IMG/VR virus record: IMGVR_UViG_3300049594_000559
Coordinates: 1 to 35,310 of that record
Length of the DNA: 35,310 nucleotides
From: a virus
Taxonomy: Duplodnaviria > Caudoviricetes
Reading direction: 5' to 3' (one strand)
The notes beneath the pieces were generated by a model. That model saw only the letters and a list, made by a program, of their open reading frames with translations. It was not told the origin of the DNA and searched no databases. The position numbers were made by a program, and so were the translations under genes. Positions 1-35,310 of this stretch are shown here, one piece after another. How positions within the stretch are numbered: the first letter of the stretch is position 1; each line of letters begins with the position of its first letter.

Positions 1-51
1 GATGGACAACATCGCCCCAGTGCGGGCGGCGTTGTCGATGGCTGTCCGGCC

Positions 52-909
52 CTAGGCGGCTTGGTCGTACTTCTTGGCCATTTCGAGGAGTTTGCTTTTG
101 ATCCCTTTCCAATCGCGGTGGGTTTCGCCGGTAATCTCGCCGAAGGTCTTGTTACGAAGCTCGCCCTTGTACCAACCTTTGGTCCAGCCCAACCGGTAGA
201 AGAGGCGGTTGAGTTCTGTTTCACCCAGCCCGGCTCCGGGGCGATCCCAGCAACTCTTGGTTCCATCTTTTTTGCTGTAGTCCCAATCCGCACATCGTTT
301 GGTATTCACCGCGAGTTCCGTCAACCCCAGGACCATCATCAGGTATCCGACCACCTTGGTCTTGTTGAGCGTGCCTGCGAAAGCTCTGAATTCGATTCGG
401 TTCTTGCCCGCTGCCAAGTGGGTGAGATTCAGCAGGTGGTAGCGATCGGCTTCGCATCGGTTCTTCGCAGCGTCTTTGTCCCCGTATTGTTTGATCCTTT
501 TGGTGTAGATTGTTTGTTCTCGCCTGCGTGTTCCCGTGCTTGCGAAGATCGCTTTCTCGTGGTTGCCGACCAAGGAAATCAATCTGGCCAAAGCGGCTGC
601 GTCGCCGTTCCATTCGATCGTGATATGCAGACCGCAGCTTGCGTTGACCCGAGCGCCGTGCTCGTTGATTTGGTCGATCGCGTCTTCGATTTGTTTGAGG
701 CCTTCGTATCCCTTGAGCTTGGGGCTTACGAATTCGCATCCCTTGCGGTTAGGGCTTTCTGGTTTGATGCTCGAGTCGCGTTCTGCTCGCCAGCCCGTGG
801 GGAGCCAGGGTACCTGGTGTCCGTGGTGGTAGGGTCCGATCGGTGTGGTGTCGCTGTGGGGCAGGGTGGTTTCAAATTCGATTCCGAAGGCGATTTCGTT
901 GGCGTGCAT
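52..909 (-). CDS. Putative amidoligase (COOH-NH2 ligase fold) family protein
   Basis: Motifs FGIEFET, DSSI, CEFVSP, SCGLHI and RIEFRAFAGTLN are typical of phage-associated amidoligases. Start placed at ATG 909 (MHANEIAF); the ORF track extends to 975. Confidence 0.85.
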   Translation of the reverse strand: MHANEIAFGIEFETTLPHSDTTPIGPYHHGHQVPWLPTGWRAERDSSIKPESPNRKGCEFVSPKLKGYEGLKQIEDAIDQINEHGARVNASCGLHITIEWNGDAAALARLISLVGNHEKAIFASTGTRRREQTIYTKRIKQYGDKDAAKNRCEADRYHLLNLTHLAAGKNRIEFRAFAGTLNKTKVVGYLMMVLGLTELAVNTKRCADWDYSKKDGTKSCWDRPGAGLGETELNRLFYRLGWTKGWYKGELRNKTFGEITGETHRDWKGIKSKLLEMAKKYDQAA

Positions 910-1009
910 CGTGGTGTTCCTGTGTGGTACGAGGTGTGTTTTACGACTTGTTCTTTGCGTCGCGATGACACACATGAGCCATGCATTTCGAGGAACATCC
1001 AGCTAAGTC

Positions 1010-1043
1010 TTGCATGTTTTTTCAGCAATTTTGCATGTTTTTT
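1010..1043. repeat. Two 13-bp direct repeats TTGCATGTTTTTT in a divergent intergenic region
   Basis: Copies at 1010-1022 and 1031-1043 (21-bp period); inverted partial copy AAACATGC at 1086-1093. Confidence 0.7.
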
Positions 1044-1183
1044 GAGAGGCCACCGGTGCCCCAACATTACGCCACTGTCGCGTCTAAACATGCTTTGCAT
1101 AACCAGGCGAAAATGCAGCCAAAACGCGATAGTGCGCAAACGTTGGTCCCACGTTTTGAGCTACCAAACTTCGGAGATATGCG

Positions 1184-1390
1184 ATGAGTGAAGGTACCGG
1201 TCCAGTTGATCCAACGAGGCTTTCGATAGAGCAGGCCGCAAAGTTGCTTGCGGCTGCATACCGAGAACGGATCGATCCAGAAAAAATTCGCCTCGACTTA
1301 CAAAACGGTGCGCCAAAGAACGTTGACGGAACAATCAACCTCGTGCACTACAGCGCATGGCAAGCAAAGGAGATGGGACGTGGCGAGTGA
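1184..1390 (+). CDS. Small HTH-like protein, candidate terminase small subunit DNA-binding domain
   Basis: 68 aa ORF overlapping the terminase start; resembles the N-terminus of the next ORF. Confidence 0.6.
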   Translation: MSEGTGPVDPTRLSIEQAAKLLAAAYRERIDPEKIRLDLQNGAPKNVDGTINLVHYSAWQAKEMGRGE

Positions 1391-3650
1391 TCCAAGAAAA
1401 CTCAAGCCAAGCGAGCTGTGTCGTTTACTCAATTCGACGCCGCTCGGCGAGGTGATCAGCGAACGCCAGTTGTACAGGCATCGCCAACGCGCTGGCGCAC
1501 GTATTGGCGATCATAAAACCGTTGATTTACTTCGGTACTGCGCCTGGATGCATATCGTTCGGCACACACCTCCCACGACCAGCGGCATCGATCCGTACGA
1601 TGCGATGAAGGAACGAGCTCGCGCACGGAATGCGGCACTCGCGCTTGCTGGTCGTGATATCGGTGAACTGCCTCAGGTTGACAACCCAGAGCGTAAAGAT
1701 CGTGCAGCGCGTGACTTCCGGTACTTCTGTGAAACATACTTTCCGCTGACGTTTCATCTCGCTTGGTCCCCGGACCACATCAAGGTGATCGAAAAGATTG
1801 AGCAAGCGGTTGTCCATGGAGGTTTGTTCGCACTCGCTATGGCGCGTGGTAGCGGAAAAAGTTCGATCGCAGAAGTCGCTTGCATCTGGGCTGTACTCTA
1901 TGGGCACCGCAACTTTGTTTGTCTAATCGGGAGCGACGAAGGGCATGCCTGCGATATGCTCGATTCTATCAAAACGGAACTCGATAGCAACGAGCTGCTC
2001 TTAGCCGATTTCCCCGAGGTTTGCTTTCCAATCCAGGCCCTCGATGGAATCTCGAATCGAGCGAATGGTCAGCTTTATAAGGGTAAACGCACGCAAATCG
2101 GATGGACCTCGAAAGAAGTTGTGTTGCCAACGCTTGAAGGTAGTCGTGCCAGCGGAGCGATCATCAAGGTCGCTGGTCTGACGGGGCGTATCCGAGGTAT
2201 GAAGTTTAAACGACCCGACGGCAGGACGGTACGTCCAAGTCTCGTCGTGCTAGATGACCCGCAAACGGATGAGAGCGCTCGTTCGCTTTCGCAATGTTCC
2301 AATCGCGAAAGCATACTCGCCGGCGCAGTTCTGGGGCTCGCTGGACCGGGGAAAAAGATCTCTGGTATCATGCCCTGCACGGTGATTCGTCCCGGTGATA
2401 TGGCAGACAATATTCTCGATCGCAATCGTCATCCCGAATGGAATGGCGAGCGTACCAAGATGGTTTATTCTTTCCCCAAGAACGAAACCCTCTGGGAACG
2501 CTATGCCGAGATCCGGGCCGAAGGTATGCGCAATGGAGATGGAGGTGAGTCGGCCACCGAGTTCTATCGGAATAACCAAACCGCCATGGACGAAGGGGCG
2601 GTGGTCGCTTGGCAGGAGCGATTCAACTACGATGAACTCTCGGCGATTCAGCACGCCATGAACCTGAAGTTACAAGATGAAGCGGCATTCTTCGCTGAGT
2701 ACCAGAACCAGCCTCTGCCTGAGGAGACGGTCGTTGACGGTATGCTGAAACCCCACGAGGTCGCGAACAAGATAAATCGCATGGATCGTGGCTTGGTCTC
2801 GATAGGTGCTAACCATCTCACCACTTTTATCGATGTCCAGCAGAGACTCCTGTTCTATGTGGTCGCCGCATGGGAGGATGACTTCACTGGTTACCTCATC
2901 GACTATGGTTGTTATCCTGACCAGCAGCGTCCATATTTCACGCTGCGCGAGGCTCGTCAAACGCTGGGTTCCGAAGCCACCGGAACCGGACTCGAGGGAT
3001 CCATCTACGCCGGCCTCGAATCGCTAACCTCAAAACTTCTCGATCGCGAGTGGCAACGAGACGACGGGGCCATGATGCGCATTGGTCGTTGCTTGATCGA
3101 TGCCAACTGGGGGCAATCGACGGATGTTGTCTACCAGTTCTGCCGACAGTCCAAGCACGCCGCTGTGATCATGCCCAGCCACGGTCGTTTTGTTGGCGCT
3201 TCGAGTTTGCCATTCAGCGAGTATCGTCGCCGCCCAGGTGATCGCGTGGGACTCAACTGGCGCATACCGAACGTTCACGGCAAACGAGCCATCCGACACG
3301 TCGTCTATGACACAAACTGGTGGAAGTCGTTTGTTAACGCGCGGTTGCGTGTCGCGATGGGAGATCGCGGTTGCCTTTCGCTTTTCGGTACAAATGTTGA
3401 AACGCATCGCATGCTCGCAGAACACTTAACCTCAGAATATTTTGTAAAGACGGAGGCTCGTGGCCGAAGCGTGGACGAATGGAAGCAGCGACCGGAGCAA
3501 CCCGACAACCACTGGTTCGACTGTTTGGTTGGTACAGCGGTCGCGGCATCTCTGCAAGGCGTGATTCTTCCTGGTATCGATGGGAAAGTTGAGGTCCGTA
3601 AGGAGCGAATGAGCTTTACTGAAATGCAGAAGCGACGCCGAAATAAATAG
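1380..3650 (+). CDS. Terminase large subunit (GpA-like nuclease domain)
   Basis: Walker A MARGSGKSS, Walker B VVLDDPQ, nuclease motifs FIDVQ, IDANWG and DNHWFDC; located upstream of the portal. Start placed at GTG 1380. Confidence 0.9.
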   Translation: MASDPRKLKPSELCRLLNSTPLGEVISERQLYRHRQRAGARIGDHKTVDLLRYCAWMHIVRHTPPTTSGIDPYDAMKERARARNAALALAGRDIGELPQVDNPERKDRAARDFRYFCETYFPLTFHLAWSPDHIKVIEKIEQAVVHGGLFALAMARGSGKSSIAEVACIWAVLYGHRNFVCLIGSDEGHACDMLDSIKTELDSNELLLADFPEVCFPIQALDGISNRANGQLYKGKRTQIGWTSKEVVLPTLEGSRASGAIIKVAGLTGRIRGMKFKRPDGRTVRPSLVVLDDPQTDESARSLSQCSNRESILAGAVLGLAGPGKKISGIMPCTVIRPGDMADNILDRNRHPEWNGERTKMVYSFPKNETLWERYAEIRAEGMRNGDGGESATEFYRNNQTAMDEGAVVAWQERFNYDELSAIQHAMNLKLQDEAAFFAEYQNQPLPEETVVDGMLKPHEVANKINRMDRGLVSIGANHLTTFIDVQQRLLFYVVAAWEDDFTGYLIDYGCYPDQQRPYFTLREARQTLGSEATGTGLEGSIYAGLESLTSKLLDREWQRDDGAMMRIGRCLIDANWGQSTDVVYQFCRQSKHAAVIMPSHGRFVGASSLPFSEYRRRPGDRVGLNWRIPNVHGKRAIRHVVYDTNWWKSFVNARLRVAMGDRGCLSLFGTNVETHRMLAEHLTSEYFVKTEARGRSVDEWKQRPEQPDNHWFDCLVGTAVAASLQGVILPGIDGKVEVRKERMSFTEMQKRRRNK

Positions 3651-3763
3651 CACCTCAAGATTGAATCCGAAAAAAGTTTCTTTGCTATTCCGTCAATCTA
3701 GATTCCTTCCGGGTATTCCTACAGATAGAAGTCTACGTCTTCATTCTTAGGGTGGCCGAAAGC

Positions 3764-3961
3764 ATGTCAGATAACTTAGAAGAGACGATTCGCGAGAGTG
3801 CGAAAGCACCCGCCAAGGCATCGGGAGATGCCGGCAGCGTTGAGCAACATAAGCTCACTGAGCAAATTGCTGCGGACATGTATCTGGCGTCGAAAGAAGC
3901 TGCCTCTCAACCGAAGCGTGGCCTTCGATTCAACAAGCTTGTGCCACCAGGAGCGGACTAA
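3764..3961 (+). CDS. Small head-completion protein (gpW position)
   Basis: 65 aa ORF between terminase and portal; assignment from synteny only. Confidence 0.55.
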   Translation: MSDNLEETIRESAKAPAKASGDAGSVEQHKLTEQIAADMYLASKEAASQPKRGLRFNKLVPPGAD

Positions 3962-4033
3962 CCAGCTCGCAACTGATCGAGTTTGTTTCAACGATTAGGG
4001 GTGTCGGGTTCCGACGTAGGATGCGTTTCAGGG

Positions 4034-5521
4034 ATGATGAAGTTGTTGTCAGGATTATGGAGCATGGTGGGCTGGAGCGATAAACAATCGCTCGTCCGTG
4101 AACGCTCGTCCCGACACCCCGCTTCGGTGATGCGATTACGTGCGCGTTACGATGCCGCAGTGACCACCGATGATAATCGACGCCATTGGGCCAACGCGGA
4201 TGGGCTCTCACCTAACGCAGCCAATAGTACCGAAGTTCGACGAATCCTGCGGAACCGTGCTCGGTATGAAACGGCCAACAATTCGTATGCACGCGGGATT
4301 GTTTTGACCCTAGCGCATGATGTTGTCGGTACCGGCCCACGCTTGCAAATGCTCACTGGGGACTCTGACGCTAATCGTCGCATCGAGCAGGCGTTTATGC
4401 ATTGGGCCCGTTCGGTGCATCTGGCAGAAAAACTCCGCACGATGCGGATGGCTCGCGCCACGGATGGCGAATCTTTTGCAGTCCTCACGAACAATCCTCG
4501 CCTGAATACGGAGGTGCAGCTTGACCTGCGTCTCATTGAGGCCGACCAAGTCACGACACCCGATCTCGACCGACTATCCAGCAATGCGGTGGATGGAATC
4601 GTGTTTGATTCCGCTGGGAATCCCATCGAATACCACATTCTCCGCAACCATCCTGGGGATGGCTTTTACTCTGCTCGTAGCGACTACGATCGTCTGCCTG
4701 CCGATGCGGTCCTGCATTGGTTCCGAGCGGACCGCCCAGGGCAAACTCGTGGCATACCGGACATCATGCCGGCACTTCCTCTCTTTGCTCAACTTCGCCG
4801 ATTCACCTTGGCAGTACTCGCTGCTGCCGAAACTGCTGCCGATTTCGCCGGCATCCTCTATACCGATGCACCTGCCAACGGTGAAGCCGATGCTGCCGAA
4901 CCCTTCGAACCGATCGAGCTCGAAAAGCGAGCCCTGGTGACCATGCCAGGCGGTTGGAAGATGGCTCAGATGCAGGCCGAGCAACCATCAACGACTTATG
5001 GGGAGTTCAAACATGAGTTGCTCAATGAAATCGCACGCTGTTTGAATATGCCCTTTAACGTCGCTGCGGGCAACAGCTCGGGCTACAACTACGCCTCCGG
5101 TCGGCTCGACCATCAAACTTATTACAAGGCTATTCGGGTCGATCAATCGCACCTGGAGCGAGCGGTACTCGATCGGATTCTCGCCGCTTGGCTTGATGAA
5201 GCCGCGCTCTTGCCTGACTTGCTTCCAACGGGATTAGGTCCCTTCGCTCGCTGGCCCCATCAATGGTTCTGGGATGGGCACGAACATGTGGACCCAGCCA
5301 AGGAAGCTAACGCCCAAGCGACTCGCTTAGCCAGTCACACGACCACCTTGGCGGACGAATATGCCAAACGAGGTCAGGACTGGGAAACACAACTTCGTCA
5401 ACGCGCGAAGGAAATCGCACTTATGTCGGAGCTTGGTTTAGCTATCGACACGGTTACTCCCAACACGAATCAGGAAGATGCAGATGTCCAAGACGAGGAA
5501 GTCCCAGCCGATGACGCTTAA
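4034..5521 (+). CDS. Phage portal protein, lambda family
   Basis: Motifs LRNRARYETANNSYARG, DGESF, RPGQTRGIP, NYASGR and HVDPAKEA. Start uncertain (3983, 4034 or 4130). Confidence 0.92.
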   Translation: MMKLLSGLWSMVGWSDKQSLVRERSSRHPASVMRLRARYDAAVTTDDNRRHWANADGLSPNAANSTEVRRILRNRARYETANNSYARGIVLTLAHDVVGTGPRLQMLTGDSDANRRIEQAFMHWARSVHLAEKLRTMRMARATDGESFAVLTNNPRLNTEVQLDLRLIEADQVTTPDLDRLSSNAVDGIVFDSAGNPIEYHILRNHPGDGFYSARSDYDRLPADAVLHWFRADRPGQTRGIPDIMPALPLFAQLRRFTLAVLAAAETAADFAGILYTDAPANGEADAAEPFEPIELEKRALVTMPGGWKMAQMQAEQPSTTYGEFKHELLNEIARCLNMPFNVAAGNSSGYNYASGRLDHQTYYKAIRVDQSHLERAVLDRILAAWLDEAALLPDLLPTGLGPFARWPHQWFWDGHEHVDPAKEANAQATRLASHTTTLADEYAKRGQDWETQLRQRAKEIALMSELGLAIDTVTPNTNQEDADVQDEEVPADDA

Positions 5522-7514
5522 GCCCGAGCCTAACCAAAACCAATTGAGCATCTCCGCCACAGCGGTCTTCGACATTGATGCAGCAGCTGATGGTTCGTCC
5601 GCAGCAGCGCTCCCCAAGTTCCGCATGGTGGCTTACACCGGTGGCCCGATGCGTGTGGCTGGATGGCGACATCCCGTAATTATCGATCTAGCTGGTTTGT
5701 CAATCCCATCGCAGGCTCGGCCCATCCGATTTGGTCATGATCCACTTTCGGGTGTTGGGCACACCGATGCAATTCGTGTGGAAGGTGGCCAACTCATCGC
5801 CACTGGGATTGTCTCACGCGACACACCAGCGGCCCGGGAAGTTGTAGTGAGTTCCAAAAATGGCTTCCCTTGGCAAGCCTCTGTCGGCGCTGGTGTGGAA
5901 GAGTTCGAGTTCGTGAAGGAAGGCCTGAAGGTTACCGTAAACGGCACGCAGTACAACGGTCCCGTCAATGTAGTCCGCAAATCCTCGCTTGGTGAAATCA
6001 GCTTTGTAGATCTTGGTGCCGACGGAGCAACGAGCGCGAGTGTCGCCGCTCAGGCATCTGTACCCCCTGGAGACCCCGACATGGACGATTCGCAAACCTC
6101 AACTCAAGGCGATACCGCTACGACGCCGACGACACCGGTCACACCGACTCCCGCAACCGCACCCACAATTGCCGCTCAACACGACGTCAACGCAGCAATC
6201 GAAGAGATGCGACGTGCGCATGCCACCGAGCTGGAACGTATCGCTGCGATTCGTCGGCTTTATAGCGGCGCTCTCCCGAGCGTAGAAGCTCGCGCGATCC
6301 GCGAGGGCTGGAACCTGGAAAAGGCTGAACTGGAAAAGATTCGTGCGATGCGCCCCGAGGTACCAGCCATCCATATCCAGCAAAATGCTATCAACTCAAG
6401 TGTGCTGGAAGCGGCTTGTTATCTTTCTGCTGGCCTGACGAACATTGAAGAGGTCACTGAAGAGCAAGCGCTGGATGTGGCCAATCGCCGATTCCGTGGC
6501 GGGATCGGACTGCAGGAACTCTTGCTGGAAGCTGCATGGGCCAATGGTTATTCCGGTCGCAACTTCCGCGACCATCGAGCCGTTATGCGGGCCGCTTTTG
6601 GGAACAGGATCGAGGCCAGCTCGGTGAGCAACATTGATATTGGAGCCATCCTGGCTAACGTCGCCAACAAGTTTCTGCTGGATGGTTTTTTCCATGTAGA
6701 GCGTACTTGGCGCAATATTTGTGCGGTGCGCAACGTGTCGGACTTCAAGACGGTTACCAGTTACCGGTTGATCGGTAAGGACCAATACGAATTGGTCGCC
6801 CCAGGGGGTGAGATCAAACACGGAAACCTTGGTAATGAAAGTTACACCAACAAGGCCGACACCTATGCTCTGATGTTATCCGTAGATCGGCGCGACATCA
6901 TTAACGACGATCTCGGTGCGATCACTACCGTTCCACGTAAGCTGGGGCGTGGTTCGGGCCTAAAGATTAATGACGTGTTCTGGACTACGTTCATGAACAA
7001 CTCGGCATTCTTTTCGGCCGGCAATAAGAACTTTCTAGCAGGCACCGACACGGTTCTTTCCATCGATGGATTGACGAAAGCAGAAGTCGCTTACTACGAC
7101 ATGGTTGACTCCGATGGCAAACCTATCGGTACCATGCCAGCGATTGTAGTGGTCCCCACCGCACTTTCAGCCATTGGTTCGCAGTTATACAAATCGACGG
7201 AAATGAAGGACAACACGCCTAACGCTCGTGTCCCTATCACCAATCCTCATAACGGCAAATTCCGTGTTGAGGTAAGTCGTTATTTGAGCAATTCCAATTA
7301 CGTCGGCAACTCTGCGAAGGCGTGGTATCTGCTTTCCGATCCAAACGACCTCCCCTTGATTGAAGTCGCTTTTCTCAACGGTCAAGAAGCTCCGACCATC
7401 GAAACGGCCGAAGCCGACTTCAATGTTCTCGGTGTGCAGATGCGAGGCTACCACGACTTCGGTGCCAGCCTTCAAGATACACGCGCTGCTATCAAGAGTA
7501 AGGGTGAAGCCTAA
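5478..7514 (+). CDS. Prohead protease-major capsid fusion protein (Mu gpT-like capsid domain)
   Basis: N-terminal protease-like region (AYTGG, H-D, FPWQASVG, EISFV), Thr/Pro-rich linker, and capsid domain (VSDFK, IINDDLGA, AWYLLSDP, FLNGQEAP). Alternative start 5511. Confidence 0.88.
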   Translation: MQMSKTRKSQPMTLKPEPNQNQLSISATAVFDIDAAADGSSAAALPKFRMVAYTGGPMRVAGWRHPVIIDLAGLSIPSQARPIRFGHDPLSGVGHTDAIRVEGGQLIATGIVSRDTPAAREVVVSSKNGFPWQASVGAGVEEFEFVKEGLKVTVNGTQYNGPVNVVRKSSLGEISFVDLGADGATSASVAAQASVPPGDPDMDDSQTSTQGDTATTPTTPVTPTPATAPTIAAQHDVNAAIEEMRRAHATELERIAAIRRLYSGALPSVEARAIREGWNLEKAELEKIRAMRPEVPAIHIQQNAINSSVLEAACYLSAGLTNIEEVTEEQALDVANRRFRGGIGLQELLLEAAWANGYSGRNFRDHRAVMRAAFGNRIEASSVSNIDIGAILANVANKFLLDGFFHVERTWRNICAVRNVSDFKTVTSYRLIGKDQYELVAPGGEIKHGNLGNESYTNKADTYALMLSVDRRDIINDDLGAITTVPRKLGRGSGLKINDVFWTTFMNNSAFFSAGNKNFLAGTDTVLSIDGLTKAEVAYYDMVDSDGKPIGTMPAIVVVPTALSAIGSQLYKSTEMKDNTPNARVPITNPHNGKFRVEVSRYLSNSNYVGNSAKAWYLLSDPNDLPLIEVAFLNGQEAPTIETAEADFNVLGVQMRGYHDFGASLQDTRAAIKSKGEA

Positions 7515-7574
7515 GCCTTGGTCAGCCCTTTTTCATTGCCAACTTACGATTCAACTAACGAGGTTTAAGAAGTC

Positions 7575-7904
7575 ATGCCACAAGCAACATTTATCCAAGA
7601 AGGCCATAACATCGATCACACACCTGTGGGTGCCTTGGCATCGGGAGATGTCGTGGTCCAGGGTGATTTAGTGGGTGTCACCCTTCGTCCCATCGCTGCG
7701 GGGGAATTAGGTTCGCTGGCCGTCGAGGGAATCTTCGACTTCAACAAAAACACCGGGGTCGCATTTACGGTGGGAACGATCCTGTTCTGGGACGACACCA
7801 ACAACGTTGTGACCACAACTTCCGCCGGAAATAAGTCGATCGGTAAGGTAGTTCGCGCGGCGGCTTTAGCAGATCCGACTGTTCGCATACGACTGAGCCA
7901 ATAG
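7575..7904 (+). CDS. DUF2190-family capsid decoration/cement protein
   Basis: 109 aa directly after the capsid gene; FIQEG..IDHTP, GDVVV and VEGIFDF pattern. Confidence 0.8.
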   Translation: MPQATFIQEGHNIDHTPVGALASGDVVVQGDLVGVTLRPIAAGELGSLAVEGIFDFNKNTGVAFTVGTILFWDDTNNVVTTTSAGNKSIGKVVRAAALADPTVRIRLSQ

Positions 7905-7966
7905 CCCAACATCATGTCTCGATGGTGACCCTAACAAATTCTTTCTCTTTTACTGTAGGAATAAGT

Positions 7967-9214
7967 ATGAAAACAAAGTTGCTGTCGTTCATTTCCGTAG
8001 TAGTTATTTGCCTTGGCAGCGGCTCGTTCGCCCAAGAGAAAATCTGTATTGATGGCCAATGTCAATCGCGTCCGGGTTTGGCCAATACCATCGTACTAGA
8101 CCCGTTACGAGAGCAACTGACGCTTGTTGGGCGACAGACGAAAGTCACTTCCGCAGTAGCGTCAGGGGATCGTTTCGAAAAGGTGATTCAAGCCACGGTG
8201 CGTGTGACGGTCAGCGGTGTTTGCGGTAGTGGCACGGTTGTCGGCCGTAGCCAGGAAGGCAATGCGATCGTTCTTACGAACGCCCATGTGGCCGGCACCA
8301 CTCGCGGCCGATCGGTCAATGTGGAACGCTGGAATACCAATGGGACAAGCGAGAAAGGGACGGGCACGATCATTGCTTCGGGCTATGGTCGAGGGACTAG
8401 TGTCGATTTCGCTCTGCTCAAATGCAACGAAGCGTTTGCTAAGGACGTTGACCCGATCCCACTAGCGGATCGCTACCCCAACAATCAATCTTCTGTAACA
8501 ACATTTGGTTGCCCGCGTTGCGAATGGCCCAGCTTGCAGGTTCTCCGACTCAATCGCAAAGAAGGTCAGATCCTTTCCTGGAAACCGGAGGCCGTCGGAG
8601 GTCGTAGCGGTTCGAGCTTAATCGACTATACCGACGAAGGACCGCGAGTTGTGGGACTACTGACTTGGGCAGGTGGTGGTGAAGGCCTAGGACAATCAAC
8701 ACCGTTTTTGCTTAGTGCGATGCGCGGGAAACTACCGACAACTTTGGAAGCCTTGCCTGCAGGTGCAAAGGAAGTGAGTGCCCAAACGAAGGAACTCTCT
8801 GTGCTCGCCCAAGTACCTTCCACAACCCAAGGCAAACCGCTGAAGTGGCCAATGCCCTTAGTAGCCAATACTCAAGTGCAGGACGATGTCATCGACTCCA
8901 TCATTGAACGTCCGCGAATCAAGCCAGCCCCTCAAGAACCGGACGATTCCGGATTATTGCGGGATCAGTTACGCCCCAGCCTTCCCTGGACACCGACGGG
9001 ATTGGTCGCTACTTCGGCTGCTTCCAGTATCTTGCTCTTTTTGACGCTGCAATATGGTTTACCACTCGCACTGCAAGCGATTCGCAACATTCGCAAGTCC
9101 CGTGGTAACACGCTGCTCAACGATGAGCAATTCAAGCAGTTGATGGACCAATACCAACAACTGCTCAAACTCATGGAGCAAAACAGCAAGCCACCACCGA
9201 ACATCAAAACTTAA
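7967..9214 (+). CDS. Secreted or membrane-anchored trypsin-like serine protease
   Basis: Signal peptide MKTKLLSFISVVVICLG; catalytic motifs LTNAHV, DFALL and GRSGS; hydrophobic segment near the C-terminus. Confidence 0.85.
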   Translation: MKTKLLSFISVVVICLGSGSFAQEKICIDGQCQSRPGLANTIVLDPLREQLTLVGRQTKVTSAVASGDRFEKVIQATVRVTVSGVCGSGTVVGRSQEGNAIVLTNAHVAGTTRGRSVNVERWNTNGTSEKGTGTIIASGYGRGTSVDFALLKCNEAFAKDVDPIPLADRYPNNQSSVTTFGCPRCEWPSLQVLRLNRKEGQILSWKPEAVGGRSGSSLIDYTDEGPRVVGLLTWAGGGEGLGQSTPFLLSAMRGKLPTTLEALPAGAKEVSAQTKELSVLAQVPSTTQGKPLKWPMPLVANTQVQDDVIDSIIERPRIKPAPQEPDDSGLLRDQLRPSLPWTPTGLVATSAASSILLFLTLQYGLPLALQAIRNIRKSRGNTLLNDEQFKQLMDQYQQLLKLMEQNSKPPPNIKT

Positions 9215-9226
9215 GCGGAGGATTTT

Positions 9227-9607
9227 ATGGCAGACCTACTTCGCTTAGGGCAAGAGTGGCTCGCTAAACAGCTCAAGACACATGCGTCCAAAACGGTTGT
9301 CTACGTTAGGGGAGCCAACCAGACAAGCGTCACGGCCATCATCGGACGGACGCTACTCAAACTCGAAGATGGTTACGGTGGAGTCCACATGCAATGGACC
9401 GATCGTGATTTTCTTATTCCACCTGACGAACTGGTGCTCGCCGGCTCGCAGGTTGTACCGGAGCGTGGTGACACGATTCGCGAAGCCGAAAACGGCAAGA
9501 TTTACGTCTATGAGGTCAACGTTCCCGGAAGCGAACCAACTTGGCGGTGGTCCGATCCCCACCGAAGACTGCTTCGAATCCACACCAAACAGATTGGGAT
9601 TGAATAA
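9227..9607 (+). CDS. Head-tail joining protein (putative)
   Basis: Strong SD (GGAGG); size, position and PERGDTI motif. Confidence 0.65.
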   Translation: MADLLRLGQEWLAKQLKTHASKTVVYVRGANQTSVTAIIGRTLLKLEDGYGGVHMQWTDRDFLIPPDELVLAGSQVVPERGDTIREAENGKIYVYEVNVPGSEPTWRWSDPHRRLLRIHTKQIGIE

Positions 9608-10035
9608 TGCCCGCCAATATCGTCGCTATCGCAGATGCCGTGACCGCTGAGCTGAATGGAAACTCATTCAGCCAGCCGTTTACGGCCCAGCGGCTTTATC
9701 TACCGGTCTTCGATCTTCAGTCGATGTCTGAATTGAAGGTAACGGTTGTCCCAAAAGGCATCACCACTTCGTCGCTCGATCGGTCGCGCGACAACTTTGA
9801 TTACCAGATCGACGTAGCAGTCCAAAAGAAAACACCCAACGAAATCGAAATCATCGATTCGCTGATGCTCTTGGTCGAGGAGATCGGCGATCACTTCCGT
9901 TCCAATCCACTAGCGAGTTATCCAGGTGCCCGCTGCACTGGCGTTGAAAATACACCGGTCTATGCACCTGACCATTTGTTAGAACTGCGGCAATTCACCA
10001 GCGTCCTGACTCTCACGTTTCGGCTTTGGAGATAA
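9607..10035 (+). CDS. Tail terminator-like protein (putative)
   Basis: Translationally coupled to the previous gene; size and synteny. Confidence 0.55.
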   Translation: MPANIVAIADAVTAELNGNSFSQPFTAQRLYLPVFDLQSMSELKVTVVPKGITTSSLDRSRDNFDYQIDVAVQKKTPNEIEIIDSLMLLVEEIGDHFRSNPLASYPGARCTGVENTPVYAPDHLLELRQFTSVLTLTFRLWR

Positions 10036-10038
10036 AAG

Positions 10039-11616
10039 ATGACAACTGGAGACGTCGGACCTTATCGAATGCAGTTCACTAACTCACGCGGAGTCACTCG
10101 CGACATTCCGGGACTGGATGATCTGGACGATATGTTCAAGGTCAAATCGATCCAAAAGAAGTTCCGTGACTCTTGGACGAGACCACTCACCGATCAATGG
10201 GAAGTAAACACCAGCGGCGGCTCAACGGCCAGCGTGTCGGCCGGTGTATTGACTATCTCCTCGGGAACGACCGCAGGCGGATTCGTCGAACTACTTTCGA
10301 AAGAAACGTTCACAATTCCTTTCCGTGCAATGATTGCAGTGCTGTCGGGTGCAACACGCCAAGCCAACACGCACCACATTATCGAAGCAATATCCGTGGA
10401 TCCAATCACGGGAATACCGGATGGCAAACAGAGTCTCAACGTCGATATCGGTGGCGCTGCAAGCATGACCGTAACTCAGATGGTCTATAGCGTGCAGAAT
10501 GGAGGCCTAGCCCCCATAGCTTCGGCAGTCTCGACGATCGTCACAACGGCCGCTTACTCGATCCTGGAGCTTGAACCCTTTTCCGATGAGTGCTATTTCC
10601 ACTCCCGAGTGATGGATTCGACGGGTGGGCGTTCGAACTCGTACGTGCGTCACCAACAGATTCCGGATCCTACAGCAACTTACAAGATTCGAATCCGATC
10701 CATGAACCATCAAGCATTTCGAGGCGTGACGAATGCAATCGCTGGTCCTGGGAATGTCATTCGACTTACCTCTACAGCCCATGGCTATACGGGCACACCG
10801 ACAATCTGGGTTGACCATCTGGGCGGAGTCACCAACAACGGAATGACTTTGCGTGGCAATTATTCCGCCACCGTGATCGATGCTAACACTCTTGATCTGA
10901 ACGGAACCATCTTCGGAGGTGCTTATATTGCCGGTTCGGGACAAATCGCGCTCGCGGCAGCACCTGCGGCGAACATCAACTTTCAATCCCAATTCATCAA
11001 TTGCCAAGACTATGCGGAACTGACAGCCGAAATCACCGCAGGCCGAGGCCAAACGGTCATTGGTCAGGGGCTTGGAGTTATATTAACCGGGGCAACCGCA
11101 GCCACAACCAACATCGGAACCGTAACGGCCAACGTGGCTGGCCAAGCGGCCCACGACGCCGTGATCAGCGGTAACCCCGTCCGTATGGCGGCTCGTGCTC
11201 TCACGGCAGCGTACGCAAGCGTCGCTACTGGAGACGTGGCAGACTTGGTTTCGACCTTGCAAGGTGTTTTGGTCACTCGTCCATGGCAGATACCAGAACT
11301 CGAATGGTCCAGTGTCGCAGCGGCCGGTGGAGTCATTAATACGACCGATGTTGTGCTCGCGCCAGCAGCCGGGGCAGGACTGCGGCGCTACATCTGCTCC
11401 CTGCAACTCTCCAACAATTCTGCGGTCGCAACCGAAATTGTTCTCAAAGATGGCGCTGCGATCATCTGGCGTGGTCATTTGCCAGCCAATGCACCAATGT
11501 CTGAAATCATCTTTGAGAATCCACTCAAAACAACCGCGAATACGGCACTGAACTTTGCGTGTATCGCCACCGGTGCTGCCATTTACGTCAACGCTCAAGG
11601 ATTCACAGCCCCATAA
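10039..11616 (+). CDS. Hypothetical beta-rich virion protein
   Basis: 525 aa, Thr/Ala/Gly-rich, with a 'RLTSTAHGY...NYSATVIDANTLDL' module seen in phage structural proteins. Confidence 0.6.
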   Translation: MTTGDVGPYRMQFTNSRGVTRDIPGLDDLDDMFKVKSIQKKFRDSWTRPLTDQWEVNTSGGSTASVSAGVLTISSGTTAGGFVELLSKETFTIPFRAMIAVLSGATRQANTHHIIEAISVDPITGIPDGKQSLNVDIGGAASMTVTQMVYSVQNGGLAPIASAVSTIVTTAAYSILELEPFSDECYFHSRVMDSTGGRSNSYVRHQQIPDPTATYKIRIRSMNHQAFRGVTNAIAGPGNVIRLTSTAHGYTGTPTIWVDHLGGVTNNGMTLRGNYSATVIDANTLDLNGTIFGGAYIAGSGQIALAAAPAANINFQSQFINCQDYAELTAEITAGRGQTVIGQGLGVILTGATAATTNIGTVTANVAGQAAHDAVISGNPVRMAARALTAAYASVATGDVADLVSTLQGVLVTRPWQIPELEWSSVAAAGGVINTTDVVLAPAAGAGLRRYICSLQLSNNSAVATEIVLKDGAAIIWRGHLPANAPMSEIIFENPLKTTANTALNFACIATGAAIYVNAQGFTAP

Positions 11617-11619
11617 CCC

Positions 11620-12012
11620 ATGATCGATGTCAAAGTCACCACGAAAAAATCGTTCGACAGGGTCAAAGCGAAAGCGCAACAAGGCAACTTTAAAAGCCTT
11701 GGGCATGCAGCTGCATCGATTCGTTTGATGGCTCGGCGGTCGATCCGTCGACGCCAAACGGCAGCGATGCCTGGCACACCACCTAACACACGTCGCGGCC
11801 AACTGAAACGCTCCATCGTGTACGCCGTGGATAAGCAGCGAGGTGTGGCTTTGATCGGCCCCGACTTCGATGTCGTCGGTGTTGCCGGCAAAGCCCATGA
11901 GTTCGGAGGTCGATTTCGGCGAGAACGTTATCCCAAACGGCCATTCATGGGACCAGCACTGGAAAAAGTCAAAGATCGCTTACCCCCGCTGTGGGCTAAC
12001 AGCGTTCGTTAA
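11620..12012 (+). CDS. Tail completion / virion morphogenesis protein
   Basis: Basic 130 aa protein with GQLKRSI, HEFGG and PKRPFMGPAL motifs. Confidence 0.75.
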   Translation: MIDVKVTTKKSFDRVKAKAQQGNFKSLGHAAASIRLMARRSIRRRQTAAMPGTPPNTRRGQLKRSIVYAVDKQRGVALIGPDFDVVGVAGKAHEFGGRFRRERYPKRPFMGPALEKVKDRLPPLWANSVR

Positions 12013-12024
12013 GGAGTACGAAAT

Positions 12025-12474
12025 ATGCCAGCCAAACTAGGCCTTGATGCAAAGCTCTATCGAAACACCGGTGTGTTTGCGACTCCGGTCTGGGATCTCG
12101 TCGGCAACGTCCGCGATCTAACTCTTAGCTTAGAAGCCGGAGAAGCGGATGTCTCGACGAGAAGCAATAACGGCTGGCGAGCAACCGTGGGAACCCTCAA
12201 AGACGCTTCGCTTGAATTCGAAATGGTCTGGGACACGGCCGACGCTGATTTCACCGCAATTCGCGATGCCTTTTTGAATAACGCGAACATTGAATTCGCC
12301 GTGATGGATGGACTCATAACGGGTGCTGGCAGCAGCGGTTCGCAAGGCCTGCGAGCTACTTTCCGCATCGCTAGCTTCTCACGTAATGAAGCCCTCGAAG
12401 AAGCCATCACCGTGTCAGTCGCTGCCAAGCCAACTTTTGCAGCTAATCCTCCGAGCTGGATGACGGTTGCCTAA
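12025..12474 (+). CDS. Tail tube (major tail) protein
   Basis: SD AAGGAG; 149 aa; EADVSTRSNNGWR..GTLKDAS pattern; lies before the chaperones. Confidence 0.8.
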   Translation: MPAKLGLDAKLYRNTGVFATPVWDLVGNVRDLTLSLEAGEADVSTRSNNGWRATVGTLKDASLEFEMVWDTADADFTAIRDAFLNNANIEFAVMDGLITGAGSSGSQGLRATFRIASFSRNEALEEAITVSVAAKPTFAANPPSWMTVA

Positions 12475-12515
12475 CGCTTGATTCATCTTGTCTACCTTTG
12501 GAAGGAATTTAGAAA

Positions 12516-13010
12516 ATGCACAGTTTTGTAGACAACTCCCAACGCACCTGGGAAGTTGCCATCAATGTCGCGGCCGTCAAACGTATCCGAGGTTTGTTGG
12601 GTATCGATCTATATTCACTGGTCGACGATGGGTTTAAGTCTCTCTCGAAACTCGTCTCCGATCCGGTCAAATTAGCCGATGTTCTTTATTGCTTGTGCAA
12701 AGACCAAGCCGACAAGCAATCGATTACCGACGAGGAATTCGGTCGAGCACTGGCAGGTGATGCAATCACCCTGGCAGCCGATGCCTTTGTTGAGGAACTG
12801 ATCGATTTTTTCCCCGATGCTCGCGCGAGAACCAGTCTTCGCAAGGCGATCGAAGCGGGCAAGAACGTCAGGGACAAAGTGCTCAGCCACGCGGAGAAGA
12901 TCATCGATTCGATCGACCCCGAAACCGAAGCGAAGAAGTGGATCAACTCGTCTGGCACTTGGCCGGAGTCCTCGGCTGTGATCCAGGCCCCTTCAGCCTC
13001 CGAGAGCTGA
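12516..13010 (+). CDS. Tail assembly chaperone (G-like)
   Basis: Position between tail tube and tape measure genes. Confidence 0.7.
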   Translation: MHSFVDNSQRTWEVAINVAAVKRIRGLLGIDLYSLVDDGFKSLSKLVSDPVKLADVLYCLCKDQADKQSITDEEFGRALAGDAITLAADAFVEELIDFFPDARARTSLRKAIEAGKNVRDKVLSHAEKIIDSIDPETEAKKWINSSGTWPESSAVIQAPSASES

Positions 13011-13225
13011 TCGCAATGGGCGAAGCCCGAAGCCAGATGCTGTGGAGCCACACTTCATCAGTACTGGCCATGCTCGCCAATATTCATCGCGACGCCAAGC
13101 GATCCAAGATCTACCACCCGTCGGATTTCAATCCACACGCCAAGAAACGAGTCCCACCACGAACCATGGTAGGGATCGAAGCCCTCAAACATGTTTTCAT
13201 TGATCGAATGCAAGAGAAGCGGTAA
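12938..13225 (+). CDS. Tail assembly chaperone T-like ORF in the -1 frame
   Basis: Overlaps the G-like gene in the -1 frame and ends 2 nt before the tape measure start; FSLREL motif. Confidence 0.65.
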   Translation: MDQLVWHLAGVLGCDPGPFSLRELIAMGEARSQMLWSHTSSVLAMLANIHRDAKRSKIYHPSDFNPHAKKRVPPRTMVGIEALKHVFIDRMQEKR

Positions 13226-13227
13226 CG

Positions 13228-15219
13228 ATGTCATCAAGCTCCAGTATCAAAGCCGGTTCAGCGTACATCGAGCTTTTCACCAAAGACTCTCGTTTGGTGA
13301 AGGGGCTCAATGACGCTGCCAAACGGCTGGATACCTTTGGCAAAAGTCTCCAAGGTATCGGCACAAAAATGGCGATGCTCGGGGCTGGTATTGTCGCCCC
13401 ATTGGCGGGTGCAGCCAAGCTCTTTGCGGACATGGGAAGCGACATGGTCGATATGAGCCAACGTACTGGCGTATCCGTCGAAGCACTCTCGGAACTTGGT
13501 TTTGCGGCTGAGCAATCTGGAGCCGACTTAGGGACGCTCGAAGGATCACTCAAGAAGATGCAGAAAATGCTCTTCGAAGCCGCGTCTGGCTCACAGTCTG
13601 CCCAGGAAACACTTGCCTCCCTGGGGCTGAGCGTTGAGCAGCTCTCCAAGTTATCCCCTGACGAGCAGTTCAAACTCATCGCCGATCGGATGTCGCAAAT
13701 CACCGATCCGACGCTCAAGACAGCCACGGCCATGGCAATCTTCGGCAAGTCGGGAACGCAGCTTCTGCCAATGCTTTCGAGCGGTGCCAAAGGAATCGAG
13801 GAGCTGCAACAGCAAGCTCGCGACCTAGGGCTAACGATGGCCACCGAGGATGCCCAAGCAGCCGAAGCCTTTGGCGATCGCATCGATGTTCTGTGGAAAG
13901 TTCTCAAGAAGATCGTCTTCACCATCGGTTCGGCGGTCGAGCCTGTTCTTTCGGCGATGATCGAATCAACGGTGAAATTGGTTGTGATGATCGGCGACTG
14001 GATCAAAAACAACAAAGCCCTGATCGTCACTGTATTCAAAATCGGATTGGCAATTGCCGCCGGTGGCGCAGCGATCGTTGCCTTGGGTACAGCTGTTGCT
14101 GGTATCGGAGCCGTCCTTGGCGCAGCAGCCACGATTCTCACGGGTATTGGCACCGTGTTTACGTTTTTAGTGACTGCCATCGCAGCACTGATATCTCCCA
14201 TTGGGCTGACGATTGCTGGGCTTTCAGCCTTGGTCGCCTACTTTGTTTACACCAGTGGCGCAGGCTCACGGGCGATGCAATGGCTCGGCGAACGTTTTGG
14301 TGAACTCAAGGACACCGCACTGGCTGCCTGGCAAGGCATTGGCGATGCCTTAGCCGCCGGCGACATTGCGCTCGCGGGCAAAATCCTCTGGCTGACACTG
14401 AAGATGGAATGGCATCGCGGGGTGGCATTCTTGCAGTCGAAATGGCTGGACTTCAAGGGATTTTTTATCGGTATCTTTCAAACTGCAGTCTACAGCGTCG
14501 CTGGTTTGATGACCGACGCGTGGGCTGGCTTGCAAACCGGCTGGCTCGAAACCACCCATTTCATCGCCGACAGCTGGACGATTCTCATCAGTCTTTTACA
14601 GAAGGGCTGGAATCGCTTCAGCGGATTTTTCCAGAAGGTCTGGGCCCGCATTCAGGGTCTTTTCGGCGATACGAATGCGGAGGCCGAGATCGCCAAGATC
14701 AACGATGAGATCGCGCGGCAAGATGACTTGATTAACAACTCACAAAATCAAACGATTTTCGACCGAGAGCAACAGCGACTGAAGGCTCGCAACAAAATCG
14801 AACAAGATCGACTCGGTGCTCAGTCCGCACTCGGAGACATGCAAGCCCAGGAACAGTCCGCTCTGGAGGCAGCCAATCAAAAAACGCTCGCAGACTCCGC
14901 CGCTGAACTTGATAAAGCCAAAGCGGAATGGAAAGCGGCGTTAGGCAAAGCGGCAGCCAAACGCGCGGAAACCTCGCCAGGCTCACCGAGCCAATTCTCA
15001 TTATCGGGGCTCGATCTCCCGAGCGTCGACGGTCTGGATCAAACGCTGGCTGAGACCAAGAAGAAAACGGATGTCGTTGGAACCTTCAACCCCATCGCGG
15101 CGATGAATCTCGGAGCTGACTCTCTCGGTGAACGAACAGCGCGGGCCAGCGAAGAAGTCGCAGCCAATACCAAGAAACTCGTGCAGCAAGCCGACCGAGG
15201 TGGCTTGGTCTTTGGATAG
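13228..15219 (+). CDS. Tape measure protein
   Basis: 663 aa, helical Ala/Gly-rich, AMAIFGKSG..LLPML motif, hydrophobic middle segment and periodic Trp/Phe. Confidence 0.92.
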   Translation: MSSSSSIKAGSAYIELFTKDSRLVKGLNDAAKRLDTFGKSLQGIGTKMAMLGAGIVAPLAGAAKLFADMGSDMVDMSQRTGVSVEALSELGFAAEQSGADLGTLEGSLKKMQKMLFEAASGSQSAQETLASLGLSVEQLSKLSPDEQFKLIADRMSQITDPTLKTATAMAIFGKSGTQLLPMLSSGAKGIEELQQQARDLGLTMATEDAQAAEAFGDRIDVLWKVLKKIVFTIGSAVEPVLSAMIESTVKLVVMIGDWIKNNKALIVTVFKIGLAIAAGGAAIVALGTAVAGIGAVLGAAATILTGIGTVFTFLVTAIAALISPIGLTIAGLSALVAYFVYTSGAGSRAMQWLGERFGELKDTALAAWQGIGDALAAGDIALAGKILWLTLKMEWHRGVAFLQSKWLDFKGFFIGIFQTAVYSVAGLMTDAWAGLQTGWLETTHFIADSWTILISLLQKGWNRFSGFFQKVWARIQGLFGDTNAEAEIAKINDEIARQDDLINNSQNQTIFDREQQRLKARNKIEQDRLGAQSALGDMQAQEQSALEAANQKTLADSAAELDKAKAEWKAALGKAAAKRAETSPGSPSQFSLSGLDLPSVDGLDQTLAETKKKTDVVGTFNPIAAMNLGADSLGERTARASEEVAANTKKLVQQADRGGLVFG

Positions 15220-15230
15220 GAGATAACCGA

Positions 15231-16022
15231 ATGCCCGATCCTATCATCGTCGAACGCTTTGATTCCAAAGAGGCGAGCGAGAGCAAAGACAATCCAACCC
15301 ATGATCTGATCTACATGATCATGAATACCGAGGACTACTCGGTGGCCAAGGGCTTGCTGGCATCGACTATTCCTCCCCAAGTCGGCGATCTGTTCCTTGA
15401 TGATTACCACATCGTGCATTTGGGTAACGGTGTTTGGGAAGGAACGGCCCGTTACGTCAAATGGAAGAGCGAATCGCAATACTCGTTCGATACCGGCGGT
15501 GGCACTCAGCATATCTCCCAGAGCCTAGCCAATGTTGGCAAGTACGCCGCAGCGGGATTTGCTGCGCCAGATTTCTATGGCGCGATTGGCGTAACGGATG
15601 ATCGTGTCGAAGGTACCGATATTACGGTACCGGTTTTCAATTTCACCGAAACACATTACATCGCCAAAACTCTGGTCACCGGTGCATACAAACTCGCTTT
15701 GTTCAATCTTACGGGCAAAGTGAATGGTTCGGGTTTCAAGGGATTCGCCAAAGGTGAGGTGCTATTTCTGGGTGCTAGTGGTTCGAAGCGTGGACTCGAC
15801 GATTGGGAGATCACATTCCGATTTGCGGCCAGTCCTAACGTTGCAGGTCTGTCGCTTGGAAGTATTGCGGGAATTACCAAAGAGGGATGGCATTACCTGT
15901 GGGTGCGATTTATTGACGATGAGGATGCAACCGCCAAAGCACTTATCAAACGACCGGTGGCGGCCTACGTCGAACAGGTTTATCCGTACGGGGACTTCAG
16001 TGGCCTAGGGATCGGAGTGTGA
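15231..16022 (+). CDS. Minor tail protein (distal tail or hub, putative)
   Basis: Directly after the tape measure gene; SD AGGAG. Confidence 0.55.
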   Translation: MPDPIIVERFDSKEASESKDNPTHDLIYMIMNTEDYSVAKGLLASTIPPQVGDLFLDDYHIVHLGNGVWEGTARYVKWKSESQYSFDTGGGTQHISQSLANVGKYAAAGFAAPDFYGAIGVTDDRVEGTDITVPVFNFTETHYIAKTLVTGAYKLALFNLTGKVNGSGFKGFAKGEVLFLGASGSKRGLDDWEITFRFAASPNVAGLSLGSIAGITKEGWHYLWVRFIDDEDATAKALIKRPVAAYVEQVYPYGDFSGLGIGV

Positions 16023-16025
16023 ACC

Positions 16026-16697
16026 GTGGGTGACCAATTCCGCAAAGTACTACCGGGAGAGCCTTTGAAAATCCCAGCCGAGGCCTGGAATGCACTCATC
16101 GATCTATCCCAAGAACAAAAGAACCAACGTCATGACCAGTTTTCCCAGGCCGAGGGAATCTCGCGGCAAACAACACTTGCCAAAGTGCGCAATCAAACCG
16201 GGTCTGACCTCGATCGCTTTTCAATCGTTGCACTTGGTGCACCCATCATCACACCCACGGCCAATCTAATCGAATTCAAACGTCAAGTTAGTTTCCAAGG
16301 TCTGGTACCGAGCGCCGACACAGGATCACGATTTGGTGTGCTACTGGAGCCGCTGAAAAACAACCTCATCGGAACTGCCGCCATTGGTGGTTGTGTTATC
16401 ACGCGGGTGTCTGTTGGCTCCGTTGTGTACAACGCAGCCGAAACGATGGTCGGACAGAACGGCTACTTACGCAGCGTTCCTCATGGACCAGTTTCGGTGC
16501 TCTGGATCGAATCATCCGGTGCCGTGAGGTGGGCAGTGATTCGTTTCGATGACGCCAATTACGAAGAGATCGTTTTCATCACCAGCAACATCCCCGATAG
16601 CAATGGTTATTACCCGGGGGTGGTGCAGAAGTTTGATGTCATGACCAAATCCTGGGGAAGTGTCTTCGACTGCAAGGTGGTGGATGCCAACAAATGA
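16026..16697 (+). CDS. Hypothetical minor tail protein
   Basis: Tightly coupled ORF within the tail module. Confidence 0.55.
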   Translation: MGDQFRKVLPGEPLKIPAEAWNALIDLSQEQKNQRHDQFSQAEGISRQTTLAKVRNQTGSDLDRFSIVALGAPIITPTANLIEFKRQVSFQGLVPSADTGSRFGVLLEPLKNNLIGTAAIGGCVITRVSVGSVVYNAAETMVGQNGYLRSVPHGPVSVLWIESSGAVRWAVIRFDDANYEEIVFITSNIPDSNGYYPGVVQKFDVMTKSWGSVFDCKVVDANK

Positions 16698-17638
16698 CCC
16701 TGTATCAACGTCGCTACATCGCAACTTCCGTAACTGGGCCGGTCGAAGGCTTGCCGGCGTATGCGGCCACTTGTGCGCAACAACGCTCGGGGCAAGGCCC
16801 CAAACGCCAGCTTGGACATTTCCTCGGAATGGTTGATGGAGAACCACTGTATGCCGTATCCAGCTGTGAGTTTCCTCAAATGGGTCGTTACCTCATGCAT
16901 TATGTGGGGATTGACGTTCTTCCTATCTACGTCATCGTTTGTTGTGAACCATCCTCGAGTGGCTCGTCGGGCAGCAGTGGATCATCGGGCTCGTCAGGTT
17001 CATCGGGCTCCTCGGGATCAAGTGGCTCATCGGGTTCATCAGGCTCAAGCGGTTCCTCGGGATCGAGCGGCAGCAGCGGATCGTCCGGTTCAAGCTCTGG
17101 AAGCGGATCCGGATCCAGTGGAAACTCCGGTTCCTCCGGACCAAGCGGTAGTTCCGGGACCAGCGGATCTGTCGGCTCAAGTGGCTCGTCGGGAAGCATT
17201 GGTTCAGCCTCAAGCGGCTCTGCGGGCAGTTCGGGGTCGAGTAACAGTTCGGGATCTTCCGGGTCGGTTGGGACTTCTGGTAGCTCGAGTTCCTCAGGCT
17301 CTTCTGGCATATCAGGCACTACCGGTTCGTCTGCTTCCAGTGGTGGCTCCTCGGGAGGTTCCAGCGGCGTTGGTTCTTCAGGCTCGGTTGGTTCATCAGG
17401 AAGTTCAAGCGGATCGGGATCGTCGGGCAGTAGCAACTCCGGTTCGTCGAGTGGTTGCTGTTGTCCATGCTATTACCAATGGATGGGCTTTGCATGGATG
17501 CCGGTCTCCGTTCCTGATCCATGCGCTACTGCACAGGGACCGATTCAACCCATCTGTGTTTGCGCCGGAAAGGAACCGACGCGTCCAGGTTCTTATTTCG
17601 GGGAAACCGTTTACACCGGCTGTCAGGAAATTCTGTGA
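16694..17638 (+). CDS. Gly-Ser-Ser repeat (collagen-like) protein with Cys-rich flanks, putative fibre
   Basis: ATGA overlap with the upstream gene; about 165 aa of (GSS)-type repeats between VCCEP and GCCCPC. Confidence 0.8.
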   Translation: MTLYQRRYIATSVTGPVEGLPAYAATCAQQRSGQGPKRQLGHFLGMVDGEPLYAVSSCEFPQMGRYLMHYVGIDVLPIYVIVCCEPSSSGSSGSSGSSGSSGSSGSSGSSGSSGSSGSSGSSGSSGSSGSSGSSSGSGSGSSGNSGSSGPSGSSGTSGSVGSSGSSGSIGSASSGSAGSSGSSNSSGSSGSVGTSGSSSSSGSSGISGTTGSSASSGGSSGGSSGVGSSGSVGSSGSSSGSGSSGSSNSGSSSGCCCPCYYQWMGFAWMPVSVPDPCATAQGPIQPICVCAGKEPTRPGSYFGETVYTGCQEIL

Positions 17639-18171
17639 TGAGTGAACCAATAGATTGTCCGCATAATGTCGATGGCTACTGCCAGGTTTCTACTGACTTG
17701 GCACAGATGCCAGTCCCCATTGCACGCGACGCGTGTGCTGCCTGCATTCTGCAAACTCATCCGCGTACTAAGAACTCTGTAACATGCAGTAAAGCCATTC
17801 AGTATCGATCCTACGTTGGAATGCTCCCCACCGAAGAGTTGCTGGAGTGCGTGAAGCCACCGGCGCGAGGTGTTGGTACTGAAATGGAATTCCTCATCGA
17901 GAGAACGAGGAGTTTTCTTCATTACATTGGGTTAGGTTGGCTTCTACCCCCACGAGCCCAATGCGGTTGCTCAGACATGCGAAGCTTCATGAATCAGCAA
18001 GGCATTTCGGGATGCCTCCGTAAGCGGCACCAAATTACCACAGAGATTCTCCAACGCTGGAGCAACCACTTGCCGGCCATTCGATTTGTTCCGCTCGCAC
18101 GCTTGTTGATTGGTTTCTATCTCAAGCTTGCCATGCGCCGGTTTCAAAAGAAGGAGATTGCCCATGGCTAA
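17638..18171 (+). CDS. Cys-rich hypothetical protein
   Basis: TGATG coupling gives MSEPIDCPHN...; CxxC and CGC motifs. Confidence 0.7.
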   Translation: MSEPIDCPHNVDGYCQVSTDLAQMPVPIARDACAACILQTHPRTKNSVTCSKAIQYRSYVGMLPTEELLECVKPPARGVGTEMEFLIERTRSFLHYIGLGWLLPPRAQCGCSDMRSFMNQQGISGCLRKRHQITTEILQRWSNHLPAIRFVPLARLLIGFYLKLAMRRFQKKEIAHG

Positions 18172-19471
18172 TTGCAATCAAGCAACCCCGGACATCACTC
18201 CCGAAGCGATAATAGATCTGATCGCGCAGTGTCCACCAGGGCCATGGCCCAGCGGCTGGGGAAATTGGAGCAACACGATCGAAGCTCATCGCCGCTTGGT
18301 GGACACGTACGTTGACAATCTCAAGCCCAGTCGCGTGACCTATTCCCAAGACCGCGGCATCGTCATTGCCGGTGGAGGTCTAAAGTACTTTCCGAGCGTG
18401 TGGGTCAATGTGAATTTGCTACGTCATTTCGGTTGCACGCTCCCAATCCAGCTATGGTATCTGGGGGACAGCGAAATGGATCCGTACATGAAGCGACTTC
18501 TCGAACCTCTAGGTGTTGAGTGCATCGACGCTCGAGAGATCGAGAAACAGCAACCTTGCCGGATTCTCTGTGGTTGGGAGTTGAAACTCTACGCAACGCT
18601 CCACTCACCGTTCGCCCAGGTTCTATTCCTAGACGCCGACAATGGCGTCGTGTGCGATCCCACGTATCTGTTCGACTGCGAGGAGTACAAGCGTTATGGC
18701 GCGGTTTTCTGGCCCGACTACGCCTGCTGGACACTCAAGCCCGGTGTGTGGCGAGTCTTCGGAATGCCTGACATGGCAGAACCGGAGGTCTCCGAGCACG
18801 AACGTGCCTTCGAATCCGGTCAGTACCTTATCGACAAACGCCGTTGCGATCGAGAGCTGCGGTTGTCATTGTTCTACGCCGAGCATTCGGATTTCACGTT
18901 CCAGCACGTCTATGGCGACAAAGAGTGTTTTCACCTCGGCTGGCGTCGACTTGGGTCGGATTACGCGATGCCCAGCGCCGGCCCGGGCTGGAATGTCCAC
19001 ACGATTGTACAGTTCGATTTCCGTGGCCAGATCATTTTCCAGCATCGCTGCCAAGACAAATGGCGTTTTGGAGGCAACAGGTTCGTGGACTCGTTGGCCA
19101 ACGAGGAGTTGTGTTTCCGCTGGGTGGAAGAACTTGCGTCGAAATGGAGTGGCGTATTGTGGCGCAATGAAAGCCCCACGCCGAGCGAGCAACGGGCTAT
19201 CGATTCCATCCAGGGCCAGAAAGCTCTTTACAAACGCGTTGGTTACGATGAACGCGTGTTGTCTTTCGCGGCTGACCGTATGATCAGCGAGGGTGCAGCC
19301 GAATGTGAACGCTGTTGGCATATCAATCAGCTAGGGGACGAAACCGTCTTGACGCTTTCGCGTCTAGATCGCCCCACTTGCCATTTGCGTCAACGCAACC
19401 ATCACACCTGGACCGGTCATTGGCTCGAATATGAGCGAATGCCCATCGAACTTACGTTTCTCGATTCCTAA
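18164..19471 (+). CDS. GT71 (MNN2/MNN5 alpha-mannosyltransferase-like) glycosyltransferase
   Basis: Motifs RGIVIAGGG, KLYATLHSPF, VLFLDADN (DxD), FWPDY, FESGQYLIDK and YGDKECF occur in the order expected for the Mannosyl_trans3 family. Confidence 0.85.
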   Translation: MANCNQATPDITPEAIIDLIAQCPPGPWPSGWGNWSNTIEAHRRLVDTYVDNLKPSRVTYSQDRGIVIAGGGLKYFPSVWVNVNLLRHFGCTLPIQLWYLGDSEMDPYMKRLLEPLGVECIDAREIEKQQPCRILCGWELKLYATLHSPFAQVLFLDADNGVVCDPTYLFDCEEYKRYGAVFWPDYACWTLKPGVWRVFGMPDMAEPEVSEHERAFESGQYLIDKRRCDRELRLSLFYAEHSDFTFQHVYGDKECFHLGWRRLGSDYAMPSAGPGWNVHTIVQFDFRGQIIFQHRCQDKWRFGGNRFVDSLANEELCFRWVEELASKWSGVLWRNESPTPSEQRAIDSIQGQKALYKRVGYDERVLSFAADRMISEGAAECERCWHINQLGDETVLTLSRLDRPTCHLRQRNHHTWTGHWLEYERMPIELTFLDS

Positions 19472-19489
19472 CTTCACAAGGCGTTTGAT

Positions 19490-20185
19490 ATGCAATTTCC
19501 AGCTTGCTACCAAGTTTATGGTCGCAATTTCTTCATCGAGCCTGCGAGCGCGCAATTCGCCAACGCAGTCTTCCAAGATGAGTATCAAATCAACGCTCTA
19601 AGGTCGCATCCCGTTCGATACATTCTCGATATTGGTGCCCACGTCGGTAGTTTCACGGTAATGTGCCATCAATTTTGGCCGGATGCAAAGATCGTAGCCG
19701 TTGAACCACACCCTGACAGTTTTGAACTGCTAGAACGCAACACTCAACACATTCCTAAAGACAAACTGACGCTCATCAATGCCGCCATTAGCAAAAAGAG
19801 CGGCAAATGCATTTTGGCATCCCCGGTCTCGCACAGTCGTGTCAGCGAATATGTGCCCACTATTTGGGATTCTATGGAGCCCAGGCCGAGCGACTTTGGT
19901 TTACAGGTGGATTCCATCACGCCCAAAGATCTGTGGCAACTCTTAGGTGACATCGGCATCAATGAGATCGATTTGTTAAAGCTCGACTGCGAAGGAGCTG
20001 AGTACCTGATCGTCTCCGAGTTATCAGCACTTGGGTTGATGGACCGCATCGGTTGGATCCGAGGCGAATGGCACAGTCGCAAAGATAATCAACTACTAGC
20101 CAATTTTCTGGGCCAGACGCATGTCTTCCATATCGATCCAAACTACCCGCACACTGTGGGGATGTTTGTGGCTCATCGGATCTAG
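19490..20185 (+). CDS. FkbM-family SAM-dependent methyltransferase
   Basis: Motifs ILDIGAHVGSF, AVEPHP and LLKLDCEGAEY. Confidence 0.92.
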   Translation: MQFPACYQVYGRNFFIEPASAQFANAVFQDEYQINALRSHPVRYILDIGAHVGSFTVMCHQFWPDAKIVAVEPHPDSFELLERNTQHIPKDKLTLINAAISKKSGKCILASPVSHSRVSEYVPTIWDSMEPRPSDFGLQVDSITPKDLWQLLGDIGINEIDLLKLDCEGAEYLIVSELSALGLMDRIGWIRGEWHSRKDNQLLANFLGQTHVFHIDPNYPHTVGMFVAHRI

Positions 20186-20467
20186 AAGCCGGCCTTTACC
20201 CAGCGACGGCGATCGCATTCCGTCATCGTGATACCACGGTTCGATAGGCTAATTCGAAAAGCAACACAAAAACATTTCATGCAGCGTGGATACTTTCCCG
20301 CTCGAAAGGCGTTTAACTCAATGTAAGTCTAAGTTCACGAAACTTTCTACGAACCAAGATTTTTTGCGAACCATCGCAGATCCAGAGCATCTATATATCT
20401 GTAGTCGCAACGAATCAAGTTGCGGACGATGTAACCTGAAAAGCAATCAATCACCGGAAACGGAACC

Positions 20468-20602
20468 ATGTCTTCCATACTCCCCAGTTACCAAAGGTCA
20501 ACAGAGACCAAACGATTTAATGGATACGAGAGTTGTATCGTGTCACAAGACGCGAATACGCTCGGCGGTGCCCATTTAGATCGGCATCCACATCGGAGGT
20601 AA
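20468..20602 (+). CDS. Candidate 44-aa leader peptide (MSSILPSYQR...DRHPHRR)
   Basis: ATG 20468 to TAA 20600-20602, preceded by purine-rich GGAAACGGAA; the stop codon lies inside the antiterminator strand. Confidence 0.55.
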   Translation: MSSILPSYQRSTETKRFNGYESCIVSQDANTLGGAHLDRHPHRR

Positions 20603-20663
20603 CACTGGGCTGTCTCAATATGGACAGTACTAACGAAACAACGTTGGCGAACCCGGTGTTACC
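20598..20663 (+). promoter_or_regulatory. Antiterminator helix of a candidate attenuator
   Basis: GGTAACACTGGG (20598-20609) pairs over 12 bp (one G-U) with CCCGGTGTTACC (20652-20663), the 5' arm of the terminator. Confidence 0.7.
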
Positions 20664-20687
20664 GCAAAAAGTGACACCGGGTTTTTT
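20650..20687 (+). terminator. Intrinsic terminator about 30 nt upstream of the first tRNA
   Basis: AACCCGGTGTTAC-loop-GTGACACCGGGTT stem running into a T6 tract. Confidence 0.85.
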
Positions 20688-20718
20688 CGTGCCTATTTCT
20701 AAGGAATTCCATACAAAC

Positions 20719-20790
20719 GGACTGGTAGCTGAGACGGTATAGCGGCGGTCTGAAGAACCGCAGAGGAGGGTTCGAGCACCTCCCAGTCCG
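20719..20790 (+). tRNA. trnF: tRNA-Phe(GAA)
   Basis: Acceptor GGACTGG/CCAGTCC; anticodon arm GCGGT-CTGAAGA-ACCGC; imperfect T stem. Confidence 0.8.
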
Positions 20791-20798
20791 CTGCTGCA

Positions 20799-20890
20799 AG
20801 CAGCAGAGCAGTAGACAAGAGAAAGTTGACTGTAGAGCGTTGGCAATGCGTCTACGGCGGTCTCTTTTCTAATCGCTACTCTCTGCTTTT
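20799..20890 (+). ncRNA. Unrecognised long hairpin RNA, copy 1
   Basis: AGCAGAG(C)AGTAG pairs with CTACTCTCTGCT leaving a bulged C; motif repeated at 21121. Confidence 0.5.
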
Positions 20891-20953
20891 GGGATCACAA
20901 AAGATCATATGAAAACAAGTGTGCTAGCGGTGCGCACCTACATAACCAACAAC

Positions 20954-21026
20954 GGCTCGTTCGACTTCTGGTGAGGTCACTGGTCTTTCAAGCCAGGCAG
21001 GTCGGGTTCAAATCCAACACGAGTCA
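20954..21026 (+). tRNA. trnE: tRNA-Glu(TTC)
   Basis: GGCTCGT/ACGAGTC; CTGGT-CTTTCAA-GCCAG; GGTTCAAATCC. Confidence 0.8.
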
Positions 21027-21041
21027 CTGACAAATACAAAT

Positions 21042-21109
21042 GGGCTTGCCGACGGGTCGGCGCTTTGACTTGCACTCAAGGCTTCAGGGTTCAACTCCCT
21101 GCAGGTCCA
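21042..21109 (+). tRNA. trnA: tRNA-Ala(TGC), shortened D arm
   Basis: GGGCTTG/CAGGTCC with G3:U70; loop CTTGCAC; T arm CAGGGTTCAACTCCCTG. Confidence 0.75.
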
Positions 21110-21120
21110 CTGGCGGCAAA

Positions 21121-21207
21121 GCCGCAGAGCAGTAGATACGGGAGAGTTGAAAGTAGAAGAGATGGCAAATTTTTCTGCCATCTGCTTTTTACCCACTACT
21201 CTCCGAC
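21121..21207 (+). ncRNA. Unrecognised long hairpin RNA, copy 2
   Basis: GCAGAGCAGTAGA...AGTTGA..GTAGA...TGGCAA...CTACTCTC shared with copy 1. Confidence 0.5.
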
Positions 21208-21211
21208 GATT

Positions 21212-21284
21212 CGGGCAGAGGTGCAGATGGGAGCACGCCTGCTTTGGGAGCAGGAGGATCTCGGTTCGACCCCGAGGTGCCCGA
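21212..21284 (+). tRNA. trnP: tRNA-Pro(TGG)
   Basis: CCTGC-TTTGGGA-GCAGG; CTCGGTTCGACCCCGAG. Confidence 0.85.
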
Positions 21285-21295
21285 CTTAACACGAT

Positions 21296-21367
21296 GGTAG
21301 TCGAGGGCTGGTTGTCCATACGCGGCTGATAACCGCGTCGCGCTGAGTTCGATTCTCAGGTCTACCA
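21296..21367 (+). tRNA. trnI: tRNA-Ile(GAT)
   Basis: CGCGG-CTGATAA-CCGCG; CTGAGTTCGATTCTCAG; atypical D arm. Confidence 0.8.
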
Positions 21368-21441
21368 CTGAACACCAATCCTTAAAGGAGAGCACGATGC
21401 AATTACATAGTCGCTTGAAACGCATAGCCATAACCAGTTAC

Positions 21442-21514
21442 GGGGTTGTGGTGTAGCAGGCAGCATGACGGACTTTTAATCCGTTCGGCGAGAGTTCGAT
21501 CCTCTCCGGCCCCA
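21442..21514 (+). tRNA. trnK: tRNA-Lys(TTT)
   Basis: ACGGA-CTTTTAA-TCCGT; GAGAGTTCGATCCTCTC. Confidence 0.9.
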
Positions 21515-21525
21515 CTCGCTTACCA

Positions 21526-21598
21526 CGGCGTGTAGCTCAGTGGTAAGAGCGGCGTCCTTATAAGACGTGAGTAGAAGGTTCGATTCCTTCCACGCCGA
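21526..21598 (+). tRNA. trnI: tRNA-Ile(TAT)
   Basis: Canonical cloverleaf: CGGCGTG/CACGCCG, TAGCTCAGTGGTAAGAGC, GCGTC-CTTATAA-GACGT. Confidence 0.9.
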
Positions 21599-21618
21599 CT
21601 TGGAAAGCAAACAGAAAT

Positions 21619-21691
21619 GGGATTGTGGCAGACAGGGTAATGCACCGGTCTCTTAAACCGGTCGATGTGGGTTCGATGCCCACCGATCCCA
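21619..21691 (+). tRNA. trnK: tRNA-Lys(CTT)
   Basis: CCGGT-CTCTTAA-ACCGG; GTGGGTTCGATGCCCAC. Confidence 0.9.
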
Positions 21692-21699
21692 CTGAATAA

Positions 21700-21770
21700 G
21701 CACTGATGGTCTAGTGGAATGACACCGCTTTCGTAAAGCGGCTGCGTGAGTTCGATTCTCACTCGGTGCT
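21700..21770 (+). tRNA. trnT: tRNA-Thr(CGT)
   Basis: GCACTGA/TCGGTGC; CCGCT-TTCGTAA-AGCGG. Confidence 0.9.
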
Positions 21771-21772
21771 CT

Positions 21773-21784
21773 TGATCTTTGACA
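21773..21784 (+). promoter_or_regulatory. boxA-like antitermination element
   Basis: TGATCTTTGACA matches the E. coli rrn boxA TGCTCTTTAACA at 10 of 12 positions; lies in a tRNA spacer. Confidence 0.55.
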
Positions 21785-21805
21785 ATTTGGTTGAGCCAAC
21801 AAAAG

Positions 21806-21876
21806 GCGTCCATGGTGTAGTGGTAACCCGTCTCCTTGCCAAGGAGGAATTGCGAGTTCGATTCTCGCTGGACGCT
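21806..21876 (+). tRNA. trnG: tRNA-Gly(GCC)
   Basis: GCGTCCA/TGGACGC, U73; TCTCC-TTGCCAA-GGAGG. Confidence 0.9.
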
Positions 21877-21886
21877 CTTCAATTAT

Positions 21887-21961
21887 CAGGGTGTGGGAAA
21901 GCCTGGCTACTCCGCGTGCTTCGGGAGCACGAGATCGTCGGTTCAAATCCGACCATCCTGA
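21887..21961 (+). tRNA. trnP: tRNA-Pro(CGG)
   Basis: CGTGC-TTCGGGA-GCACG; GTCGGTTCAAATCCGAC. Confidence 0.9.
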
Positions 21962-21977
21962 CTGTTAAGAAACATAT

Positions 21978-22052
21978 TCCGGTGGGTCCTGTGTTGGTAC
22001 GGGAAGGCGACTGTTAATCGCCCAGACGCAGGTTCGATTCCTGCTGCCGGAG
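21978..22052 (+). tRNA. trnN: tRNA-Asn(GTT)
   Basis: TCCGGTG/TGCCGGA, G73; GGCGA-CTGTTAA-TCGCC. Confidence 0.88.
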
Positions 22053-22064
22053 CTTTGGATACAT

Positions 22065-22149
22065 GGAAGGGCAAGCCGATGGGTGACGGCACTCCGTTCG
22101 AAGCGGAGCGAGCGTAAATGCCTTGCGAGTTCAACTCTCGCTCCTTCCG
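22065..22149 (+). tRNA. trnS: tRNA-Ser(CGA)
   Basis: CTCCG-TTCGAAG-CGGAG, long variable arm, G73. Confidence 0.88.
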
Positions 22150-22166
22150 CCTTGTGTTAGATAAAT

Positions 22167-22238
22167 GTGCCATTGGCCGAGCGGCAAAGGTCCTGGACTT
22201 CCAATCCGGTGAGGTCGGTTCGACTCCGACATGGCACT
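22167..22238 (+). tRNA. trnG: tRNA-Gly(TCC)
   Basis: GTGCCAT/ATGGCAC; CTGGA-CTTCCAA-TCCGG. Confidence 0.9.
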
Positions 22239-22258
22239 CTTTTTCTAGTTCGTAATTT

Positions 22259-22330
22259 ACAGGTGTGGGCCAATGGTAAGCCAGCTGCCTTTGAAGCAGT
22301 TAATTGGAGGTTCGAATCCTTCCGCCTGTG
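22259..22330 (+). tRNA. trnQ: tRNA-Gln(TTG)
   Basis: GCTGC-CTTTGAA-GCAGT; GGAGGTTCGAATCCTTC. Confidence 0.9.
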
Positions 22331-22350
22331 CTCTAGATGTAAGTCCATAC

Positions 22351-22425
22351 TCCGGAGTAGCAACTGTTGGTCGTTGCGTCTGGCTCTGAACCAGAAGCCC
22401 GCAGGTTCGATTCCTGCCTCCGGTG
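22351..22425 (+). tRNA. trnQ: tRNA-Gln(CTG)
   Basis: TCTGG-CTCTGAA-CCAGA; GCAGGTTCGATTCCTGC. Confidence 0.9.
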
Positions 22426-22439
22426 CTGAAATTTCAAAT

Positions 22440-22513
22440 GGTGGTCGTCCTGTATTGGTTCAGGAACTTGGCTGTGAACCAAGTCTATATCGGTTCAATT
22501 CCGTTCGATCACC
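22440..22513 (+). tRNA. trnH: tRNA-His(GTG)
   Basis: Encoded G-1 and C73; CTTGG-CTGTGAA-CCAAG. Confidence 0.85.
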
Positions 22514-22523
22514 CTCATGCATT

Positions 22524-22607
22524 GGAAGACATCCGGCCGGATGAGGACGCTGTCTTGAAAACAGCTGGCGCTAACAACGTTTCGGGGTTCGAGTCCCTGG
22601 TCTTCCG
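22524..22607 (+). tRNA. trnS: tRNA-Ser(TGA)
   Basis: GGAAGAC/GTCTTCC; GCTGT-CTTGAAA-ACAGC; long variable arm. Confidence 0.88.
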
Positions 22608-22624
22608 CTTTGAATGAAATAAAT

Positions 22625-22697
22625 AGTCCTGTGGCCCAGCGGCGAAGGCACCTGGTTTACATCCAGTTGATCGACGGTTCGAGTCCGTCCAGGACTA
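22625..22697 (+). tRNA. trnV: tRNA-Val(TAC)
   Basis: AGTCCTG/CAGGACT; CTGG-TTTACAT-CCAG. Confidence 0.88.
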
Positions 22698-22708
22698 CTC
22701 ATTGGAAT

Positions 22709-22779
22709 GGCGCTAATCCGCTTGGTGCGGGGCATGCCTGCAAAACATGCTCACTTGAGTTCGAATCTCACTAGCGCCT
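22709..22779 (+). tRNA. trnC: tRNA-Cys(GCA)
   Basis: GGCGCTA/TAGCGCC, U73; loop CTGCAAA; short D loop. Confidence 0.8.
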
Positions 22780-22790
22780 CTATCGTTAAT

Positions 22791-22865
22791 GGCCCATCGG
22801 TCCAGCCAGGAGTGGACGCTGCCCTGTCACGGCGGAGATCACCGGTTCAAATCCGGTATGGGTCG
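22791..22865 (+). tRNA. trnD: tRNA-Asp(GTC)
   Basis: CTGCC-CTGTCAC-GGCGG; ACCGGTTCAAATCCGGT; G73. Confidence 0.92.
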
Positions 22866-22877
22866 CTTGAATCAAAT

Positions 22878-22950
22878 GGTGTGGTACGCCAATGGCTGAG
22901 CGGCTTGTCTTAGAAGCAAGTGTTTGTGGGTTCGAATCCCACCCTCACCA
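22878..22950 (+). tRNA. trnL: tRNA-Leu(TAG), short variable loop
   Basis: CTTGT-CTTAGAA-GCAAG; 5-nt variable loop; A73. Confidence 0.85.
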
Positions 22951-22959
22951 CTTCTGTAT

Positions 22960-23033
22960 GACGTGGTACGCGAACTGGTACAGCGGCGAAGCTTAAACCT
23001 TCGCGATTGCGGGTTCAAATCCCGCCTGCGTCA
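22960..23033 (+). tRNA. trnL: tRNA-Leu(TAA), short variable loop
   Basis: CGAAG-CTTAAAC-CTTCG; 5-nt variable loop; A73. Confidence 0.85.
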
Positions 23034-23046
23034 CTTGAAAACTAAT

Positions 23047-23131
23047 GGGTCGATTGGACTTGGGAGTCCAAACTGTCTGTAAAACAGTCGCTCCTTGATG
23101 AGCAATGTAGGTTCGATTCCTTCTCGGCCCA
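23047..23131 (+). tRNA. trnY: tRNA-Tyr(GTA)
   Basis: ACTGT-CTGTAAA-ACAGT; long variable arm; GGGTCGA/TCGGCCC. Confidence 0.88.
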
Positions 23132-23148
23132 CTAATGCAAAAAATAAT

Positions 23149-23222
23149 GGCTCGGTGCGATATTGGTATTTGCAGTCAGCCCCCCAAGCCAGCGCTCGCC
23201 GGTTCGATTCCGGTCCGAGTCT
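23149..23222 (+). pseudogene. Degenerate tRNA-Gly(CCC)-like gene
   Basis: Acceptor GGCTCGG/CCGAGTC and T arm intact, U73; anticodon stem mismatched and loop CCCCCAA lacks U33. Confidence 0.6.
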
Positions 23223-23231
23223 CTCCTTATT

Positions 23232-23314
23232 CACGATGTGGTGGAACCGGTAGACACGCGACGCTCAGAACGTCGTGCCATCAAGGCGTAGGAGTTCGAC
23301 TCTCCTCTTCGTGA
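23232..23314 (+). tRNA. trnL: tRNA-Leu(CAG)
   Basis: TGGTGGAACCGGTAGACAC D arm; CGACG-CTCAGAA-CGTCG; long variable arm. Confidence 0.92.
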
Positions 23315-23323
23315 CTCTCTCAT

Positions 23324-23391
23324 TGCAGGCCAGTTGGTACTGAGCTGACTTTCATAAGGTCGGTAACCCGGTTCGATTCTGGGGCTTGCAA
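23324..23391 (+). tRNA. tRNA with CAT anticodon (Met or Ile2), shortened D arm
   Basis: TGCAGGC/GCTTGCA; loop TTCATAA; CCCGGTTCGATTCTGGG. Confidence 0.7.
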
Positions 23392-23394
23392 CAT

Positions 23395-23463
23395 TGCGGG
23401 TGAGCCAGCGTTCAACTGAGCCTCATAAGCTCGGACGGCCAGGTGCGACTCCTGGACCCGCCA
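23395..23463 (+). tRNA. trnM: tRNA-Met(CAT), initiator-like 1:72 mismatch, atypical D and T loops
   Basis: TGCGGGT/ACCCGCC; TGAGC-CTCATAA-GCTCG; T loop TGCGACT. Confidence 0.7.
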
Positions 23464-23474
23464 TTTCCTAAACT

Positions 23475-23550
23475 GGTTGAGTACGCAAACCGGAAAAGCG
23501 ACTTGGTCGAGAGCCAAGTGATTTTGCAGGTTCAAATCCTGTCTCAACCA
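23475..23550 (+). tRNA. trnL: tRNA-Leu(GAG), short variable loop, C33
   Basis: GGTTGAG/CTCAACC; CTTGG-TCGAGAG-CCAAG. Confidence 0.8.
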
Positions 23551-23561
23551 CCTTGTTTGAT

Positions 23562-23634
23562 GATCGCGTGGTCCAGCGGCTAAGACACCTGCATGACACG
23601 CAGGAAACCGAAGGTTCGATTCCTTCCGCGATCA
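23562..23634 (+). tRNA. trnV: tRNA-Val(GAC)
   Basis: GATCGCG/CGCGATC; CCTGC-ATGACAC-GCAGG. Confidence 0.9.
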
Positions 23635-23645
23635 CTAGTGGTAAT

Positions 23646-23716
23646 GGTTTGTAAGTGTTCCGGGAGCACGCGTTCTTGGTAAGAACGAAGATCGAGTTCG
23701 ATTCTCGAACGAACCT
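23646..23716 (+). tRNA. trnT: tRNA-Thr(GGT)
   Basis: CGTTC-TTGGTAA-GAACG; TCGAGTTCGATTCTCGA. Confidence 0.85.
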
Positions 23717-23727
23717 CTGTGTGAAAT

Positions 23728-23798
23728 GGGGTCATGGTCCAGCGGGAAGACATCGCCATGGCATGGCGAAAACCCGAGTTCGAATCTCGGTGATTCCA
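23728..23798 (+). tRNA. trnA: tRNA-Ala(GGC)
   Basis: GGGGTCA/TGATTCC with G3:U70; TCGCC-ATGGCAT-GGCGA. Confidence 0.9.
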
Positions 23799-23808
23799 CT
23801 TAGCATTT

Positions 23809-23893
23809 GGAAGGTAGCCAGATACGGTTTGCTGGGCTGCACTGCTAACGCAGTTCTCGTCATGAGATGAGGGTTCGACTCCCTTGCCTTCCG
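23809..23893 (+). tRNA. trnS: tRNA-Ser(GCT)
   Basis: Loop CTGCTAA; long variable arm; GGAAGGT/GCCTTCC, G73. Confidence 0.88.
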
Positions 23894-23927
23894 CTCCGTT
23901 GGCTCAACCGATTGGCAAGGACAACAT

Positions 23928-23999
23928 GGCTCGATGGTGAAGCGGACATCATCTCTCGCTTCTAACGAGAAGTTCCAGGTTCGATTCCTGGTCGAGCTA
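23928..23999 (+). tRNA. trnR: tRNA-Arg(TCT)
   Basis: TCTCG-CTTCTAA-CGAGA; CCAGGTTCGATTCCTGG. Confidence 0.9.
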
Positions 24000-24002
24000 C
24001 TG

Positions 24003-24157
24003 ACGATCGACTGCCGAGTTGGAGTACATGCTTAAGGAGCCGGATGTCGTGGGTTCGAATCCCACCGGCGCGACTTTGATGCAAATCAAAGCGCCGTAGC
24101 TCAGCCTGGATAGAGCGCCGAAAACCCTCTGACACATTACCTCGTCGATCGTTTTTT
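24003..24157 (+). ncRNA. yrlA: YrlA-like Y RNA 1 (permuted tRNA-mimic domain)
   Basis: Terminal stem ACGATCGAC/GTCGATCGT; internal order T arm, closed acceptor stem, D arm; U tail; Ro60 gene nearby. Confidence 0.85.
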
Positions 24158-24163
24158 CGTACA

Positions 24164-24272
24164 TCACTTGACTGCCGGTTCGGAGTACATGGTTTAGCTG
24201 GTTCGATTCCCGCCGGCCCGACTTGAAACATGGCGGGCCGATCTCTGGCCACAACCTCGTCAGGTGACTTTT
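24164..24272 (+). ncRNA. Y-RNA-like RNA 2 (T loop and acceptor-like stem, no D arm)
   Basis: GACTGCC-N5-GGAGTACAT...CCTCGTC core; TCACTTGAC/GTCAGGTGA closing stem. Confidence 0.75.
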
Positions 24273-24378
24273 GCAAATCACAGAATAACAACGAACGTCG
24301 CGGCAATTGTGACTGTCGTTTTATTAACCCACCAACAACCCCTTCGGATCTTCAAAAGGCAAACAGAATGGACTAAGC

Positions 24379-25020
24379 ATGAACACCATTGCAGCAACTC
24401 TCGACAACTACATGACGCCTGTCGCCTTGAGTCCGACGCTTCAGCGGCCAACGTTGGTGCTGAACCGTAACTGGCAGCCGATCAACGTGGCGACGGTTGC
24501 GCGTGCTTTGATCTTGCTCTGGAACGACTCGGCTAAGATCGTCGATCCAGCGGATTACCAGGTGTACGACTGGAGCGACTGGAGCCGATTGGCTCCGGAT
24601 CGCGATGAGCCGTTCATCCAATCGGTCCGTCAGCGCATTCGAATTCCGGAAGTCATTGCATTGACCAAGTTTGATGCTATGCCGACACAGACGGTTACCT
24701 TCAGCCGCCGAAACGTATTCAAGCGTGACAAGATGACCTGCCAATACTGTGGAAAGCAGCCTGGCAGCGAAGAACTCACGATTGACCACGTTGTACCTCG
24801 TGCTCAGGGTGGACTGTCGACCTGGACAAACTGCGTATTGGCTTGCATCGACTGCAATTCGCGAAAGGCCGACCGTACTCCAGCACAGGCACATATGAAG
24901 CTTCGCAAGGAGCCAGTGCGTCCAGCTTGGAAGCCAATCTACGCCGATCGAATGAATCGCGTGAAGAGTTGGTCCAAGTTCATTAGCGACTCGTACTGGA
25001 ATGTAGAGCTCGAAGATTGA
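24379..25020 (+). CDS. HNH endonuclease (McrA-like)
   Basis: FSRRNVFKRD..CQYCG, TIDHVVPRAQGG..W.NCVLAC..CN..K. Confidence 0.93.
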   Translation: MNTIAATLDNYMTPVALSPTLQRPTLVLNRNWQPINVATVARALILLWNDSAKIVDPADYQVYDWSDWSRLAPDRDEPFIQSVRQRIRIPEVIALTKFDAMPTQTVTFSRRNVFKRDKMTCQYCGKQPGSEELTIDHVVPRAQGGLSTWTNCVLACIDCNSRKADRTPAQAHMKLRKEPVRPAWKPIYADRMNRVKSWSKFISDSYWNVELED

Positions 25021-25058
25021 TAACCGCAGAAGCTCAGTTCGCTGGGCTTCTGCCATAT

Positions 25059-25128
25059 AGGAATGTTCGCCTGGGAGCGGACTCGGCCTCCAAAGCCGAT
25101 GGACAGTGTTCGAATCACTGCGTTCCTG
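25059..25128 (+). tRNA. trnW: tRNA-Trp(CCA)
   Basis: AGGAATG/CGTTCCT, G73; TCGGC-CTCCAAA-GCCGA. Confidence 0.85.
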
Positions 25129-25135
25129 CTGACTT

Positions 25136-25209
25136 GCCGATGTGGCTCGACTGAGAAAGGCACCTGTCTTGTAAACAGGTTCATGCTGGTGCGAATCCAG
25201 TCATCGGCT
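25136..25209 (+). tRNA. trnT: tRNA-Thr(TGT)
   Basis: GCCGATG/CATCGGC; CCTGT-CTTGTAA-ACAGG; T loop TGCGAAT. Confidence 0.85.
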
Positions 25210-25212
25210 CTG

Positions 25213-25285
25213 GCAACTGAACTGCCTGTTTGGATTACATCAACCAACAAAGAAAGTATCTGAACAAATCAATTCGCTCAGTTGC
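25213..25285 (+). ncRNA. Y-RNA-like RNA 3 (minimal, no tRNA domain)
   Basis: AACTGCC-N5-GGATTACAT core; GCAACTGA/TCAGTTGC closing stem; TGTTTGGA/TCTGAACA inner stem. Confidence 0.65.
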
Positions 25286-25332
25286 ATTTACTGATTCGTC
25301 GCAATGGGAAAACCGTTGCGGCGAGTCTTTTC

Positions 25333-25459
25333 GACTGACTGCCAAGTCGGATTACATGTGTCGTGAGTTCGAATCTCATCAGCGTCTGCAAGGATGCTGT
25401 AGCTCAGTTGGCAGAGCAATGTCTAGAACAATCTGATTTTCACTTCGTCAGTCTTTTTT
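25333..25459 (+). ncRNA. yrlA: YrlA-like Y RNA 4 (permuted tRNA-mimic domain)
   Basis: GACTGAC/GTCAGTC stem; T arm GTGAGTTCGAATCTCAT, closed acceptor CAGCGTC/GATGCTG, D arm TAGCTCAGTTGGCAGAGC; U6 tail. Confidence 0.85.
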
Positions 25460-25560
25460 CGAACCAGAATGTAAAAAACTGGTCCTTAGTTACACCGAAA
25501 CAATGAATGAACACGGGGGAAGCGAATCAAGCTAGGGCTTCATTCTGCTTTGCGATTCTC

Positions 25561-25632
25561 GTTCGACTGCCAGTTGGGATTACATCTTTAGGGAAGATGG
25601 CGAAAGCCTTTCTCAACAACCCTTCGTCGAAC
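25561..25632 (+). ncRNA. Y-RNA-like RNA 5 (minimal), directly upstream of rsr
   Basis: GTTCGAC/GTCGAAC stem; GACTGCC-N5-GGATTACAT...CTTCGTC core; GTTGGGA/TCTCAAC inner stem. Confidence 0.7.
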
Positions 25633-25658
25633 AGTTTTTAGTTTAGGAGATCTCTCCA

Positions 25659-27317
25659 ATGGCAAACAAGTCACTATTCGCAAGCATGCTTGGCCGATTG
25701 CCGCAGGCTAACGCGGTCAACGAAGCAGGTGGCCGCGCGTACAAGCTCGACCCGAAGCACGCCCTGGCACAGATTGCCGCTACGGGTACGTTTGGGAACG
25801 CGTTCTACAGCACTGCTGAAACGCAGCTTGACGAAGTGCTGAAGTTGATTGATGAGGTCGACGACAACCAGTACTTGGCGAAGCTGGCACTGTACGCTCG
25901 CGAAAAGGCGTTCATGAAGGATATGCCGGCTGCATTGCTGGTCGCACTGTCGGTTCGGGATACCGAGCTGATGCACCGAGTATTTGATCGCGTGGTCGAT
26001 AACGGTCGCGTTCTGCGCACTGTGTTTCAGATGATTCGATCTGGCCAGTTCAAGAACAAGGCAGGTAAGAGCCGCTTTGGTTTGTCGAGCTCTGTACAGC
26101 GAGCGTTCCAGCGCTGGTTGAACACGGCCTCGGTCGGAAAGCTGTTGAGCGCATCAATCGGTAACGATCCGAGCTTGCGGGACATCCTGCGTATGGCTCG
26201 ACCGACGCCGAAGGATAACGCTCGCCGGGCGATGTTCGGTTGGTTGACGGATAAGTCGATCGACAAGTGGGCGCCGGCAACGGAAGTTGACTTGCCGGTT
26301 GAAGTTCAGGCGCTGATCGCGTACCGAAACTCGGAAAGCGAAGAAGCACAAGCCTTGATCGCTGGTGGACTGGATAACGTCCGCTGGGACTTGCTCGCTG
26401 ATGCTGCCAAGGGACCGAAGGTTTGGGCTGCACTGGCTCGCAAGATGGGTCCGCAGGCATTGCGTATGAACTTGAACACGTTGCTACGACACGATGTGTT
26501 CAACTTAGAACGATTGTCCCAATCGTCCAGCAACATGGTCGAGTACGTCGCAGACCGGATCGCTGACGAGTCGGAGATCCGACGTTCGAAGCAGTTCCCG
26601 TACCAGTACTTCGCTGCGTACTTGAACGCAGATGACAATGTTCCGCAGAAGATCAAGACTGCGCTGCATAAGGCAGCCGAGATCGCTTGTGGAAACGTAC
26701 CGGAGTTGCCAGGTCCGGTTGTTATTGGTCTGGATACTTCTGGATCGATGAGCAGCGCAGTAACGGGACAGCGTGGACACGGTGCAACTTCGAAGATGCG
26801 CTGCATCGACGTGGCAGCACTGTTCGCCGCAGCGATCCTGCGACGCAACCCGGACAGCGTTGTGATTCCGTTCGATACTTCGGCTTACGATGCCAAGATC
26901 GATCCAAACGATTCGATTTTGAGCATTGCTGAACGGTTGGCAAAGTACGGTGGTGGCGGAACAGATTGTTCGCTGCCGCTAGTTGCTGCCAACCAGAGGC
27001 ATGCAAAGCGTAAGTTCGCTGGCGTCGTTCTCGTTAGCGATAACGAGAGCTGGATTGGAACAGGACGGCACGGTTCGACCCGTGTGATGACGGCTTGGGA
27101 AGCCTTCGTTGCCAACCAACGCAAGCTGGCTGGTAAGGAAGCAGCTCCGAAGCTGATCAACATCGATCTGCAGCCGTACCAGACGGTTCAGGCTTGCGAG
27201 CGAGCTGACATTATGAACATCGGTGGCTTCAGTGACTCCGTGTTCAACGTGATCAGTGCGTTCCTGGCCGACAACAACCAGCGATTCGTCGCGGAAGTTG
27301 AAGCGATCGAACTGTAA
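25659..27317 (+). CDS. rsr: Ro60/Rsr TROVE-domain RNA-binding protein
   Basis: N-terminal [16 protein letters not shown], v[28 protein letters not shown] and IGGFSDSVF; SD AGGAG. Confidence 0.95.
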
Positions 27318-27434
27318 ACGCGAGTTGGACTCCGGTCCAACTTCGGTATACTTGAAACTTGGGCACCCGCCGGTCGGAACACGATCAGCGAGTGTTGTTA
27401 TTTGATGAATAGAAACAGCGCGGAGAGACGGTCA

Positions 27435-27833
27435 ATGGAAGAAACAGACGCACCAAACATAAAGCAGGTCATCGTCATGCGACACGACCTGAAGATGCGC
27501 AGAGGAAAGCAGATCGCTCAGGGGGCTCACGCTTCTATGTCGTTTCTTACGCGCAAATTGCAGAGCAAATCATCTATTTGCATGGATGATTTTACGTCCA
27601 ACCAGCAAACCTGGATTATGGGGTCGTTTGCGAAGGTGTGCGTTCGCTGCAATAGCGAAGAGGAACTGATGGCGATTCACGACAGAGCCGTCGAAATGGG
27701 GCTTGAGGTCCACTTGATCACTGACAGCGGCCGAACCGAATTTCACGGGGAACCAACTCGAACTTGTTTGGCTATTGGACCTGATGAAGCATCTAAGATA
27801 GATCAGGTGACGGGCCACCTTGAGTTGCTTTAG
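27435..27833 (+). CDS. pth2: Peptidyl-tRNA hydrolase, Pth2 type
   Basis: KQVIVMRHDLKMRRGKQIAQGAHAS, DSGRTEF and TCLAIGP. Alternative start near 27402. Confidence 0.93.
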   Translation: MEETDAPNIKQVIVMRHDLKMRRGKQIAQGAHASMSFLTRKLQSKSSICMDDFTSNQQTWIMGSFAKVCVRCNSEEELMAIHDRAVEMGLEVHLITDSGRTEFHGEPTRTCLAIGPDEASKIDQVTGHLELL

Positions 27834-27898
27834 AGATACGGGCGCTGAAAGGCATGGAAGACTTTGCCAAGATTGGAAAACTATCAAACGCGCGCTGC

Positions 27899-28084
27899 CA
27901 GTACCTAATCATTTCCGATCTATAAGCCCCTGGCTTGATGGACCGAATCGACTGGATCTGCGGCGAGTGGCACGGTCGCAAAGATAACAAACGGCTTGCC
28001 AATTTCCTAAGCCAGACACATCTCTTCCGTATCCATCCCAACTATCAAGAAACGAGGGATATGTTTATGGCTCAGCGGATCTAG
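27899..28084 (+). pseudogene. Degenerate duplicate of the 3' end of the FkbM gene
   Basis: Gapless alignment to 20000-20185; 42 mismatches in 186 nt by hand count (about 77% identity); in-frame TAA; same terminal ATC TAG. Confidence 0.9.
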
Positions 28085-28140
28085 AGGCTGCATGTTGACG
28101 CAATTGATCCTCGGATTTGCAAACTATCGCTGTAACAACT

Positions 28141-28719
28141 TCAATATTGTTCAGATTTATCGTCCTTTCGAATGCCAGCCAAAATTAATGCCTTATTCCA
28201 GTTTCTAAATCTTGTCTCAATCGTGCGAGCCACCGCAAAGTTATCGCACGCGAAATCGGTGAATCTCATGGATTTTCCTTCTTGGGCCCGCTCCCGTAAT
28301 AGTTGGAAAATTTGCTCGTTGGTCATCTTCGGGTTAATCGGACCCCAGTGCAAGCGTTTCCTGTCGATACCAGCAGCATTCAAAGCATTTTGCCAAGAGC
28401 CAAAAATCTCAATCGCTGCACGGTATAGAGTGTAATTGGCCTTGCGAACATTTACTGCTTTCACGGAACCCAACCTTCCCACCCGTCGACGTATTTGTTT
28501 GATCACATTTTCTGGTATCCACTTCTTTCTGCGCTGGCGTCTTTTTCGAACACCTGCGTATTTTAGTGCCAATGGCCAAGTTCCGAAAAATTCGCAAGCT
28601 TCATCAAACAACGCCTTGTCTTTCTGGCAGATAAGTTCTTCTGTTAGAACTTGGTGCTGACTCTCAATCTCAAGTATGCGCCGAATCACCTGCTTTCGAT
28701 TGGTATCGAATGAAGTCAT
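28141..28719 (-). CDS. Putative DNA-binding protein with three FG(S/T)W..AL..AG repeats
   Basis: Repeats FGTWPLALKYAG, FGSWQNALNAAG and FRNWNKALILAG; basic protein. Confidence 0.75.
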   Translation of the reverse strand: MTSFDTNRKQVIRRILEIESQHQVLTEELICQKDKALFDEACEFFGTWPLALKYAGVRKRRQRRKKWIPENVIKQIRRRVGRLGSVKAVNVRKANYTLYRAAIEIFGSWQNALNAAGIDRKRLHWGPINPKMTNEQIFQLLRERAQEGKSMRFTDFACDNFAVARTIETRFRNWNKALILAGIRKDDKSEQY

Positions 28720-28724
28720 AGCCG

Positions 28725-29576
28725 TTAAACCTCACTTCCTTCAACAATCTCTCTGAAATCCCCCAGCAATTCAGAATGCTTTTCAAGTAGTTGAGTGTGC
28801 ACTCTTTCGTTAGCCATCAAAGACCGTACGTAGATAATGAGCTTGAGGAGGTTATAGGAATACTGGCGATACAGACCCGCGTAAAACTCCTGCTTTTCCT
28901 CCGCTTCTTGCAGGCGTTTCAGAAGATCATCGTTCTTTTTTTCAGACTTTTCCCAAGGTGAGAAACCGTTCGCAGGAAGTTTAGCGCGTTTGGCGACAGG
29001 CGTCTTGAGTATTAGGCCGCGCACAAATGGTACGCTAAAATCGTTGCAAGATTCCATCAGCTCCAAGATTTCGAGCTGCCGGTCTTGTCTTACGTATCTT
29101 AACTCCCGAGCCACATTTCGTAGAAACTTGCCCGCCTCAAAGGCTTTCGCCACTGACGGGTGTAGCTGCTTCAGTAGCGATTGATTCAGGCGATGACCGA
29201 TACCGCTAATTCCAAATGCGGTTGCGATGGTCTTTTCGTCCAATTCCTCTAAAGATTTACGTAGCATCCGCATCTCTTGTGAATGGCTGAGACGATTCAC
29301 CATTCGGTTGCCAGTAAAGGCCTCACGCTCTTTCCAGATGATGCATGGAACCCGTTCTATTCCCATCTCCAGCAGGATTTTGTAGCGCTGGTAGCCGTCG
29401 AGAATCAGATATTCTCCATTCTCAGGAAATACGATCAGTGGCTCAATAAGACCTACAGATCGAATACTGGCGGCAATCCGCTGGAACTCTCGATTTGAGA
29501 TTTCTCTGGTCACCCTGGGTTTCAGCCGAACGATTGGCAGATCGAGGCCTTTGACGATTACTTCGTTTTGTCGCAT
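28725..29576 (-). CDS. ParB N-terminal domain / RepB-like protein
   Basis: SIRSVGLIEPLIV and YLILDGYQR. Confidence 0.85.
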   Translation of the reverse strand: MRQNEVIVKGLDLPIVRLKPRVTREISNREFQRIAASIRSVGLIEPLIVFPENGEYLILDGYQRYKILLEMGIERVPCIIWKEREAFTGNRMVNRLSHSQEMRMLRKSLEELDEKTIATAFGISGIGHRLNQSLLKQLHPSVAKAFEAGKFLRNVARELRYVRQDRQLEILELMESCNDFSVPFVRGLILKTPVAKRAKLPANGFSPWEKSEKKNDDLLKRLQEAEEKQEFYAGLYRQYSYNLLKLIIYVRSLMANERVHTQLLEKHSELLGDFREIVEGSEV

Positions 29577-29593
29577 TGGTTGTCCTTGTTTGT

Positions 29594-30481
29594 TTATTGA
29601 AGTTCATATTTAAAATCACCCATGAGGTCTGGTCGTTTGTCGAGACCCTCTTCGGTCAGAAGAGTCCGGATGTCGTTGTCTCGCCAAAGAGCATTGATCC
29701 CGCTGAGTAAGGTTAAGAAACGATTCTCCTTGTGCTCAGCTTGTTTCACATAATTGGTTTTTTGCTTCGTCGCCTCGGCGATATCCTGCTTGAGCTGGTC
29801 CACTGTGTACCCCTTGTTAGATGCTGCACGCTTCCTGCCGATATTGGCTTGATGGGTGATTAGTTTCCGCGCTTGGGCGAAATTCGCCGTGGTGACGATC
29901 CCCTGATCGAATGCATCCATAAGCAAGTGCTGAAGCTGCGAGTTTTCGGTCAAAGAAACCTGCAAGGCAAAAGTGATAGGAAAGATCCCTTGCTCTACTC
30001 CGTGAATTAATCTTTCCTCACCCTGCTCGATAAGGCGGATATATTGACGAATGTATTCCACAGATTTGCATGCGATCTTCGCGATCTTGGCGTATTCCCA
30101 GCCTTCGTCGTGAAGTCTTTTGATTTCGCGAGCAAAGTCCATCGTCCCTGGCTTGGTTCGTGCAATATTCTCGACGAGTGATTGGAGGTATGCGTCTTTG
30201 CGCGAGCAGGTTACCACTTCGGCCAAAACTTGCGATTTGCCGATTTCTTTGTGCGCTAGCAATCGGCCTTCACCGCAAATCAACTCATAGAAGCCCGACT
30301 TCTCAAGAAATTTGTCGTTGACGCGAATAGGCTTCATCAACCCAAGTTCGTTGATACTCGTAACATTCATCTTGAATTGATCGGAATCGCGATCACGCGA
30401 GTTGATGACCTTGATTAAGTCGATAGGTACCTCTTCATAGCGTCTTTCGCTGAAAGGCATGATGTTTACTTCATTGTCCAT
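29594..30481 (-). CDS. ParB/RepB/Spo0J-family protein
   Basis: GLMKPIRV, YELICGEGRL, SLVENIAR and an HTH region. Confidence 0.88.
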   Translation of the reverse strand: MDNEVNIMPFSERRYEEVPIDLIKVINSRDRDSDQFKMNVTSINELGLMKPIRVNDKFLEKSGFYELICGEGRLLAHKEIGKSQVLAEVVTCSRKDAYLQSLVENIARTKPGTMDFAREIKRLHDEGWEYAKIAKIACKSVEYIRQYIRLIEQGEERLIHGVEQGIFPITFALQVSLTENSQLQHLLMDAFDQGIVTTANFAQARKLITHQANIGRKRAASNKGYTVDQLKQDIAEATKQKTNYVKQAEHKENRFLTLLSGINALWRDNDIRTLLTEEGLDKRPDLMGDFKYELQ

Positions 30482-30488
30482 GCGTAAC

Positions 30489-31979
30489 TCACTGAATTAG
30501 GTTGGTTAAAAAGTCTAGGTTGCGATGCCCCAGAAGCTCGATGTTCTGTGAAGAGCAAAACACCCTGAAAGATCGATCGGTTTGGATCCATTTGGGAAGT
30601 GCGATGTATCCCAGGATTTTGAGTTGGGCCGGCTCCGCGAGGAGCACTCCAAGCGTCAAGTCGATCACGGCTCGTGAGTCGCGTCGAAGTGGCCAATATG
30701 CTGCATAGCCGTGGGGAGTTGGAACCACCGGTTGGAGAGAAAGCGTGAGCTTACGATCGAGGACTAAGAAGTCAGCGTACGAAAGTACTTCGCCGAGCAC
30801 CGTTTGGAGTTTCGACTCCACATCTTTACGGGCTTCATTCCGAACAGGGGTGAACAACTGCTGAAAGGCAAAGTCCAGCGAGCCAAATTTTTGGCCGTAA
30901 CTGGCAGCCGATGGCAATTCGGCTGAGCGTAATAGACTCGGACGGTAGAAATTGTTGTCTTCGAAGACTCGCCGAAGGCCTGCGAGCATGGTTTCGGACT
31001 CGTATTTCTCACGCCGCCGCTGGTAAATCGCCTGCGCTTTGAGGAAGGTTTCCAACTCGATGATGCCGTTGAAGGCATCTGGCGTTTTGACCCATTTCTC
31101 TTCCGGGTTGTCTCGACGAGGCGTTTTCAGCTTTTGCGTCGTGCGATTGTAGACAATGGTTCCGACATACTTCTCATTTTGCAGGATGTGTCGAACCGAG
31201 GATCGGCTCCATCCCATACCACCCGGAGAAAGAATACCCTCGCGGTTGAGTGACTTCGCGATTTGGCGTTCTGATTGGCCTTGGTTAACAAACTCATCAA
31301 AGATTCGAACCACGACCCGGGCTTCATCGGATGCAGAAGGGTTAAGTGTGACCCGCTGGTTTTGGATGCTTTTACGTTGGCCAGGTGCTAGTGGATGCAG
31401 TGGATGCCGGGATTCGTCTAGCAGTAGCCGTTCGAGACCGTAGGGAGGTGGTCCCCCCGCCCAATAGCCTTGCTCTGAGATCTTGACGCAGCCCCGCCAA
31501 ACTTTGTCGCTCAATTCTTTGCTATATTGTGCCGCCCGAAAACGCTCGAACTGTACATAGACTGGGTACAGGGGGTCGTCTTCCCGTGGCTTACCGATCG
31601 TCGTGTAGATGACCTGTTTGCCAGCCTTCTTGCATTCGGCGCTGAACTGGGCAGACAAATCGATGTCTTGGAATCTTCCCCACCGACTTACATCGAGGCA
31701 GAGGATGTACTGAAAATCGCCTCTCTTCTTAACCCAATTCTCCATCATGTCTGTGAACGCTGGGCGACCTTCCGATGTCAGCCCCGAGCGGCCATGGTCA
31801 GCGAACTCTTGGATGATCTCGACACCGTGATTCCTGGCCCACTCCCGAACCTGATCTTGTTGGATGGGAATCGAGTTCTCTTGTCGGTCTTGTGCCGAAT
31901 GCCGATAATATGCGACAGCCCTGATTTGGCCGATGTTTTTCTCTGCTTGGTCGTCCGGTATTTCCCACCAGTTATTCAT
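30489..31979 (-). CDS. Large serine recombinase
   Basis: AYYRHSA catalytic Ser, D.GRSG..RPAF, DVSRWGR, GGPPPYG and IL.NEKYVG recombinase domain. Confidence 0.93.
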   Translation of the reverse strand: MNNWWEIPDDQAEKNIGQIRAVAYYRHSAQDRQENSIPIQQDQVREWARNHGVEIIQEFADHGRSGLTSEGRPAFTDMMENWVKKRGDFQYILCLDVSRWGRFQDIDLSAQFSAECKKAGKQVIYTTIGKPREDDPLYPVYVQFERFRAAQYSKELSDKVWRGCVKISEQGYWAGGPPPYGLERLLLDESRHPLHPLAPGQRKSIQNQRVTLNPSASDEARVVVRIFDEFVNQGQSERQIAKSLNREGILSPGGMGWSRSSVRHILQNEKYVGTIVYNRTTQKLKTPRRDNPEEKWVKTPDAFNGIIELETFLKAQAIYQRRREKYESETMLAGLRRVFEDNNFYRPSLLRSAELPSAASYGQKFGSLDFAFQQLFTPVRNEARKDVESKLQTVLGEVLSYADFLVLDRKLTLSLQPVVPTPHGYAAYWPLRRDSRAVIDLTLGVLLAEPAQLKILGYIALPKWIQTDRSFRVFCSSQNIELLGHRNLDFLTNLIQ

Positions 31980-32339
31980 GCGTTTCTCCTATCCCAAGGT
32001 CGTTTACGATTTTGACGCTGGGACAATCAGTTACGCTTGGTTGGTAGAAAGCTCAATAGGCTTGGCGTAGAACCGCGGAAAGAACTGCGAACAATGGGAT
32101 TCATAGGCGTTGATTCAACCGCTGTTTTTCGACACATTATCAATGCGAATCGGGTCAACTTCCCGACGCAACTCAGTTGTCGCTGTCGGATTCAGCGGAC
32201 AAGGGAGCCTGATGCCCCCAGAAAGAAAAGAATTCAAATCGTTCGCTATTGGTGTATCGTTAACGCAAGTTTCCGAGATGAAGCTTGTCTGTGCCATCGT
32301 TAGCTTGTTGGACAAACCTGAATGTACAGGAGTAGTTTA

Positions 32340-32595
32340 GTGAAGAAACCGCTTCAATGGATCTTTGCGTTATGCCTGTTAGTCGGCTGTGATCATACGC
32401 AAAAACCCCACGCCGGACGAACCAACCTTTTTTGTTGGTCAATGGAATCCAAAGTCGCCAACCACGGAAGTTGGAACAATTACCATATTGGCTTGGAACG
32501 TGGAGTCCGGTGGAAGCGATCCCGACGTCATTGCGCAGCAGCTAAAGGAACTCATGGGATATAACAACGCCACCGGTCAATCCGTTGTGCTTTAG
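32340..32595 (+). pseudogene. Frameshifted fragment of an endonuclease/exonuclease/phosphatase-family lipoprotein
   Basis: Lipoprotein-like signal (LLVGC) in one frame and ITILAWNVESGG in another; truncated. Confidence 0.55.
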
Positions 32596-32633
32596 TTTCT
32601 TCTGCACCCGATCCCATTGCTCGTTTGTTATGA

Positions 32634-32860
32634 TCACTTCTCTGCCATGAGCGTTTTCAGCGCCGGCCGATCCAAGTTGCCGCCGGTGTAACCACCATCG
32701 TCAAAGCGTTTTGCGATTGCCTTCCAATTGGCCTCGGTTTGGCTGGAAATGTACGCCTCAGCGGCTTCGCGCTGCGCATCCAGTGAATTGAAATCTGATT
32801 CGAGGCCTTCGTCTGTTGATTTGCGAGTGTATATGGCACAACGGATCGGCGGAGTATTTA
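32634..32860 (-). pseudogene. Truncated serine recombinase N-terminus
   Basis: Hand translation IRCAIYTRKSTDEGLESDFNSLDAQREAAEAYI...DDGGYTGGNLDRPALKTLM then stop; no start codon in frame; absent from the ORF track. Confidence 0.85.
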
Positions 32861-33382
32861 CTGGAAGTCTGATCGCTCAGTACCTCGCTTTACCAGATTG
32901 AAGAACTGAAATCCGTTAATGCAGCGATGCCCCGTGACGGCTATGGCAACCGCAGTTAGTGATTTGTATTGCTCGCCGTTGAGCGCGAATCCAGAGTTAC
33001 GCACAACCACTTGTATCGTCTGTCCTTTGTAGGTTTTGACGAGAGAATCCCGAGGCTCAGGGATTCGTCGATCGACTGGGGGCTTGAGTACCGTGCTTAC
33101 AGTTCTAGATGTTGAGGCGTCATCGGCATCCGTCTTTGCCCGAACGCGAAGAATCGATTTTCGAAACGGCCTGTCTGCTGCAATCTGTTTAGCGAGTAGT
33201 CTCGATTCCTCGGAGATATCGCCTTCGGTTGTTGCCTGCATGATCAAGAGGATTCGCTTGATGTACCAGCGTTTGCATTTGATCGATACCCTCCGTGGCG
33301 TCAATCCGTGATAGCGTTCACGGAGATCGACGATCGATAGCTGCTCCAGCGTTCTTTGTTCCTTCTTTATGTTCAGTCCCAT
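32858..33382 (-). CDS. DUF2924-domain protein
   Basis: DRRIP...LVKTYKG..VVV...F.LNGEQYKSLTAVAIAVTG...NGFQFFNL; lies upstream of a recombinase as is usual for this family; possibly decaying. Confidence 0.8.
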   Translation of the reverse strand: MGLNIKKEQRTLEQLSIVDLRERYHGLTPRRVSIKCKRWYIKRILLIMQATTEGDISEESRLLAKQIAADRPFRKSILRVRAKTDADDASTSRTVSTVLKPPVDRRIPEPRDSLVKTYKGQTIQVVVRNSGFALNGEQYKSLTAVAIAVTGHRCINGFQFFNLVKRGTERSDFQ

Positions 33383-33559
33383 AAGCTCATCAGTTTGAGC
33401 TGCGTTTCCGATCGGGATTCGCTTTTGTAACAGAGAGCGCGAACAACGAGATAACCTCAAGCCGAACTCCAAACGATTGTGGGGCTACTCCGTAAGATTT
33501 GCCTTTTCGTTCAATGTAACCGTTGGAGCATGTAGAGTGTGGGGTCGGTGTCGCGCAAA

Positions 33560-33883
33560 TTACATAAGCCAAATATGAAGATGCAGTTCAGTCTTGGGGC
33601 GGCCTCGTTTGGCGAACTTCTTCTTTACCGTTTGATTCAGCGCCTGAATCCGCTGGCGGAGTGTGTCCGGAAGCACAATCGACTCCAGTTCGTTGATCGC
33701 CGAACCAAGTTTGGCGGCGAACTTCGCCAGACGGTTCTTTTCCCTCTCGGTCACGGTCACCTGGGCGGGCAGCTTGCTCCGCAGGATTTCGTTCTCGACC
33801 TTGAGGTAGCGGACCTGCCGGGCCAGCTCTTTCTGAGGCGCCCCGGCGATCAGCAACAACAGGGGCTGAAACAGGTTCTCCAC
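33560..33883 (-). pseudogene. N-terminal fragment of an integrase-core/transposase-type protein
   Basis: LARQVRYLKVENEILRSKLP...V.PDTL...GRPKT pattern; catalytic domain missing; higher GC than its flanks. Confidence 0.6.
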
Positions 33884-34153
33884 TGTGGTAGACTCGGCAA
33901 ATCGCGGGAAAATGATGGCCAATATCATTTTTGCACCCCGGTGACCGCCCCTTTGAATCCCAAACTGAGCCACATCGGGCTGGCACTCACGATCTCCGGT
34001 TCGAATGTAGCGGTTGTTCTGTGTGGGCTTGGCCGCCACCGTCCGAAGTGGCAGCCGGAAGCCAAGCCCCTTCCGGATTGGCCGTCTCGTAAACCGGTTC
34101 CAACTGGATAGAACAACTGGCACACAATGATATATGCTGGTACATTTATCTTC

Positions 34154-34779
34154 ATGAGCGTCAAGTACCCTCCCGAAGAACCCCGGCCAATCTCGGCGGC
34201 GCTGGACCATTTCCGCGTCCACGGGGGGATGCTCCGCACTCGCGAGGCTCTGGAAGCCGGTATCCATCCACGGACTCTTTACGCTCTGCGCGATTCCGGT
34301 CGGATCGAACTACTCAGTCGGGGGCTGTACCGACTGGCGGATGCTCCGTCGCTTGGCAACCCGGACCTGGTCACCGTCGCCCTCAAGATTCCCAACGGCG
34401 TGCTCTGCCTGATCTCGGCACTCGCTTGGCACGAACTCACCACCCTGATCCCCCACGAAATCTGTGTCGCCATTCCCCGAGGGGCGGAACCGCCTCGGCT
34501 GTCCTATCCACCGGTGCGGCATTTCTGGTTCAGCGGCAACGCGTATTCTGAAGGGATCACAACACACTCGGTCGATAGTGTTCCGATTCGCATTTACAGC
34601 CGCGAGAAGACGCTGGCGGACTGCTTCAAACACCGGAATCGAATCGGCCTCGACACCGTCCTGGGAAGGCTCAATGCATACCGCCGACGGTGTCACACGA
34701 ACGTCGAATCGCTGATCCGCTACGCCGAAATCTGTCGGGTGAGTAGCGTCTCCAATCTTATTTGGAGGCAGTGCTGTGA
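34154..34779 (+). pseudogene. AbiEi-family type IV antitoxin, frameshifted near the 3' end
   Basis: LSRGLYRL, GVLCLISAL and IYSREKTLADCFK motifs; the expected ending YLEAVL* (TGA 34777-34779) is in a different frame. Confidence 0.75.
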
Positions 34780-34821
34780 TTGTCTCCAAACACACCAGCA
34801 TGAAACAGTTGAGAGGATGAA

Positions 34822-35310
34822 GTGCCAGCACTGAATTGGGGCCTGATTCACGACGGTGGCATCCTCGAATCGATGATGCACGCTATTCTGTACGCCCAAG
34901 ATCCGCAGACCATTCTTTTTGGACGACCTGGGAAGGACGCCGGCCAGGATGCGCGCACAGCTGACGGCCACATCGTTTTTCAGTCGAAGTATCGCGATGG
35001 TATGGATATGGATATTGCTGTAGGCCTGGCGCTCGAAGAACTTGAACAGATCAAAAAGTACCGCGCTGCTACCCATGCGAACCATAAGCATTGGAAGGAT
35101 GCAACGAAGTGGGTGTTGTTCGCCAACCTTTCGATCAATCCGAATGACGATGGGAAGTGGATTAGCAAGGTTATTCCTGAGTTCGCAAAAGTCGATTTGG
35201 CCGCTGAGTATTGGACCAAGGAGATAATCGAGGCCAAACTCGCCGAAGTGTCACAAGTTCGCGAAGTGTATTTCGGTCAGGAGAACCGCGTCCTTGTAGG
35301 ACTGAAAGAA
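34822..35310 (+). CDS. Partial ORF with an Mrr-like restriction endonuclease domain (runs off the window)
   Basis: SD GAGAGGA then GTG; frame open to the end of the window; GRPGKDAGQD...VFQSK fits a PD-(D/E/Q)xK motif; absent from the ORF track. Confidence 0.7.
   Translation, partial: MPALNWGLIHDGGILESMMHAILYAQDPQTILFGRPGKDAGQDARTADGHIVFQSKYRDGMDMDIAVGLALEELEQIKKYRAATHANHKHWKDATKWVLFANLSINPNDDGKWISKVIPEFAKVDLAAEYWTKEIIEAKLAEVSQVREVYFGQENRVLVGLKE

Follow-up and report, generated by a model that had tools for sequence, protein, structure and literature searches.

A conserved four-segment, attenuator-like leader ahead of long tRNA arrays in Planctomycetia

A leader laid out like a four-segment transcription attenuator stands ahead of long tRNA arrays across Planctomycetia, and comparison of its sequence among many loci supports it well as a real, conserved element. 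We studied it in the window, by which we mean the whole 35,310-nt stretch of a viral record (IMG/VR IMGVR_UViG_3300049594_000559), where it precedes an operon of tRNA genes, YrlA-like RNAs, an HNH gene, Ro60 and Pth2. In aligned leaders, a promoter motif, an open upstream reading frame (uORF), four pairing segments and a T tract are conserved in that order ahead of the arrays. The leader is probably a ribosome-coupled transcription attenuator that gates the operon and turns it ON when a ribosome stalls.

The window is a prophage-like record, with terminase, portal and capsid genes to the left and serine recombinase and ParB-like genes to the right (Pfam). The module, flanked on one side by an FkbM methyltransferase gene and on the other by the recombinase block, is on the plus strand, as are all of its parts and those of its leader. 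It comprises 32 tRNA genes, an HNH gene, two YrlA-like RNAs, Ro60 and Pth2. The tRNA genes, as called by ARAGORN, occupy positions 20719-25210, and Rfam adds one more at 20954-21026. With 32 tRNAs within 4.5 kb, a long non-repetitive run and a patchy distribution, the cluster is an L-array. One of its genes (21526-21599) encodes a tRNA-Ile with a UAU anticodon, which is uncommon in bacteria. The HNH endonuclease gene (24379-25020; Pfam HNH_5 and HNH) is situated within the array, and a Ro60/TROVE-vWA gene (25659-27317; Pfam vWA_Ro60 and TROVE, with the NCBIfam Rsr model below its cut-off) and a Pth2 peptidyl-tRNA hydrolase gene (27402-27833; Pfam PTH2, with TIGR00283 above its cut-off) follow. 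Pfam thus backs the Ro60 and Pth2 genes that a first-pass annotation had read from the letters, and adds the HNH gene. The same annotation placed a Y RNA in the operon. Two matches to the YrlA family (Rfam RF02553), both at most 2 kb from Ro60, are present at 24021-24147 (42.2 bits, E 4.8e-7) and 25332-25457 (47 bits, E 2e-8), but both score under the gathering threshold of 69, and we call these RNAs YrlA-like. Nearly all Ro60 relatives at up to 95% identity come from records labelled Planctomycetota, mostly Pirellulaceae.

Several repeated sequences accompany the module. A direct repeat of 189 bp (78% identity), consisting of the 3' end of the FkbM gene, occurs at 20001-20189 and 27900-28088; it brackets the entire leader-tRNA-Ro60-Pth2 module, which suggests that the module was gained or exchanged by recombination. 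Two related long-hairpin elements of about 85 nt lie between tRNA genes (about 20804-20886 and 21124-21206); they have no match in Rfam and could be another Y-like RNA. The short motif ACTGCC...TACAT appears five times (about 24009, 24172, 25219, 25338 and 25567), and two of these copies overlap the YrlA-like matches, so further Y-like RNAs may be present.

The leader begins with a promoter motif, GAACC-N17-TCTA, at 20368-20393, from which transcription would start near 20400. We take the motif to be of the ECF-sigma type, partly from general knowledge and partly from its likeness to the -35 element of sigmaE promoters. That element is given as GGAACTT (PMC3326320). GAACC-N17/18-TCTA stands upstream of the uORF in related leaders as well, with a clear motif in 69 of 79. 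A matrix trained without the window scored the 20368 site at 24.7 bits, and the runners-up in the 35 kb at 14.0 (on the minus strand) and 9.1. Taken by itself, the ECF pattern occurs in the window no more often than chance predicts (5 occurrences against 5.1), so the promoter assignment is carried entirely by the matrix score and the conserved position. Scanning for sigma-70 promoters gave none at the leader. Attenuation as first proposed supposes that the array has no promoter of its own downstream of 20687; the best matrix score inside the operon is 9.0 bits, against a fifth percentile of 17 in the training set, which leaves no strong second promoter of the ECF type there. Weaker copies of the -35 word occur in the window at about 20351, and several tandem -35 words precede the leader at another locus (L024, 2321-2470).

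Downstream of a predicted 5' hairpin (20405-20425), echoed by similar inverted repeats in one subfamily alignment (A4), the leader contains a uORF of 44 codons plus TAA (20468-20602), which ends CAT CGG AGG TAA. Its stop codon (20600-20602) lies inside the antiterminator strand, as the first-pass annotation had noticed, and all the codons that it had singled out (ATA, AGG, CGA, TTA and CGG) are present. This strand, GGTAACACTGGG (20598-20609), is segment 2, and it pairs over 12 bp, one of them G-U, with segment 3 (20652-20663). Segment 3 is also the 5' arm of an intrinsic-terminator-like hairpin (20652-20687), in which 20652-20662 pairs with segment 4 (20671-20681) ahead of six T residues (20682-20687), and the two helices are therefore mutually exclusive. 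The T tract ends 31 nt before the first gene of the array, a tRNA-Phe starting at 20719. Both the exclusive pairing and the distance of about 30 nt described earlier are confirmed. A simple terminator scan missed the hairpin, and folding revealed it. Locally, the terminator fold reaches -37.3 kcal/mol, compared to -33.0 kcal/mol when the antiterminator is forced. The best upstream partner of the terminator arm pairs at -22.0, whereas shuffled leaders give -13.5 +/- 2.2 and none of 300 does as well, and a 151-nt region folds with z = -3.2, matched by 0 of 200 shuffles. Segment 1 (20483-20492, codons 6-9) nearly repeats the 5' arm of the terminator and forms 10 bp with segment 2 at -15.3 kcal/mol. 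Two predicted spacer hairpins (20610-20627 and 20630-20647) would bring segments 2 and 3 together, and the first is gained or lost as one unit among relatives.

Within the uORF, a further hairpin at 20535-20559 is a candidate polymerase pause or pacing hairpin. It is present in both subfamilies with differing sequences (81% and 86% of alignment cells paired), and the folding excess in the uORF is highest 48-54 nt ahead of the stop. Among assembled contigs of relatives in public RNA data, run X17 has one of 236 nt that spans 20477-20695 and one of 582 nt that runs from the leader across the terminator into the first tRNAs; such contigs carry no information on strand, end or level, may be DNA, and are not used as evidence here. 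No cis-regulatory family of Rfam 15 matches 20200-20718 at its gathering score or at E values up to 5.

We assembled related leaders with a terminator-pattern search, which matched 51 of 401 class-level genomes (a set with many incomplete ones), at least 121 metagenome stretches and 41 viral ones. Among the distinct matches listed (at least 225), 93, the window included, have a tRNA on the same strand within 600 nt and at least 250 nt of upstream sequence. Such selection favors the element, and the search pattern fixes the terminator sequence in most loci, so the invariance of the terminator is by construction. The stop codon falls at the arm-pairing position in 79 of the 93 loci and is missing from it in 14, and a stop in segment 2 is in part what pairing with the arm's conserved TCA/TTA would dictate. 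The 69 leaders with a clear promoter motif were reduced to 56 below 85% identity, with a median identity of 35%. Separately, 79 loci were collected through Ro60 alone. In this collection the terminator is present at 13 of 13 loci where the start of the array is visible and 8 or more tRNAs follow, and the stop is off register in two of these (L042 and L065).

Across the non-redundant leaders, the reading frame and the helices that use its end are conserved together. An in-frame ATG ORF that ends in segment 2 is open in 55 of 56, while the other two frames are open in 6 and 2; in the sole exception (L169), the frame is shifted and stops about 15 nt later. The uORFs span 32-69 codons, with the ATG 24-100 nt after the inferred transcription start. 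In the 6 leaders whose arm places a G across from the first base of the stop, T is retained as a G-U pair rather than replaced by C. Indels are multiples of three in 17 of 39 cases within the ORF and 18 of 84 outside it; these counts are suggestive, but they depend on the alignment and carry no weight in what follows. In the 2:3 antiterminator helix, 87.6% of 606 cells are paired and 13 changes are two-sided, which 0 of 500 shuffles attained, and registers slid along the alignment are 29-48% paired. The shuffle controls, here and below, ignore the relatedness of the leaders. The 3:4 terminator is 90.9% paired with covariation only at shuffle level, which is uninformative given the search pattern. 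The first-pass annotation had proposed looking for covariation of its three strands and for a conserved stop position upstream of homologous arrays; the 2:3 helix covaries, and the stop keeps its position in 79 of the 93 loci. Ahead of tRNA arrays, then, the uORF, its stop in the antiterminator, the terminator and a promoter further upstream are conserved as a set.

The comparison also brought out a fourth strand, which that annotation had not included. In 32 of 55 leaders, segment 2 has its best upstream partner starting 3-24 nt past the ATG, where about 15% would be expected; in the other 23 that partner lies elsewhere. In a subfamily of 21 leaders, the 1:2 helix has two-sided changes at 8 of 13 pairs (0 of 500 shuffles as high). 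The 14-leader subfamily that includes the window has 80% of cells paired, and its covariation is weak and not significant, with 44 of 500 shuffles reaching it. By these alignments, a strand at codons 4-10 pairs with the antiterminator, and the design is a four-segment one like those of trp and rli80. Segment 1 also explains the conserved start of the peptide, with its ATA and CGG codons, as an RNA constraint.

For a comparison in which hits were not selected on tRNAs, we built a covariance model from the 3' core of the element; 17 of 151 phylum-level genomes matched, and the model was also run on five chosen genomes. Of 29 hits examined, a set that omits most already-included loci, partial and opposite-strand echoes and the weakest rows, 14 have tRNAs within 1.5 kb. 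All 14 carry the register stop, and 12 have the ATG ORF and 12 the promoter motif. The register stop is present in 3 of the 15 hits without tRNAs. The strong hits all fall within genomes originally drawn at class level, and three weak hits examined from other genomes are plain terminators; among the genomes searched, the element was not found outside the class. We conclude from these alignments and searches that the element is conserved across Planctomycetia ahead of tRNA arrays. Of the 41 viral matches to the terminator pattern, one (L236) is a leader with a tRNA array, and most resemble unrelated terminators; no relatives of the HNH or Ro60 proteins were found in the viral collection.

The loci vary in their surroundings. 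Two genomes (G021 and G027) have three tRNA clusters each, every one with its own leader. A few leaders sit before protein genes rather than tRNAs, among them copies ahead of a gene for a 75-aa protein without a Pfam or NCBIfam family (L127, 177-404, minus strand) and a YbjN-domain gene (L166, 1781-2566, minus strand). At L021 (9392-15891), Ro60 is followed by the array with its leader on the other strand, so array and Ro60 need not form a single operon. An apparent group II intron with a reverse-transcriptase ORF is inserted directly after the terminator of L143. In four variant leaders (L042, L065, L285 and L286), the helix at the stop is weak, and the terminator arm has an alternative partner of 7 bp some 50 nt further upstream. 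In L065, where the 2:3 helix is weak, an ORF of 63 codons is kept and ends 29 nt before the arm.

To ask how the folds would respond to a ribosome, we simulated leaders cut after segment 3, with the ribosome footprint kept unpaired; the results are equilibrium rather than kinetic folds. The antiterminator exceeds P = 0.5 in 46, 50 and 49 of 55 leaders with the P site at codons 1, 4 and 8, declines to 39, 33, 30 and 27 with the P site at codons 12-24, and does so in none of the 55 at codons -3 and -1. When pairing of upstream RNA across the ribosome is disallowed, 53-55 of the 55 leaders are ON at any position up to codon -4. In full-length, ribosome-free RNA, the terminator exceeds P = 0.5 in 55 of 55. 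In this equilibrium simulation, then, ribosome position decides the fold. We propose that the ECF-type promoter yields a leader of about 290 nt, on which a ribosome at the last three codons or the stop would cover segment 2 and leave the 3:4 terminator to form (OFF). After release, segment 1 could take segment 2, so that OFF would not depend on the ribosome lingering. A ribosome stuck early, best at codons 1-12 where it covers segment 1, would let segment 2 pair with segment 3 and polymerase read through into the array. With the ribosome absent, the 1:2 helix would form, and termination would be the default of the family.

It is over this default that we depart from the first-pass annotation, in which three segments make the switch, only a ribosome at the stop gives OFF, and stalling and a lack of translation both give ON. 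The window itself offers some support for that scheme: its 2:3 helix (-22.0) is stronger than its 1:2 helix (-15.3), and its ribosome-free fold, with the terminator arm just out, favors the antiterminator at equilibrium (P = 0.99), as do 26 of 55 leaders at P > 0.5, so the window copy may be leaky. The 1:2 helix is nevertheless conserved and covarying, and in 31 of 55 leaders, the window included (P = 0.73), segment 1 already holds segment 2 before segment 3 emerges. An anti-antiterminator at codons 4-10 would thus probably sequester segment 2 in the absence of a ribosome and make no translation an OFF state, and we think the three-segment scheme unlikely. What the four-segment leader senses would be ribosome progress as such, as affected by drugs or by uncharged or cleaved tRNA, rather than one amino acid. 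The uORF peptide appears to evolve almost neutrally (pN/pS 0.84 in mid-ORF and 0.88 at codons -5 to -3, from 20 disjoint pairs), which fits the general sensing proposed at the outset, and no single-residue run is present (the commonest residue makes up 10-22%, with 11-20 residue kinds per peptide). General ribosome progress is the simplest reading of the signal. Rare codons, which had been put forward as the sensor, did not hold up, as the 12 rarest make up 13% of codons in frame and 14-17% out of frame; rare-codon sensing was rejected on this control. Sensing of all amino acids was set aside because residue kinds per peptide match shuffled peptides (mean 16.6 against 16.2); the window's 19 is reached by 19% of its own shuffles. 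An arrest peptide formed by a conserved C-terminus was likewise dropped, the pN/pS of 0.88 at codons -5 to -3 being unsupportive.

A specific signal would nonetheless be read if the peptide arrested the ribosome, or sensed one particular tRNA or drug, through its C-terminal (H/Y)P(L/H)R(L/R) motif or through the penultimate Arg. The penultimate codon is CGN, with all four such codons in use, in 50 of 55 leaders; Pro is at -4 in 35 of 55, again from all four codons; and at codons -2 and -1, with about 12 changes to go by, pN/pS falls to 0.33. ATA and AGG are enriched about five-fold, and the array carries tRNAs with UAU and UCU anticodons. Against this, none of the 55 leaders uses AGR for the Arg at -2, as a CG constraint on the RNA would have it; 25 of 39 ATA and 24 of 33 AGG codons fall within paired segments; the R/K-x-R/K arrest motif is not conserved (19 of 55 peptides); and a ribosome held on the final codons would mask segment 2 and give OFF. 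We therefore regard specific sensing as quite improbable. Read-through could also be set by a protein (through Ro60 feedback or a phage antiterminator, for instance) or by a leaky terminator, with the leader a constitutive gene for a small RNA or peptide. The window is prophage-like, its operon encodes an RNA-binding protein, and no clear ribosome-binding site is seen, Shine-Dalgarno pairing across the leaders being no better than background (median -3.3 against -3.2 kcal/mol). Such a gene, however, leaves unexplained why a drifting peptide keeps an open frame, positioned from ATG to antiterminator, in 55 of 56 leaders, and why two covarying alternative helices share segment 2. We consider it very improbable, and retain the ribosome-coupled, four-segment attenuator.

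Long tRNA arrays are widespread and have long been regarded as cryptic. The one that has been tested, in Anabaena, is switched on under translation stress by way of a repressor (PMC8421152; PMC10272220). We lean toward viewing the planctomycete module as a self-contained, mobile translation rescue cassette of spare tRNAs, Y-like RNAs, Ro60 and Pth2, with a four-part leader that reads stalling directly. Such a cassette would need only an ECF sigma factor from its host, so it could work on arrival and be repeated before two or three arrays in a genome. If this is right, planctomycete arrays should be inducible by stress, with failing translation raising the supply of tRNAs and the rescue of RNA and peptidyl-tRNA through a feedback without a protein regulator, and the Ro60 operon would be linked to ribosome stalling instead of tRNA-fragment sensing. 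The leader would then be the first described case of direct leader-peptide attenuation of tRNA genes in bacterial chromosomes. It also defines an RNA family that Rfam lacks.

The comparable operons cited in the first-pass annotation are indeed under protein control. The Anabaena trn L-array is long, horizontally spread and silent until translation is impaired, and is controlled by TrcR, a ribbon-helix-helix repressor that binds promoter repeats (PMC8421152; PMC10272220); the planctomycete arrays resemble it as L-arrays, and Planctomycetes are named among L-array phyla (PMC8421152). The main text of PMC8421152 does not contain the words "attenuat", "leader" or "terminator". The Salmonella rsr-yrlBA-rtcBA operon shares Ro60, a Y RNA and a link to tRNA damage with the planctomycete module. 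Its activator, RtcR, is a tRNA-fragment-binding protein with a CARF domain; the operon lacks a tRNA array, and no leader switch is mentioned in the abstract (PMC7790460). The available portions of PMC4833913 and PMC4201824 do not describe the planctomycete leader element. The earlier statement that no attenuator was known for a tRNA array agrees with our searches of an open-access library, which turned up no paper on a leader-peptide attenuator before a tRNA array or on the planctomycete leader. The leader would thus be a third solution alongside TrcR and RtcR.

Its architecture has closer relatives. The trp, his and pheA attenuators form alternative 1:2, 2:3 and 3:4 helices and are OFF without translation. 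The planctomycete leader shares these helices, the predicted OFF state and possibly a pause hairpin; it has the anti-antiterminator 1:2 helix but no control-codon run, and its targets are RNA genes rather than biosynthetic enzymes. In the Listeria rli80/hflXr leader, a start-codon mutant is OFF and an anti-antiterminator mutant is constitutive, outcomes that we would predict here, and its uORF likewise contains an anti-antiterminator and is followed by an antiterminator and a terminator (PMC6310831). The rli80 peptide has 14 codons and an RLR macrolide motif, and the leader controls one ribosome-splitting gene (PMC6310831), whereas the planctomycete uORFs have 32-69 codons, no conserved arrest motif and a stop within the antiterminator. 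In the actinobacterial whiB7/wblC leader, efficient translation leads to an intrinsic terminator, and stalling to an antiterminator and read-through (bioRxiv 10.1101/2023.06.02.543512); six tRNA genes and a peptidyl-tRNA hydrolase belong to the WblC regulon (PMC7157823). A long uORF of mixed composition and a general translation-stress logic are common to the two, which come from different phyla and are likened here in working logic. The whiB7 uORF is Ala-rich, while Ala is 6.9% in the planctomycete leaders against a background of 9.8%; with this and with tRNA genes downstream, the planctomycete leader works similarly without being a member of the whiB7/wblC family. The first-pass annotation had not named this close precedent. 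The whiB7/wblC leader does share the logic, but what is published has it gate a transcription factor and no tRNA array directly, so that its control of tRNAs is indirect, whereas the planctomycete switch would act directly on the array. The logic is already known for antibiotic-stress genes; its proposed use in gating tRNA arrays is, as far as the open-access literature was searched, new.
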